A DNA stretch of 64,000 nt. Source: an uncultured candidate division Zixibacteria bacterium (GTDB lineage: Bacteria > Zixibacteria > MSB-5A5 > UBA10806). Shown here piece by piece: positions 1 to 64,000 of the stretch (position 1 is its first letter; each line of letters begins with the position of its first letter). The notes below the pieces were generated by a model. The model searched no databases. It was not told the DNA's origin and saw nothing but the letters and a program-made list of their open reading frames with translations. The stretch spans positions 288,001 through 352,000 of the forward strand of contig CAWFQL010000016.1 of assembly GCA_963817915.1 (NCBI GenBank), read 5' to 3'. The position numbers were made by a program, and so were the translations under genes.

Positions 1-291
1 AATTTGTCGATCATGGCCTCCCATTTTTCGTTCCAATTCATCAATTTTTCCAGCCAGATCTTTGTGTGCGGAAAGAAATTCCCTAAACTTGGCAAATGCG
101 CGCATAATTAAAATATTTACAGCTATGGCTCGACTACTTCGTAAAACGCTTGAAAGCATAGCGACACCTTGCTCCGTAAATGCACGCGGCAGCTTGCGTC
201 TTCCTCCCCAACTTGATGTTCCAAATTGGAATTTCAAGTCATTAAATTCATCCAATGTTAATTTGAACATGAAGTCATCAGGAAAACGACC
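1..291 (-). pseudogene. ORF6N-domain DNA-binding protein, 5'-truncated, runs off the left edge
   Basis: Manual translation gives RFPDDFMFKLTLDEFNDLKFQFGTSSWGGRRKLPRAFTEQGVAMLSSVLRSSRAIAVNILIMRAF, the ORF6N signature. The usual N-terminal part is absent: the frame enters a REP palindrome and hits TGA at 352-354. Confidence 0.8.
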
Positions 292-295
292 TTTT

Positions 296-335
296 GTCGG
301 GTTTTCGTCCGGTGCGGACTCAAACTCCGACCTAC
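296..335 (-). repeat. GTAG-type REP-like palindrome with nested hairpin
   Basis: Minus strand GTAG-GTCGG...CCGAC with an internal GTCCG-CAC-CGGAC hairpin. Confidence 0.6.
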
Positions 336-346
336 AGCTCGCTAAA

Positions 347-427
347 GCCTGTCATTCCGCATCCGTCGGTTGCCGGACTCCAAGGGAGCTTGATGCGGAA
401 TCCATCCTACCTGTCGGGGCAAGCGAC
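347..427 (+). repeat. RPE/dRS3-like palindromic repeat, copy 1 (27-nt insert in loop)
   Basis: GCCTGTCATTCCGCA[27 nt]CTTGATGCGGAATCCATCCTA..CTGTCGGG.CA.GCGAC; direct repeat of 3180-3233. Confidence 0.8.
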
Positions 428-443
428 TCGATAAAATAAATTT

Positions 444-1229
444 TCATTCGAATTTAAATCCCCGGCTATCCAAAAATTTCCTCATATGCGCCCGCAAAAC
501 CTTAAGATCGCTAGAGGCAATTCTGCGCGATGAATGCTCACTCCATCCGTAATCATCATCTGGCAAAATTGGAAATTCGGGTGATTTGATTTTACGTCCG
601 GGGCCGTCGTATAATCCTGTAGCTCTAATTATATTGTCGTATTCGATTATAAGATTTTCGAAATTGGAGTCATTGTATTCTTCCTGATGAATTATCAATT
701 CAGGCAACATTCGCGGCTTCACCATTGGATCATGGTCGGGGTAGCCGAGACATATCCCCATCAATGGAAACACCTTTTCGGGCAATTTCAAAACCTTGCT
801 GACTTCATCGGGATTATTGCGAATACCGCCTATCATGCAGACTCCAAGCCCCGACGCCTCAGCCGCCACCAAAATATTTTGCGCGACCAAGGCCGCATCG
901 ACAACTGCGACGATGAATATTTCGATATATTTATCATTCATCGAATAATCCCTCATCCTGGCAACTTTGTCCAACCGATATAGGTCTGGGCATATCGCGA
1001 GAAATACCGGGCATCTCTCGACCCAAGGCTGATCGCCGCAAAGTGTTGACAGCACTTTCTTCTTAATGGGATCCCTGACTACGATAATTGAGTATGCTTG
1101 AAGATTCGAGGATGTCGGCGCCTGCCGGGCGGAATTCAGAATGTTATTTAGCAGCTCATCCGATATCGGATCGGGCTTGTATTTTCTTATCGAACGATGC
1201 GAGCTCAGGAGCTTGAAGATATTATCCAT
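444..1229 (-). CDS. nfrA: NADPH-dependent nitroreductase / FMN reductase, NfrA1/NfsA family
   Basis: HRSIRKY, APTSSNLQAYSII, IGGIRN, KPR motifs. Confidence 0.88.
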   Translation of the reverse strand: MDNIFKLLSSHRSIRKYKPDPISDELLNNILNSARQAPTSSNLQAYSIIVVRDPIKKKVLSTLCGDQPWVERCPVFLAICPDLYRLDKVARMRDYSMNDKYIEIFIVAVVDAALVAQNILVAAEASGLGVCMIGGIRNNPDEVSKVLKLPEKVFPLMGICLGYPDHDPMVKPRMLPELIIHQEEYNDSNFENLIIEYDNIIRATGLYDGPGRKIKSPEFPILPDDDYGWSEHSSRRIASSDLKVLRAHMRKFLDSRGFKFE

Positions 1230-1287
1230 GAACAATATCTATCTTGAATTTGAATATGAAGCAAGAAATTATTAATTTAATGGACGG

Positions 1288-1313
1288 GTAGGTCAGGTCG
1301 CCTGCGACCTGAC
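1288..1313 (+). repeat. GTAG-type REP-like palindrome
   Basis: GTAG-GTCAGGTCGC-CT-GCGACCTGAC, perfect 10-bp stem in an intergenic gap. Confidence 0.65.
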
Positions 1314-1340
1314 GATGATATGATATCCGGATGCTGTTTT

Positions 1341-2027
1341 TTATTTTCTAAATATCAGCCCAAACCTCACGGGCACAAATGCTATTTTGCCGGGCCAAGT
1401 ATTGCCCTTTATATAGGTAAAATCAAATAATATGGCAACATGTCTTCCAAGCTTGTAATCTACACCCGCCCCTGCCAAAAACGCCCCTGCGCTTTTGTAA
1501 CTGATTTTAACGAATGGCAGATCAATTGAATTGCTTCTAATCTCAGTTCTTGATCTATGAAGATATCCAAATCCGATTGATATAAAGGGCACTATCTTCT
1601 TTGATTCATGCGTCAACATAAATTTCGCTCGAAATATCCCCGTAACGACATTGACATCCCTACCCCAAGTTGCGTTCACTTCCATATACGGATAGGAGAT
1701 TAGCGATCCCGATTTATCAAAACTAAAATTGTCATATTCCAATTCAAACCAATTTTGCTGATACCCCTGCCAAATTGAAAAGGGTATCCGCGCGCCAGCC
1801 GCAAGAGAAAATCCGCCAGTGTATAAGTCACTAAATGCACTATTTCCTGCAGGTCCGGTAGAGCCCATGGAAATGAAGAACTCCGTTATTCCACCCTCTG
1901 ATGCTAATGAAATTGAAAAAGCGCTGAAAAATATTAAAGCCGATGTCCTTAGATAAATACAAATCTTTCTCGGGACGACGCCAAAACCGAATGTACTATG
2001 CGCCTTTATTGTGTTCCTGTTATCCAT
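1341..2027 (-). CDS. Outer-membrane beta-barrel protein (OmpW/OmpA-like), start uncertain
   Basis: Alternating beta strands, PFISIGFGY, AGAGVDY, aromatic residue near the C-terminus. Confidence 0.65.
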   Translation of the reverse strand: MDNRNTIKAHSTFGFGVVPRKICIYLRTSALIFFSAFSISLASEGGITEFFISMGSTGPAGNSAFSDLYTGGFSLAAGARIPFSIWQGYQQNWFELEYDNFSFDKSGSLISYPYMEVNATWGRDVNVVTGIFRAKFMLTHESKKIVPFISIGFGYLHRSRTEIRSNSIDLPFVKISYKSAGAFLAGAGVDYKLGRHVAILFDFTYIKGNTWPGKIAFVPVRFGLIFRK

Positions 2028-2038
2028 AATAATTTCCC

Positions 2039-2980
2039 TTACATAATCCAACCTGTACGCGTAAACGATTTATCCCAAATCCTGCTTCTAAAATTGACAA
2101 TGAAATTGTTATCGTAATCTACGACACTGAATCCGGATGGTTCGCAATTGATGTTTATTATTTCACCGAATTCAAAAAGGATGTCTCGGAAGCAATAATC
2201 TGTCTTAACTTCATAGATATTGCCCGATAGCGAAATCGCAGTCAATCTCTTCCCATTCTGATCTGCGACAATAAAAAGCCCATTGCAAATACCGAATGCA
2301 GTGATGTTTGCTAGATAGCTAGTAGAAAGAACTCGGCCCGTTGCCCGGCCGTCTAGATAAAACTCCTTTATACTGTCATTTGATTTATCCAATACATACA
2401 ATTTATCGCCCCAACAAACAATTGACGACGGACCGGTTCCAGCCATGAAGCGCGACTTAAATTGGCCGTTCAAATCATATACTTTGACAGAATTATCTCC
2501 AGAATCCAGCACGTATACATTGCCGAAAGTATCGGTGGCCGCGTAGATAGCGTTAATCAGCCTTGAAGAATCAGGTCCAGTATTCCCAAATTCTGAAACT
2601 ATATTATGGTAGATATGAAAGACAACGCATTTTGTGGGGGTAATGATAACAACGCTGTCTTCCCTGGGCACTATATCCACTATATCGCATATCGTATCGC
2701 TCTGGCAAATTTGCTTCAAATCGTAAATTGTGGTGGAATCTATATTATTGCCATACCGATGATTGACGATCAAGGTTCCATTCGATAATAGAATATCCTC
2801 GGAATTGGATGATTTTATTGGAGCCAAATATGGACGCGTGCTTGTAATTCCAACGCAATAATAATCACCAGATCCGCAGCCAGTATCTCTCGGGCCGCAG
2901 GAGAAAATAAATGCCAATGCTATCAAAGAGATAAAACCGTAAATAATTAGCGGGCTCTTATTGAGAGATATTTTAATCAT
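2039..2980 (-). CDS. NHL-repeat lipoprotein
   Basis: Lipobox FIFS-C; ATDTFGNVYVLDSGDNSVKVYD NHL repeats. Confidence 0.7.
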   Translation of the reverse strand: MIKISLNKSPLIIYGFISLIALAFIFSCGPRDTGCGSGDYYCVGITSTRPYLAPIKSSNSEDILLSNGTLIVNHRYGNNIDSTTIYDLKQICQSDTICDIVDIVPREDSVVIITPTKCVVFHIYHNIVSEFGNTGPDSSRLINAIYAATDTFGNVYVLDSGDNSVKVYDLNGQFKSRFMAGTGPSSIVCWGDKLYVLDKSNDSIKEFYLDGRATGRVLSTSYLANITAFGICNGLFIVADQNGKRLTAISLSGNIYEVKTDYCFRDILFEFGEIININCEPSGFSVVDYDNNFIVNFRSRIWDKSFTRTGWIM

Positions 2981-3075
2981 TTGATATATTATACAAAATA
3001 ATGGGGAAAATATTCCACTATTTTCTCATTATTGAATCGCCTGGTCAGCATGCGAGCGACTCGAAAAGTCAAGTT

Positions 3076-3278
3076 TGCGCGTCAGGGCTTGCCCTGACCG
3101 CAAACAATGCAAGGATGCGGTCACGGTAAACCGTGACTCGCAGGACGAAGCCGTCATTTCCCAGGGGAAATGACCTACTGCCTGTCATTCCGCACTTGAT
3201 GCGGAATCCATCCTAACTGTCGGGTCAGGCGACCAGGCAGCACGAATTATGCGGGCCGACACATAGGTCGGCCCCTAC
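3076..3278. repeat. Cluster of five REP/RPE-like palindromes
   Basis: Related inverted pair at 3076-3102 and 3116-3142; GTAG REPs at 3153-3178 and 3253-3278; RPE-like copy 2 at 3180-3233. Confidence 0.75.
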
Positions 3279-3288
3279 AATAAGTTTT

Positions 3289-4578
3289 TTATTCTCTATC
3301 GATCTTCAGCTTCAAAAAATGCACGGAGCAGGAGATGCAGGGGTCGTAATTGCGCACCGCTTGCTCGCATTGCAGTGTCAGCTTTTCAGTGGAGAGCCTG
3401 GCGTTTGCCTTAACGAATTCGATGACATCCTTTTCGATAGTCGCCATATTCTGCGATGTCGGCGGAACGATTTTGGCATCCTGTATAAAACCATCCTGAT
3501 CGATTTTGTATCTATGATAACATATCCCGCGCGGAGCCTCGGATATCCCGTGGCCGGTGGCGATTTTCGGTGTCACTTCGATAAACGGCTCTTTCGGCAT
3601 TTGGTATTGGTCAATTATTTTCAGGGCTTCCTCGAACGCGTAAACAGTCTCGACCGCCCTGACGATAATGCTCTTGAATGGATTATGGAGTTCCATCTCA
3701 AGGCCGATCGTCTTTGCGATCTTTTGGGCTTTTGGAGTCAGCTTTTCGAAATTGAGGTTATATCTGGCGATAGGGCCGACAAAATAATTGCTTCGCCGTT
3801 TTATCCGTGAATGAAGCGCAGTGGATCGTTCTTCATGAATCTCCTCGAAGTGATTGGGATATTCGTCAATCGCGATATCGAGTCCTTTATTGGAAACCAG
3901 CCGCCCTTCGAATAACGGATATTCGTCCGGGTGTTTCAATGATACGAATTCATAATCCTGCTCGAAATCGGGAAAATTGAATGTCGCAACTAATTTGACA
4001 GTTTCGATCGCTGCATCCAAACCCCATTTCAATTTATCCACAAGGCTATTTAATTCGCTCTTTGAGGGTACTTTGTAAAATCCGCCGACTCGCATATTGA
4101 CCGGATGAATCTCACGGCCGCCAATAATTGTCATTAGATCGTTGCCGATTTTCTTCATTTCCAGGGCGCGTTTGACAACATCGGGCATATCGGCCGCGAG
4201 CTTGATCGCGTCTTCATAGCCGAGAAAATCAGGCGCGTGCAACATATAGGCATGCAGAACATGACTCTCGATCCATTCACCCATATATATAAGCCGTCTC
4301 AACGCTCTCAATTGCCCCTCGACTTTAACACCGCAGGCATTCTCCATAGCTGTGACCGAGCTTGTCTGGTAGGCGATAGGGCAGATGCCGCAAATTCGGG
4401 CCGTAATATCCGGGGCTTCGGTGAATTTTCTGCCGCGCAGGAACGCTTCGAAAAATCTTGGCGGCTCGAATATTTTTAGTTGGGCGTCGACAACCTTATC
4501 ATTTTTTATTTTCACATAGAGCGAGCCTTCGCCCTCGACCCGCGCCAGATAATCGACTTTTATGGTTCTACTTTTCAT
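3289..4578 (-). CDS. hyhL: Group 3b NiFe-hydrogenase (sulfhydrogenase) large/alpha subunit
   Basis: ARVEGEG, L1 RICGICP, L2 DPCISCSVH plus a C-terminal extension. Confidence 0.93.
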
Positions 4579-5350
4579 GGGCTTCGCTCTCTTTGCGGAA
4601 TTTCTCGGATGTGGCGTTGTAGCTGCGGAAGGCTCTCATGATATCGTTGTCCGACTGACCCAATTTGTCGGCCATCCATTGGCTGAGCGATTGGGTATTC
4701 GGCTTTTCCTTGGGGCCGAAACAGCTATAGCATCCGCGATTAAACGATGGACATATCGCGCCGCAACCAGCGTGCGTGACCGGCCCCATGCATGGAGTGC
4801 CATGAGCGACCATCACACAAACCGCGCCGCGCCTTTTGCATTCCATGCAGACACTGTAAGACGGAGTGTTCGGAGTCCGGCCATTCAGGAACGCGCTCAA
4901 TACTTCCACTAACTGGTATTTATTGATTGGACAGCCCCTCAACTGGAAATCGACTGGTATGTGATCGGAAATAGGAGTCGACTTGCCTAACGTCTCAATA
5001 TAGTTCGGCGATGCATAGACAATCGATTTGAATTCGTTTACGTCCTTAAAATCGCGTAGTGCCTGTATCCCGCCCGATGTCGCACACGCGCCGATCGTGA
5101 CCAAAAATTTCGATGCCCGGCGAACCTTATGTATTCTCTCGGCGTCGTGCGAATTGGTAATCGACCCTTCTACAAGCGAAAGATCGTAAGGCCCCTTGAC
5201 AATCGCCCGCGAGGCCTCGGGAAAATTGGCAATATCGACTGCGCCGGCGACCGCGAGTAATTCATTCTCGCAATCAAGCAGGCTCAATTGGCAGCCATCG
5301 CATGAGGCGAATTTCCAGACTGCAAGTTTCGGTTTTTTCTTTAATGTCAT
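4568..5350 (-). CDS. hyhS: Group 3b hydrogenase small/delta subunit
   Basis: [19 protein letters not shown] and C-terminal Fe-S cysteines. Confidence 0.92.
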
Positions 5351-5351
5351 A

Positions 5352-6212
5352 TTATAATTCTCGTTTTCCGAATAAATCCTTTATCTGGGCATAGGTGAAT
5401 ACAGCTCCGTCTTTGCAGATGAATGTCGGACCGTACTGGCAATGACCGCAGAGCCCGATGCCGCATTTCATGTTTCGTTCCATAGAAAGATAGATATTTT
5501 CATAATCGATACCGCGGCGATTCAATTCCTGTATCGAAAAGCGCATCATCACTTCCGGTCCGCAGACCATACCGATAGCGTTTTGCGGATTGAATGACGA
5601 ACGCGCTATCAGAGTAGTCACAACTCCGACATTCCCGGCCCAGGGCCCGACTGCTCTATCGACAGAAATATGAACACTGATCTTCTTTTGCTTTTTCCAG
5701 CCCCAGAGCTCTTTGGAGAATAAAATATCATCCGGAGTTCTTGCCCCAAAATCGACAATCACCTTGCCATACATATCGCGATTTGAAAGGATATGATATA
5801 TCGACGGCCTCAGGGGCGCCAGGCCGATACCGCCAGCCACGATAAAGATATCTTTGCCAACTGCCTTGTCGACCGGCCATTTAGTGCCGAAAGGTCCTCT
5901 GACACCGATAGTATCGCCGGCCTTCATCTTTCGCATTGCGGCTGTGACCGAACCAACCGAGCGAATGGTATGGATCAGCTTTCCGTTATCTCCGGGATCG
6001 CCGCTGATTGAGATCGGGACTTCGCCAACACCGAACGCGTAGAGCATGTTGAATTGCCCGGGACTGAATGAGAAACCATTACCGTCGGTTGGTTTTAATT
6101 CGAGCGTGAAGGTATCATGAGTTTCGCGCCGATAGTTCGTAATCTCGAATGGCCTGCAGGTCATCGGATCGATGTTGGGAATTATTTCTTTTTGCGCTAA
6201 TTTATTTTGCAT
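5352..6212 (-). CDS. hyhG: Group 3b hydrogenase gamma subunit (FAD/NAD(P)-binding, 2Fe-2S)
   Basis: [31 protein letters not shown]...C; start placed at the ATG overlapping the upstream stop. Confidence 0.9.
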
Positions 6213-6657
6213 ATAAATCCAACAATTGGAATCTGGCGTCATTAAGCCGTTGCTCGATCAGATAGGCAAAACGCTTCATCAATTCATATCCAAGACCGCT
6301 ATCCGCCTCGCATTTATTTCTCAGGCAGACACCATCGAGCGCGATCGCCCGCGTTGTCTCTAATACCTTGGCATCGAAATGCCATTTATACGGTGGTATC
6401 AGCCACGACCAACCCAGCACGTCGCCATCGTCCACGGTCGTTATCGCTGCTTCACCTTTTTCGGGGGAATAAAAATTAATTGAAACCTTGCCCTGACGAA
6501 TAAGATAGAAATTGTCGGCATCGGTGCCATCCCGAAATATATATTGCCCCGCATCGAATTTGACATTGGATGAACAGCCAACAATCAATTTTATATATTC
6601 CGGTTTGAGACCCTGCAAAAAGGGATGCTCTGTCAAATAACGATCGAGTGTCTCCAT
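6202..6657 (-). CDS. Stand-alone cyclic-nucleotide-binding (Crp-like, no HTH) protein
   Basis: IFRDGTDADNFYLIRQGKV...GDVLGWSW; 151 aa. Confidence 0.85.
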   Translation of the reverse strand: METLDRYLTEHPFLQGLKPEYIKLIVGCSSNVKFDAGQYIFRDGTDADNFYLIRQGKVSINFYSPEKGEAAITTVDDGDVLGWSWLIPPYKWHFDAKVLETTRAIALDGVCLRNKCEADSGLGYELMKRFAYLIEQRLNDARFQLLDLYAK

Positions 6658-6658
6658 A

Positions 6659-7825
6659 TTATTTCTCCTTCATTGACATAGTTGCCGCATTAACGATATC
6701 GTTATCGCGAATCGCCTGCGCTTCCTCCGTAATATCAATGGCTACAGGGCACCAGGTAATACACCTCCCGCAACCAACACATCCCGACATTCCAAATTGA
6801 TCGATCCAGTTGGCCAATTTGTGCGTCATCCACTGACGATAACGAGATTTCGAGGAGTAACGGATTTTACCGCCGTGGATATATGAAAAATCGATGGAAA
6901 AGCACGAATCCCATTTGCGCCATCGTTCGGCGTGACTCCCGGTCAGATCGCTGGAATCCTCGGCGCTCGAACAAAAACAGGTCGGGCAAACCATAGTGCA
7001 ATTGCTGCACGCAAGACAGCGCGCCGCCACCACATCCCAACGCGGATGATCAAAATTACGATTTAGAATATTCTTAATATCTTCAGTGTTGAGCGTTTTT
7101 CCCATATGCCCCGCCGTGAGCAGAATGACTTCATCGGCATTCCTTTTTTCGTCCTCGCTCGCTAAGCGAAAGGGGATTTCGGAGAAAACCTCGGCGCCGA
7201 TATCAGATCCGATATTAACCAGAAAGTAATGCCTGTCGCCTTTGATAATTTCAGTTAACGCCAGATCGAAGCCGCTATATACTTTTGGTCCGGTTCTCAT
7301 GGAAACACAAAAGCAATTGCCGCCCGCGTAGCCGCAATTGACAGCCAAGACAAAGGTTTGTTCCCGACGGGTCTTATAAATCGAATCTTTAAAATCGCCG
7401 TCTCTGAAAATCTTGTCCTGTATTTCTATCGCGTGAAGCTCGCACGAACGAACTCCGATGAAGGCCATCTTGTCCACGGAATTATTGCTTTCATTAAAAT
7501 CGATAGTCCCATTATTGCGATTGGCTTCCCACAATTTTCGTTCGGATGGGAAGAGAAATTTTTTCCAGGAGGATATTCCCACCGAATATCCGAAAAGCGC
7601 GTTATCGTAGCGTTTCTTCAGGCGATATTTACCGCCCTCTTGTTCATCGCTCCATCCGATCGGCAGGTCGGCCTCATTCGCGATTTCATCGTAACCAATA
7701 GCCTTGTCGCGAATCATTGGGCCGTAAAGCTTGAATTTTCTTTTTGCCAACGCGTCAAGCAGATTTTGAAAATTACCTCGCTCCAAAATATACTGAGCGT
7801 CTCTATTAATATGTGATTCTACCAT
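6659..7825 (-). CDS. hyhB: Group 3b hydrogenase beta subunit (4Fe-4S, AsrA-like)
   Basis: CLACSNCTMVCPTCFC and CVGCGRCITWCP motifs. Confidence 0.9.
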   Translation of the reverse strand: MVESHINRDAQYILERGNFQNLLDALAKRKFKLYGPMIRDKAIGYDEIANEADLPIGWSDEQEGGKYRLKKRYDNALFGYSVGISSWKKFLFPSERKLWEANRNNGTIDFNESNNSVDKMAFIGVRSCELHAIEIQDKIFRDGDFKDSIYKTRREQTFVLAVNCGYAGGNCFCVSMRTGPKVYSGFDLALTEIIKGDRHYFLVNIGSDIGAEVFSEIPFRLASEDEKRNADEVILLTAGHMGKTLNTEDIKNILNRNFDHPRWDVVAARCLACSNCTMVCPTCFCSSAEDSSDLTGSHAERWRKWDSCFSIDFSYIHGGKIRYSSKSRYRQWMTHKLANWIDQFGMSGCVGCGRCITWCPVAIDITEEAQAIRDNDIVNAATMSMKEK

Positions 7826-8438
7826 GACACCAACTTCCCTGATTGAGATATTAGATTATTGCCATCCAATATCGGAATAATCCTGTAAGCGCTTATGAAA
7901 AATTGTACATCAGATTTTCTATTACACACATCGAACCCCGCCACCCTATTAATTGATTGGCAGATTGTCCATCTCTCCACCTCGGAGATGAGGCATCCGC
8001 CAATTTTGTCGAGCATTATTATATTCTTTGATATCTATCACTGTCAAGATAATTGGCTGATTGAATGCGTCATCAATCATATATATTATCTATTAATAAT
8101 ATCATTTATTTCCATTATGTTCGGCCGAGCTCTGAAATTTCTTTTTATATTTACCTGACTTTCACCAACCCCCTTCAAATTACCGGGCCAATCATGCCTG
8201 GAGCCCGTGGCCTCATTACGAGAATACCCAGGGATTTCATTTTTTAAAACCCCTTGCCATTTAGGCCAAAATCAATTAAGAATAGTATAATTGTAGCGCC
8301 ACTTTATCGATATCAAGTCGCGATATCGGATAGAGAGGTATTACCCGAAAATCAGCATTGGATACCGGGTTATCATTGAGAAACTAATAATGACAAAATG
8401 GTGTTGTTTTAATCTAATAAGATTAATTGGGAGGATTT

Positions 8439-8777
8439 ATGAAGCTAACAACGCGCGAAGATAGTGGAGTCATGATCTTAGAGCCAAAAGGTAAAATTAT
8501 GGGCGGGCCCGATGCCACAATTCTGCATGACCAGCTCCATGATTATATAGACCAAAACAAGAAAAAAGTCGTTATCGATCTCTCCAAGGTAGAATGGATG
8601 AATTCCACCGGTCTCGGAATACTCATCTCCGGTTTGACGACACTGCGCAATAACGGCGGCGAACTCAAACTTGCCTGTGTTACCGATAAAATCGAATCCC
8701 TTCTCACTATTACCAAGCTCATCACAGTTTTCGAAAGCTTCGATACCGTGGAGGATGCGGTAAAAAGCTTTTCTTGA
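8439..8777 (+). CDS. rsbV: Anti-sigma factor antagonist (STAS)
   Basis: DLSKVEWMNSTGLGIL phosphoacceptor motif; GGAGG RBS. Confidence 0.9.
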   Translation: MKLTTREDSGVMILEPKGKIMGGPDATILHDQLHDYIDQNKKKVVIDLSKVEWMNSTGLGILISGLTTLRNNGGELKLACVTDKIESLLTITKLITVFESFDTVEDAVKSFS

Positions 8778-8834
8778 TCCACCCCAACGATTACCGGGGC
8801 AGGGTTTTTCTGGATTTCAAAGCTCCTTCGCGAC

Positions 8835-8863
8835 AGGTGGGTCAATTCGTCCCACCTTTTTTA
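8835..8863 (+). terminator. Intrinsic terminator between rsbV and rsbW
   Basis: AGGTGGG-TCAATTCGT-CCCACCT followed by a T-tract. Confidence 0.6.
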
Positions 8864-8879
8864 TTGAAAATCCCGGAGA

Positions 8880-9320
8880 ATGGAGAGAATAATGTCCGAA
8901 AGCTTTAACGATAAAGATTCATTACAAATACCAAGCTCGGCCGATTATATAAGTGATGCGTACGACTTCCTTGAAAGCTGGCTCAAACAACAAAATGTGC
9001 CCGATGATATAATCGCTGATATAGGCATCGCGGTCACCGAGCTTATCAATAACGCCATCAAGCACGCCAATAAATTCGACACATCCAAAAAAGTAACCAT
9101 AATTCTCGAATATTTGAACAATGAAGTGGTAGTATCTGTAAGCGATGAGGGACGCGGGTTCGAACCTGAAAAAATTCCGAATCCGGTTTCGGAAGAAAAC
9201 CTGCTCAAAGAAGTTGGCCGCGGCCTTTTTATCGTGAAATCATTAATGGATGATGTCAAGTTTTCCTTCCCCTCCAACGGTGGATCGAGAATCACTATTA
9301 AAAAGAAAATCAGTAGATAG
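8880..9320 (+). CDS. rsbW: Anti-sigma factor Ser/Thr kinase (HATPase_c_2)
   Basis: ELINNAIKHAN, DEGRGF, GRGLFIVKSLMD. Confidence 0.88.
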   Translation: MERIMSESFNDKDSLQIPSSADYISDAYDFLESWLKQQNVPDDIIADIGIAVTELINNAIKHANKFDTSKKVTIILEYLNNEVVVSVSDEGRGFEPEKIPNPVSEENLLKEVGRGLFIVKSLMDDVKFSFPSNGGSRITIKKKISR

Positions 9321-9335
9321 CCGGGAAATTAAACC

Positions 9336-11552
9336 TTGAATCTAGGACAGTTAATATCACTGGTCTATCTGGCCTCAGGCCTGATTCTCTTCATCCTCTC
9401 TTGGATGATTTTGCGCGAGAATCCCAAAAACAGGCTTAACCGCATAGTCTCCATGATGTTGTTTTTCGCGGGATTGGCGCCTTTGGCCACCGCATTATAT
9501 AAATCGATTCTTGAGGGCAATACCGGAATTCCGTCATGGCTTACGAATTCATTTTATCTTTGGGAATTGTTTTTCCCTGCTCTCTTGTATTTTTCGGCGA
9601 TATTCCCCGAACCCCAGCCGATCTATAAGAGCCACAAAAAGCTGCTTCAGCTGGCCTTCACTCCTCACCTGCTTCACCTTTTCCTGGTAATATTCCTTTC
9701 CGATCCAGATAAGGTTCTTGGGCTGCTCAATGCCCAATCGCAAATCCCGATCTTAGGCGAAATTCTCAGATTCCTGATGAATATTTTGAGAATTATTACC
9801 GCTTTCTTCGGTTTCCTAATGTTATTTCACACTCGATTCTTTTCTATCGTAAATCTGATTTATGTGGTAGCCACGATATATCTATTGCTCTTGGGATATA
9901 AGAAAATAGAAAACCCGCGTCTTAGACAGCAGGTAAAAGTGATACTTATAGGTATTTTGATGGCCATCGGGCTTTATACGCTTGGATTTATTATACCCAA
10001 TATCATATCCATTTCGCTTCCGCCGGGATGGCGCGACGCCATGGTGGTGGCGAGCTTAATCGTCGGGCCTGGATCGATCGCCTGGGCAATAGTGCGTTAT
10101 CAATTTATGGATATCGGACTTATCGCGCGCAGATCACTCGTATATTCCATAGCAACAGCTGTAGTAGTCGGCGGCTATTTATTGATAGTCTTTCAATTGA
10201 ATTCGGTGGTTAAGGCCGTTCTGGGTCAGGAATCGCTGATATTGAATATTTTAATAATAATTATAATGCTTTTATTCTTCCAGCCAATTTACACACAGGT
10301 TGATGATTTCGTGAGACGAATATTTATCCGGATGAAGGGGGATTACAGCAGCCTGGTCGAATCCTTCTCGCGCCAGATATTGACTATTTTTCAAAAAGAC
10401 AAGTTGGTGAATGTAATTTCGCATATATTCGAAAAAGAGATGTTCATAGAAAATATCGAAGTGGCATTCCCGGAAGGCGATAAATATTTCAAAGTGATTT
10501 CTCGTATCAGGCCCGAATCGAGATTCGAAATTGAGGCCGGAATCTCAGATTATCTGCTCTCCAAACAGGCGCCTTGCTTTACGGAAGAATTTTCTTCGCG
10601 CTCGCAAACCAATTACCTCGGCAAGGAGATTGTATCCCGAGGGTTCCAGGTCGTCGTGCCTTTGGTTCGTCAGGAAAAATTATCCGGATTACTACTTTTA
10701 TCGTCGAAGGTCGCGGGATTCCGTTACAGCTCCGAGGATATCACGTTCCTGAGCACTATGGCCAACCAGATCGTTGTCGCGATGGAGAATGCGGAGCTAT
10801 ACACCGAGGCTATTGAAAAACAAAGGCTCGAAGAGGAATTATCAGTAGCCAAACAGATTCAAATTGGTCTGTTGCCGCGTTCTCTGCCGGAGATGAAGAA
10901 TTTCAAGTTCGCGGCTTTTATTGAGCCGTCGAGACAAGTAGGCGGTGATTTTTATGATTTTATTCCGATATCCGACGGCCGTTTTGGAGTGGTGATTGCC
11001 GACGCGTCCGGGAAAGGCGTTCCGGCCGCACTACTTATCGCTCGAATGCAGGCAGTACTCCAGAGCGAAGCGAAAACAGGCAAAGACCTAAGCCAGATAA
11101 TCACGTCTGTAAACCGATTCATCTTCGAATCGACCTCCGCGGATCGTTTCGCGACCGCATTCTATTGTGAGATCGACGATAAAAATAGAAAATTATATTA
11201 TTGCAACGCTGGCCATAATTATCCAATTTTGGTTCACAAAGACGGAACGATTGAGACTCTCGAAAAAGGCGGATTACTTCTAGGAGTATTTAACGATTCC
11301 AAATACGAAATGGCCCAGGCCGATATGGCGCCCGGCGATCTGCTCCTTCTCTATACCGATGGCATCAACGAAGCCAAGGATAAGGATGACAAAGAATTCG
11401 GCGAGCATCGCCTGATCCAGGTGGTTAAGGAATTCAGGAGTCATCCATCAGAAATTATCTGCTCAAATATTGTTAAGAACGTAAAACAATATGCCGCCGG
11501 GATCGAGGACATGGACGATATGACCCTGGTCGTGATTAAATCTCTGGAGTAG
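9336..11552 (+). CDS. rsbU: Membrane-bound GAF + PP2C/SpoIIE phosphatase (RsbU-like)
   Basis: Multi-TM N-terminus, GAF region, VGGDFYD, ADASGKG, YTDG, DDMTL. Confidence 0.88.
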   Translation: MNLGQLISLVYLASGLILFILSWMILRENPKNRLNRIVSMMLFFAGLAPLATALYKSILEGNTGIPSWLTNSFYLWELFFPALLYFSAIFPEPQPIYKSHKKLLQLAFTPHLLHLFLVIFLSDPDKVLGLLNAQSQIPILGEILRFLMNILRIITAFFGFLMLFHTRFFSIVNLIYVVATIYLLLLGYKKIENPRLRQQVKVILIGILMAIGLYTLGFIIPNIISISLPPGWRDAMVVASLIVGPGSIAWAIVRYQFMDIGLIARRSLVYSIATAVVVGGYLLIVFQLNSVVKAVLGQESLILNILIIIIMLLFFQPIYTQVDDFVRRIFIRMKGDYSSLVESFSRQILTIFQKDKLVNVISHIFEKEMFIENIEVAFPEGDKYFKVISRIRPESRFEIEAGISDYLLSKQAPCFTEEFSSRSQTNYLGKEIVSRGFQVVVPLVRQEKLSGLLLLSSKVAGFRYSSEDITFLSTMANQIVVAMENAELYTEAIEKQRLEEELSVAKQIQIGLLPRSLPEMKNFKFAAFIEPSRQVGGDFYDFIPISDGRFGVVIADASGKGVPAALLIARMQAVLQSEAKTGKDLSQIITSVNRFIFESTSADRFATAFYCEIDDKNRKLYYCNAGHNYPILVHKDGTIETLEKGGLLLGVFNDSKYEMAQADMAPGDLLLLYTDGINEAKDKDDKEFGEHRLIQVVKEFRSHPSEIICSNIVKNVKQYAAGIEDMDDMTLVVIKSLE

Positions 11553-11558
11553 AATCCC

Positions 11559-11690
11559 GTGGCTGAAGGCGGTGACGATAGTCAAAAATCGGCTGTGTTC
11601 TGCGATATATGCGGCACGGAGATGATAGATAGAAATTGTAAACTTGTTTGCCCAAAATGCGGATTTACCCGCGACTGCACCGATCCCTGA
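11559..11690 (+). CDS. 43-aa CxxC/CPxCG zinc-finger microprotein (not in ORF track)
   Basis: GTG start after GGAG; MAEGGDDSQKSAVFCDICGTEMIDRNCKLVCPKCGFTRDCTDP; fills the intergenic gap and its stop overlaps the next RBS. Confidence 0.78.
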   Translation: MAEGGDDSQKSAVFCDICGTEMIDRNCKLVCPKCGFTRDCTDP

Positions 11691-11699
11691 GGAGGATTT

Positions 11700-12047
11700 A
11701 TGAGGGAATTGACGCCGGATATTATCAAAAAATTAACCGATGAACAAATCGAGCTGCTCGTTGAATTGGGCGATCTGGCAAAAAAAGAGGCCGACTTGAC
11801 CGAGAAAATCGAGGAAATTCGAAAATTGGAGGAAAAAGTTGGATTGGGGCGGGAAAGCCGCCAGAATCGAGCACTCCATGAAGATAAAGAATATGATGAT
11901 CTCTTATCAATAAAATCTGTCAGAGAAAGAGAAATGGTTAGAGATAAAATATCTGAATTGCTGAATAATCTTGTGAAAATTGGCCTTGGTGATTTGGGTC
12001 TGGTTCAAAGACAGGCTGTAAATTACGGAGTGAATCTGAAGCGTTAG
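11700..12047 (+). CDS. Hypothetical coiled-coil protein
   Basis: GGAGG RBS; charged helical sequence. Confidence 0.7.
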   Translation: MRELTPDIIKKLTDEQIELLVELGDLAKKEADLTEKIEEIRKLEEKVGLGRESRQNRALHEDKEYDDLLSIKSVREREMVRDKISELLNNLVKIGLGDLGLVQRQAVNYGVNLKR

Positions 12048-12080
12048 GAATAATTTTTCGCTATCGGCTGTAATTAAGAT

Positions 12081-14156
12081 ATGAAATACCTTAAAGCTGC
12101 TTTGGCAATCTCAATTGTCTTGTTTATTACTATTCTATTTAGCTGCACCAGGCAGGCTGTAGTTACGGACAAATCGGAAATTGATTCATATTACGCAAAA
12201 GCGAACGCATTCTTTGAGCAGAAGCAGATCGATTCTACCGAATATTATCTCAATAAATGCTTGGCAATAAATCGTCAATATGCCCCGGCAAATTACCTTA
12301 TGGGAAAAGTCTATCTCTATAAAGACGGCATTATTAATCGACGATTGTCCTCGCAATCCTTAAGAGAAGCGATCATAGTCGACAATGAAAACGCGTTATA
12401 TCATTACAGCCTGGGTATCACATACGAAAAACAGGGATTTTACGAAAATGCGCTCGCCGAATTTCAGAAGGCGGTAAAATTCGATTCTACCGATTCAAAA
12501 TCATACGGAAAAATTGCCGAGATTTGCAATCGATTCGGGCTTCGTTACGATGATACCAAATTTTTTGAGCGATCTCTGGTAGCCGCTCAGAAGGCCGCGA
12601 TTTTTTCCAATGATCCCACTCAATATTATCAGCAGGCTGTTGTCCTATATGAAATGGGAAAATTCGATTCATCGGCGATAGCTGCCTTAGAGTGCATAAA
12701 TAAGGGCGCCGATTCGGCATTTACGGCAAATTCATACATGCTTATAGGCACCGATTTAGTACGAGAGAACAAATTCGATTCGGCTAATGTAGCATTTGAA
12801 AAAGGGCGAAGCTTCTTAAGCCAGATCGCCAGAGATGAAATAGACGATGTGCGCTACCTGATGCCGCCAGCGGAATATTTAAAATTGAATGAGCAGAGTT
12901 TCTTTCGCCAGCAAATCATGATCAAACAATTTTGGGGCCAGCTCGACCCCGATCCAACCAGCGAGATTAATGAGAGAAAGTTAGAACATTACTCGAGATT
13001 TGTTCATTCCCAGCTCAATTTTTCAGTTCCCAATAAAGGAATCGATGGTTGGAAGACTAAGCGGGGCGAGATGTATATCCGTTACGGCCCACCGACAACA
13101 CAATCTTATTCGCTTTCATCCGATGGTGACAATGCCACTTCTCCAAAATGGATATGGGTTTATAAAAATCAATTCGACCAGCCGGCTACTTTTATTTTTG
13201 AGGATACTTTTCTCAATGGCAATTTTGACTTCCCCTATCCGAATAAGAATTGGACTTTCGATGATTATGACAAAGACCCTGCCCGAATCGCAATCGCCTT
13301 AAGTGGCGCGACACCGCAGGTATTTGATTATCAACCGGGATCTGGGCTCCTGGGCTATGATTACTACCCAAGACAATTTAAGGGTTCTCATGGTGAAACG
13401 GATTTGGAAGTGTTTGTTGCCATTCCGTATAAAAACCTAAAATTCCAGAGGGAAGGCGAGAGCGCCTATTCATATATTCATTGGCGCCAGGCTTTAAGAT
13501 ATCTCAATTATAATTTATCGGATACGGCATCTACAAGAAAGGCCTACAAAATCAGAGCCTCGCAAATTAATAACGCCTCACTCTCGGTCGCTGATAGATT
13601 AATGATCTCCGCAATGCCGGATTCACTTCAGTTTGCCATCTCCATAAAAGATACCGTATCGAATTTTATTGGCATTTCGAATACAGAGATGCGACTGAGA
13701 AATTTCTATACCGGAAAAGCAGAGATATCTGATATAGTTCTGGCCCGGAGAATCGATAAACCGATAGAATTGCAGCAATATCGCCGCAAGGACTTGAATA
13801 TCGTATCCAATCTCGATAACCGTTACTTTGCCGGCGAGCCGATCTGGCTATATTTCGAAATTTACAATCTGGCGAAAGATTCGCTTGGCAAAACCTCATA
13901 TACTATCAATCAGATTATTTCGGAAAGAAAGGTCGGGGGCATTTTGACATCGATTAAAAATGCCATGTCAGGAAAGGAGTTAAAGGAAATCTCGACATCC
14001 TACAACGGCTCCAGCATTTATTCCGATGAAAACAGGATCCTTTCAATCGACGTTTCCGATTTCGAAACCGGAAATTATATTATCAAAATAGAAATCAACG
14101 ACTTAATTTCCGGTAATAACGCTACCGCTTCTGAGGAAATCATAATTTACAGGTAA
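12081..14156 (+). CDS. TPR + GWxTD-domain lipoprotein
   Basis: Lipobox LFS-C, TPR repeats, FWGQLDPDPTSEINE...GWKTKRGEMYIRYGPP. Confidence 0.85.
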   Translation: MKYLKAALAISIVLFITILFSCTRQAVVTDKSEIDSYYAKANAFFEQKQIDSTEYYLNKCLAINRQYAPANYLMGKVYLYKDGIINRRLSSQSLREAIIVDNENALYHYSLGITYEKQGFYENALAEFQKAVKFDSTDSKSYGKIAEICNRFGLRYDDTKFFERSLVAAQKAAIFSNDPTQYYQQAVVLYEMGKFDSSAIAALECINKGADSAFTANSYMLIGTDLVRENKFDSANVAFEKGRSFLSQIARDEIDDVRYLMPPAEYLKLNEQSFFRQQIMIKQFWGQLDPDPTSEINERKLEHYSRFVHSQLNFSVPNKGIDGWKTKRGEMYIRYGPPTTQSYSLSSDGDNATSPKWIWVYKNQFDQPATFIFEDTFLNGNFDFPYPNKNWTFDDYDKDPARIAIALSGATPQVFDYQPGSGLLGYDYYPRQFKGSHGETDLEVFVAIPYKNLKFQREGESAYSYIHWRQALRYLNYNLSDTASTRKAYKIRASQINNASLSVADRLMISAMPDSLQFAISIKDTVSNFIGISNTEMRLRNFYTGKAEISDIVLARRIDKPIELQQYRRKDLNIVSNLDNRYFAGEPIWLYFEIYNLAKDSLGKTSYTINQIISERKVGGILTSIKNAMSGKELKEISTSYNGSSIYSDENRILSIDVSDFETGNYIIKIEINDLISGNNATASEEIIIYR

Positions 14157-14212
14157 GATTGGGACGGGCTAAATCCTTGACAATGAACTCGAGCCTGCAT
14201 AATATCGCATTG

Positions 14213-15769
14213 ATGAGCCATAAATTCATTTTAAAGATAATATTAATATCCGCCGTTATCACGATTCTGGCGAATTTGTCATTCGGCCAGATGATTTATC
14301 TCCCTGCCAATGATATTTTAATGAATGATCTCGAATATCTTCAAGCCAGAGGGTATCTGGCAGATTTAAAAACGACAGAAAAACCCTGGCTTCTTTCGAC
14401 AGTTATTGAATCGCTCCAAAGCGATAGCTCGAACTACGACGAACTCAGCAAGCAAATCGCCAAACGAGCGCTGCACCGTCTCGCGCCTCCTCAGCAGGAC
14501 ACCGAACGGCAACTTTCGGCGGATTTCAATTTTGGTATTCAGCTTCGTTCGCTTTCCCGTGAATTCAATAAAGGATACTTTTATGAACAGAATAGATTTT
14601 TAGCCATTACCCCCCGCCATGAATTCGGGTCGATATACCAGGGAGGCTTCTGGTTTTCCAAGAATAATAGCTATGGAATCGATTCAAAATTGATATTCGA
14701 TTCGGACGGTATTTTATTCCCGCAATATTATGGTACAGCCCACGCCGCCAAGATTACAGGGCAGTTTGATCATGCCTATATGACATTTCGCGCCGGTCGA
14801 TTCGACCTCTTTTTCGGACGGCAACGAATACAATGGGGGCCATCGCCCCGCGGCGGATTGCTGATTGATAAAAATATCCCGCCCATGGATATGATAAAGC
14901 TCGATTTCAATTTAAAACCGTTTACGCTTTCAATGTTTTCATCGAAATTGGAGGATTATTGGAATCCGTCCAACTGGCAATACGAAAACAGATATTTGTC
15001 CGGACATAGGCTCAGGATTAATCCGGGTAAAGGATGGGAAATTGCCGCCAGCGAGGTTTATCTTTACGGCGGCCTCAATAGAATGCCTGAAATTTATTAC
15101 AATATTCCAGTGGTATTGTACTACTGGGAGGCGCAAAACCGCGGCCTTGATGACAACGCCTTCTGGTCATTAGATATCTCATGGATAAAGAAAAATCTCG
15201 GACGGTTTTATGGCCAGTTCGTCATAGATGATTTTCAACGCAAGAACCGCGGACCCCAGAAGTTCGCGTACCAATTTGGCGCCAATTTAGCGCCAAAGCA
15301 ATTCCCCGGATGGTCGGCCCTGCTTGAGTATAATATTGTCGATACCTATGTTTTTGGCCACAGAGATCCAATCAATGTCTATATGAACTGGGGCAAAACC
15401 ATAGGAAGGTTGGACTCAGATCAGAACGAGTATTTCGCGGCCATCTATAAAAATCTTTATATTCCCTTGAGGCTCGGCGTTGAATTCGTAGGCCGCAAAA
15501 AGGGGATGTATGACGCTGTTGATCATCAACCTTCCGACGCCTTCCCATGGATGCCATTCCCAATGGGCGTCGCTGAATATGCAAATGATATCAGTCTGGT
15601 TAGCGAATTCCACGGCGAATGCAAATTCGACGCCTCCGCAAATATCGGATATCAATTTATCAAGAATTATATGCATCAAGACGGGCGGAAATATAATCAG
15701 CTCGTGGCTAATATTAAGATCGGTTACAGATTTGATACAGGATTGCCTTTTTGGACAAAATATCGTTAA
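14213..15769 (+). CDS. Capsule assembly Wzi-family outer-membrane protein
   Basis: FGRQRIQWGPSPRGGLLI, YLSGHRL, YGQFVIDD; start placed at the signal-peptide Met. Confidence 0.72.
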   Translation: MSHKFILKIILISAVITILANLSFGQMIYLPANDILMNDLEYLQARGYLADLKTTEKPWLLSTVIESLQSDSSNYDELSKQIAKRALHRLAPPQQDTERQLSADFNFGIQLRSLSREFNKGYFYEQNRFLAITPRHEFGSIYQGGFWFSKNNSYGIDSKLIFDSDGILFPQYYGTAHAAKITGQFDHAYMTFRAGRFDLFFGRQRIQWGPSPRGGLLIDKNIPPMDMIKLDFNLKPFTLSMFSSKLEDYWNPSNWQYENRYLSGHRLRINPGKGWEIAASEVYLYGGLNRMPEIYYNIPVVLYYWEAQNRGLDDNAFWSLDISWIKKNLGRFYGQFVIDDFQRKNRGPQKFAYQFGANLAPKQFPGWSALLEYNIVDTYVFGHRDPINVYMNWGKTIGRLDSDQNEYFAAIYKNLYIPLRLGVEFVGRKKGMYDAVDHQPSDAFPWMPFPMGVAEYANDISLVSEFHGECKFDASANIGYQFIKNYMHQDGRKYNQLVANIKIGYRFDTGLPFWTKYR

Positions 15770-16611
15770 AAGCCCCAGCTAAAATTAACCTATATCTCGA
15801 TGTCCTTAAGAAGCGGGACGATGGCTATCATGAGATCGAAAGCCTGATGCAGGCTATCGATATTTGCGATGAAATCACTCTCGAAAAATCGGATAGGATA
15901 AGTCTGCTCTGCGATGATCCCAAACTTCCATCAGACGAGAATAATATCGCGTTTAAGGCAGCGATCAGGATGAAAGAGCATTACAATTTCCCCGGCATCA
16001 GTATAAACCTGAAAAAATCTATCCCTTACGGCGCCGGTCTTGGCGGCGGATCATCTGATGCCGCTTCTGTAATTCGCGGCTTTTGCGCGCTTTATTCGTT
16101 AAATCCGCGTCGCGATGAATTGATCGAACTCGCGGCTTCGATAGGATCGGATGTCCCATTCTTTCTCACGGGCGGTCAGGCCATTGCGACGGGCAGAGGA
16201 GAAAAGCTCAGAGCAATCTCGCTGCCACTTAATTATCAGATACTTGTCATATCCCCCCGCAAGGTCTTATCTACTGCCGAAGTCTATAAAAAAATACGAA
16301 TTAGCTTGACACAGAGAAATCACTCTATTTTATTATTATCAAACATAGATGAATCCACCTTTATTAGGGCGTTGGGATCGTTTAAAAACGACTTGGAAGA
16401 TGTTGCGGTAGAAATGGCCCCTGAATTAGGCATGATAAAAAAGACGCTGAGCATGAGCGGAGCCGATTTTCATTCGATGAGTGGCTCGGGGTCGTCATTT
16501 TACGCGCTATATTTTAACCCCAATAAGATTGTGGATGAATTAGAAGGCCTGAAAAGCCTTGGGCATAGAGTTTACTTCACCAGACCGATAACTTTGCCGC
16601 CTTTGATTTGA
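15751..16611 (+). CDS. ispE: 4-diphosphocytidyl-2-C-methyl-D-erythritol kinase
   Basis: APAKINLYL, PYGAGLGGGSSDAA, GSDVPFF, MSGSGS. Confidence 0.95.
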   Translation: MDKISLKAPAKINLYLDVLKKRDDGYHEIESLMQAIDICDEITLEKSDRISLLCDDPKLPSDENNIAFKAAIRMKEHYNFPGISINLKKSIPYGAGLGGGSSDAASVIRGFCALYSLNPRRDELIELAASIGSDVPFFLTGGQAIATGRGEKLRAISLPLNYQILVISPRKVLSTAEVYKKIRISLTQRNHSILLLSNIDESTFIRALGSFKNDLEDVAVEMAPELGMIKKTLSMSGADFHSMSGSGSSFYALYFNPNKIVDELEGLKSLGHRVYFTRPITLPPLI

Positions 16612-16712
16612 GTACGAGTCGGGTCTTAATGCCTCTTGGCATTAAGTTGGGTGAATTTTGCATATATAAATGGGTTGTTTCGTCTCTTGGGATTGCGACA
16701 AGGGGAGGTATC

Positions 16713-16982
16713 GTGGAGATCACGGAGATCAGATTTAACATGCGAAACGAGGCGAAGTTGAAGGCTTTTGCCAATGTCACATTTGACAATTCCTTTGTGG
16801 TTCGAGGCTTAAAGATCATCAGCGGGAATCGCGGCTATTTTGTGAGCATGCCCTCAAAAAAACGGCCCGATGGTACTTACCAGGACATTGCTCATCCGGT
16901 GAATACCGAGATGCGGCGTCACCTGGAACAAAAGATATTGGAGGCCTACGAAAGAGAGGTGCAGCAAAAGGTCAGCGCTTAG
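16713..16982 (+). CDS. spoVG: Septation regulator SpoVG
   Basis: GGAGG-GTG start; EITEIR..LKAFANVTFD..FVSMPS..DIAHPVN. Confidence 0.93.
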   Translation: MEITEIRFNMRNEAKLKAFANVTFDNSFVVRGLKIISGNRGYFVSMPSKKRPDGTYQDIAHPVNTEMRRHLEQKILEAYEREVQQKVSA

Positions 16983-17117
16983 CCGTTCAGGTACAAGACA
17001 ATAAGGCTTTCATGCGAAAGGATTCGCTGCGAAATCTTAGAATATTGATCCTTAATGCTGAATGTTGATAATTTGCCATCTAATTCTCCGAAAGATTAAA
17101 GGAATTTGACCGGAAAT

Positions 17118-17148
17118 AAGGGCCTTTTTTTGAAGCCCTTATTTTTTT
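17118..17148 (+). terminator. Intrinsic terminator after spoVG
   Basis: TAAGGGC...GCCCTTA followed by a T-tract. Confidence 0.6.
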
Positions 17149-17382
17149 ATCAAAAATCAGGATATCGAGCTTTTTTGAAACTAAATCCAAACCTAATCTG
17201 TTGGACATACAGGGGCGATGGCATTCCACGATTTCGGAATTGCTTGATTTTGAGGAATGTCATGCTTTGCGGACATGGTACTGGTCATTATTCGGGTTAA
17301 TGATTTCATTTGATATGGCCGTACCTATTTATTATATTGGTAATGAGTTGAGTAAATTTGATGCGACTTTAAGGAGAAATGA

Positions 17383-18003
17383 ATGCGAAAAATTGCTCTT
17401 ATTATTATCGTCTTAGTTATGGCGACTGCATCGTTATCTAATGCGCAATATTCCGGCGCCTTAGTAGGATCATTGGGAATCGGCGTTACTTCCGCGCAAG
17501 GTGAATTTTCTGATCTCAATTTCTTTGCCGCTGGATCGGGATTTGGCGCGGGTGTTGAATTGAAGTATTACTTATTGACCGGATTTGGTATTGGAGGATT
17601 TGTAAATTATGATCGATTCGGTTCTGCTTATTCGTCCTCGGCCGGAAGAAGATCGTACAATTTTACTCAATTTGGCGGATTGGCCAAAATGAATCTTTTC
17701 GATGTTCGTTCAGGTAGGTTATTTATCGCTGGCGGCGGCGGCATGTTTACGCCGACTGTCCATTTTTATATTCCCGATAAATCATATGATAAAGTCGGCA
17801 AGAGCGGCGCGTTCGCATTCGGCGGAATTGGCCTCTCCAGTGACCCCGAGGCGTCAACTGTATACGAATTTGAAGTTCGTTATAGTCTCGGGACATCCAC
17901 TTTTACTCTGGACAAGAAAACCAATAAGGCCTGGGATTTCATTTATATTGGCTCAAAGATATCATTCTCCTCCAAGGCAAAGGCAGCCCCGCCGAGATAT
18001 TAA
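17383..18003 (+). CDS. Outer-membrane beta-barrel protein
   Basis: Signal peptide and about 8 amphipathic Gly/aromatic strands; AAGGAG RBS. Confidence 0.7.
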   Translation: MRKIALIIIVLVMATASLSNAQYSGALVGSLGIGVTSAQGEFSDLNFFAAGSGFGAGVELKYYLLTGFGIGGFVNYDRFGSAYSSSAGRRSYNFTQFGGLAKMNLFDVRSGRLFIAGGGGMFTPTVHFYIPDKSYDKVGKSGAFAFGGIGLSSDPEASTVYEFEVRYSLGTSTFTLDKKTNKAWDFIYIGSKISFSSKAKAAPPRY

Positions 18004-18041
18004 TATTGGTTTTTAGCAGAATTCAATCTGTGCAAAATAAT

Positions 18042-18068
18042 AAGGCGTCCAATCGGGCGCCTTTTTTT
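18042..18068 (+). terminator. Intrinsic terminator between convergent genes
   Basis: AAGGCGTCC-AATC-GGGCGCCTT followed by a T-tract. Confidence 0.65.
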
Positions 18069-18105
18069 ATCTGTTCTTCAATCGACTCGGGAGTTAGAAA
18101 ATCAT

Positions 18106-19048
18106 TTATAGTGCTTTCTTCTTCGCCTTCCTATCTATCGCGAATGTCAAAAAGAATGGCACGAGCTCCGAAATGCTCAACATTACTCTATACCCCAGGG
18201 CCATCGCTGTCGGAATTGGCGCGGGGAATGTCGACGCCAGAAAGATAACTGTCATGCCTTCGCGCACCCCTAATCCGCCCGGCGCGAATAACGCGAAAAA
18301 ACCGATTATTGTCGCGGCAACTACCACTGCAGTCATTTTTAAATAGCTTTCTACTCCCGATGGGAAATATGGCATTGGCGAAAAGCCAGAAGCTCAGCCC
18401 AAATACCATCCAGCTTAGCAAAAAAAGGAAGAATATTTCGAATGATCTTCTGATCGGGATAGAAATCTTAACCTCTTTTCTCTTGAAAAGTCTCAACAAC
18501 AGATTCATTGGTAGCTCAAAAAGGCTCGGCTTGACTACCATGGCTATCATCACCAAAATGATTGGTATCGATGTCCACCGCAGATATTTTAGTATCTCAC
18601 CCGAAAATTCGACAATGTTGAATATTAGTACAATCGCCAGAAAAAAAATGCCCGCAATCAGCGAGTAGATCTGGCCACCAACAAATGCCGTAATCGAGAT
18701 TCCTTCCGGCACTCCCTTCTGACTCGCCAGATATGTTGAGCCTGCGATTTGCCAGAATTTGCCGGGCAGGTATTTGCCGAGCATCGATTTAAAATAAATA
18801 GAGAATACATCCTTATATGGAAGCGGGCAATTAAGGCCGGCAAATACCCTCCCCATATTCCAGGATGTCAATGACCAGGCTACCAACGCGGCCAACAAGG
18901 ATAATATGGCATATCCATAGCTGAATTTAATATTTAATGATTGTAGTTTTTCGGTATTACCCAGAAGATTTTTGATTAAAAAATAAAATATGCCGCCGAC
19001 TATGACGATTTTTGCCAGAAGTATTAAATATTTCAGGTACTTTTTCAA
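18106..19048 (-). pseudogene. Lysylphosphatidylglycerol-synthase TM / flippase-like (UPF0104) protein, frameshifted at ~18357
   Basis: KYLPGKFW in the upstream frame and APGGLGVREG in the downstream frame; removing one G from ATCGGGAGT joins them. Confidence 0.8.
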
Positions 19049-19186
19049 AATTGCGCCCTTAATTCTAATAGATGACGATACATGCAGTGCCTACAATATC
19101 TCTAATTGATTTTATTGTCAAGAAGGGAAAAGAGAGCATTTGGGCATATCAGCGGCAAAGAAAGCCGATGATTTCATCACGTAATT

Positions 19187-21310
19187 TTACTTTATGAATT
19201 TTTTCAGATAGTCCAATTTGGATTTGAGCCTCGGATCACTTGGGCCGTAATAGATTGCCTTTTGGTAGGCGGCATAAGCATTATCGACATTCGGCGATGG
19301 CAGTTTCAGATTCAGATCGCCCAATAATAGCCAGAGGTTATAATTGCCTTCATCAATTGTCAGAACCTTTGTAATTTCATTGATGGCCTTTTGAAAATCC
19401 TTATTATCCATATAGATACTGGCTTTTAATATTCCGCCGGCCATCGTGTACGAATTATTTTTCTCGCAATTATTAAGCGCGACAATCGCGGAATCATTCA
19501 TACCAATGGAAATGAGCTCCGCCGCCTCTTCAAATTGCGATGGCTTATACTGTCGTGCCTGCATATTCGGAGATGTTTTGCTGATCTGATAGATATTCAC
19601 CGGTATATTTCTGATATAGTATGTTGCCACGATCGGAGCATTTTTTATCAGTTCGGGATAGTCTTTGGCCATACGCCATTCGCTGGAACCTTCGCCGCCG
19701 CCGCTTTCAACCGCTATATGCGTTGCTGGTATTATATTGAAAAAATCCGTTTCAGTGACCGCCACTCCAAACATCTTAATTGTCGATTTGAAATGATTAT
19801 CCTGAGTCAGGGCCGAACTGTATGGGCCGACAATTACGGCATCGGGGGAAAGAATCTTGCCAAGATCGACCGAGGCGTTATGGATTGTCTTCTGATTCTT
19901 CGGCGAATGGGAATAATACAATGTCAATTGGTAGATGGTTATAAAGAGAATCAGGGAAATTGAAATCGAAATCAGCCCTATATTTAAATAGCGATTTTTC
20001 TTAGCCAGCGAAGTAATTTTAGCGAATTCCAATATAAACGCGGCTATTCCCCCGGCAACCCCGACCAATAACCCATAAGGGATATATTGCATTATCAAAT
20101 TCAGGCTGCGTTCGTTGAAATGGGATATTATCAAAAAATGATATCCGACAAATGACGTTGTCAACGCGGTCATAATATAAAACGGCCAGACCCTGCTTCC
20201 CCAATCCTTGTCCGGATTGAATATTTGTATTATCCATCGCGCGGCCAGATAGCTTAATGCGGGATAAATCAGATAAGCGTAGCGCAATGGCCTGTAATTC
20301 CAGGGAAACAGAATACAGAAAACACCCAAGAACCACATCAAAAAGAAAAGGTCGACCCTGTCAATCTTCTTGAAGAATCCCTTTCTATTCGAGAGAATCG
20401 AACCCGAAACCAGGGATAATCCCAAAAATCCCGCGGCGAATGTTACCGGCTGGAATGTCCACAGCCTGATATCGAATCCATATGAGTATAGCCACACGAA
20501 AAACATCTTGACCGATTCTAACGCTCGCGGGGCGCCATAAAGTCCGGTTGAAATTTCCGACATATAGCCGGAGACATCATTAACGCTTGGTAGATATACA
20601 AACAAAAACCAGACTATTAAAGTAAACCCGTAACCGGATATATACGAATAAAGCGGATTCAGGGTCTTCCAGATTTTACGGTTATCAGACTGCATAACTT
20701 CAACAAATACTACTATCAATGCCGCCGGTAGGAAAACAATCGCCAAAAGCTTGCTGAAAAACGCCGCCGCCGCTAAAAGAGCTCCGCTGATAAATGACGA
20801 TATCGCCCTGTTTTCGGTTCTTAACAAAAAATAGCCGCCCAGCGAAACCATGCCGATTGTTGATACTTCAAGGAACGAGAGCTTGCTGTAATTCAGAAAG
20901 ATATAATTGAATCCTAATATCGCCAATGACGCCAGCCCAAGATTGAAGCTTTTCTGTCTCCAGGTCTGGAATAAAGCCGCAAATGTGATAAATGCAAAGA
21001 GCACCGCGACCGTGTTCGATTGGGCCCGTCCGGTGCCGAATATTTTGAAAATCGGGTAAGCGGCGATTGTGGTAATATTCTTTACGAAAGTAATATACCT
21101 TGTCCCGAATATTTCCCATTTCCCGAATAGGACCTTGTTCCGGGCAAATGACGTATATTGTGGCGGATCGGTAGATAATTCCTGACTGCTGGAAATCCCA
21201 TAAGGCGTATCGCCATTGAGATTATCGAATCTCAAATACATGATCGCTATCAGAATAATCGCCAATAATGAATATTGAATTATTTTGGTTTTACTCGATT
21301 GATCGCTCAA
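19187..21310 (-). CDS. GT-C fold (ArnT/PMT-like) membrane glycosyltransferase with C-terminal TPR
   Basis: About 12 TM segments, acidic motif after TM1 (STDPPQY), RPLRY, C-terminal TPRs. Confidence 0.65.
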   Translation of the reverse strand: MSDQSSKTKIIQYSLLAIILIAIMYLRFDNLNGDTPYGISSSQELSTDPPQYTSFARNKVLFGKWEIFGTRYITFVKNITTIAAYPIFKIFGTGRAQSNTVAVLFAFITFAALFQTWRQKSFNLGLASLAILGFNYIFLNYSKLSFLEVSTIGMVSLGGYFLLRTENRAISSFISGALLAAAAFFSKLLAIVFLPAALIVVFVEVMQSDNRKIWKTLNPLYSYISGYGFTLIVWFLFVYLPSVNDVSGYMSEISTGLYGAPRALESVKMFFVWLYSYGFDIRLWTFQPVTFAAGFLGLSLVSGSILSNRKGFFKKIDRVDLFFLMWFLGVFCILFPWNYRPLRYAYLIYPALSYLAARWIIQIFNPDKDWGSRVWPFYIMTALTTSFVGYHFLIISHFNERSLNLIMQYIPYGLLVGVAGGIAAFILEFAKITSLAKKNRYLNIGLISISISLILFITIYQLTLYYSHSPKNQKTIHNASVDLGKILSPDAVIVGPYSSALTQDNHFKSTIKMFGVAVTETDFFNIIPATHIAVESGGGEGSSEWRMAKDYPELIKNAPIVATYYIRNIPVNIYQISKTSPNMQARQYKPSQFEEAAELISIGMNDSAIVALNNCEKNNSYTMAGGILKASIYMDNKDFQKAINEITKVLTIDEGNYNLWLLLGDLNLKLPSPNVDNAYAAYQKAIYYGPSDPRLKSKLDYLKKFIK

Positions 21311-21538
21311 GAAATTTTATCCTGTCTTTTTCTTTTATTAACCTGGAAAACATTGAAATATTCCAGAATTAACGCCCAACAATAAACATATTAGATTAGC
21401 AAATGAATCACATGATTGCAACTGCATTTCTGCGCATATTATTTACTGGCGCCGGAATGCGTCTATTTATGACCTTAATCGCGAAATTGATTATAGAGCC
21501 GAATTACCTCTTAGCATAAATATCGCCAAAAATTAAGC

Positions 21539-21567
21539 TTGGAGAATTTGAGCCGAATATGTATATT
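21539..21567 (+). promoter_or_regulatory. Putative sigma70 promoter for bipA
   Basis: TTGGAG-N17-TATATT. Confidence 0.45.
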
Positions 21568-21583
21568 AGGCGCAGTTTGAACC

Positions 21584-21622
21584 GGCCCGGGCGGCACAAA
21601 GTCGAACCGGGTCTTTTTTTTT
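21584..21622 (+). terminator. Terminator-like hairpin in the bipA leader
   Basis: GGCCCGG...CCGGGTC followed by T9. Confidence 0.55.
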
Positions 21623-21717
21623 GTGATTCTCCCTTCAAGGGTTTATTAAACGAACTTTTGTCAGGAGTTCCTAACAAGGCAGGGAACTGCCATTACTAAA
21701 AGGTGATTCTAAGTAAC

Positions 21718-23643
21718 ATGACTTCAGCAGATAAAATTCGCAACGTGGCTATCATTGCTCATATCGACCATGGAAAAACCACGCTCATCGATTCCATCTT
21801 CCGCGCAACCAGAACATTCCGCGATAACCAGCAGGTGGCGGAACGGCTCATGGACAATAACGCGCTGGAAAGAGAACGTGGAATTACCATTCGCGCCAAG
21901 CATTGCACGGTCAGCTGGAATGACTATCTTATAAATATCATCGATACTCCCGGTCACGCCGATTTCTCGGGCGAGGTGGAACGAGTCCTTTCGATGGTCG
22001 ATTCGGTTTTATTGCTGGTCGATGCCAACGAAGGCCCGATGCCGCAGACTCGTTATGTCATGATGCGCGCCCTGAAACTCGGACTTCGACCGATAGTGAT
22101 TATCAACAAAGTTGATCGCCCTCAAGCCCGTCCCGATTACGCATTGAATAAAACATTCGATCTTTGTATCGATTTAGGGGGCAGCGACGAACAGGCGCAT
22201 TTCCCAGTTTTATATGGTTCCGGACTAAATGGCTGGTTTGTAAGAGATCTCGATAACGAACCGCATGAAGGTATGGACGCTTTATTCGAGACCATAATCA
22301 AAGAAGCGCCCGCTCCCAAGGTTGATCCCAATGGCATTTTTCAAATGCAGGTCAGCACACTGGCCTGGAGTGATTATATAGGACAAATCGGATGTGGCCG
22401 TGTATTGAGCGGCTCGTTGAACAAAGGCGATGAATTCACCCGCTTTGTCATGCGCTGGAAGGATGCCGCCAATCAAGACGAGGGCTGGGAATTTGTCGGG
22501 TCATCCAAAGAGAAAGGTGTACATCTTTGGGTAACTCGCGGACTGGAACGGGTCGAGGCTGAAAGCATCAGGGCAGGAGATATCGTCTGGCTTGCGGGAC
22601 CGAGCGAAATCGGTATAGGAGATACATTCTCGGCAAGTGAAAACCCCGACGATGCATTGCCGCCGCTTGCAATTGAAGAGCCGACTGTATCGATGTTCTT
22701 CATGGTCAATACCGGGCCATTCTCCGGCGAAGACGGCACCGCTATCACATTCAGACAATTGAATGATCGCCTGCGAAAGGAATTGCGTGTCAATGTGGCA
22801 TTGCGCATGGAACAACAGGAACGGTCTGATGTCATAAAGGTTTCCGGTCGTGGTGAATTGCATCTTGCGATATTGATTGAAGAAATGCGTCGGGAAGGAC
22901 TTGAGTTTTGTATCTCTCGTCCGGAAGTTATCACACATCAGGATAAATCGGGTCACACACTGGAGCCGATCGAGCAATTAATCATCGATGTCCCCGCGGA
23001 GTATCAAGGGGTCATCATCGAAAAGCTTGCCCGGCGAAAAGGCGAGCTTCGAACTATCGAGAATGCGGGCACTAATGTCATCAGAATGGAGTTTGAGATA
23101 CCGACACGCGGTCTGATTGGCTATAGAACAGAATTTTTAACCGATACTCGCGGCCTCGGAATTATGTCTTCGCGTTTTGTTAGATACGACGAATGGCGTG
23201 GCGAGGTCACATTGCGAAACCGCGGATCAGTTATCAGTATGGATACAGGACCGGCAACAGCTTATGCGATCAGGGGAATACAGGAGCGAGCGATCATCTT
23301 CGTAGATCCGACTGACCGTGTTTATACAGGTCAAATAGTTGGTGAGAATTCAAGGCCTCAGGATTTGCCATGCAATCCCACCAAACGGAAAAACCTGACC
23401 AACCATCGGTCATCAACGAAGGACATTGCGGTTACTATCGATGTCCCGCGCAAGATGTCGTTGGAACAAGCAATGGAATGGATCGGAGCAGATGAATTGG
23501 TCGAAGTGACTCCGAAAGCAATCAGGATGCGAAAGGCGATTCTTGATTCCGACAAACGAAAACGATCGCAGAAAACAACTACTAATCCCATTCAGGGATC
23601 TGGGGCTGATCCGGTTTCGCCGGCAGTGTCCCAGAATTCATAA
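21718..23643 (+). CDS. typA: Translational GTPase BipA/TypA
   Basis: [52 protein letters not shown]. Confidence 0.95.
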
Positions 23644-23677
23644 TTCATTTTTTCAGAGAGGATTTTAAATCAACAAC

Positions 23678-25036
23678 GTGTTCAACAAAGTAAACAGATT
23701 AACTTCATTTAATTTGAATAAAACAGAAACAGTACCGGCCGAGCCCGTCGAAAACGGATTCGATGGCTTGGGCATCAATCAGAATCTGCTTGGAGCCATA
23801 GCCGGCCTAAATTACAGCGAGCCCACCCCAGTACAAAAGCAGGCAATTCCTGCCGCTATAGAGGGCAAGGACATTATCGCAATAGCGCAAACCGGAACCG
23901 GCAAAACCATAGCCTATGGAATCCCGATGATACAGAGGCTGGCACAAAATCGTGGCCGAGGACTTATCGTAGTCCCGACTCGCGAACTGGCTTATCAGGT
24001 CGATTCGGCAATTAAATCAATTTGCAAGGCGCAAAGAATGTTTACCGCGGTTATTATTGGCGGGACATCATTCATTCCCCAATGCCGCGCGCTCGAAAGA
24101 AGGCCGCGAATTATAATTGCGACTCCCGGACGACTTCTCGACCATTACAAGCGCAGAACAATCGATCTTTCGGATGTCACGATTTTCGTGCTCGACGAGG
24201 CGGATCGTATGCTTGATATGGGATTTGCGCCGGATATAAACCGCATCATCGCGACTCTTACTCAGAAGCATCAGACCATGTTATTCTCAGCGACCATGCC
24301 ATCGGAGATTATGGCTATTGCCCGGAAGCACATGATTGCTCCCGTGAATATCGAAGTCGCCCGTTCTGGAGCGTCTCCCGATGAAATCAGCCATGAGATA
24401 TTCTTTGTCGATAACAAAGATAAAACTAAATTGCTCGAAATTCAGCTTCAGCAGCGAACCGGCTCGACTCTTGTTTTCACACGGACAAAACATGGAGCCA
24501 GCAAGCTTGCCGAGCGAGTCAAAGCAATGGGGCATTCGGTTGCGGAAATACATTCCAGCCGTAGCCTGAATCAGAGATTCAGCGCGCTCAATGGTTTTAA
24601 AGCCGGAGATTATCGAGTCTTAGTCGCTACAGATATCGCCGCTCGCGGTATCGACGTCACCGACATCGCTCTGGTGGTCAATTATGATCTGCCATCGACA
24701 TCGGAAGACTATGTGCATCGCATTGGTCGTACCGGTCGTGCCGGCAAAAACGGCCACGCCATCTCATTCGCGACATTCGATCAAGAGAGAGATGTCAGAG
24801 ATATCGAGTATCTCATGAATGCTCCTCTGCCAGTTTCGGAATTACCATTTGCTCCATCTCAGCATCCACCGTCAAGATTCGGCAAAGCACCAAGCTCCAG
24901 ACCGCAGAGCAAGTCCAGGCCGCGAACTTATTCGAAATCATCCAAACCGGCACCGACAATGACCGGACCCGATTTCGAACGTACCTTCGGGCGCAAGAGG
25001 CTTGCTTCCCAGGGCAGAAGCAAACGGAGACGATAA
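23678..25036 (+). CDS. DEAD-box RNA helicase (RhlE-like)
   Basis: Q motif, AQTGTGKT, PTRELA, DEAD, SAT, HRIGRTGR, basic tail. Confidence 0.93.
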   Translation: MFNKVNRLTSFNLNKTETVPAEPVENGFDGLGINQNLLGAIAGLNYSEPTPVQKQAIPAAIEGKDIIAIAQTGTGKTIAYGIPMIQRLAQNRGRGLIVVPTRELAYQVDSAIKSICKAQRMFTAVIIGGTSFIPQCRALERRPRIIIATPGRLLDHYKRRTIDLSDVTIFVLDEADRMLDMGFAPDINRIIATLTQKHQTMLFSATMPSEIMAIARKHMIAPVNIEVARSGASPDEISHEIFFVDNKDKTKLLEIQLQQRTGSTLVFTRTKHGASKLAERVKAMGHSVAEIHSSRSLNQRFSALNGFKAGDYRVLVATDIAARGIDVTDIALVVNYDLPSTSEDYVHRIGRTGRAGKNGHAISFATFDQERDVRDIEYLMNAPLPVSELPFAPSQHPPSRFGKAPSSRPQSKSRPRTYSKSSKPAPTMTGPDFERTFGRKRLASQGRSKRRR

Positions 25037-25082
25037 TTCACCCGACATTCTAATTAGAAAATTCTAATAGATTCGTGAAGCA

Positions 25083-25110
25083 AAAGGCAGGTCATCAGAC
25101 ACCTGCCTTT
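25083..25110. terminator. Bidirectional terminator
   Basis: AAAGGCAGGT-CATCAGAC-ACCTGCCTTT between convergent genes. Confidence 0.65.
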
Positions 25111-25148
25111 ATGATTTTTTAGGGGAGTGAAGGGGGGTTATGGGCCTA

Positions 25149-26015
25149 TCAAATTATATTACGGCTACCATTGTCAATTCCTTTTCGCCTTGATATATTA
25201 ATTATGCTGGCTAATGCAACTGATAAAACCAATAATAAAATTAGCGATCCGATTATTGATGGACCCGCGGGCAAATTCAATCCAATCGAAACAGTAATGC
25301 CGATTACGCTTCCAAGAAGCCCGATAAGCCAGCCTATTGAAAGACGAACACCTTTGTTTTTGGTAAATAGGAGGGCAATTACGGGAGGGACAACCAGAAG
25401 CGAAAAGACCAGCAGAACGCCTGCGATATGCACGGAGGATGTTACCACCAATCCAAATGAAGCATAAAACAGAAAATCCCACCAACCGATAGACCAACTG
25501 TCTCGAATTGCGCCAGCCCGATCTTCTGAGAGCCGAAAGAATCGCTTTCTAAGTAAATAATGAAAGGTTCCGATACCCGCGTAAAGCAAAGCCGTCGAAA
25601 TCAGGTCATCAAGACGCATTGTCAAAAGAGAACCGGTCAGCATCTCCTGCAATTCCTCAGTTCCCCCTGGATGATTTGCAAGAAGAAGTATCGCCCCCGC
25701 CGAAAAACCCGCATATATGATGCCAATAAACGCTTCTTGCGGAACGCGGTTATCCTTAGTACGCGATATTGAAATTAAGCCAGCACCTGCTAAAGTGAAG
25801 GCGAGACTCACCAAATAGGCTGTCCATGAATGAGGCGCAACCCCCAAAATTATCGCCGCAACTTCGCCGAATGCCGCGGCCTGCGCCATCGAAATATCAA
25901 CAAAGATTACACCCCGGCTGACGACATGAAATCCCAAATATGAATGAATCCCCGCTAATACCAACGCCGCTAATAGAGCCATTTGTACAAATGGATATGA
26001 GAAAAGGCCTATCAT
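25149..26015 (-). CDS. Metal ABC-3 family permease (ZnuB/MntB-like)
   Basis: GIHSYLGFHVVSRGVIFVD, GVLLVFSLLVVP; hydrophobic. Confidence 0.85.
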   Translation of the reverse strand: MIGLFSYPFVQMALLAALVLAGIHSYLGFHVVSRGVIFVDISMAQAAAFGEVAAIILGVAPHSWTAYLVSLAFTLAGAGLISISRTKDNRVPQEAFIGIIYAGFSAGAILLLANHPGGTEELQEMLTGSLLTMRLDDLISTALLYAGIGTFHYLLRKRFFRLSEDRAGAIRDSWSIGWWDFLFYASFGLVVTSSVHIAGVLLVFSLLVVPPVIALLFTKNKGVRLSIGWLIGLLGSVIGITVSIGLNLPAGPSIIGSLILLLVLSVALASIINISRRKGIDNGSRNII

Positions 26016-26908
26016 TTATTGACTCCTACTGCTGATGTAAATCGAGAAATTATCGTATCAAACAAAGTAAAGTAATCATTAGAGGCGGGGTCTCCGTCGA
26101 CTGATGGCGGTACGTTGACAACCTTGGCGCCGGTAGCGACGGCAATGGAATTGGGAACCTTGTCCGAAAAATACGCTTCCTTGCCGATAATCTTTATGCC
26201 GCGAGCCTTAATCATTTCAATGATTTCGGCGGTATGCGAGGCTGTGGGCTCGATGCCGGGCTTAGGCTCGATAAAACCCATTACATCGAGTCCGAAGGCC
26301 TTGCAGAAATATGGCCATGATTTGTGATAGGTTATAATTGGAATCCCCCTTAATGGTTCTGCGGCCGTTTTCCATTCGGTCATTTTAGATTGAAGCTTGT
26401 CGTTGAATTTTTTTAAGCCCACTTCATAAGCCGATGCATTAGCAGGGTCAACCTGCACCAGCCCTTTTTCGATATTATCCGCCATTACCGCGCCGTTGGC
26501 AGGGTCGAGCCAATAATGAGGATTTCCTTCGGGATGAACATCGCCCATGGAAGCATTCACTTGTCCGGATGGCTTCTCTAAAACGTCTATGCCGACCGAG
26601 CAATCAATTACTACGAGCTTACCGTTTCGGGAACCATCAATAATGGGATTGGCCCAGAAATCCAAGCCGAGGCCGATTTTCAAATAGAGATTCGCCCTTG
26701 AAACCATGACCATGTAATTGGGCAAAACCTCGACAAAGTGCGGATCCGATTTGCCGTTAACAATGTATTTGACCGAGATTAGATCTCCACCTATTGCCTG
26801 AGCAATGGAAGCCAGATCAGAGGAGGAGGCCACAACATTCACCTTTGCAACAGCCGATGCGACAGTGAATGTTAATGCGATTAATAGTAAGACAATTATC
26901 GTTTTCAT
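26012..26908 (-). CDS. Metal-binding periplasmic protein (ZnuA/TroA family)
   Basis: DPH, GDVHPEGNPHYWLDP, YHKSWPYF, EPKPGIEP. Confidence 0.9.
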   Translation of the reverse strand: MKTIIVLLLIALTFTVASAVAKVNVVASSSDLASIAQAIGGDLISVKYIVNGKSDPHFVEVLPNYMVMVSRANLYLKIGLGLDFWANPIIDGSRNGKLVVIDCSVGIDVLEKPSGQVNASMGDVHPEGNPHYWLDPANGAVMADNIEKGLVQVDPANASAYEVGLKKFNDKLQSKMTEWKTAAEPLRGIPIITYHKSWPYFCKAFGLDVMGFIEPKPGIEPTASHTAEIIEMIKARGIKIIGKEAYFSDKVPNSIAVATGAKVVNVPPSVDGDPASNDYFTLFDTIISRFTSAVGVNK

Positions 26909-26921
26909 TTATTATCTCCGA

Positions 26922-27995
26922 TTAAAATTGATGTGGTTTATGGGGTCCCAATGACCATAGGAGTTGAACCTCTGCTGTCTGATACGCCTTTTTCAATGCG
27001 CTCCCCTGATCCTGACGCAAAAGAATTCCGACCCGATATGTTTCCTCAGCCAACGCAAACCCTCCAAATACTCCGAACGCAGTCAGATGATTATTTTTGT
27101 CAACTGGACTTTGTGCGTAATCTACGAAGGCTCCCGCATCATACCTCCTGAGGAACTGATAATCAAATGATCCAAATGCGCCGGAAGAAGAGACTTTTTT
27201 GGCCATTGGAGACATAATGCTGTCAGCTTCAATCTTTCGCGAATTCAGAAGTCCTTCGCCAACAATCACCAGCGAGTGATAGATGTCCGGCTTCCATTTG
27301 TATTTGAAATCAATATTACCCATTGTGGCCCAACGTTTGTTGGCATAGTCATGTTCAGCATATAGCCCCGATAATCCGATTTCAATTTCTGAATGCTCCG
27401 CAATCGGGGAAAAAAGTGAAATCCTGCCAATGCCCGCAAACGGCGCCGCGACATTTTTCAACGAATCGGGAAGCAGAAAATTGCCTTGCAGAATGTTAAC
27501 GGAAATATTCAACGCGCTCGATCCAACGGGGATCAATTTATTGACATTTACTCCTATTCCCTTAAGGCCATCTTGCCCAAGGAAATGGCTGTTAACCAAC
27601 GGTCTTTCGATCCATGACCATTGATGGGGATGTTGAGTGTTGATTTTGCCGAAATCAACGAAATATTTTCCGGCCTTGATCTGAATTCCCCACGGCAATC
27701 CCCTTTGAAGCGTGGCATAGGCTTCCTCGATTTCTAATTGCCCTTCGCTCGAAATGCTTAAGATGGCGTCGGCCCGGGCATATGGGTTCAGGTAAGCTCC
27801 CGCGGCCAATTCCAATTCATGAAAATCGAATTGGGGTTTATTGGGGGCAATGTCGCCTGGCGCATTATTATGATCAATAAGCCTGAAATCCCCTATAAAA
27901 CTAATATCGGGATTCACAGTTGTCTGAGGCGATGCTCCTCGGAGCGAAAAAAATCCAAACCAAATTAAGAGCAGGCATAATACCCTTTTTTGCAT
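26922..27995 (-). CDS. Outer-membrane barrel associated with metal uptake (C-terminal GPHKPHQF)
   Basis: NPDISFIGD, EEAY, FGKINTQHPHQW, His-containing C-terminal strand. Confidence 0.75.
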   Translation of the reverse strand: MQKRVLCLLLIWFGFFSLRGASPQTTVNPDISFIGDFRLIDHNNAPGDIAPNKPQFDFHELELAAGAYLNPYARADAILSISSEGQLEIEEAYATLQRGLPWGIQIKAGKYFVDFGKINTQHPHQWSWIERPLVNSHFLGQDGLKGIGVNVNKLIPVGSSALNISVNILQGNFLLPDSLKNVAAPFAGIGRISLFSPIAEHSEIEIGLSGLYAEHDYANKRWATMGNIDFKYKWKPDIYHSLVIVGEGLLNSRKIEADSIMSPMAKKVSSSGAFGSFDYQFLRRYDAGAFVDYAQSPVDKNNHLTAFGVFGGFALAEETYRVGILLRQDQGSALKKAYQTAEVQLLWSLGPHKPHQF

Positions 27996-28058
27996 AATAT
28001 CCTCCCGTCAAGAAATGAAATGCTTCCTGCTAAATGAGTAATGCGAAAAATAGCGATC

Positions 28059-28349
28059 TTAGCGGAAGATGGGAGGCGCCCGGGGCGTTTTATGGTTTGG
28101 AACTAATTCTAAAGAGAATATAAATTTTAATCTTTGAGGCAAAACACAACATATCGCCAATACTTCAAAGATTATAGGTAACCCTGCAATGGACATCGCC
28201 AATATCGAATAGGCGACGCAAATCGAGCATTCCGGATGATTAAAACCGTCATTGTGAGAATGTAGCGACCCGACAATGATGATATTTAGAAGCAAAACGA
28301 TAATCCCAATATTAATTAGGGAATGTATATTCCTTAAAAGCTTGGTCAT
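28059..28349 (-). CDS. DUF2946/CruR-like leader protein (HxH, CxxC, C-terminal RAPP)
   Basis: Hydrophobic N-terminus, HSH...HPECSIC, PRAPPIFR*; AAGGA RBS; 63 nt upstream of the outer-membrane gene. Confidence 0.75.
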   Translation of the reverse strand: MTKLLRNIHSLINIGIIVLLLNIIIVGSLHSHNDGFNHPECSICVAYSILAMSIAGLPIIFEVLAICCVLPQRLKFIFSLELVPNHKTPRAPPIFR

Positions 28350-28586
28350 TATCATTTCCTTTTCGGCAATAAGCTCAATTTCGCCTTCGGGCTCTATTAA
28401 CTTGTTAATATAATTGTTTGTTCCAAGCAATGATTTTTTTCAACAAATAATTTAATCAGAGAAAATACCCGTACTAATTTTCAATAAATATGGCGCTTGC
28501 AATTCATTTAATTCAAAATTTGAGCTTGTATTTAAACCAAGGATCATCGGGATTTAGGCTATCGATACCGCTAATATAATAACTGT

Positions 28587-29480
28587 TTAACCCTCTTTAT
28601 GAAATACATCGAATATCGCTTTGATGGCCGGATGCTCGATTCGTCTTTCCGCAGTTACCGCGTAGAAGCGTTCTTTGACATGGGGAAGCCGAAGCAATGG
28701 TTTTACGTGAAGCTGCTTACAGATCGAAACCTCGATGAAGCTGGGAACGGCGAAAATCCCGTGAGCGCTCATTCCATATTCGGCAAGCATTCCGCTATCC
28801 TCGAATTCCGCTATAACGTTGGGCCGAAGCTTTTTGGCAACAAACCATTCATCAAGCCCGCGTCGCAAGGAAGTATTCGCTGTTGTAAGCAGAAAAGGAG
28901 CGCCATTTAGAGAATTCGGAACGTTTTTTCGATATTTGGAGACAACCGCGGGAACCGCTACCAAGCTTATGCCGCTTTCAATTAGCAAATGATTAAATAC
29001 TTTAAAGCCCGCCGATGGCGGGATTGGATTATCTACTAAAAGCATATCAAGAGCATGAAGGGTCAGTTCCGGCAGAAGTCTTTCGTATCTGCCCTCATTA
29101 CACAATAAGCGGATATCCTTATTTTTCGTCCAAATCGGTTCAAGAATTTTTCGAGCGGTCTGCTTGGATATGGCGTCCACAATGCCCACCGTAAATACCT
29201 GCGGCCTGCCGGTCGGTCTGTCGCGAACCGTATCAAGCATTTCATGGCCAAGCAGAAATATCTCGTCGGCGTATTGATAGACAATTCTGCCCATTTCGGT
29301 CAAAACAAGCTTTCGACCGGGACGATTAAACAGCTTTTCGCCCAGTGATTCTTGAAAATCTTTAAGCTGACCGCTAACAGTTGAAGAGGAAAGATGGAGT
29401 TTTGCCGCCGCCGGGGCAATTCCACCTTCTTTAACGACAGAACAGAAATACAGTAAATGATGATAATTAAGCCACTCCAC
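28587..29480 (-). CDS. nhaR: LysR-family regulator, NhaR-like
   Basis: MEWLNYHHLLYF N-terminus, AEFEDSG, RRIEHPA. Confidence 0.85.
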   Translation of the reverse strand: MEWLNYHHLLYFCSVVKEGGIAPAAAKLHLSSSTVSGQLKDFQESLGEKLFNRPGRKLVLTEMGRIVYQYADEIFLLGHEMLDTVRDRPTGRPQVFTVGIVDAISKQTARKILEPIWTKNKDIRLLCNEGRYERLLPELTLHALDMLLVDNPIPPSAGFKVFNHLLIESGISLVAVPAVVSKYRKNVPNSLNGAPFLLTTANTSLRRGLDEWFVAKKLRPNVIAEFEDSGMLAEYGMSAHGIFAVPSFIEVSICKQLHVKPLLRLPHVKERFYAVTAERRIEHPAIKAIFDVFHKEG

Positions 29481-29493
29481 GGTCTAATAATAC

Positions 29494-29508
29494 TTCGATT
29501 TATTCGAA
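29494..29508. promoter_or_regulatory. Probable LysR autoregulatory box
   Basis: TTCGA-N5-TCGAA palindrome containing T-N11-A just upstream of nhaR. Confidence 0.5.
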
Positions 29509-29770
29509 TATTCCAGTCAATAATTCCAAATTGACTAATTATTGTAATGATATTTATTGGAATTGGAGCCTTGACCGCCAATTGATACGGACGGTCTTAA
29601 ATGAGACAATCTTGCCTAAGCGGACAATAACGGAATGATGGATAGTTCGCTATTTTGGTTTCAATATTTGGATTTGGAATAGGAGCGTTTTAATACATGT
29701 CAGCGACTCCAACAAGAAAAATACGATATTTGCGATATTCTCTGTTGACCTCAATATTGGGCGCTACTTT

Positions 29771-30640
29771 ATGAGCGCCCTGTCAGAAAAGAAGAATGTA
29801 GCCCTTATATCAGTATTTGCCGCAATTACTTTAACGGGCTCAAAGACTATTGTTGGAGTATTGACGGGCAGTCTTGGAATCCTTGCCGAAGCGCTTCATT
29901 CGGGACTGGATCTGATTGCGGCCTTAATAACCTATTTCTCCGTTCGAGTTTCCGATAAGCCCGCTGACAAAGAACATCACTTTGGACACGGCAAAATTGA
30001 AAATCTTTCCGCCTTAGCGGAAACTGTGCTACTATTCATAACATGCGGATGGATTATTTACGAGGCGATCGGCCGATTAACCTCAGGACGTGTTCATATA
30101 GAGATCACTTCATGGAGTTTTATTGTTGTAATAACATCTATTTGCATAGATTTCTGGCGTTCGAGAGCCCTGATGAAAGCGGCCAAAAAACACAATAGCC
30201 AGGCATTAGAAGCTGACGCTTTGCATTTTTCGACTGACATCTGGAGCTCGGGAGTGGTTTTTCTCGGGCTGGTGTGCGCTGGTTTTGGATTGTTTTTGGC
30301 TGATTCAATCGCGGCGTTAGTGGTGGCCGCCATAGTAATTTATGTTTGTATTCAGTTGGGGAAGCGGGCGATTGATGTGTTACTCGATAGAGCGCCGGAA
30401 GGGATGGAACTTACCATAAAGAATATTGCCATGGAACTTCCGGAAATAATCTCTATTCGCGATATGCGAGTCCGCAACTCCGGGCCTGATATTTTCGTGG
30501 AAATCTCAATTTGTGTTGAACCAACGATGACAATATGCGAAGCTCACGAAATCGCAAATCAATTGGAAGGCATCCTCCTCAAGAGAATCAAGAGAATCCA
30601 CGTAAATGTACATTTGGAGCCGCAAATTGGCCCGCAATAA
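29771..30640 (+). CDS. Cation diffusion facilitator transporter (FieF-like)
   Basis: EALHSGLD, HHFGHGKIE, ADALHFSTD, C-terminal dimerisation domain. Confidence 0.9.
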   Translation: MSALSEKKNVALISVFAAITLTGSKTIVGVLTGSLGILAEALHSGLDLIAALITYFSVRVSDKPADKEHHFGHGKIENLSALAETVLLFITCGWIIYEAIGRLTSGRVHIEITSWSFIVVITSICIDFWRSRALMKAAKKHNSQALEADALHFSTDIWSSGVVFLGLVCAGFGLFLADSIAALVVAAIVIYVCIQLGKRAIDVLLDRAPEGMELTIKNIAMELPEIISIRDMRVRNSGPDIFVEISICVEPTMTICEAHEIANQLEGILLKRIKRIHVNVHLEPQIGPQ

Positions 30641-30714
30641 ATCGATTAACGGTGATAACTTCATATTAATAACGCTCAAATTCCGCATTCTAGATATCAA
30701 GGGGGGAGTAAAAT

Positions 30715-31509
30715 TTGATCAAGTTACAGGCTAAGAATCTACGGCTCTTATTGAAGGCTGCGTCCTTTGTGATTATCGTAATAATTGCGAAACTTGGTTC
30801 GCATTTTATGGGATTCGAAATACTTTCAATTAACAACCTGTTTTCGGGAATTATAGCTGGCAATGTTTTCCTAATGGGTTTTTTATTGTCCGGAGTACTG
30901 AGTGACTATAAAGAAAGCGAACGTATTCCTGGCGAAATTGCAAACTCTCTTTCGGCAATATCCGATGAATTCCTGAGCATCTATAAATTCAAAAAAGATA
31001 TGGCGGCCGAAAACGGACTGCATATCATGCAAAATTTAATTTACGATATCAATAGCTGGTTCTACAGAAAGGTCAAGACCAGGGAATTGCTGGTAAATGT
31101 CAGAGCGCTGAATGATATTTTTATGAAATTGGAAAATTCTACTCAGGCAAATTATCTTGTCCGGCTCAAAAATGAAGCCTCAACTCTGAAACGGCTAATT
31201 ATAAGAACAGATGTTATCAGAGATACTAATTTTATTTCTTCAGGGTATCTAATTGCCAGTAGCGTTACAGGCCTGTTGTGCATCGGGTTGATTCTATCAA
31301 GAATTGAACCATTTGTCGAATCGCTATTTTTTGTAAGCGTAATTTCATTTCTGATGATATTCCTGTTAATGTTGATTCGAGACTTGGATAATCCGTTTGC
31401 CTATGATGAAGATGGCTCGGCCGAGACAGTCTCGCTCTATCCCATCGCGCGACTTCAGGAAGAATTGAAAAATCTTATGGATTTTGAACATAAAGAACAA
31501 AACAATTAA
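30715..31509 (+). CDS. Hypothetical 4-TM membrane protein (bestrophin/DUF4239-like)
   Basis: GFLLSGVLSDYKESE, IRDLDNPF. Confidence 0.6.
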   Translation: MIKLQAKNLRLLLKAASFVIIVIIAKLGSHFMGFEILSINNLFSGIIAGNVFLMGFLLSGVLSDYKESERIPGEIANSLSAISDEFLSIYKFKKDMAAENGLHIMQNLIYDINSWFYRKVKTRELLVNVRALNDIFMKLENSTQANYLVRLKNEASTLKRLIIRTDVIRDTNFISSGYLIASSVTGLLCIGLILSRIEPFVESLFFVSVISFLMIFLLMLIRDLDNPFAYDEDGSAETVSLYPIARLQEELKNLMDFEHKEQNN

Positions 31510-31531
31510 TTCAATAATCAGATCAATATAA

Positions 31532-32641
31532 TTATCGAGAGCGAAGTACTACGCGTAGAATCTCTCCCGGATACCATAGCCGCATGCGCGGGCCCCAGGT
31601 TCCGGTTCCGCGAGAAACTATAACCGGCATTCCATTGATAATATATTTGCCTGCCAATAACGGATTGGCCAGACCGGAGATATAAGTGAATGGCCAAAGT
31701 TGTCCGCCGTGAGTATGCCCGCTGAGCATCAGACGCACACCCGAGTTCGCTGCCTGTTCAGCGTTCAACGGCCTATGTGATAAAAAAATTGTAGTAGTCT
31801 GAGCAGGTATTCCCGCAAGGGCGCGCTCGATTTGGCTCGAAGTATCGGCGTTCCGAAAGTGCTCATTGCGGTCGTCGATTCCAGCTAGAATTAATCCTGG
31901 CTCAAGTTCATTCCAATGATTTCTCAGCATGTGTACTCCCGCGTCCTCCAGAAATTGTATGGTCGAGTCGAGTCCTCCATGAGATTCGTGGTTGCCTGTG
32001 ACACCCCAAACGCCCAACGGCGCAGATATGTTGCGAAACAGTTGTATCATGCTTTTTTTGCGCTCGCCGGGGCTGTCTCCTTCGAAGAGATCACCAAGCA
32101 GCAATACAACATCGGGCTTGAGCGCGTTCACCTGATTGACTCGTCCCCTCAGCCATTTTTCGTCGAGCAAGTTTCCCACGTGCAGATCGGAGAGGACTAC
32201 CATTGTCATGCCGTCATATTGCCCGGGCAGATTTGGTATGCCGATCTCGTAATCGCGCACTATTGGCGCACGATAACCCTGATACAAAGCGAATATCGAA
32301 AGAAGTATTCCTGCTCCGAACGCCGACAGCCGCAAAATCGCGATATATTTCTTAAATACTAAACCGAAAATCGTGGCTAAATCAACTATCAAAAGACAGG
32401 TGAATATCAAAAAAGTCACGCCAAGCCAATTCATGCTGAAAAGCTCAAATATAGGGAATAAGCTATTTAACCCAATCTCGATCGCAACGCCGGGAAGAAA
32501 GTGTGTCATCCACAAAACCGCAATAATTATGAAAAGAGATAAACGGGAAATATGGCGTGTAATTATCGAAAGCGATGACGCGCGCCAATATATATAAAGA
32601 TGAAAAATAGTCCAGGCTGTGAATAGCATCGTGTGAAACAC
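31532..32641 (-). CDS. Membrane-anchored metallophosphoesterase (YkuE-like)
   Basis: SDLH, GD, GNHE, SH, GHTHGGQ. Confidence 0.9.
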   Translation of the reverse strand: MFHTMLFTAWTIFHLYIYWRASSLSIITRHISRLSLFIIIAVLWMTHFLPGVAIEIGLNSLFPIFELFSMNWLGVTFLIFTCLLIVDLATIFGLVFKKYIAILRLSAFGAGILLSIFALYQGYRAPIVRDYEIGIPNLPGQYDGMTMVVLSDLHVGNLLDEKWLRGRVNQVNALKPDVVLLLGDLFEGDSPGERKKSMIQLFRNISAPLGVWGVTGNHESHGGLDSTIQFLEDAGVHMLRNHWNELEPGLILAGIDDRNEHFRNADTSSQIERALAGIPAQTTTIFLSHRPLNAEQAANSGVRLMLSGHTHGGQLWPFTYISGLANPLLAGKYIINGMPVIVSRGTGTWGPRMRLWYPGEILRVVLRSR

Positions 32642-32797
32642 GATTAATTACTCCAATCGGTAGTGGGATGCCGCATGAGATGGAATATAATGGATGAAGA
32701 ATGCGGCTCAAATAACAATCTATGCAATTTCAATATTAAAAAATCCAAGCGCAACGAACTAACTTATGGATGTCGAATATGAATTTACAAAGATATA

Positions 32798-33691
32798 ATG
32801 CACCTTATCATGCCGGAACTGTCATTTCCAATTTCTCGTTACTATGACATGGTAATATTCGGCCCCAGAACAGTGCAACAGAAACCACAGAACATTCACA
32901 ATCCATCTGACCGTTTGACGATTATAGCCATCGCAATTATAGCATACGCCCTCACGAGCATTCTGCATGAAGCGTTGGGCCATGGAAGCGCGGCTATTCT
33001 TCTGGGTTTCAGACCGACCATTTTATCATCGCTGGCATTAGATTTTAATAATTCGAATATATCCGCCTGGCAGACTCGCGTAATAGCGGCCGCCGGCACA
33101 GTCTTAAATCTGTTCGCCGGGCTGATAGCGTTTCTAATTCTGAAATATTCGAAAATTAGAAATCATTCGCGCTATTTTGTTTGGCTTTTAATGACTATTA
33201 ATATCCTGGCGGGAGCCGGATATCTTCTGGTATCACCTTTCGGAAATTTCGGGGACTGGGCTGTTTTTCTTAATGGCCTTCAGTCGTTGTTACTCTGGAA
33301 GCTCCTGCTAACCATTTTGGGATTGATTTTATATATTCTTGGAATGAAAATCGCTGCCGACAATTTCAAGCCTTTTCTTCCCTATGATACTTCCCTTCGA
33401 CGAAAAGAATCATATGCCCTGACTTTAATTCCATATCTGACTGGTGGTATTTTGTATTGCCTCGCGGGGTTATTTAATCCATTTGGGATGATCTATGTTC
33501 TAATTTCAGCCGCGGCGGCATCATTCTTTGGCCACGCCGGCATGATTAATATTCCTACTATGCTGCGTAAGGTAGTGACTAATGAAACCGACTTTGTGGA
33601 TACGATCTACCGCAAATGGCAATTGATTATTATGGGCGTAATTGTACTGATCCTCTTCGTAAGTATTTTGGGACCCGGCATTCATTTTTAG
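32798..33691 (+). CDS. Membrane protein, putative M50-like zinc metallopeptidase (start uncertain)
   Basis: TM-embedded HEALGH, AAGTVLN, GDW. Confidence 0.6.
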   Translation: MHLIMPELSFPISRYYDMVIFGPRTVQQKPQNIHNPSDRLTIIAIAIIAYALTSILHEALGHGSAAILLGFRPTILSSLALDFNNSNISAWQTRVIAAAGTVLNLFAGLIAFLILKYSKIRNHSRYFVWLLMTINILAGAGYLLVSPFGNFGDWAVFLNGLQSLLLWKLLLTILGLILYILGMKIAADNFKPFLPYDTSLRRKESYALTLIPYLTGGILYCLAGLFNPFGMIYVLISAAAASFFGHAGMINIPTMLRKVVTNETDFVDTIYRKWQLIIMGVIVLILFVSILGPGIHF

Positions 33692-33828
33692 CTCGACAAT
33701 ATTGGAAAGCTAAATAATCACCCTTTTTTGCGTGTATTCTTGGTTGCGTGTCGATGCGCAACTCATTATCCAATAAAAGTTTAAAAAAATATTATCAGAT
33801 TTATGAAACTTTTGCCTTAAAATTTCGT

Positions 33829-33857
33829 TTGACATATTGAACGGCGTTCAATAAATT
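33829..33857 (+). promoter_or_regulatory. Sigma70 promoter overlapped by TetR operator 1
   Basis: TTGACA-N17-TAAATT with ATTGAAC-GGC-GTTCAAT (33836-33852) in the spacer. Confidence 0.8.
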
Positions 33858-33887
33858 AACGGTGAATGAACGCTAAGGTAAAAAGAA

Positions 33888-34517
33888 ATGGAAAGCAAAA
33901 TGGGTACTACAGAACGTAGACAAAGGGAACGAGGAGAGATGCATGACATCATCATTGATGCGGCCATGGAATTGTTCCTTACCGAGGGATATGAAAAGAC
34001 CTCGATGCGCAAGATAGCCGAAAAAATCGAATATACTCCAGGCGCGATTTATTCTTACTTCAAGGATAAAGATGAGATACTATATGAGATTCACATTCAC
34101 GGATTTACAAAACTGTCCGAGATGCTTAAGGTAGCGCTCGATGAAGTAAATCCAATGGACAAGCTCTACAAAACCGGAAAATTATATATACAATTCGCGT
34201 TGGAGAACCCTGAATATTACGACTTGATGTTTATCGATCGCAGCATTCTCAGATCCTGTTTTGAAGGTAAGGACTGGAAGCAGGGACATGCGGCATACGA
34301 TGTCCTCGTTCAGATTGTCACGGAATGTATTGATCAAGGGTATCTGCCAAAGGGAGATGTACAGGCGGCGTCGTATGCATTCTGGTCTTTGGTTCATGGC
34401 CTGGTCACATTAGTTCTCAGGGGAAGATGCATGGTGACCGGGAAAGAATTGCAGGAGCAAATGATCCATGCGTCCTATGATCTAATCATGCAAGCATTGA
34501 GAAGCGCAAAACAATAA
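33888..34517 (+). CDS. TetR/AcrR-family regulator (WHG-type C-terminus)
   Basis: SMRKIAEKIEYTPGAIYSYFKDK, WSLVHG. Confidence 0.92.
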   Translation: MESKMGTTERRQRERGEMHDIIIDAAMELFLTEGYEKTSMRKIAEKIEYTPGAIYSYFKDKDEILYEIHIHGFTKLSEMLKVALDEVNPMDKLYKTGKLYIQFALENPEYYDLMFIDRSILRSCFEGKDWKQGHAAYDVLVQIVTECIDQGYLPKGDVQAASYAFWSLVHGLVTLVLRGRCMVTGKELQEQMIHASYDLIMQALRSAKQ

Positions 34518-34533
34518 TTTTTTTTAACCCTAA

Positions 34534-34550
34534 ATTGAACGGAGTTCAAT
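34534..34550. promoter_or_regulatory. TetR operator 2
   Basis: ATTGAAC-GGA-GTTCAAT, arms identical to operator 1. Confidence 0.75.
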
Positions 34551-35967
34551 GTTTATGCGGTGTTCAAATAAAACAAAAAAAACCCTATCGGGTTGGGCGG
34601 GGGTCATGTCCATTATGGCCATGGCCTTCATTTTCTCATTTCCTGCCGCGCAGGCCTCGACGCATCTCGATAACTACCTGCGTATCGGCCTGAATCAAAA
34701 TCTCTCACTGAATCAGCGTAAATTATCGCTGCAAAAAGCTTCGGCCAGCGCCAATGAAGCGTTCGGATTGATGCTCCCTTCGGTTTCATTGGATACACGA
34801 TATAGCGAACTCAGCGGCAACAACCTCGATTTTGGCGATATGATTAATCCCGTTTATGCCACATTGAATCAGCTGATCGGCCAGAATCGCTTCCCAACCG
34901 ACCTGAGTTTGAAGCTGCCCATGAAGCAGGAAACCAAAATTAGAGTCACTCAGCCGATCTTTGCGCCCAAAGCATTTTACAACTATCGGATTCGCCGCAA
35001 TCTAAGGGATTCCGAACGAGCGGCATTTGAAGCCTCGGCCAGAGAATTGGTAGCCGAAATTAAAATGACATACTTGAATTATGCCAAAACTGTTAAGGTG
35101 GTCGAGCTTTACTCGCAAACTCTCCAGCTATTGGATGAGAATCTTAGGGTCAGCCAGAAATTAGTGGATAACCAGAAAGCGACTCTTGACGTCCTGTATC
35201 GCGCCAAAGCCGATTTGAGCGATATTCAGCAGAAATTATCCGATGCCAAACGTCAACAATCAGACGCCGCCATGTATTTCAATTTCCTGCTCAATAGGCC
35301 TATCGATGACGATATCGCGCTTGATCCCGATTCTGTTATTGCCAATATCGCGATACCATCAATCGATAATGTCATGCGCACCGGTATCGATAGCCGTGAA
35401 GAGCTTATGCAGGTCGCTAAAGGAATTCAGGCTTCATCCAATAATGTTAAACTCAATAGCTCTTCGTTTGTCCCCAGTGTCGCCGTTGCAGTTGATTATG
35501 GATTCCAGGGCGATAATTATCATTTTACCAGCCGCAACGACAACACGATAGTATCATTGGTTGCTCAATGGAATATCTTCAATGGCGGCCAGGATTATTC
35601 TCGCCGAAAACAGGCCGTCCTCGATACAGATCGTTTGAAATTACAAAAAGACGAAATTCGTAGACAGATCGAACTTCAGATTCGTCAGGCCTACGATGCC
35701 TTGATTGTCGCGCAACAAGCCCAGGCAACATCGAATGATCGTCTTCAGAGCGCGAAGAAATCATTTGAGATAGTATCGCGCCGGTACTCTGAAGGCCTCG
35801 CTTCTCAAATCGAATTTATCGACGCCCGCACGAACTACACATCATCGGGGATAAATCAAATTTTGACAAATTACGACTTTGTCCAAAAATATGTCCAGCT
35901 CGAACGAGCCGCCGCGCTCTTCGAGCTTCCAACTGAAATAACCAACAATAACAATAAAGGAGAGTAA
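34549..35967 (+). CDS. TolC-family outer-membrane efflux protein
   Basis: OEP repeats, WNIFNGG, RYSEGLAS; start uncertain. Confidence 0.88.
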   Translation: MFMRCSNKTKKTLSGWAGVMSIMAMAFIFSFPAAQASTHLDNYLRIGLNQNLSLNQRKLSLQKASASANEAFGLMLPSVSLDTRYSELSGNNLDFGDMINPVYATLNQLIGQNRFPTDLSLKLPMKQETKIRVTQPIFAPKAFYNYRIRRNLRDSERAAFEASARELVAEIKMTYLNYAKTVKVVELYSQTLQLLDENLRVSQKLVDNQKATLDVLYRAKADLSDIQQKLSDAKRQQSDAAMYFNFLLNRPIDDDIALDPDSVIANIAIPSIDNVMRTGIDSREELMQVAKGIQASSNNVKLNSSSFVPSVAVAVDYGFQGDNYHFTSRNDNTIVSLVAQWNIFNGGQDYSRRKQAVLDTDRLKLQKDEIRRQIELQIRQAYDALIVAQQAQATSNDRLQSAKKSFEIVSRRYSEGLASQIEFIDARTNYTSSGINQILTNYDFVQKYVQLERAAALFELPTEITNNNNKGE

Positions 35968-35968
35968 T

Positions 35969-37036
35969 ATGTTTAGCAAAACTAGAAATCTAACATTGGC
36001 TATGATGATTCTCGCCGGTTCAATGGCGCTCATTGGATGCGGCAGTCATCCCGATGCGGTAGCCAAAAAAGATACGACCTCGGTCGCGCCGGTTTATGTT
36101 CGGGTTGCTTCGGTTGAGCATACGAATGCGGTTCTGCCGGTCAGGGCAGTCGGCAGATTAGAAGCCAAAGAAGAGCTTCGTCTATCTTTCAAGATCGGTG
36201 GAATTGTAGAAAAAATGTTTGTCGACGAAGGCCAGCAAGTTTCCAGGGGCCAGCTTCTCGCGACCCTAAGTTTGACCGAAATCGACGCTCAACTTGCGCA
36301 GGCTCAAAATGGTTTCGATAAGGCCGATCGTGATTTGAAGAGAATAAAAAGCCTGTTTGCCGATACAGTGGCGACCCTGGAACAGCTCCAAAATGCCACC
36401 ACCGCCTGGGAAATGGCAAAGGCCGGTCTTGACGCGGCGGCATTCAACCGTAAATACGCCCAGATATATGCACCATCCGATGGTCGGATTCTCCAGAGAA
36501 AGGCCGATGATCATGAGCTGGTATCGCCCGGCACTCCGATTATTGTCATGACTGCCAATGAAAGAGGTTGGGTGGTTCGCACCAGTCTCGCCGATCGCGA
36601 TCTCGTCCGAATTAGTCTTGGCGATGCCGCAGATATCAATTTCGACGCCATACCCGGAGTTGTAATTCCCGGTATAATTTCGGAAATCGGTGCCGCGCCA
36701 AATCCCGCCAATGGGACATATGAAGTAGAAATTAAAATTTCGTCATCGGCCTCGCATTTGATGTCGGGCCTGATAGGCAAGATCGATATTATACCGTCGG
36801 CCATCAACTCTGTAACCACAGTCCCGATCGAAGCGCTGGCATCGGCGCAGGGTGAACGCGGATTCATTTATGCCCTCAATTCCGATAAGAAGACCGCCAG
36901 CAAAATTCCAGTTACGATTGCCTATCTCCGCGATGGCCGGGCCGGCATTTCGGAAAAATTGACAGGAATCAGTTCAGTAATTACGGCCGGAATCTCCGAT
37001 CTGACAGACGGGGCTCTCGTGTCGGTGGTAAAGTAA
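35969..37036 (+). CDS. RND efflux periplasmic adaptor (MFP) lipoprotein
   Basis: Lipobox LIG-C, LSFKIGG..V.EGQ.V..GQLLA, IYAPSDG. Confidence 0.9.
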   Translation: MFSKTRNLTLAMMILAGSMALIGCGSHPDAVAKKDTTSVAPVYVRVASVEHTNAVLPVRAVGRLEAKEELRLSFKIGGIVEKMFVDEGQQVSRGQLLATLSLTEIDAQLAQAQNGFDKADRDLKRIKSLFADTVATLEQLQNATTAWEMAKAGLDAAAFNRKYAQIYAPSDGRILQRKADDHELVSPGTPIIVMTANERGWVVRTSLADRDLVRISLGDAADINFDAIPGVVIPGIISEIGAAPNPANGTYEVEIKISSSASHLMSGLIGKIDIIPSAINSVTTVPIEALASAQGERGFIYALNSDKKTASKIPVTIAYLRDGRAGISEKLTGISSVITAGISDLTDGALVSVVK

Positions 37037-37077
37037 CTTTCAAATATTAAGTTGATGACACCCGGAGAGGAGCATAT

Positions 37078-40000
37078 ATGAAGCTCGCAGAATTCTCAGT
37101 TAAGAACTACCGATTTACGATAGTAGTCTTTCTATTGCTGATCGGATTGGGGATGACATCCCTGATGGATATTCCGAGATCGGAAGATCCGGTCTTTCCA
37201 ATTCCATCATTCGGCATTGTCGCTATTCTACCTGGAGGCAATCCGCATGATATCGAGCAGCTGCTTGTTAACCCGATAGAAAAGAGTCTCAAGGAATTGG
37301 AGGACGTAAAAAGAATCTGGTCGACTGCGGAAGACCAGCTTGCGATAACAACGATCGAATTTGAAGATAAATCAGATGTCCAACAAAAATACGACGCTGT
37401 CCTGAGACAGGTTAATAGCATTCGGGGCGATCTCCCCGAAGAATTACTCAGCCTCGAAGTGGTTAAATTCACTACCTCCAATGTAAATATCGTGCAGTGC
37501 GCGCTTGTCTCCGATTCAGTTGATTACAAGACTCTCGAGACCGAGGCAAAAAACCTTAAAGATCGTCTTGACGCTATCAGCGGAATTAAAAAAGCTAAGA
37601 CCGTGGCGTACCCCGAGGCTCAGGTTCGAGTTTCATTGGATCTCGAACGAATCGCGGCTCTGCGAATTCCGTTAAATCAAATAATCGGCGCGATTCAGGG
37701 TGAAAATGTAGGTATCCCCGGCGGCTCCGTAGAATCCGGGACACGGCGATTCAATCTGGAAATCTCTGGCCGATACAAATCGCTCGATGAAATCGGATCG
37801 ACTGTCATTTCGTCGTCAGGTGGCTCGGTAATCCGTGTGCGCGATATAGCGGAAATTTCATGGGGGCACGAGGATGAATCCTATACCGCTCGCTATAACG
37901 GCAAGAGGGCAGTCTTTGTCACGGCGAATTTGATGGAAGGCAAGAATATCTTCGAAGTTCGCGACAAGATATTCGCTCAATATAAAGAGATCGAAAAGAA
38001 TCTTCCCAAGGGTGTCAAGCTGGAAACAGGCTTTGATCAATCCACGAACGTCGCGCGCAGATTGAGCCATTTGCTGGTGGATTTCCTTATAGCGCTTGTA
38101 TTGGTTCTTCTCACATTGTTGCCGCTTGGGCCGCGGGCATCGATTATAGTCATGATTTCGATACCATTATCAATCGCCCTTGGAACGACATTACTATATT
38201 GGACCGGATTCAGCCTTAACCAGCTTAGTATAGTGGGATTTGTAGTCGCCCTTGGACTGTTGGTGGATGATTCCATCGTGGTAATCGAAAATATTTCCCG
38301 CTTCATCAGAAATGGCTATAGCCGTCGCGAGGCCGCAGTGGCCGCCACCCGTCAGATTGGTATAGCAGTTATAGGATGCACCGCCACTCTAATGTTCGCA
38401 TTTCTGCCACTTCTACTCCTTCCCGGGCCTGCTGGAAATTACATCAGAAGCCTACCGGCCTCTGTCTTATACACCATCGCGGCTTCGTTACTGGTGTCGC
38501 TGACTATCGTTCCGTTTTTGGCGAGTATCATCCTGAAAAAAGAGGAGCGAAAAGAAGGCAATCGTATTCTGCAAGGATTGAATTGGGTTTTGGAACGATC
38601 CTATCGCCGTCTGCTTCATTGGTCAATTGGCCACCCCGTTAAGACAGTCGTAATTGCGGCAATATTATTCATTGGAAGTCTTTCACTTATTCCGGTGGTA
38701 GGATTCAGCTTATTCCCCAAATCAGGCTTGCCCCAGTTTACTGTGAAGATTGAAGCCCCCGAGGGAAGCTCCGTTACTGTGGTAGACAACGCGGCCAAAT
38801 TTGCGGAATCGTCTCTTTTGAATAAGCCTGGAATAAAAGATGTCTTTACAAATATTGGCTCCGCCAATCCTCAAGTCTACTATAACCAATCGGATTTCGA
38901 GAAAAAAGCCAATATCGGCGAGTTGTTTGTTACCATGGAAGAATACAACGCCCACAAAACACCGAAATATCTCGATAGTCTTCGCACGGTATACAGCCGT
39001 TACCCCGACGCCAAAATAGAAATAAAAGAATTCTCGAATGGAATGGATTTCAAATATCCTATCATGCTAAGAATTATCGGTGACGATCTCGATACCCTGG
39101 GAATGCTCGCGGGCCAGGTAGAAGAAATTATGAAGAGCACCGAAGGAACGATGTCGCAGAACAACCCGATGCGCAACCCACGCACTGACCTTCATATCAA
39201 TGTCAACAGGGATAAGGCAGGGCTTCTCGGAATTCCCCTCGTTGATATACAAAGAGAAATTCGACTTGGTGTTGCGGGATTTTCGGCAGGCAAATATCGT
39301 GAAGAGGACGGCGAAGAGTATGATATCGTACTGGGATTGCCCAATAGCAAGAGACAGACTGTCGAGGCTCTCGATAAAATGTATGTCGGCTCCATGGCTA
39401 GCGGATATGTACCATTGAAGCAGGTAGCCTCGCTCGAATTCCAAACATCGCCGACCAAAATAGATCATTACAAACTTAGACGATCTGTATCTGTGGGATG
39501 CGATGTCAAAACCGGCTATAACACGGACCGTTTAACAAAGCAGGTACTCAAGGAAGTACAGGGTATGAGAATGCCATCCGGTTATGAAATCGTACCGTCG
39601 GGAGAAATCGAAAGCCGCGAGGAAAGTTTCGGCGGCTTCGGTTCGGCGATTCTTATCGCCGCATTCGGAATGCTGGTCGTTTTGATACTGGAATTTAAGA
39701 CGTTTAGAGGGACTCTGATCGTAGCCTCGGTAATACCGTTAGGGATAATCGGAGGTATCGCGGGACTCCTCTTCACCGGCGAGACCCTATCGTTTGTTTC
39801 TATGATTGGATTCATCGCATTGATGGGAATCGAAGTTAAGAATTCGATTCTCCTCGTGGATTTTACCAATCAGCTGCGAGAAAAAGGCATGGGTATCGAT
39901 GACGCAATTCAGCAAGCGGGCGAAATAAGGTTTGTACCGATACTTCTAACAACCTTGACCGCAATCGGCGGCCTGTTACCGTTAGTCATAGAAGGCGCGC

Positions 40001-40140
40001 CGCTGTATGCACCGTTAGCAATTGTAATCATCGGCGGCCTGATCAGCTCGACTATCCTGGCTCGTTTGGTCACACCGGTGATGTATAAATTACTTGCTCC
40101 GGAAATCGTACATTCCAATCAGGCGATAGAAGCAAAATAG
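37078..40140 (+). CDS. RND efflux permease (AcrB/AcrD/AcrF family)
   Basis: 1020 aa, GLLVDDSIVVIENI, KNSILLVDF, RFVPILLT. Confidence 0.95.
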   Translation: MKLAEFSVKNYRFTIVVFLLLIGLGMTSLMDIPRSEDPVFPIPSFGIVAILPGGNPHDIEQLLVNPIEKSLKELEDVKRIWSTAEDQLAITTIEFEDKSDVQQKYDAVLRQVNSIRGDLPEELLSLEVVKFTTSNVNIVQCALVSDSVDYKTLETEAKNLKDRLDAISGIKKAKTVAYPEAQVRVSLDLERIAALRIPLNQIIGAIQGENVGIPGGSVESGTRRFNLEISGRYKSLDEIGSTVISSSGGSVIRVRDIAEISWGHEDESYTARYNGKRAVFVTANLMEGKNIFEVRDKIFAQYKEIEKNLPKGVKLETGFDQSTNVARRLSHLLVDFLIALVLVLLTLLPLGPRASIIVMISIPLSIALGTTLLYWTGFSLNQLSIVGFVVALGLLVDDSIVVIENISRFIRNGYSRREAAVAATRQIGIAVIGCTATLMFAFLPLLLLPGPAGNYIRSLPASVLYTIAASLLVSLTIVPFLASIILKKEERKEGNRILQGLNWVLERSYRRLLHWSIGHPVKTVVIAAILFIGSLSLIPVVGFSLFPKSGLPQFTVKIEAPEGSSVTVVDNAAKFAESSLLNKPGIKDVFTNIGSANPQVYYNQSDFEKKANIGELFVTMEEYNAHKTPKYLDSLRTVYSRYPDAKIEIKEFSNGMDFKYPIMLRIIGDDLDTLGMLAGQVEEIMKSTEGTMSQNNPMRNPRTDLHINVNRDKAGLLGIPLVDIQREIRLGVAGFSAGKYREEDGEEYDIVLGLPNSKRQTVEALDKMYVGSMASGYVPLKQVASLEFQTSPTKIDHYKLRRSVSVGCDVKTGYNTDRLTKQVLKEVQGMRMPSGYEIVPSGEIESREESFGGFGSAILIAAFGMLVVLILEFKTFRGTLIVASVIPLGIIGGIAGLLFTGETLSFVSMIGFIALMGIEVKNSILLVDFTNQLREKGMGIDDAIQQAGEIRFVPILLTTLTAIGGLLPLVIEGAPLYAPLAIVIIGGLISSTILARLVTPVMYKLLAPEIVHSNQAIEAK

Positions 40141-40168
40141 AAAATTGACTTCCGAGAAATGACTGCTG

Positions 40169-40200
40169 AAAAGGCGGATTCGAAATTTGAATCCGCCTTT
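40169..40200. terminator. Terminator after the RND operon
   Basis: AAAGGCGGATTC...GAATCCGCCTTT. Confidence 0.65.
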
Positions 40201-40424
40201 GATATTGGTAAATACCCTAATCAAATTCAATATTGTTTTGATGGTTAGGCGGCTAAATGATCGAAACTTCGAAACATTGTTCATAGTTATTGGAAACGTA
40301 GCGATTATCTCATTTTTAAATTTGCGTCATGCCTTAATTGAGATAAAATAGAGAATGAAGAATAATGGAGATTGAATTTGAATTCAGCTTTTACTAAGAA
40401 AAATATCAAAATACGGGAGACCAT

Positions 40425-41132
40425 ATGGCGATTCCAAAACTTAAAGTAGATGAATTAATTACAATAAATAGAGATCATTTTTGCAAAGGGATAAAAGGGA
40501 TTTGCGTAAAGATCGTTGCGGTTGGCGATTTACCCAGCAGATTCGGCCATTTCCAGGTGGTGGCATTCTACAACAACATGGACGGTAAGGAGCATGCGGC
40601 CTTTGTCCGCGGAGATATTACCGGCAAGGAAAACGTACCGGTCAGGATGCACTCCGAATGCTTAACCGGAGATGCTATCGGTTCGCTTAGATGCGATTGC
40701 AGGGACCAGCTTGAGAAGTCATTAAAGAATTTAGGGGAAATGGAAGAAGGGCTTTTGCTATATCTGCGCCAGGAAGGCAGAGGGATCGGATTCATAAATA
40801 AGATAAAAGCATATCAATTGCAGGACGCCGGTGCCGATACGGTAGAGGCAAACATCCAATTAGGTTTTAAGGATGACGAAAGAGATTATGCTATTGCGGC
40901 GCATATGTTGAAATCATTGGAAGTAAAATCGGTAAATCTAATGACCAACAATCCCCGAAAAATCAATGCGTTGACCAGCCTTGGGATAAATGTTGTCGGC
41001 AGAATTCCGGTAATTATCCCTCCCAATGAGTATAATGCCAGATATCTACAGACAAAAATGGTAAAGTCACATCACATGCTTGAGCTTGATCCCAAGGAAC
41101 AGGTTGATGATATCAAGCATGTTGAAGCTTAG
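40425..41132 (+). CDS. ribA: GTP cyclohydrolase II
   Basis: VRMHSECLTGD..S.RCDC, QEGRGIG, MTNNPRK. Confidence 0.95.
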   Translation: MAIPKLKVDELITINRDHFCKGIKGICVKIVAVGDLPSRFGHFQVVAFYNNMDGKEHAAFVRGDITGKENVPVRMHSECLTGDAIGSLRCDCRDQLEKSLKNLGEMEEGLLLYLRQEGRGIGFINKIKAYQLQDAGADTVEANIQLGFKDDERDYAIAAHMLKSLEVKSVNLMTNNPRKINALTSLGINVVGRIPVIIPPNEYNARYLQTKMVKSHHMLELDPKEQVDDIKHVEA

Positions 41133-41395
41133 GCTTCGCTTTAAATAGAAAATTAATCCAATCAATGGCACAAGACGCAAATCCAAATGCCCCATGATGT
41201 GCCTTTACCGCAAATTTTCCCCAAAATAAGTCGGCTATTAAAATTATGTATCCCGATTTTTAGATATTGAAGAATTTCCGATGTCATTTCAGTTCTTAAT
41301 AGGCCATAGAATCTCTAATTTATTTCAATCCAAATTAAAAAATGCCGACCATTATAGTGTAAATACAAAATTGTCTACATTATTGGAGGGGACTT

Positions 41396-43913
41396 ATGAG
41401 GCGAGCGCTGAATCATTTGACGATCATGTTCTTATTCCTGATAATATTTTCGGCGTCGATTGTAAATGCCGCTGAAAGATTCGGAGATCACCGTATATAT
41501 CCGAACAGTGCCATTGGCAATTGGAACAATAACCTGGATCACTTTATAAATTCATCTTCGAGGCAGCCACTTCAAACGTTCCCGCGAACCCTTGATGCGA
41601 ACGATTCTTTATGGACTGATCGTTTTTCAACTCCGGCCGGGCTCGGCGGAGGATGCAATGCTTCTTGTGAATTCAATGGGTTATTGATCGCCGCGGGATA
41701 TTTCGAGGCCGCCGGATGTACTCTGGCAGCCAAAATTGCCTCCTGGGATGGTTCTCGATGGAGTCCGCTTGGTTCCGGAATAACCGGACCCTACAGTCAA
41801 GTCTACTCACTAATAGTTTATGACAGCATGCTAATTGCCGCCGGGTTATTTGATTCCGCCGGCTCGGTCAGCGCAAATAATATTGCCGCCTGGAATGGTT
41901 CAACATGGTCGCCGCTTGGATCGGGGATGAACCGCCGAATACATTCATTGGCGATATACGGTGGTGATTTAATTGCAGGCGGAGAATTTGATACGGCAGG
42001 GGGTAACCCGGCTGCATTTATCGCTGTCTGGAATGGCTCAAATTGGGCAAGCTTTGGGACTGGATTAAATATGTCAGTGTCTGCACTTACAAATTTCGAC
42101 ACGATGCTTGTAGCTGGGGGCGGATTTGATACCGCCGGAACCTCAGCAGCTTATTATATCGCAGCCTGGGACGGCTCAGATTGGCAGCCTTTAGGGAACC
42201 GGCCTGGATAATGCTCCCTATGCCTTGACAGTTTATAATGGCAACTTGATTGCGGCAGGCGGATTTGCATTGGCAGGCGATGTCGGCGCAAATTCTGTCG
42301 CGTCATGGGATGGTGTTACCTGGGAGCCGTTGGGAGAAGGCATAACGGGGGATTTTGAAACCTCGGTTTCTGGTTTGGCCGTATATGATAGCAATCTAAT
42401 AGCAATTGGCAATTTCTCGACTGCTGGCGGCGTCAGCGTTAATAATATTGCATCATGGAATGGTGTATCGTGGTCGAGTCTCGGCTCAGGTTTAAATTAT
42501 GAAGGCAGCAATCTAACAATTATTAATGGCAATTTGATCGCCGGGGGATATTTCTATACTGCCGGAAATACTGGCGCCTATTGTATCGCATCATGGAATG
42601 GCTCAACATGGTCATCGATAAATCCAGGTACCAATTATATCGTTACCGGCCTGAGCATCTATAATGGGCAATTGATTGCTGGCGGAGATTTCATCTCAAT
42701 ATGCGGGATAGACGCCCAGCGTATTGCATCCTGGTCCGGTACAACCTGGTCATCATTGGGGACAGGTACAAATGCAATGGTCGAGGGTCTCACAATTTTT
42801 CAAGATAAACTTATCGCCAGTGGATATTTCGATACTGCTGGGGGAGTTAATGCGAATAAAGTCGCCGCATGGGATGGCGCCGACTGGACAGCCCTGGGGA
42901 CGGGAATTACTGGAGATGTTGGAAGTTGCGTTATCACCCTTGCAGTATTTGATAGCAGTCTTATAGTTGGGGGATATTTTGATACTGCCGGGTCAGTTGA
43001 AGCAAATAATATTGCGGCATGGAATGGTTCAGATTGGTCTTCATTGGACTGCAACATGACTGGCGACTTCCCAATGGTAAATGCCTTAACAGTCTACAAT
43101 AACCAGCTGATAGCGGCAGGATCGTTTGATTCGGCAAACGGTATCGACGCTAACGGTATTGCCGCCTGGGATGGTTCGACCTGGTCATCATTGGGCAGCG
43201 GCGTGGACGCTCCATACCCTCCCACAGTTCGAGCATTGGTGGTCTACGATAGCATGCTTATCGCGGCTGGCGATTTTTATTCCGCGGGTGGCGTTAGCGC
43301 GATGGGGGTTGCCGCTTGGGACGGCAATTCCTGGTCTGCATTGGGAAATGGTTTGGAAAACGACATTTGGGCTCTTACTGTTTATGACGGCAAGCTATTC
43401 GCCGGCGGATATTTTTATATGTCAGGCGCGGATATAGTTCCGAGGGTCGCCTCGTGGGATGGAGCTTCATGGTCATCCTTGGGTTCAGGAGTGGATGGCG
43501 GCGTATTTGCTTTAATTCCATACGATAATTCATTAATAGTCGGAGGCGGTTTCATGATCGCGGGAAGCGCAGTCTCCGCATTTTTGGCTCAATGGAACAA
43601 AACCAGCAGTCAGGGTATTGGCGGAGACGACCGAGGCATAAACATTCCATCAAAACATATAATCTCTCGCAATTATCCTAATCCTTTTAATAGCACTACC
43701 GCAATAAATTATTCTCTTCCCATTTCCGGAGAAGTGTCAATTAGCATTTATGATATCCTTGGCCGTAATGTAAAAACATTGAAGGAAGGTCTAAAGCAAG
43801 CGGGCAATCATCAAGTTACATGGGATGCCAATAATCAATCGACCGGTGTCTATTTCTATAAGATTCAATCCGGCGATTTTGCGGCCACCAAGAAGATGTT
43901 ATTGCTGAAATAG
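41396..43913 (+). CDS. Secreted 14-blade beta-propeller repeat protein with T9SS/FlgD-like C-terminal domain, frameshifted at ~42195
   Basis: 14 repeats of LIAGGxFxxAGGxxAxxIAxWDGxxW across two frames; NYPNPFN...GVYFYKI...KKMLLLK; removing one G restores LGTGLDNAPYAL. Confidence 0.82.
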
Positions 43914-43939
43914 GACTATTGAATATTATACAAATTATT

Positions 43940-43964
43940 AAGGGCGGATTCGATCCGCCCTTTT
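43940..43964. terminator. Terminator between convergent genes
   Basis: AAGGGCGGAT-TCG-ATCCGCCCTT followed by T. Confidence 0.7.
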
Positions 43965-44022
43965 CATTTAACACGCTCTTTTATAGCAGACGATTTCTAT
44001 AATCGGCAAATGGATATCACCA

Positions 44023-45564
44023 CTATTTTTCAAATTGCGCGGCGCGATAGGCTTTCGTGTGAAAATGTCTGCCTAAATTGTTTGTTCCTTTTTGGCCATA
44101 CATCGCAGGCGCATCGACTTCGTAAGGCCCGTCATAACCATTTCGTCCAATTTTATCGCCATCGAATGCAATAGTGATTGTCCTCTTGCCGGCCTCGAGA
44201 TAGCCTTCGCCGAATGTGTAGATATTATTATTGTTTATGCCTCCAGGGCAAAACAATATCCCCTGCCAATGGTAATAATCGCTTTCTCTAATATCCACGT
44301 CCAACATAACGACCAGCGAATCATAAAGGCCATCGCCGTCAATATCGATCCCTCGATCGGCAAAATTGCCGGCAATCTCAAGCCCGCCGCCCTGAAATTC
44401 CCAGACGCTGTATTTTTTGGTAACATAGGCATTTTCGATATAGTCAACTAAGTAACCCATTTCTTCATCCATAATTGACAGGGAAAGATGTCCGAGATGA
44501 TAGGGACCGTCTGATCTGCCCTTATAGATATTATTGCCATCGAAAGCCAAAAGCACTTCGCTGTCTTGACTGGTTAGAAAAGTGTCGAGATAAGCGCTTG
44601 CGATTATCTTACCGTCACTGTTATCAAGCTCCCCTGCGATACTATATTTATCAAGGTCTGTTACTTTCACGCCAACCTTTACGTAAAGCTTGTCGATTAA
44701 GTTGTCAGCATTGGTGTCCCGCGTATATTCGCTGAATGTGCCATCAAACTTCGCCTTGCTTTTAGCTATGCCGAGACCGACGCCGCCATTTCTCGTGAAT
44801 GGTTCCGAGCCGCCCTTTTGAGCTCTGACCGAGATGTTCAGACTTCCCGTTAAGGATGGCTTAGAATATGTGCAAGTATAATATCCATCGTCTGCGATAG
44901 AATCACGGTGAGTGCCATCATCATACATCGCAAGAGTATCGATCGCTTCAATCACTTTCCAGATGAATGCCTCAACAGTCGCCCCAGTTACCGGCTCTTT
45001 ACCTTTCTTCAAAATAGACGTCACTACAATGGTATCACCCCTGAAGTAATATTCTTTATCCTTTTTCACTTCGAGCTTTATTTCAGAGCCATCGAAAAAT
45101 GCCGTCAAAGTGTAGTAAGTAATTTTATCGTTTTCTTTGCCGGGGGATACTTCCACAATCCATTTACCGACTGGCGGGTTAATTCCAAATGTGATATATA
45201 CCATATTCATATCTGGCACGTTAAGATAAGAGTTGAACTTATTTTGATCGGCCGTCGCCGAATCCGTCCGGATGCCTTTGGGGTCGGTTGCTGCCAACTG
45301 GAGATTTCCGGAACCGAAGCAGGTAAATGATACCATATTAGATTTGTCGATATTAATTTCGTGCCTGTTGACATGTCCCGGTAAAACACTATCGGCCACC
45401 GCAAATGACATCTGCATTTCATCTGATAGGGAATCAGCCGTCGAATCGGAATTGTCATTTGACTGTCCCAAGCCCGGCTGCATGGCTTCGGTTCTCGCCG
45501 CGAACGAGACGCAGATAATGCAAATTGCCAGGCTTATCAAAATGTATCGCGAGTATTTTTTCAT
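44023..45564 (-). CDS. Secreted Ig-like / Ca-binding domain protein (choice-of-anchor X-like motif)
   Basis: Signal peptide; MYDDGTHRDSIADDGYYT; two related DxxxDxLxDxL...GPY domains. Confidence 0.6.
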   Translation of the reverse strand: MKKYSRYILISLAICIICVSFAARTEAMQPGLGQSNDNSDSTADSLSDEMQMSFAVADSVLPGHVNRHEINIDKSNMVSFTCFGSGNLQLAATDPKGIRTDSATADQNKFNSYLNVPDMNMVYITFGINPPVGKWIVEVSPGKENDKITYYTLTAFFDGSEIKLEVKKDKEYYFRGDTIVVTSILKKGKEPVTGATVEAFIWKVIEAIDTLAMYDDGTHRDSIADDGYYTCTYSKPSLTGSLNISVRAQKGGSEPFTRNGGVGLGIAKSKAKFDGTFSEYTRDTNADNLIDKLYVKVGVKVTDLDKYSIAGELDNSDGKIIASAYLDTFLTSQDSEVLLAFDGNNIYKGRSDGPYHLGHLSLSIMDEEMGYLVDYIENAYVTKKYSVWEFQGGGLEIAGNFADRGIDIDGDGLYDSLVVMLDVDIRESDYYHWQGILFCPGGINNNNIYTFGEGYLEAGKRTITIAFDGDKIGRNGYDGPYEVDAPAMYGQKGTNNLGRHFHTKAYRAAQFEK

Positions 45565-45722
45565 TGCATTTCCTTTGGCTTAACGAGATCAGATCTATTA
45601 GACTGAGAAGATTTTAATATATAAACAATCTGACGACAACAATAATTATGATGGAATGTTTTTGTTAGATTTTAGCTTGAAGGCGGGGCTTGGATTTGAA
45701 CCAAGGATCCGCCGTAGGCGAA

Positions 45723-45977
45723 TTATGAGCCCAACAAGCTACCGTTCTCGATCTCATCCAGAAAACATCTTCCGGCTCCGCTCTTCAACCATTTTTCCCT
45801 TCTCATGGCTTCCGAGCGCGTAGAATAGATTTCCTTATGAATTAATATCCAGTTGGAATCACGACTGGTATATTTGCTTATCCCCGTGTTATGCTGATCT
45901 AACCTCTTCGAAAGGTCCTCGGTATAACCTATATATCGAATTCCACCTGCAGAACGTATGACATAGACCGTAAACAT
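45723..45977 (-). CDS. GIY-YIG nuclease family protein (84 aa), copy 3 (distal)
   Basis: VYVIRS..RYIGYT.DL.KRL.QHN..EAMRREKWLKSG. Confidence 0.88.
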   Translation of the reverse strand: MFTVYVIRSAGGIRYIGYTEDLSKRLDQHNTGISKYTSRDSNWILIHKEIYSTRSEAMRREKWLKSGAGRCFLDEIENGSLLGS

Positions 45978-46044
45978 CAAAAAAATATTGGCCAATAAAA
46001 AATAGCGGGGCTTGGATTTGAACCAAGGATCCGCCATAGGCGGA

Positions 46045-46299
46045 TTATGAGCCCGACCTCTTTCCGTTTTCGATCTCATCCAGAAAACGTCTGCCCGCTC
46101 CACTCTTCAACCATTTTTCCCTTCTCATGGCTTCAGAGCGCGTAGAATAGATTTCCTTATGAATTAATATCCAGTTGGAATCACGACTGGTATATTTGCT
46201 TATCCCCGTGTTATGCTGATCTAACCTCTTCGAAAGGTCCTCGGTATAACCTATATATCGAATTCCACCTGCAGAACGTATGACATAGACCGTAAACAT
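46045..46299 (-). CDS. GIY-YIG nuclease family protein (84 aa), copy 2
   Basis: Same motifs; C-terminus NGKRSGS. Confidence 0.88.
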   Translation of the reverse strand: MFTVYVIRSAGGIRYIGYTEDLSKRLDQHNTGISKYTSRDSNWILIHKEIYSTRSEAMRREKWLKSGAGRRFLDEIENGKRSGS

Positions 46300-46366
46300 C
46301 AAAAAAATATTGGCCAATAAAAAATAGCGGGGCTTGGATTTGAACCAAGGATCCGCCGTAGGCGGA

Positions 46367-46621
46367 TTATGAGCCCAACAAGCTACCGTTCTCGATCTCA
46401 TCCAGAAAACGTCTGCCCGCTCCACTCTTCAACCATTTTTCCCTTCTCATGGCTTCAGAGCGCGTAGAATAATTTTCTTTATGAATCAATTTCCAATCGG
46501 TATCACGACTGGTATATTTGCTTATTCCTGTATTATGCTGAGCTAACCTTTTAGAAAGATCTTCAGTATAGCCTATATATCGAATTCCACCAGTAGAACG
46601 TATGACATAAACCGTAAACAT
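46367..46621 (-). CDS. GIY-YIG nuclease family protein (84 aa), copy 1 (tRNA-proximal)
   Basis: Same motifs; diverged from copies 2 and 3 mainly at synonymous sites. Confidence 0.88.
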   Translation of the reverse strand: MFTVYVIRSTGGIRYIGYTEDLSKRLAQHNTGISKYTSRDTDWKLIHKENYSTRSEAMRREKWLKSGAGRRFLDEIENGSLLGS

Positions 46622-46646
46622 CAAAAAGATATTTAGCAATAAAAAA

Positions 46647-46720
<74 letters not shown>

Positions 46721-46754
46721 TCGTTTCTTCTTATTTTTTGATCTATCGCTCGTT

Positions 46755-46798
46755 CCCGACGAGCTACTCCGCCTGCGGCGGACTCCACCCCGCGTCGT
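46755..46798 (-). repeat. tRNA-fMet 5'-half copy with the D-loop replaced by a palindrome
   Basis: ACGA-CGCGGGGTGGAG-TCCGCCGCAGGCGGA-GTAGCTCGTCGGG. Confidence 0.88.
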
Positions 46799-46887
46799 AT
46801 TAACTTTATTTATCAACCCTGCATATCTAAAAGTCGTTCCCAATTAATCCACATCTGAACGACCAAAAACATTTGCGGGCCGATGAC

Positions 46888-46915
46888 AATATAGATTTCA
46901 AAATTACAATGTCAA
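46888..46915 (-). promoter_or_regulatory. Sigma70 promoter upstream of the tRNA/GIY-YIG array
   Basis: TTGACA-N16-TATATT on the minus strand. Confidence 0.6.
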
Positions 46916-46941
46916 GTCTAATGATTTAAGAAAATATGGAA

Positions 46942-47685
46942 TTAACTATTCGATGAAATATATTCCCCATCAACTTTAACTATAACCAAATCAATTTCAA
47001 AATCCTTGCCCGAATCGGCAACTGCCTTTTCCACCATAGCCAAAAGTCCCCTGCAACAGGGCACCTCCATGATCGCGACACGAATACTTGGAATATCATT
47101 ATTCATAATTATTGCTGATAGCTTTGCGATATATCCCGATAAGTCATCCAATTTCGGGCAGGCGATCACCAGAGAATTTCCCTTAAGCAAATTGTCGTGA
47201 AAGCTGGCATCGCTGAACGCCACACAATCGGCGGCAATCAATAGCTCGCGGCCACTGAAATATGGCGCCAATGGCGATACCAGGCGCAATTGAATCGGCC
47301 ATTGAGTCAGTTCTGATTGTCTATCCGAATCGCTTTTTGAAGGAATTGTAGTAGAAGATTTTCGCTCGATAGACATAGTTCTCGAACCCGGACATCCCGT
47401 AAAATCATGCGCTGATTTTCTTTCCGCGGGTTTCGTTTTTTGAATGATATTCGTGTTTGCCTGTGCAGATTTTTCATCAAATTCAGGCGCGTAGCGTTTG
47501 ATCACAATCATCGCTTCTTGGGGACATTCGCCGACACAGGCGCCCATGCCATCGCATAATGTTTCCGATACCAACCTGGCTTTGCCATCGATAATTGCAA
47601 GTGCGCCTTCGGGACATGACGGTATGCAAAGGCCGCATCCATCGCATTTAGATTCGTCGATTAGTATAATATCTCTCAATGACAT
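46942..47685 (-). CDS. 2x[4Fe-4S] ferredoxin-domain protein
   Basis: CDGCGLCIPSCP, CDGMGACVGECP, GCPGS, AADC, CPKLD, MEVPCC. Confidence 0.85.
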   Translation of the reverse strand: MSLRDIILIDESKCDGCGLCIPSCPEGALAIIDGKARLVSETLCDGMGACVGECPQEAMIVIKRYAPEFDEKSAQANTNIIQKTKPAERKSAHDFTGCPGSRTMSIERKSSTTIPSKSDSDRQSELTQWPIQLRLVSPLAPYFSGRELLIAADCVAFSDASFHDNLLKGNSLVIACPKLDDLSGYIAKLSAIIMNNDIPSIRVAIMEVPCCRGLLAMVEKAVADSGKDFEIDLVIVKVDGEYISSNS

Positions 47686-47877
47686 TTATTCTCCTAAAGT
47701 AAATTTCAGTATGGGAAGATAGATTCCGTATTGGGATTACTTTTTAATTCCGGGCGCAAGACTACATCGCCTGCTAAGATTGATATTAATTCGCTGAATA
47801 TTGGAATATGCTGCAAAACTTCGTTAGTCGATTCTTATTGATGATTTTTTGTATGTCGAGACTACAAAGACCGCTGA

Positions 47878-48111
47878 CTATTCTTCTTGAACCGCGATTA
47901 CTTCCTTTACCTCAGGAACCTGCTGCTTTAGTATTTTCTCGATACCCATCTTCAATGTCATTTGCGACATTGGACAACCGCCGCATGCCCCGGTCAATTT
48001 CAATTTGACTATACCCTGATCAACATCTATATCTACGATCTCGACATCGCCGCCATCGGCCTGCAGATATCCTCGTACACCCTCAATTGCGTTTGCCACT
48101 TTTTCTTTCAA
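47878..48111 (-). CDS. NifU-C/Nfu Fe-S carrier
   Basis: LQADGGDVE..GACGGCPMS. Confidence 0.9.
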   Translation of the reverse strand: MKEKVANAIEGVRGYLQADGGDVEIVDIDVDQGIVKLKLTGACGGCPMSQMTLKMGIEKILKQQVPEVKEVIAVQEE

Positions 48112-48120
48112 ACTAACTCC

Positions 48121-49242
48121 TCAGCTGATGCTCTTTGCTTCTATATTATCGCTTTGAATTATATTTTGCCGGTCTGATTTCAACATCTTCACAATCTTGC
48201 CAGCGATATTTTTTATTTCGTCGGCGGCAAGCGAATGATTTTCGGCCAAGACTATTGGCTCACCATTGTCCCCGTGGGAACGGACCGCAGTTTCAAGCGG
48301 AATCTGACCTAAAAGTGGCGCTTTTAGTTTTTCGGATAACTCCATTCCTCCGCCCGAGCCGAAAATCTCATTTCTTGAACCGTCCGGCGCCAGGAAATAG
48401 GACATGTTTTCTATAATACCGATTGTTTTAATAGATACTTTTTCGGCCAATTCGGCAAATCGAGAGGCTACGAAATATGCGCCCGGCTGGGGCGTGGTAA
48501 CAATGACAGCGTTTGCCTCGCCAACAATCTGCGCCAGCGAAATCGCGACATCGCCTGTACCCGGAGGAAGATCGACATAAAGAAAATCGAGTCCATCCCA
48601 AAATACATCCGACAAAAACTGACTGACAGCTTTATGTATCATCGGTCCGCGCCAGACAACAGCCTTGTCTTCATCGATAAAAAATCCCATCGAAATAACA
48701 CGAAGTCCGTATTTTTCGAGCGGGATAATAGCGTTGTCGATTACAGTCGGGTTACCATCGAGATTCAATATCCTCGGAATAGAAAATCCGTAGATATCAG
48801 CATCGAGCAAACCAACCTTATATCCCATCTGCGCAGTTGCTACCGCGAGATTGGCCGAGACTGTTGATTTGCCAACCCCGCCTTTACCGGATGCCACTAA
48901 AATTACATTGCCGACACCCTTCCTGGCGAATAGTTCCGATGGGTCCTTGCCGGTCATTTTTCGTGTCAGGTTTTTCCGCTCTTCCTCGGTCATAGAGGAG
49001 AATGATATCTTAATCTGCTTGATCTCGGTCAAATCCGCGAGAACCTTACGGACATCAGAATCAATTCTGGATTTCAACGGACATCCCGGAATAGTGAGTT
49101 TTATCAATAACTCAAGATTGCCCTTGCTGTAATCGATCTTGTCAACCATGCCGAGTTCGACTATAGATCGTTTGAGTTCGGGATCTTCGACTGTCTTCAG
49201 GCGAGCGAGGATGTCATCGTTGGTAATTCCGGTCTTGTTCAT
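48121..49242 (-). CDS. apbC: Mrp/ApbC (NBP35) Fe-S carrier ATPase with N-terminal DUF59
   Basis: DPELKRSIVELG, GKGGVGKST, DADIYG, DLPPGTGD, ENMS. Confidence 0.92.
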   Translation of the reverse strand: MNKTGITNDDILARLKTVEDPELKRSIVELGMVDKIDYSKGNLELLIKLTIPGCPLKSRIDSDVRKVLADLTEIKQIKISFSSMTEEERKNLTRKMTGKDPSELFARKGVGNVILVASGKGGVGKSTVSANLAVATAQMGYKVGLLDADIYGFSIPRILNLDGNPTVIDNAIIPLEKYGLRVISMGFFIDEDKAVVWRGPMIHKAVSQFLSDVFWDGLDFLYVDLPPGTGDVAISLAQIVGEANAVIVTTPQPGAYFVASRFAELAEKVSIKTIGIIENMSYFLAPDGSRNEIFGSGGGMELSEKLKAPLLGQIPLETAVRSHGDNGEPIVLAENHSLAADEIKNIAGKIVKMLKSDRQNIIQSDNIEAKSIS

Positions 49243-49712
49243 ATACTATTTTCCTTCAGTCCGCCGCCGCATTCTTCGCAAAATTCTATTTCTTTTAATA
49301 ACGGTCTTTTCGAATCCAATGTGCCCGCGATATCGGAAAGAAATATTGCCCTTAGCTGTGACTCGATTGTCTGCTCAATTTTATAATAAACATCTCGAAG
49401 AAGACAATTGTTCATTATTAGACAGCTATTTGAGCTTCCAAGACAGTGATATAATGGCCCTATGTTCTGGACCGAAGTGATAATATCATAAATAGTGATT
49501 TGTCGGGGGTCTGCGGCTAATTTAGAGCCTCCACCGGGGCCGCGCGATGTCCTTAGCAATCGCGTTTTCTTCAATCGAGCCAATATTTCAGACAAGAAAC
49601 GAGCCGGAATACCCTCTATTTGAGCGATTTCCTGGCTGCGCAAGGCTCTTGGGTAGATTCTTGCCAGGGCTGACATCGCCCTCACCGCATATTCCGCTTT
49701 GTTGCTAAACAT
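49239..49712 (-). CDS. Rrf2-family regulator (IscR-like three-Cys motif)
   Basis: AEYAVRAM, RGPGGG, C-x6-C-x5-C, extra C-terminal CEEC. Confidence 0.88.
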   Translation of the reverse strand: MFSNKAEYAVRAMSALARIYPRALRSQEIAQIEGIPARFLSEILARLKKTRLLRTSRGPGGGSKLAADPRQITIYDIITSVQNIGPLYHCLGSSNSCLIMNNCLLRDVYYKIEQTIESQLRAIFLSDIAGTLDSKRPLLKEIEFCEECGGGLKENSI

Positions 49713-49815
49713 CGACTAAATCTATCTACTAACTGCGCAATATAGAAATCGGTCTAATTTTGTCAAGCGTTTATATTTTTCTTGACAGCTTTTAATGCTT
49801 AAGTATATTGTGGTT

Positions 49816-49833
49816 TTGTGAAACCGTTCACAA
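49816..49833. promoter_or_regulatory. Rex operator
   Basis: TTGTGAA-ACCG-TTCACAA, exact Rex consensus, just downstream of TTGACA-N16-TATATT (49782-49809). Confidence 0.9.
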
Positions 49834-49859
49834 CAACTCCGAAACGGGAGGGTAATACA

Positions 49860-50513
49860 TTGAATGCCAAAAAATTAAATAAAAAGATATCAGTTTCAAC
49901 TATCCGAAGGCTTTCAATTTATTACCGAGCGTTGATGGCGCTTGAAAATGAAGCATATGATACAATTTCATCAAGAGAATTGGCTAAACGTGAAAAGCTG
50001 ACTCCGGCCCAAGTCCGCAAGGATCTTTCATTTTTCGGAAGCTTTGGAACGAGAGGGCTGGGATATCCTGTCAAAGACCTGAAAGCGCAGATTGCCGAAA
50101 TTCTGGGACTTAATCGCTTATGGAATGTAGCCTTAGTGGGAGTTGGGAATATCGGTTCTGCCATGGTAAGTTATAAAGAATTCGCTCGACAGGGATTCGT
50201 CTTCAAGCTTTTATTCGATAATGATCAAAGAAAGATCGGCTCCAATCACAAGGGGATTCCGGTTTCAGATATTAATGATATTCGTAAGCTTTTGAAGGAA
50301 GGCGATATATCTATAGTGGTCGTTGCCGTACCAGCGTCAGCGGCCCAGAAGGTTTGCGATGAAATCGTGGCGGCTGGAATAAAGGCGATCATGAATTTCG
50401 CCCCGATCAATCTAAAGGTGCCCGAGGACGTTGTCCTGCTCAATGAAAACATGGCAATCGAGCTAGAGCACCTGTCGTTTTCCCTGACCAATAAGACCAT
50501 GCTGGCCGAATAA
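49860..50513 (+). CDS. rex: Redox-sensing transcriptional repressor Rex
   Basis: TIRRLSIYYR, QVRKDLSFFG, GVGNIGSA, NFAP; TTG start after GGAGG. Confidence 0.95.
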   Translation: MNAKKLNKKISVSTIRRLSIYYRALMALENEAYDTISSRELAKREKLTPAQVRKDLSFFGSFGTRGLGYPVKDLKAQIAEILGLNRLWNVALVGVGNIGSAMVSYKEFARQGFVFKLLFDNDQRKIGSNHKGIPVSDINDIRKLLKEGDISIVVVAVPASAAQKVCDEIVAAGIKAIMNFAPINLKVPEDVVLLNENMAIELEHLSFSLTNKTMLAE

Positions 50514-50596
50514 ATGCCATGAACAATAGCTTTAAAATAATACCCCTAACCCCATTTTTTTTCTTGACATTATAAACAAATCTGGCGTTATTATTG

Positions 50597-51016
50597 ATGA
50601 GTGATATGAGAGTATTAAGAATTTTGGCAATCGCAATATCCTTAGGCTTATGTCTATTTTCTATTTCCTATTCTCAGGTGGAAATGGGGACAGCATGCGA
50701 GCCATATGGTTCAGTTACAATTAGCGGTTCACCGGCCCAGGATAATATGGTTGTGATCGCTTATGTCGGTGACACTGAACTTGCCAGAACAGCAACATCG
50801 GGCGGACAATATTCTTTCTTTATTCCCCTAGACGATTCCGGAACTCCTCAGCGCGACGGCTATCGACAAGGCGACATTATTTCGATTCGCATTAATGGCA
50901 ACGCGGCGACACCGGCATTCGAAGCGTTCGCTGGTAGGCAGCGGCGCGATGTAGAAGTCAGCCCCTCGGAAGTTCGACTCGAAACCTGGGGTCGCATCAA
51001 GGCGCTATTCAGATAA
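50597..51016 (+). CDS. Small secreted protein with C-terminal TWGRIKALFR motif
   Basis: Signal peptide, one beta-sandwich-like domain, terminal TWGxIK motif; start uncertain. Confidence 0.7.
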   Translation: MSDMRVLRILAIAISLGLCLFSISYSQVEMGTACEPYGSVTISGSPAQDNMVVIAYVGDTELARTATSGGQYSFFIPLDDSGTPQRDGYRQGDIISIRINGNAATPAFEAFAGRQRRDVEVSPSEVRLETWGRIKALFR

Positions 51017-51118
51017 GTCAAAAAGATAATATTTTGTATTATTGGAAATCGGCGATTAGGCCGATATTTTTTTGCTTAAGAAAATTGCGAATGTCAAATC
51101 AGATTGCAATTGTACACA

Positions 51119-52828
51119 TCAAGGGCAATTACCTCTTAATGGCGCCTGTCCACCCTTAAAATAATTGACCAGATAAACAACATCGAGCCCGTTAGCCGCA
51201 CAGCTTCCATTGGCATCGGCTCTCAATATTGGCGGAGGGATCGGCTGTCCACCTCTGAAATAATTCACGAGATACGTAACATCCAATCCATTCACGGCAT
51301 TATCAGCGTTGGCATCGCCCGAATAAAAATCAGGAAGAACTCTCAATTGACTTTCGATCATAATGGGTAGAGATTGGAATGGCCTTAAATCCGAGCAAAT
51401 TGAAATACCATTATAAATCGCGGTCTGATTATCCGAGAAGTAATCAAGTTGCGCAATTGCCTCAACCGGCGCATCGGCCGATATCGCTATCGATAAACTG
51501 CCTATAAAATATCTGCCGGAGCGCAAATAGTCATAATAATCATGTGAATACGCATACATGACACAATCAAGCGAGAAACGATTTGAATCAATATTGACAA
51601 ATAATGGCCCGAGAAATTGTGGATTCTGCGTAAAATCAAGAATCTCGAAGTAATCGGATGTCAGACTGCAGGCCACCTGAAATCCTAATAGGGAATCAGC
51701 CATAGATAAATACAATTGAACTTCCAGGGTATCACCGGGATATCCATCTGCTGGAGTCATTATTAGAGAATCTTGGGATAAGCTCGGAGATAGATCGGGA
51801 AAGACTATGCCTTCTGATTTATTTATTATGTGAGTAATATCTCCAACCGCAAAAGACATGCCATCATGGTCGACATCACTATTTGCCATTACGCAGCTAT
51901 CAACAGGCACTCCGGCGCGGTCCTCCAGTATGGCTAGAACCAATTCGATATCAGACAGATCATACGGTATTTGATTACAATTTAAGTCGCCATCAAAAAA
52001 ATATCGATTATTATGGTAGTATTCAATTGCGTTAGTAATGTGATTTACGAATATCGGGCCAACGGTTTGATTGGCCAGGAGATTCGGATGTGAATCGCCC
52101 CCTGCGCCGCCATATGCCTCGCGAAGGCAGTTGTAATAAATCGATGTCGGGTCGTGTTCCATTAGATAATGTCTGAAATCAAAGACACATATGTTTAGAT
52201 GGGCCCAGCTATATTCCGGTGACATCAGCCAATCCGCGAAACGCTGAGCGCGGGCGGCATTCTCGGGAGTTGTGGCGCTTCTTACCAATGGCGGCGGAGT
52301 CATTGGAATGAAAATCTTTTCCGGATGGGCATCCATGATATTGCGAATAGCCAGATACCAATTCTGATAGTCAGTCAACATTTGTTCGCTCGAAATATCG
52401 CTTGCCGGAAAACAGGATTTAAAAATAATTACGTCATGAGTAACAGTATCCGCCCCCATCGGATGAGGCAGGAGAAATCTGCTCAAAGCATTGTCCGGCG
52501 GATTATGCACCGGCAGCATGAACAAATTATATAAACCAATCGGATCGGTATTATCGTTTGGAATATTATAGTTATTGTAATAGTTGCCGTTTTGGTCGTG
52601 CACACCATCGCCATTATACCCATGATCCCAGAATTCGAGATTCGCTCCGAACTGAGTGTTGTAGGCCGCAATCAGGCTTCGCACCGCGCCCTGATTAATG
52701 AGATTACCACCGGTAGAGTGATGTAAAAAAATAATATTAGAAAAATCTTCATCTTGAGCAAACAGTGGTATGCCATAGCAAAAAACTAAGATCATCAGCC
52801 AGCATGCTATTTTTTTCATTGAGACCAT
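51119..52828 (-). CDS. Secreted protein: SGNH-like N-domain, cohesin-like middle, two dockerin-like domains
   Basis: FLHHSTG, FKSCFP, DSHPN; GDLNCN...SDVDHDG; GDANADNAVNGLDVTYLVNYF repeated. Confidence 0.7.
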   Translation of the reverse strand: MVSMKKIACWLMILVFCYGIPLFAQDEDFSNIIFLHHSTGGNLINQGAVRSLIAAYNTQFGANLEFWDHGYNGDGVHDQNGNYYNNYNIPNDNTDPIGLYNLFMLPVHNPPDNALSRFLLPHPMGADTVTHDVIIFKSCFPASDISSEQMLTDYQNWYLAIRNIMDAHPEKIFIPMTPPPLVRSATTPENAARAQRFADWLMSPEYSWAHLNICVFDFRHYLMEHDPTSIYYNCLREAYGGAGGDSHPNLLANQTVGPIFVNHITNAIEYYHNNRYFFDGDLNCNQIPYDLSDIELVLAILEDRAGVPVDSCVMANSDVDHDGMSFAVGDITHIINKSEGIVFPDLSPSLSQDSLIMTPADGYPGDTLEVQLYLSMADSLLGFQVACSLTSDYFEILDFTQNPQFLGPLFVNIDSNRFSLDCVMYAYSHDYYDYLRSGRYFIGSLSIAISADAPVEAIAQLDYFSDNQTAIYNGISICSDLRPFQSLPIMIESQLRVLPDFYSGDANADNAVNGLDVTYLVNYFRGGQPIPPPILRADANGSCAANGLDVVYLVNYFKGGQAPLRGNCP

Positions 52829-53050
52829 CCTTAAAATTAAAAGAAGTTCATCGGTAGGATTAATATATGAAAATATTGCATGATTGGCAATAGGTCATTC
52901 GCATCTAAATGCGTGCGAATCAATTCTGGACCGCTATAATTGGCGCAGGGGTTCGAGCCCCGCTTCCCCCTTATTGAAAAGAGATCTAAGGCGCCCCTGA
53001 CAAATTTGCTTATTTTCAGAAAGTAGCCAATATTACTTTCAAAGCCGACA

Positions 53051-53099
53051 TTTATGAAGTTTTTACATTACTTCGTTGAAAATTTACAGATTTTTTACG
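53051..53099 (+). promoter_or_regulatory. Putative KdpE binding sites
   Basis: TTTATG/TTTACA/TTTACA/TTTACG at 53051, 53062, 53083 and 53094; two 11-bp-spaced pairs resembling the E. coli KdpE box. Confidence 0.65.
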
Positions 53100-53191
53100 G
53101 GATATATTAGTATATGTCTACGCAATGCGAAAATTGGATTGGGCATCACATCATGATCCTGGATGCCAGCGCATTAGCAAAGGATAATTGT

Positions 53192-53278
53192 ATGGATTTT
53201 ATAATCGCAGGAATAATTGCAATCGTGCTATTGGGCTATTTGGTTTATGTGATCATTAATTCTGATAAAATCGAATAG
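53192..53278 (+). CDS. kdpF: K+-transporting ATPase subunit F (not in ORF track)
   Basis: MDFIIAGIIAIVLLGYLVYVIINSDKIE, 28 aa single TM, AAGGA RBS, directly before kdpA. Confidence 0.85.
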   Translation: MDFIIAGIIAIVLLGYLVYVIINSDKIE

Positions 53279-53286
53279 GGGGCATA

Positions 53287-54975
53287 ATGCCGCCAAATGA
53301 TATTATTCAAGTCATAATATATATAGCCGCGTTAATAGCGCTGACTCCTATTCTCGGAGCGTACATTGCGCGAGTATTTACGGGCAAGAATCGCATCCTT
53401 CAGAGCATTTTCGGCTGGGCAGAAAAAGCAATTTATCGAGTCTGCGGGATTGATCCCTCTGAAGAAATGACCTGGAAACAATATGCAGGCGCATTAATAG
53501 CATTTAATGCGTTGGGCTTTCTTGCAGTCTTTTTTCTTCAGATTTTCCAACACGGGCTGCCGCTAAATCCGCAGCGCCTGGCGGATGTCTCCTGGCACTC
53601 ATCTTTCAATACCGCAATTAGCTTCATGACCAATACAAACTGGCAGGGATATGCCGGCGAGACAACCATGAGCTACCTGACCCAGATGCTTGGTCTATGT
53701 GTCCAAAATTTCCTGAGTGCCGCTACGGGCATAGCTGTTTTCATTGCGCTTACCAGAGGCATAATTCGCAAGACAACCACAGTCATCGGTAATTTCTGGA
53801 CAGATATTGTTAAATCCACCCTATATATACTATTGCCATTTTCAATTATTCTTGCGGTTGTATTGATTACTCAGGGCGTTGTGCAGACATTTTCTAATTA
53901 CAGTGAGATTACTACTATGGAAGGGGTCAAAGAGATTATCCCATTGGGCCCGGCGGCATCCCAGATTGCCATAAAGCAAATCGGCACCAACGGCGGAGGA
54001 TTTTTCAATGCCAACAGCGCCCATCCATTCGAAAACCCCACACCATTTTCAAATTTTTTGGAGATGCTTTCTATTCTCCTGATCCCTGCGGCTTTGACTT
54101 ATACATTTGGGAGGTTGACAAATAATAAACGACACGGCCAGATAATCTTCGCGGTCATGTTGATTATGTGGCTGGCCGGGCTTGGACTATCTCTCTACTC
54201 GGAATACAGAGGCAACCCGACTTATGGCGGAATATCGTTGGAGGGAAAGGAAACTCGTTTCGGCGTAGCCAATAGCGTCATCTGGTCGACAGCCACGACA
54301 GTGGCCTCTAACGGTTCTGTCAATGCCATGCACGACAGCCTTACTCCTATCGCGGGCGGTGTTGCCATATTTAATATCATGCTTGGGGAAATAATATTTG
54401 GCGGTGTGGGAGCGGGAATGTATGGCATGCTTCTGTTTATTTTATTGACTGTATTTTTGGCCGGACTGATGGTCGGGAGAACCCCTGAATATCTCGGTAA
54501 GAAAATTGAAGCCAAAGAAATGCAAATGGTGATATTGGCTATTTTGGCTCCTTGCGCCGTTATCTTGATTGGATCGGGAATTGCGGCAGTTATTCCAGTA
54601 GGATTAACCAGCCTGGCGAATAATGGGCCTCATGGGTTAAGTGAGATTCTCTATGCCTTCTCGTCGGCCGCCGGCAATAACGGCAGTGCTTTTGCCGGAC
54701 TAAATGCTAATACCGTTTTTTATAATTTGACACTGGGACTTGCCATGTTAATCGGCCGTTTCGCGGTAATTATTCCAGTCTTAGTGATCGCCGGAAGCCT
54801 GGCCTTGAAAAAGGATACTCCGGTATCGGCGGGTACATTCACCACCGATAATGCCATTTTTGCAGTTCTTCTGATCTCGGTGATTTTGATAGTCGGGGCA
54901 TTGACATTTTTCCCGTCGTTGACGTTGGGTCCGATAATTGAGCAATTCCTGATGAATTCAGGAAGATTGTTTTAG
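53287..54975 (+). CDS. kdpA: K+-transporting ATPase subunit A
   Basis: [32 protein letters not shown]. Confidence 0.97.
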
Positions 54976-54983
54976 GTGATGTC

Positions 54984-57080
54984 ATGTCGGCAAAATCATT
55001 AAATATCTTTGGGACCGGCCTCCTCAAAAGCTCAATTGCAGGCGCCTTCAAAAAGCTATCTCCGCGAGAGGAAATCAGAAACCCGGTAATGTTTGTAACA
55101 TGGGTTGGGGCAATCATGACGACGATTATATTCACATTTAAGCTTATTGGGGGGATCTTTTCCGGGTTTGAATTACAGATTACTCTTTGGCTTTGGTTTA
55201 CCGTATTATTTGCCAATTTCGCCGAGGCGACTGCGGAGGGCCAGGGAAAAGCAATGGCCGAAAGCCTTAGACGTTCGCGAGTGGAAGTACATGCCCGGCT
55301 CTATAAGAATGGAGTCGAATCGAAAATCCCGGCCTCAGCTTTAAAAAAAGGTGAAATCGTTATCTGCGAATCAGGCGATATAATTCCTGCGGATGGAGAG
55401 ATAATCGAAGGAATTGCCAGCGTAGATGAATCGGCTATCACCGGCGAATCCGCGCCAGTAATCCGGGAAAGCGGCGGCGATAGAAGCGCGGTTACAGGCG
55501 GAACAAGAGTCATCAGCGACCGAATAATAATTCGCGTTACCTCTACTCCGGGAAATTCATTTATCGATCGCATCATTGCAATGATTGAGGGGGCTCGAAG
55601 GCAAAAGACACCGAATGAAATCGCTCTGAATATTGTCTTAGCCGGAATGACTATCATATTTCTTTTAGCTGTATCCACGCTCAAATTCTTTGCAGATTAC
55701 AGCAGTAATGTAAGCGGTCAGGACTTGTCAAATATTGTTACCGTTCCAGTATTGATTGCGCTTTTGGTATGCCTGATTCCCACAACTATCGGCGGTCTTT
55801 TGAGCGCTATAGGGATTGCGGGCATGGGACGTTTGATTCGTCAAAATGTAATTGCCAGGAGTGGCAGGGCTATCGAAGCCGCCGGCGATATCGATATCTT
55901 ATTGCTTGATAAAACTGGCACGATAACTTTCGGGAATCGAATGGCTGTGGAGTTTATTCCGGCGCCAATGATATCAGTCCAGCATTTGGCCGAGGCGGCT
56001 CAGTTGGCATCATTGGCAGATGAAACTCCCGAAGGACGATCTATAGTTGTACTTGCCAAAGAGAAATATGGTATGCGTGCTCAAAAACTGACACCGAGTC
56101 AGGCTCGGTTTATCCAATTTTCGGCTCAGTCAAGGATGAGCGGTATCGATGTTCTCGACAATGACGGAAGCGTATCACTCTCAATCAGAAAAGGCGCCGT
56201 TGACGCAATAGCCAAGTATGTTGGCGGCAACAGCAACAACTTCCCGGCGCAGCTTCAAGAGTCTGTCGCGCGAATTTCGAATTCCGGCGGCACACCCTTA
56301 GCAGTGGCCGATGAGAAACATTATCTGGGTATAATTCATTTAAAAGATGTAGTTAAGGGCGGCATCAAAGAACGATTCGCGCAACTTCGAAATATGGGCA
56401 TAAAAACCATCATGATAACTGGCGACAACTCCATGACCGCGGCTGCAATTGCAGCGGAGGCAGGCGTCGATGATTTCATCGCCCAGGCAACTCCGGAATC
56501 TAAGCTCGAGCGAATCAGATTAGAGCAAACTGCCGGTCATCTCGTGGCAATGACAGGTGACGGCACTAATGACGCACCGGCGTTGGCTCAGGCAGATGTC
56601 GCTGTAGCCATGAACACCGGCACCCAGGCGGCGCGCGAGGCGGGCAATATGGTTGATCTCGACAGCAACCCGACTAAACTGATTCAGATTGTTGAAATAG
56701 GAAAACAGCTTCTAATGACAAGGGGGGCGTTGACCACTTTCAGTATTGCCAACGACGTGGCCAAATATTTTGCTATTATTCCTGCTATTTTCGGGACACT
56801 TTATGCCGCATCGGGTAACTCCATCGGACCCCTTTCCGCATTGAACTTAATGAGATTGCATTCGCCTCAAAGCGCGATATTAAGCGCGATTATATTTAAC
56901 GCTCTAATTATAGTCGCCTTAATCCCATTGGCGCTTCGCGGCGTTAATTATAGAGCTCAAAATGCGTCCGCCCTCCTGCGAAAGAACTTATTGCTATACG
57001 GCGTCGGCGGGTTAATTGCACCGTTTGCCGGAATCAAGCTGCTCGATCTTTTTATCGTCGCGATTGGATTGGTAAGGTGA
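54984..57080 (+). CDS. kdpB: K+-transporting ATPase subunit B
   Basis: [24 protein letters not shown]. Confidence 0.97.
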
Positions 57081-57085
57081 TATTC

Positions 57086-57667
57086 ATGAAAATTATCAAA
57101 CAGGTATTAAAACTATTCTTGATTTTAACGGTCTTGACTGGAGCTATATACCCGCTCTTAATTTCATTTATTGGTCAGACTATCTTTCCAATTCAAGCAA
57201 ATGGCAGCTTGATAAGCGTCAACGGCAGAATTATCGGATCTAAACTCCTGGGACAAAAATTCACCGAGAATAAATATTTCTGGCCTCGGCCATCCGCGGT
57301 CGACTACAATCCATTGCCATCGGGAGGATCTAATTTGGGGATGACAAGTCGTGCGCTTGCGGATTCGGTATTGGCGCGAAAAGCGGCTTTGAGAAATTCA
57401 AACTCCGGAACCGGCCAAGTACCTTCTGACCTTTTATTCTCGTCGGGGAGCGGGCTTGATCCTGATATTTCGCCTGCAGCCGCCAAATTCCAAATCGATC
57501 GAGTCGCGCATGCGCGCGGACTTGACAATAACGAGAAAATGAAGCTAATTAATATTGTCGATAAACATATCGAGCGGCCGGATTTTGGTATTTTAGGAGT
57601 TCCTCGGATAAACGTCCTCAAGCTCAATCTGGCGCTTGATTCGACTTTCGCAGCGAATAGCCAATGA
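57086..57667 (+). CDS. kdpC: K+-transporting ATPase subunit C
   Basis: QANGSL, YFWPRPSA, SGSGLDPDIS, NVLKLNLALD. Confidence 0.96.
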   Translation: MKIIKQVLKLFLILTVLTGAIYPLLISFIGQTIFPIQANGSLISVNGRIIGSKLLGQKFTENKYFWPRPSAVDYNPLPSGGSNLGMTSRALADSVLARKAALRNSNSGTGQVPSDLLFSSGSGLDPDISPAAAKFQIDRVAHARGLDNNEKMKLINIVDKHIERPDFGILGVPRINVLKLNLALDSTFAANSQ

Positions 57668-60354
57668 GAGACGATATTAGGCCAAATCCCGACGCCTTGC
57701 TTAAGGCGCTTCAAAAAACCGATCGTGCGGACAAAAAAGGGAAACTTAGTATCTTTTTTGGAATGGCCGCCGGGTCTGGAAAAACATATGCAATGCTGGA
57801 GGCGGCGCAAAGTCGACTCAAGGATGGCATAGATGTTATTATAGGTATAGTAGAGACTCATGGTCGAGTTGAAACCGAAGCGCTCTTGAATGGCTTGCCA
57901 TCGATTCCCAGAAGAAAATTCCCCTATCATAACACGATGCTTGAAGAATTTGATATAGATGCCACACTTTCTCGCCATCCGTCATTAGTATTGGTCGATG
58001 AACTCGCGCATACTAATATCCCCGGCTCCCGGCACGCCAAACGTTGGCAGGATGTAATCGAATTACTCGATGCCGGTATCGATGTCTATTCAACTCTCAA
58101 TGTGCAACATATCGAAAGCCGGAAAGAAAATATCGAATCGATTACCGGAATTGCTATCCACGAAATGGTCCCCGATTCACTTCTGGAGCGTGCGGCACAG
58201 ATTGAACTTATCGATATTACTCCGGCAGATCTTCTAAAGCGGCTTCAAGAAGGCAAAGTATACCTGGGCGATATGGCTGGCCGGGCTATCGACAATTTTT
58301 TCAAAGAAGACATACTATCCGCACTTAGAGAAATTGTTCTTCGACTAACAGCGGAAAAAGTCGAGAATGATCTTCAAGTATTGTTGACTCTAAGAGGAAT
58401 GGCCGCCGGCTGGAAATCAACCGAGCGTCTAATGGTAGCGGTCAGCCATAGTCCTTATTCCGAGGGATTAATCAGGGCTACACGGAGACTTGCATATGCA
58501 CTGGAAGCCCCGTGGATTGCTGTATATGTAGATACCGGAGCTACTCTAAATTCCGAGGATAAGATTCAGCTTTCCAAAAACCTGGCCTTAGCGGAGGAGC
58601 TGGGAGGTGAAAATATTTTGACAGCTGGCCCCGATGTCGCGGATGCATTAAAAAGAATCGCCAGGCAAAGAAATGTAACCCAAGTAATATTCGGAAGGCC
58701 TGTCCGTAGATGGTTTAGAGATATATTTGGAGGCGGGACTCCTTTGGAAAAATTGGTCAGAGAAAGCGGGCAATTTGATGTCCTTGTTTTGAGGCAGGAT
58801 CGGCCGCGGGATCGCGCCGATCATCGAATCCATTGGCCCACGTTGGAATCCGGCTTGTTATCATATTGGTATATTTTATGGTTTTTAGGGGCAGTATCGT
58901 TGGTAAACTATTTTTTGAATCCGATTATAGGATATCGTGCAACCGGGTTTATATTTCTTTTGTCTATTCTATTCATCAGCTTATTCGTATCACTCGGGCC
59001 GATATTATTCGCGGCGATATTGAGTTCATTGATCTGGGATTTTTTCTTCATCCCACCCGTAGGCACTTTTACCATAAGACAGCCCGAGGACGTTATCATG
59101 GGACTGGCTTATTTTGTAGCTGCCGTGGTTACGGGGATATTGACTCATAGAATTCGCAGGCGCGAAACATTGCTGCTTCATAGCGAGGAACGCACTTCCA
59201 CTCTTTATGAAATCGTTAAATCGATAGCGGCTACAGGTGATAAAAAACAGTTCATCGATATTGCGACCGGTCGGCTTGGCATAGCATTAAATGGGGAATT
59301 TAAAGTGCTGTTGAGCGACTCCAATAAAACATTGCGCCCATTAGGAACCCCGGAAGATTGGAAAGGAATTTCAGATCATGAAATGGCCGTCGCAAAATAT
59401 GTATTTGAGAATAAAAAACCTGGTGGATGGTCTACGGATACGCTTCCTTCGGCAGACGCTTTATACCTGCCTCTGATAGGTACATCGGATATTGTGGGAG
59501 TGCTGATTTTCAATCCAAAATCGAGAACGAGGCTGGTGCCCGAAGATATGGAATTCCTGCTTACGGTTACGCGGCAACTGGCAATAGGAATTGAGCGCGA
59601 AATTCTCAATGAAAAATCAAGGCAGGCGGGACAATTGCAGGAATCGGAACGGTTGCACCAGACTATTCTTGATTCAATATCGCATGAAATTCGCACTCCA
59701 CTAACCGCTATTATTGGAGCATCCTCTGCTCTTCAAGATAACAAAATAGCTGAAAATATCGAGACCAGGAATGAATTGACGAGAGAGCTAATCGATGCTT
59801 CCGAAAGGTTGAACATTGTCGTGGAAAATCTACTGGATACTTCTCGTCTCAATTCCGGAATGCTCAAACTTAAATTGGAATGGTGCGACCCCAAGGATAT
59901 CATTTCGGTGACGTTGGAATCATTGAGTAAAGTATTAGAAAACCACAAAATTGAAGTGTCTATGCCCGAAACACTCCCCTTGTTATTTGTCGATTTCCAT
60001 CTAATAGAGCAGGTTCTATCAAACCTTATCCGAAATGCCATCATTGCTACGCCAACCGGCAAAAGAATCAAAATTGAAATCAAATCAAACACAGAATCCT
60101 TTGAGATTATCGTCTCCGATTCCGGGCCTGGCGTACCCGACGACGCCATCAAGAATATTTTCAAGCGGTTTTATAGAGTTGTAGGCACGCGGGCGGGGGG
60201 AATGGGCCTTGGTCTTTGGCTGGCTGATAATATTATTGAATTACATGGTGGCAAAATATCGGCGCACAATCGGCCGGGTGGTGGTGCGGATTTTGTTGTT
60301 CGGCTTCCGTTAAGCCCGCAACCGCAAATTCCACCCGAGGCGGACAATGGCTAA
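57664..60354 (+). CDS. kdpD: Sensor histidine kinase KdpD
   Basis: GKTYAML, VDELAHTN, Usp domain, 4 TM, GAF, SHEIRTPL. Confidence 0.96.
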   Translation: MRDDIRPNPDALLKALQKTDRADKKGKLSIFFGMAAGSGKTYAMLEAAQSRLKDGIDVIIGIVETHGRVETEALLNGLPSIPRRKFPYHNTMLEEFDIDATLSRHPSLVLVDELAHTNIPGSRHAKRWQDVIELLDAGIDVYSTLNVQHIESRKENIESITGIAIHEMVPDSLLERAAQIELIDITPADLLKRLQEGKVYLGDMAGRAIDNFFKEDILSALREIVLRLTAEKVENDLQVLLTLRGMAAGWKSTERLMVAVSHSPYSEGLIRATRRLAYALEAPWIAVYVDTGATLNSEDKIQLSKNLALAEELGGENILTAGPDVADALKRIARQRNVTQVIFGRPVRRWFRDIFGGGTPLEKLVRESGQFDVLVLRQDRPRDRADHRIHWPTLESGLLSYWYILWFLGAVSLVNYFLNPIIGYRATGFIFLLSILFISLFVSLGPILFAAILSSLIWDFFFIPPVGTFTIRQPEDVIMGLAYFVAAVVTGILTHRIRRRETLLLHSEERTSTLYEIVKSIAATGDKKQFIDIATGRLGIALNGEFKVLLSDSNKTLRPLGTPEDWKGISDHEMAVAKYVFENKKPGGWSTDTLPSADALYLPLIGTSDIVGVLIFNPKSRTRLVPEDMEFLLTVTRQLAIGIEREILNEKSRQAGQLQESERLHQTILDSISHEIRTPLTAIIGASSALQDNKIAENIETRNELTRELIDASERLNIVVENLLDTSRLNSGMLKLKLEWCDPKDIISVTLESLSKVLENHKIEVSMPETLPLLFVDFHLIEQVLSNLIRNAIIATPTGKRIKIEIKSNTESFEIIVSDSGPGVPDDAIKNIFKRFYRVVGTRAGGMGLGLWLADNIIELHGGKISAHNRPGGGADFVVRLPLSPQPQIPPEADNG

Positions 60355-61024
60355 AATACTTATTATAGATGACGAGGCAGCCATCAGGCGACTGCTCAAT
60401 GTAAGCCTGAAGTCACAGGGTTATATTATTGTCGAAGCAGCAAGCGGGAAGCAAGGGATTGAACAGGCGGCAATGGCTCACCCTGATATTATTATTTTAG
60501 ACCTTGGTTTACCTGATATTGATGGCATTAAAGTGCTGAAATCTATTCGGGAGTGGAGCCATGTTCCGATAATTATCCTGACGGTCAGGGATTCTGAGGT
60601 CGATAAGGTATCATTACTCGATGCCGGCGCCAACGATTATATCACCAAACCATTTGGTGTCCCTGAGCTTCTGGCACGAATCCGGGTGGCATTGAGATCA
60701 TCCCAAATCGCGGATGATGAATCGATATTTAAATTCGGTCCTTTAGAAATCAACTTTGCCGCACATTTAGTGAAAGTAAATGGCGAAATAATCAGGTTGA
60801 CAGATACTGAATACCGCCTGCTCAGTCTTTTAGCCAAAAACGCGGGCAAGCTTCTGACACAAAGACAGTTGCTCAAAGAAGTTTGGGGAATCTCCGCCAT
60901 CGAGCATACTCATTACTTGCGTATTTATATCGCCCAGATTCGCCACAAAATTGAGGAAGACCCATCGCGTCCTCAGATGATAATCACTGAGCCGGGAGTT
61001 GGATATAGAATGAATGCCGATTGA
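60347..61024 (+). CDS. kdpE: Response regulator KdpE
   Basis: LDLGLPDIDG, KPFG, YLRIYIAQIRHKIE, TEPGVGYR. Confidence 0.95.
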   Translation: MAKILIIDDEAAIRRLLNVSLKSQGYIIVEAASGKQGIEQAAMAHPDIIILDLGLPDIDGIKVLKSIREWSHVPIIILTVRDSEVDKVSLLDAGANDYITKPFGVPELLARIRVALRSSQIADDESIFKFGPLEINFAAHLVKVNGEIIRLTDTEYRLLSLLAKNAGKLLTQRQLLKEVWGISAIEHTHYLRIYIAQIRHKIEEDPSRPQMIITEPGVGYRMNAD

Positions 61025-61065
61025 CAGTTATTGTTCTATAAAGGCAATATAGTTATAATCACAGC

Positions 61066-61090
61066 GCGTCCCCAAGGTGATTCGAACCCC
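61066..61090 (-). other. tRNA 3'-end remnant (tRNA-Glu-like)
   Basis: GGGGTTCGAATCACCTTGGGGACGC resembles the T-arm and acceptor 3' strand of tRNA-Glu; no 5' half nearby. Confidence 0.5.
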
Positions 61091-61140
61091 GGGGACTTAT
61101 ACTTTATGCTAATAAGTTACTCGACATGTAATAAATTTGT

Positions 61141-61168
61141 CTTAAAGCAAAATAATTAATAATGGGCG
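61141..61168. terminator. Hairpin between convergent kdpE and the surface-protein gene
   Basis: AATGGGCG...CGCCCATT. Confidence 0.5.
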
Positions 61169-61322
61169 ACCCTGAGGCCGCCCATTGAATGAATCGAAGA
61201 GCGCGATTGATGCTACACCTCTCGGAGCTAAGCCGCCATGAAAATTGAGCTGGCCGCTACCCAAATCGAAAATGCAATCAATCGAGGATTCATCTTGTTT
61301 TTTCCTCTTTTATCTCTAGTAC

Positions 61323-64000
61323 TTAACGCAATAAGGTCATTGATTTCGAGGTTCTCGCATAGTCAGTTGAAAGAATATAATAATATACTCCTGAGGCGAC
61401 TCCTATACCGCTGGAATTGTTTCCGTCCCACATAACCTTATGTTCGCCGGCAGTGAGGTTTTCTGAAATTAGAGTTTTTACTAATTGTCCTCCAATATTA
61501 TAGATTTTCAAGTTGGCGAATCCGTCTGCCGGAAGGCTAAATGAAATCTCAGTTGTCGGATTGAATGGATTGGGGTAGTTTTGCGAAAGCGATAACTCTT
61601 GCGGCAGTTCAATCTGACTAACTTCCCTTCTTTCGTAGCCAGGTAATGGATCTAATGATAACGGGTTGGCATAATTAATATCGCCAGCAATTTGAGATGG
61701 GTTGGGAAGATATTCCCCCCACCAATTTCCCTGAGCATTCAGCTGCGTTAGAGGAATACCGGTCAATTGCATATCGTAGTATGGAAGCATATGATTATCC
61801 GAATCTATCGAATTGTTACCCGGTGAAATCGCGGTCCCAAAATCGGGAAGCACTGGATAACCGCCAAGTCTATCAACAAGTACCCCCTGAAGTAAATTCT
61901 CCTTAATCTTAGCGTCTCTTACATAGGGAGCGCTTTTCTTATCACAGAAGATTCCTACATTGCTCCAATTAAAAACATTCGGAGTTCCTGAAATCGAGGC
62001 AATTATTCTTGGAGAAGCGCCCTGAAGATAAAGGCCGTAACTCTGATTATGCTTTACCTTATTTCCCGTTAGCACACAATGTGAATCAACCAATGCAATG
62101 TACATGCCAGCACTAAATCCGGTTATAGAATCGTAATTAATGGTCGGGGCAGGCAGCAAGGTAGCGGATGGAGTGTTTACATAAATACCATTGCCGCTTC
62201 CCGGGAATATTGTTTTGCGAATCACACAACTTGAAATATCTGGTCTCTTGGTAAAGGTACTATTGCTATTTCCTACATACCAGATTCCGTTAGTGCAGTT
62301 GAGAATGGTATCACCGTAAATCACTATGGCCGGGTCGCTCACTTGGATGTCTTTTCTAACCCGTATTCCGTAATCTCCACATCTTTCGAAATAACAATTG
62401 GTAATTTGAGTGGCGGTGCCATGAGATGGGTACGCCAAGTCAATTCCGGCATATTTATGGTACATAAATCTGCAATCTCTGAAATCCATAGACTGCGGCC
62501 TGAGGGTATAATATTCAATGCCGTTAAAGCCGATTTCCCCGTAACTGACTACCGTATGAGTCATTGAGACTATATTTGTTGCGTACTTTGTCTGTATGCC
62601 CAGCCAATCTCCCGCGGCAGGCGAAGCATATTGGGATGTGAAAACCACCGGCTGTTCCGCGGTTCCATTGCTGGTAAAGCCAGTGTTTGGCCCCAAAAGG
62701 AATTTCGCAGGCAAATTCGTCCGCCAGGTTTTATGGAAATAAACATGCGTTCCCGCATTGACTTGCAAATTTAAGGAACTCAATGTTATATCGCCGGAAA
62801 TATAATAATCTCCGTGCACATTTCTATCCCAAACCATGTCATGATCGGCAAACGCGCCCTGTTCAACGATCGTGATCTTTTGATTGGTGGCGACATGTTC
62901 AAAAATGCTGGTATCACCGGCGGGCCAATAAACAAGGACAGAGTCAATGTAGTTAACCTCCCCAACACCGAATTCGATCGGCAGACTACCCTGTGAACGA
63001 TATCCGGTTCCGCCGCCGGAAACTTCGGCCATTTGCTGGGTCCAACTGCCGCCGCTTTGGTATTTCAAGACTACGTGAGATCCAATGCCGCTTTGATTCG
63101 ACGATGTACCGATTAACCTAACGTCGAAATATCTATTCAGGGGCGCTTCTGCAAATATATTTCTATAGAGCTTGTTTAGGTTTTGAGGATCGCCTCCTGT
63201 AGCATTTCCCAAAAATAGATCGGGTTTGCCGTCATTATTGTAATCAGCCCATTCGGTGGAATAGCTCGACGCATAGTCACCAACACCTGCAAATTCGGTT
63301 CTATCCAAAAAGCCGTTGAATCCTTCGCGATGCATATTTCGGTAGAATCGATCTGGAACTGTTGGAGCGCCTGGCGTATTAATTATCATCACATCGAAAT
63401 CCCCGTCAAGATCGAAATCTCCCCAGGCGGCTCCATAGCCACCATAGTCCTCTAATCCTTCGTAGCTAATTACAAAAGAGCCCCCCATATTACGATAAAG
63501 GTAATTTGCTCCGTTTGCTGTAATAAGTAGATCCAGCAGGCCGTCATAATTATAATCACAAAAAGAGGCGCTTCTGCAGTCCACGCCGTATAATTGAACT
63601 CCCCAAGCTGGCGGCTTCTTCGGTAAAAAGCCAAAACGCACCTGTTTCCTTAAGCTGGTTGACGTAAAGCTTATTACCGCCTGTTGAATTGGTCACAATA
63701 ATGTCCAGGTCACCATCATTATCTATATCCCCGGCCGCGACCCCCTGAGCATTATTATAATCTCTTGGAACGCAAGGCTGATCTATAAAACCGTTTCCAG
63801 TATTTTTAAACATTTTGCAGAGTATAGTGCCCCAGCCATTGACCACGTATAAATCAAGCAGGCCGTCGTTGTCAAAATCACCCCAAACGGCGCCTCTGCC
63901 AGGCCCCATATCGCCGACAACATTTCCGTAGACAGATTCGAATGCGTAATTGCCATCAGGACCAAGATTGTGGTACAATACATTAGCCGAGCCGTTTGTA
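61323..64000 (-). CDS. Large secreted protein: FG-GAP/VCBS repeats, ASPIC/UnbV, right-handed beta-helix, FlgD/T9SS-like CTD; frameshift at ~63602; begins beyond the window
   Basis: WGDFDNDGLLDLYV repeats, GYRSQGSLPIEFGVG, NYPNPFNP...GVYYY; removing one G joins AASLGVQLYG. Confidence 0.82.

Follow-up and report, generated by a model that had tools for sequence, protein, structure and literature searches.

Downstream of an initiator tRNA-Met gene, the window (the whole stretch of 64,000 nt that was analysed) contains three tandem units of 322 nt on the minus strand, each with one gene for a GIY-YIG nuclease of 84 aa, and the 3' ends of these nuclease genes consist of tRNA sequence. We consider it rather probable that each unit is a tRNA-embedded, hairpin-associated GIY-YIG mobile cassette, in which the end of the ORF is a fossil of the target. 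The layout looks like that of an undescribed selfish DNA cassette, which would be composed of the 84-aa nuclease gene, the palindrome TCCGCC-N3/4-GGCGGA and pieces of the host tRNA gene, one working copy of the tRNA always being retained. The locus is organized as follows, in the direction of transcription:

46888..46915, minus strand: promoter-like site TTGACA-16-TATATT, 5' of the tRNA locus (11/12 consensus positions)
46755..46794, minus strand: upstream remnant, tRNA positions 1-12 followed by the palindrome TCCGCCGCAGGCGGA and tRNA positions 20-32
46647..46720, minus strand: intact initiator-type tRNA-Met(CAT) (ARAGORN; Rfam tRNA 62.7 bits)
46367..46621, minus strand: unit 3 GIY-YIG ORF, 84 aa plus stop (PF01541, 54.4 bits)
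46367..46387, minus strand: unit 3 tail GSLLGS plus stop, tRNA positions 19-39 with two C>T changes
46352..46366, minus strand: unit 3 palindrome TCCGCCTACGGCGGA, in place of tRNA positions 40-47
46327..46351, minus strand: unit 3 sequence corresponding to the T arm and the 3' strand of the acceptor stem (100% identity to the tRNA)
46045..46299, minus strand: unit 2 GIY-YIG ORF with the tail GKRSGS plus stop, in which the tRNA match is confined to the final 13 nt (46057..46045)
46005..46044, minus strand: unit 2 palindrome TCCGCCTATGGCGGA (46044..46030) and copy of the tRNA 3' end (46029..46005)
45723..45977, minus strand: unit 1 GIY-YIG ORF with the tail GSLLGS plus stop (45743..45723)
45683..45722, minus strand: unit 1 imperfect palindrome TTCGCCTACGGCGGA (45722..45708) and terminal copy of the tRNA 3' end (45707..45683)

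The site at 46888..46915 is probably the tRNA promoter, and equivalents of TTGACA..TATATT are also present 5' of the corresponding locus in the relatives L088, L092 and L095. The same site is likely to be the source of transcripts running into the cassettes, which would probably be expressed by read-through from the tRNA promoter. The upstream remnant starts exactly 74 nt ahead of the intact tRNA; the palindrome (46782..46768) occupies the place of the D-loop in it, and decayed DNA follows on its 3' side as far as 46721. A matching leader pseudo-tRNA was found in the relatives G001, G003 (three copies) and G005. Among the three CAT tRNAs of the genome, only the one at 46720..46647 shows the features CGCGGGG...GGGCTCATAACCC. 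This intact tRNA next to the units would still seem to be a target, a point that speaks against a mobile cassette.

The unit 3 ORF starts 25 nt past the intact tRNA. Unit 2 is a mosaic that resembles unit 1 in its 5' two-thirds and unit 3 in its 3' third, and the array thus shows gene conversion. Local duplication alone could therefore yield three copies and keep their tRNA parts identical, which likewise counts against mobility. At the right border of the array the tRNA similarity of the unit 1 3' copy stops at about position 72, and the genes neighbouring the array are DUF4785-like, 4Fe-4S, NifU and Mrp/ParA-type. A group I intron in the tRNA-fMet gene was also considered. It was ruled out because the nuclease gene lies outside the intact tRNA and because a Rfam search at E<=1 over 45400-47000 matched tRNA only, with no intron and no ribozyme.

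Direct repeats of a tRNA 3' end downstream of the intact tRNA are the classic signature of an island. The units might accordingly be leftovers of integrase islands or prophages, integrated at the 3' end of the tRNA and subsequently deleted except for the att-site repeats and a passenger gene. Integrase islands and prophages at tRNA/tmRNA 3' ends share with the cassette the use of stable RNA genes as targets, the preservation of an intact gene and the displaced partial copy that forms a direct repeat at the far border, and tandem accretion occurs among them. Moreover, the sole relative found on viral contigs lies at the very end of its contig, next to a piece that resembles tRNA-Asn. Nevertheless, we regard such an origin as highly improbable. 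The units are only 0.3 kb long, tandem, and contain the same nuclease gene each time; they encode the GIY-YIG ORF only, without a tyrosine or serine recombinase, no integrase or transposase flanks the array, and the neighbourhood of the window has no integrase. Furthermore, the junctions vary in position, and variable internal tRNA starts together with a conserved palindrome that replaces tRNA bases are not made by an integrase crossover. The cassette also differs from hairpin elements of the IS200/IS605 type, the HUH (Y1) transposase of which acts on subterminal hairpins, in that it lacks an ORF for such an enzyme, GIY-YIG being its only Pfam domain.

According to the preliminary description of this DNA, the C-terminus and the stop codon of the nuclease are encoded by tRNA sequence, and the tRNA-derived ORF tails in the window are confirmed. 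Copies 3 (46387..46367) and 1 (45743..45723) both end in GGT AGC TTG TTG GGC TCA TAA. These last 21 nt, TAA included, correspond to the raw positions 19-39 of the intact tRNA, GGTAGCTCGTCGGGCTCATAA, from which both copies differ by two C>T changes. The TAA lies within the anticodon loop, as described, and is made up of the final base of the anticodon and the next two loop bases, while copy 2 retains only the 13 nt GTCGGGCTCATAA. The palindrome stands directly 3' of the stop in all three copies. In the form TCCGCC-N3-GGCGGA it substitutes for the eight tRNA bases 40-47 (CCCGAAGG), and the 25 nt of T arm and acceptor 3' strand that follow it are 100% identical across all four copies. In local alignments with the tRNA the ORF end regions scored 72-80, as compared to a maximum of 27.4 and a mean of 15.4 for 348 random segments. 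Since these scores are far above the null maximum, the tRNA match of the ORF ends is not due to chance. In our interpretation, the nuclease ORF extends to the edge of the cassette-specific DNA, lacks a conserved stop of its own and ends at the first stop that is met in frame in the neighbouring tRNA remnant; in the window this is the TAA made up of the last anticodon base and the loop.

The start of the nuclease at the ATG of MFTVYV is backed by the alignment of homologues and leads to a protein of 84 aa, the longer ORFs of 90 and 126 aa being read-through of upstream tRNA-derived DNA. All three copies match PF01541 with 54.4-55 bits (cut-off 22.6), and NCBIfam contains no family for the window protein. 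The residues Y5, Y15, G17, R25 and E61 do not vary among 31 sequences. Catalytic roles in GIY-YIG domains are played by the Tyr of GIY, the Tyr of YIG, an Arg and a Glu, as in I-TevI and UvrC. An AF2 model (pLDDT 91, with residues 82-84 alone below 50) predicts a three-stranded sheet with flanking helices, in the order strand 2-8, strand 14-19, helix 22-31, strand 44-51, helix 54-64 and helix 67-81. In a structure search the model matched domains of UPF0213, Slx1, I-TevI and UvrC. UPF0213 (YhbQ-like) BH0048/EF2693 and the Slx1 domain are the best matches among solved structures in both sequence and fold (E 3.8e-13 and 5.1e-12). The 84-aa nuclease is related to the Ssn/UPF0213/Slx1 group. UPF0213 and Slx1 genes are not known to be tRNA-embedded; Slx1 acts together with Slx4 on branched DNA. 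In the model the catalytic domain fills the 84-aa protein, without a separate DNA-binding domain. Seg proteins are larger and possess a DNA-binding domain. The three ORFs are under purifying selection, with dN/dS values of 0.05-0.08 for each of them (codons 1-77), and dS between the ORFs of copies 1 and 3 amounts to 0.56. Strong purifying selection and the long retention of the gene in family f1 would fit a domesticated host function equally well as a mobile cassette.

The same design was found at many other tRNA genes. In a set of genome contigs, 248 relatives were reduced to 80 loci with 100 complete ORFs, after 8 of 108 ORF rows had been left out as run-off, containing N or 5'-partial. A tRNA-like match above the single-reference null maximum is present at 86 of the 100 ORF ends, and 77 of these 86 have their stop codon within the matching stretch. 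With a stricter null for loci without a local tRNA, 61/69 plus 24/31 ORF ends match a tRNA, so that about 85 of the 100 complete homologous ORFs finish in or beside a tRNA-like stretch. Of the 100 ORFs, 69 have a strict palindrome in the interval -48..+120 around the stop, as compared to 17 of 336 control segments, and 64 have an intact tRNA upstream on the same strand. In a metagenome set the gene is abutted by an intact tRNA in 43 of 77 complete ORFs, with 20 anticodon types among the 44 ORFs that have a local tRNA. The cassette design spans Zixibacteria, Ignavibacteria, Bacteroidota, Planctomycetota and Patescibacteria and is found at 20 or more anticodon types as well as at tmRNA. The locus itself was present in none of the 24 public sequencing runs listed (the best share, 0.06, consists of conserved tRNA words only), and a full-text search of the published literature, subscription journals being outside its coverage, found no tRNA-embedded GIY-YIG cassette.

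If the tRNA-coded tail is a fossil of the target, tails should follow the tRNA type. Homologues next to other tRNAs had been predicted to have tails of another kind that match the respective tRNA, and this is borne out: tails follow the tRNA type and the position of the palindrome. Tails at tRNA-Asn consist of GGTAGAGC (GRA) and the palindrome translated as SPPQAD, with the stop taken from the anticodon loop GTTAA. Tails of the Met D-loop type read GWSPPKAE and obtain the stop TAG from GGTAGCTC, and tails at tRNA-Pro obtain their TAG out of GGCTAG. A paralogue from the same genome (41% identical), located 24 nt past the tmRNA gene, has a tmRNA/palindrome tail with its stop in the palindrome loop, followed by a duplicated tmRNA 3' end. 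A tail of the GSLLGS type away from tRNAs was not seen among these loci, since all ten tails that end in G[SP] before the stop precede a palindrome and a tRNA-Met 3' part, two of them adjoining the imperfect TTCGCC form of the palindrome.

The preliminary description had also proposed that the ORF is completed only by joining its target, for which there is partial support. In the strict sense, the ORF of the free element would be incomplete, each integration would rebuild the C-terminus and the stop, and the tail and the downstream tRNA part would always be target DNA. The location of most stops inside tRNA-like DNA is in line with this, and one locus, L074, supports it. There a lineage-typical piece of the resident tRNA-Ser ends the ORF, and cassette-specific DNA (...ACAT) joins AACGG of the resident tRNA-Ser in such a way that the TAA spans the junction. 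The remnants at L074 and L211 show the acceptor stem GGAGAGC/GCTCTCC, as do 19 of 22 tRNA-Ser(TGA) genes of relatives; the intact copies read GGAGGGT/ACCCTCC in both genomes. In addition, 19 of the 60 ORFs that could be compared have a downstream tRNA 3' part without differences from the local tRNA, among them two of the three window units (that of unit 1 departs from the local tRNA at the final compared base), and the T stem of this part is species-specific in the subclass of the window. However, gene conversion as evident in the array can explain the identity of the 3' parts, the ORFs at the mirrored loci L051, L078, L067 and L010, where the intact tRNA follows the ORF, have their own stops, and a free form was not seen among the loci. 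Within a tail class the palindrome always occupies the same place, whereas tRNA identity begins at varying positions, and the two C>T changes are common to copies 1 and 3 despite a dS of 0.56. The constant place and the common C>T pair argue that the tail is now carried along by the unit and not remade from the target each time; in the clade of the window the tRNA-coded tail would now be inherited along with the unit. Overall, completion of the ORF by the target in this strict sense appears quite unlikely to us. A crossover fixed near the D-loop, which had been expected as well, was not found, as the stretch of tRNA identity begins at raw positions between 19 and 31 in the window subclass and at 27 in copy 2. 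A comparison of compensatory T-stem changes in the 60 ORFs, in which L054 and L074 alone are informative, gave one compensated pair in L054; 19 ORFs were identical, and most others were disturbed by a T-arm palindrome.

Whether tails track tRNA identity rather than protein phylogeny, as had been anticipated, depends on the tRNA. They are uncoupled from the phylogeny within Met and at Lys, Ser and Pro, whereas for Asn versus Met both are coupled. On the protein tree, which is based on 77 columns and is weakly resolved (38 of 88 inner branches unresolved), the tail classes require 22 changes as compared to a minimum of 8. Asn forms one clade of 32 rows on this tree, and the tRNA type is largely clade-specific.

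This clade-specificity would also suit a domesticated host system that is immobile now. The small GIY-YIG proteins would in this case be host nucleases of the Ssn-like kind, with a role for instance on ssDNA in transformation or repair, and their genes would have been trapped once near tRNAs; local tandem duplication, together with unequal crossing-over and decay, would account for arrays and pseudo-tRNAs, and the ORF end would overlap the tRNA remnant as a result of incidental compaction. The low dN/dS of all three copies, the leader pseudo-tRNA kept in four genera of family f1 and the mosaic gene-conversion structure of the units are all compatible with domestication, which the accessible text of Chenal 2025 (PMC11893778) proposes for NTS-ssnA-NTS. 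On the other hand, the design is found at 20 or more anticodon types and at tmRNA in several phyla, the number of tail-class changes on the tree is far from the minimum, and a foreign-type tRNA-Ser allele is present in the intact copy of G041 and G057. Furthermore, sister genera differ in the tail type that they carry at the syntenic tRNA, some carrying none. At this locus, downstream of their shared 4Fe-4S gene, a unit is missing from G003, G001 has only a scar without an ORF, G005 has one unit of the D-loop type, and three units are present in G000, the genome of the window. We therefore consider domestication rather unlikely and prefer the mobile cassette.

Among the closest known counterparts of the cassette are the Ssn nucleases. 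According to the accessible text of Chenal et al. 2025 (Nat Commun, PMC11893778), these GIY-YIG proteins of ~94 aa bind ssDNA hairpin repeats and cut upstream of them, and their loci have an IS-like repeat-gene-repeat layout. As far as this text allows a comparison, both systems have single-domain GIY-YIG proteins of about 85-95 aa (84 aa in the cassette), genes bracketed by a short GC-rich hairpin repeat that is dispersed genome-wide, and the IS-like layout. In contrast, the cassette palindrome is different and lacks a conserved upstream flank of the GTCAT type, and the cassettes are embedded in tRNA/tmRNA genes with duplicated gene parts, a remnant of which codes for the end of the ORF. The regular expression for the SRM has 27 matches in the genome (control 14) and 0 in the locus, where the other palindrome flanks each ORF. 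The same genome possesses a canonical Ssn member (C17:68151-68372), both flanks of which are near-identical to the published NTS; the window protein is 33% identical to this paralogue (E 4e-9). The lack of the published SRM motif at the locus and this level of identity to the canonical Ssn-like paralogue are to be set against a mobile cassette. The word tRNA has 0 occurrences in the main text of PMC11893778 and is confined to gene descriptions in the 13 of its 14 supplement files that were searched. The accessible text of PMC2330249 describes SegB and others as free-standing GIY-YIG homing endonuclease genes of T-even phages. SegB resembles the cassette as an intron-less GIY-YIG gene amid tRNA genes, where cutting promotes the inheritance of the gene and its flanks by repair, and differs from it in being phage-borne, with a self-contained ORF and neither a palindrome module nor duplicated fragments of tRNA genes.

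By analogy with the Ssn nucleases, the cassette protein may recognise the palindrome as an ssDNA hairpin and nick next to it. The flanks, being homologous to the tRNA, would then allow break repair or gene conversion to copy, multiply and homogenise the units, and copying of this kind might also carry the cassette into further tRNA or tmRNA genes. To our knowledge GIY-YIG enzymes cut only, and the units encode no joining activity; both points argue against a mobile cassette, as does the finding of a relative on only one viral contig, which yielded no vehicle of horizontal spread. More tentatively, and with clear reservations, we suggest that the units are autonomous mobile elements of ~0.3 kb with a hairpin-guided GIY-YIG nuclease only and no recombinase. 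They would insert into hairpin-forming parts of tRNA/tmRNA genes, and the palindrome alone into other palindromes; a working gene copy would be carried or regenerated, so that the host loses nothing, and the elements would have given up a stop of their own for one in the anticodon loop or the D arm of the disrupted gene. If this holds, they represent a new class of prokaryotic mobile DNA that is among the smallest self-encoded.

If our interpretation as nuclease-plus-hairpin cassettes is correct, such cassettes remodel tRNA and tmRNA loci, and a large unannotated share of the small genes of the 'GIY-YIG nuclease family' beside tRNAs are parts of them. This would explain many fragments of pseudo-tRNAs, tandem repeats of tRNA-like sequence and false tRNA calls in metagenome-assembled genomes. 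The recently found Ssn-type ssDNA nucleases would acquire a natural target and a well-defined selfish life style, and compact sequence-and-structure-specific nucleases with defined hairpin sites would be on offer for testing. A protein gene that ends in tRNA-derived codons and a tRNA-derived stop would be a case of gene birth at an insertion junction.

Finally, the palindrome is dispersed throughout the genome of the window, with 46 copies as compared to 1 for the reversed control pattern. The copies are chiefly intergenic. A plain terminator role of the palindrome was rejected, as no T run follows it and terminator-like matches on the minus strand amounted to 0. The palindrome often caps longer palindromes, an outer stem of >=6 being present in 11 of the 46 copies as compared to 2.6% of 2000 control sites.

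Directly 3' of an intact initiator-type tRNA-Met(CAT) gene (62.7 bits), the sole tRNA found by ARAGORN and Rfam, lie three tandem units of 322 nt, mutually 91-95% identical over 300 nt. An Rfam search of positions 45400-47000 at E<=1 returned no match besides this gene. Besides a 25-nt spacer and an 84-aa ORF starting with MFTVYV, each unit contains a broken tRNA copy. The last 21 nt of the ORF, including its TAA, correspond in units 3 and 1 to tRNA raw positions 19-39, apart from two C>T changes; in unit 2 the match is confined to the last 13 nt. The stop is followed by the palindrome TCCGCC-N3-GGCGGA, which takes the place of tRNA positions 40-47 and is imperfect in unit 1, and then by 25 nt from the T arm and the 3' strand of the acceptor, without a single difference between the three units and the intact tRNA. 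The same palindrome is found in a remnant upstream, which begins exactly 74 nt ahead of the intact gene. The features are:

46915..46888, minus strand: strong promoter-like site, 5' of the upstream remnant
46794..46755, minus strand: upstream remnant, tRNA positions 1-12, palindrome replacing the D-loop, positions 20-32
46720..46647, minus strand: intact initiator-type tRNA-Met(CAT)
46621, minus strand: ATG of the ORF in unit 3
46299, minus strand: ATG of the ORF in unit 2
45977, minus strand: ATG of the ORF in unit 1

Alignment of the ORF end regions to the tRNA scored 72-80, as compared to a maximum of 27.4 among 348 random segments. Thus, the preliminary description, according to which C-terminus and stop codon of the nuclease are encoded by tRNA sequence, was correct in every detail.

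Homologous loci were then compared. A scan with one genome per species yielded 248 relatives, and the best 80 loci were examined. They hold 108 ORF rows; without 8 that were left out (run-off, N or 5'-partial), the set comprises 100 complete ORFs. In 86 of these, the tRNA alignment of the stop region exceeds the null maximum, and in 77 of the 86 the stop codon itself lies within the tRNA-like stretch. With a stricter best-of-panel null for loci without an intact tRNA, 61/69 and 24/31 ORFs remain above the null. A strict palindrome is present at -48 to +120 of the stop in 69/100 ORFs versus 17/336 control segments, part of which fall in adjacent units. For 64 ORFs there is an intact tRNA upstream in the same orientation (at most 160 nt away in 48), and for 5 there is one only downstream; for the other 31, often at contig ends, the locus yielded no intact tRNA call. 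The tails are translated from the local tRNA and palindrome and fall into the following classes:

tRNA-Asn class (Planctomycetota): GGTAGAGC is read as GRA and the palindrome as SPPQAD, and the loop GTTAA provides the TAA stop
tRNA-Met class with the palindrome in the D-loop (e.g. L033): tail GWSPPKAE, with the TAG in GGTAGCTC as stop
tRNA-Met class with the palindrome in the T-loop (e.g. L014): the anticodon-loop TAA is the sole borrowed part
tRNA-Pro class (L054): stop is the TAG of GGCTAG

The different tails that had been predicted for different tRNAs were thus found. No GSLLGS-type tail was seen away from tRNAs: all 10 tails ending in G[SP]* are followed by the palindrome (in 2 of them in the imperfect form TTCGCC) and then by the 3' part of tRNA-Met. 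In an independent metagenome set (87 rows, 77 complete ORFs), an intact tRNA lies at most 160 nt upstream of 30 ORFs and at most 80 nt downstream of 13; among the 44 ORFs that have a tRNA in the locus, 20 anticodon types are represented.

It had been proposed that the ORF is completed only by joining its target, i.e. that the tail is target DNA. The tRNA-Ser loci argue in favor of this. At L074, the D arm, the T loop and the acceptor stem GGAGAGC/GCTCTCC, which is typical of tRNA-Ser(TGA) in relatives (19/22 genes), are common to the remnant following the ORF and a small one ahead of the intact tRNA, whereas the intact tRNA-Ser between the remnants has the stem GGAGGGT/ACCCTCC. The cassette-specific DNA ends in ...ACAT and the resident gene contributes AACGG, so that the TAA is assembled at the junction of the two. 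At L211 (genome G057, about 1440-1650, reverse strand), a resident tRNA-Ser encloses a complete tRNA-Ser(TGA) whose acceptor stem is of the same foreign type; on either side of the inner gene lies a palindrome, and the two palindromes replace the resident anticodon arm. The nuclease gene is absent at this locus, which looks like a palindrome-bounded cassette with a replacement tRNA as its sole cargo. Alternatively, the tail could be part of the unit. In the subclass of the window the place of the palindrome is constant and the start of tRNA identity varies from 19 to 31, both C>T changes are common to copies 1 and 3, and at four mirrored loci (L051, L078, L010, L067), with the order 5' tRNA piece with palindrome, ORF, intact tRNA, the ORF has its own stop adjoining the tRNA. 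In our reading, the tail is target sequence in origin and is by now inherited with the unit.

At a further tRNA-Ser(TGA) gene (L218 in genome G045, reverse strand, about 1560-1980), some 4-5 tandem copies of a repeat of about 100 nt, each with a hairpin and a T run, separate the tRNA from a distant GIY-YIG relative, which is followed by a short duplicated tRNA 3' end.

The expectation that tails track tRNA identity rather than protein phylogeny held in part. The tree was built from the protein cores (77 columns, with 38 of its 88 inner branches unresolved). One of its branches has all 32 tRNA-Asn rows on the same side; for Asn versus Met, the tail, the tRNA and the protein clade therefore coincide, and tRNA identity and protein phylogeny cannot be told apart. 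Lys-linked genes lie inside the clade containing all Asn rows. Ser- and Pro-linked genes are placed among Met-linked ones, and the three Met tail classes are interleaved (4, 3 and 7 changes). All tail classes jointly require 22 changes, where at least 8 are needed and shuffling gives 60 on average.

Evidence for gain and loss comes from the tRNA-fMet locus, which follows one and the same 4Fe-4S gene and was compared among four of the family's genera. A leader pseudo-tRNA with a D-loop hairpin is present in all four, and its stem variation is compensated. In G003, three tandem 74-nt leader pseudo-tRNAs lie between promoter and intact tRNA, their D-loop hairpin stems differing from that of the window through compensated changes, and no unit follows the tRNA. 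In G001 the tRNA is followed by nothing but a scar lacking an ORF (CATAA, hairpin, T arm, acceptor), in G005 by a single unit of the D-loop type, and in the genome holding the window (G000) by three units of the post-anticodon type. Near the locus, neither an integrase nor a transposase was found. Unit 2 of the window is a mosaic, its 5' two-thirds matching unit 1 and its 3' third unit 3, which indicates that gene conversion is active in the array. In units 3 and 1, tail, palindrome and T arm are predicted to fold as one extended DNA hairpin (46327-46392 and 45683-45748, minus strand; z-score -3.2 for unit 3, only -1.0 for unit 1), in which the two C>T changes permit pairing with the T-arm copy and the palindrome forms the tip. 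Unit 2, without these changes, has another predicted fold. As a weak hint, hairpin pairing may be the reason why both changes are kept.

All three ORFs match Pfam GIY-YIG with 54-55 bits, and when they are aligned with 28 relatives from the database, residues Y5, Y15, G17, R25 and E61 do not vary. The three copies show dN/dS of 0.05-0.08 with dS as high as 0.56. The predicted structure (pLDDT 91, below 50 only at residues 82-84) places the tRNA-coded residues 79-84 at and past the end of the last helix; the closest solved structures are the UPF0213 proteins BH0048 and EF2693, followed by Slx1. Outside the window, a 41% identical paralogue (L004, C12:473830-474490 of G000) starts 24 nt after a tmRNA gene (Rfam, 185.6 bits). 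Its TGA stop is the loop of GCCCGCC-TGA-GGCGGGC, and downstream of the gene lie another palindrome and a duplicate of the tmRNA 3' end.

The palindrome occurs in 46 mainly intergenic copies in G000, versus one for the reversed pattern; outside the array it is found at 29008-29022 of the window and at 42 sites elsewhere in the genome. In several repeat families it caps a longer palindrome, e.g. GTCATTGCGAA-palindrome-TGAAGCAATC, and this nested position is typical, as if it settled in hairpin loops. An outer stem of at least 6 is present at 11 of the 46 copies versus 2.6% of 2000 control sites.

This dispersed hairpin parallels the repeats of the Ssn nucleases, which the text of PMC11893778 describes as GIY-YIG enzymes of about 94 aa binding hairpin repeats in ssDNA, with cleavage upstream of the repeat; their genes have the repeat on both sides in an IS-like layout. 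A canonical Ssn-like gene (PF01541, 59 bits) is present at C17:67800-68500 of G000, outside the window, with inverted repeat pairs on both sides that are almost identical to the NTS motif published for Neisseria; the genome has about 15 repeats of this kind. It is a second, separate nuclease/hairpin pair. However, the window protein is only 33% identical to this paralogue, and the published SRM motif has no match at the locus of the window. Given both the parallels and these differences, we would say that the cassette works like an Ssn module and do not assign it to the Ssn family.

For cutting, movement and expression, we infer the following mechanism. The nuclease would probably recognise the palindrome as a hairpin and nick beside it; repair between the tRNA-homologous flanks would copy and homogenise the units and might occasionally seed new stable-RNA genes. 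A convincing promoter of the ORFs' own was not found, and they are probably read from the tRNA promoter. Full-text literature searches returned no description of tRNA-embedded GIY-YIG cassettes; the word tRNA does not occur in the main text of PMC11893778, and the 13 of 14 supplement files that were searched have it in gene descriptions only. New here are the quantified rule that the ORF stop lies in a tRNA or hairpin remnant, the tmRNA case of the cassette, the polymorphism at one syntenic locus and the resident-versus-foreign allele test at tRNA-Ser.

Elsewhere in the window, two adjacent ORFs of 271 and 562 aa (41396-43913, plus strand) have a common beta-propeller-like repeat, and the C-terminus of the second is a type IX secretion sorting domain; the pair may represent a single gene interrupted by a frameshift or by an error of assembly.
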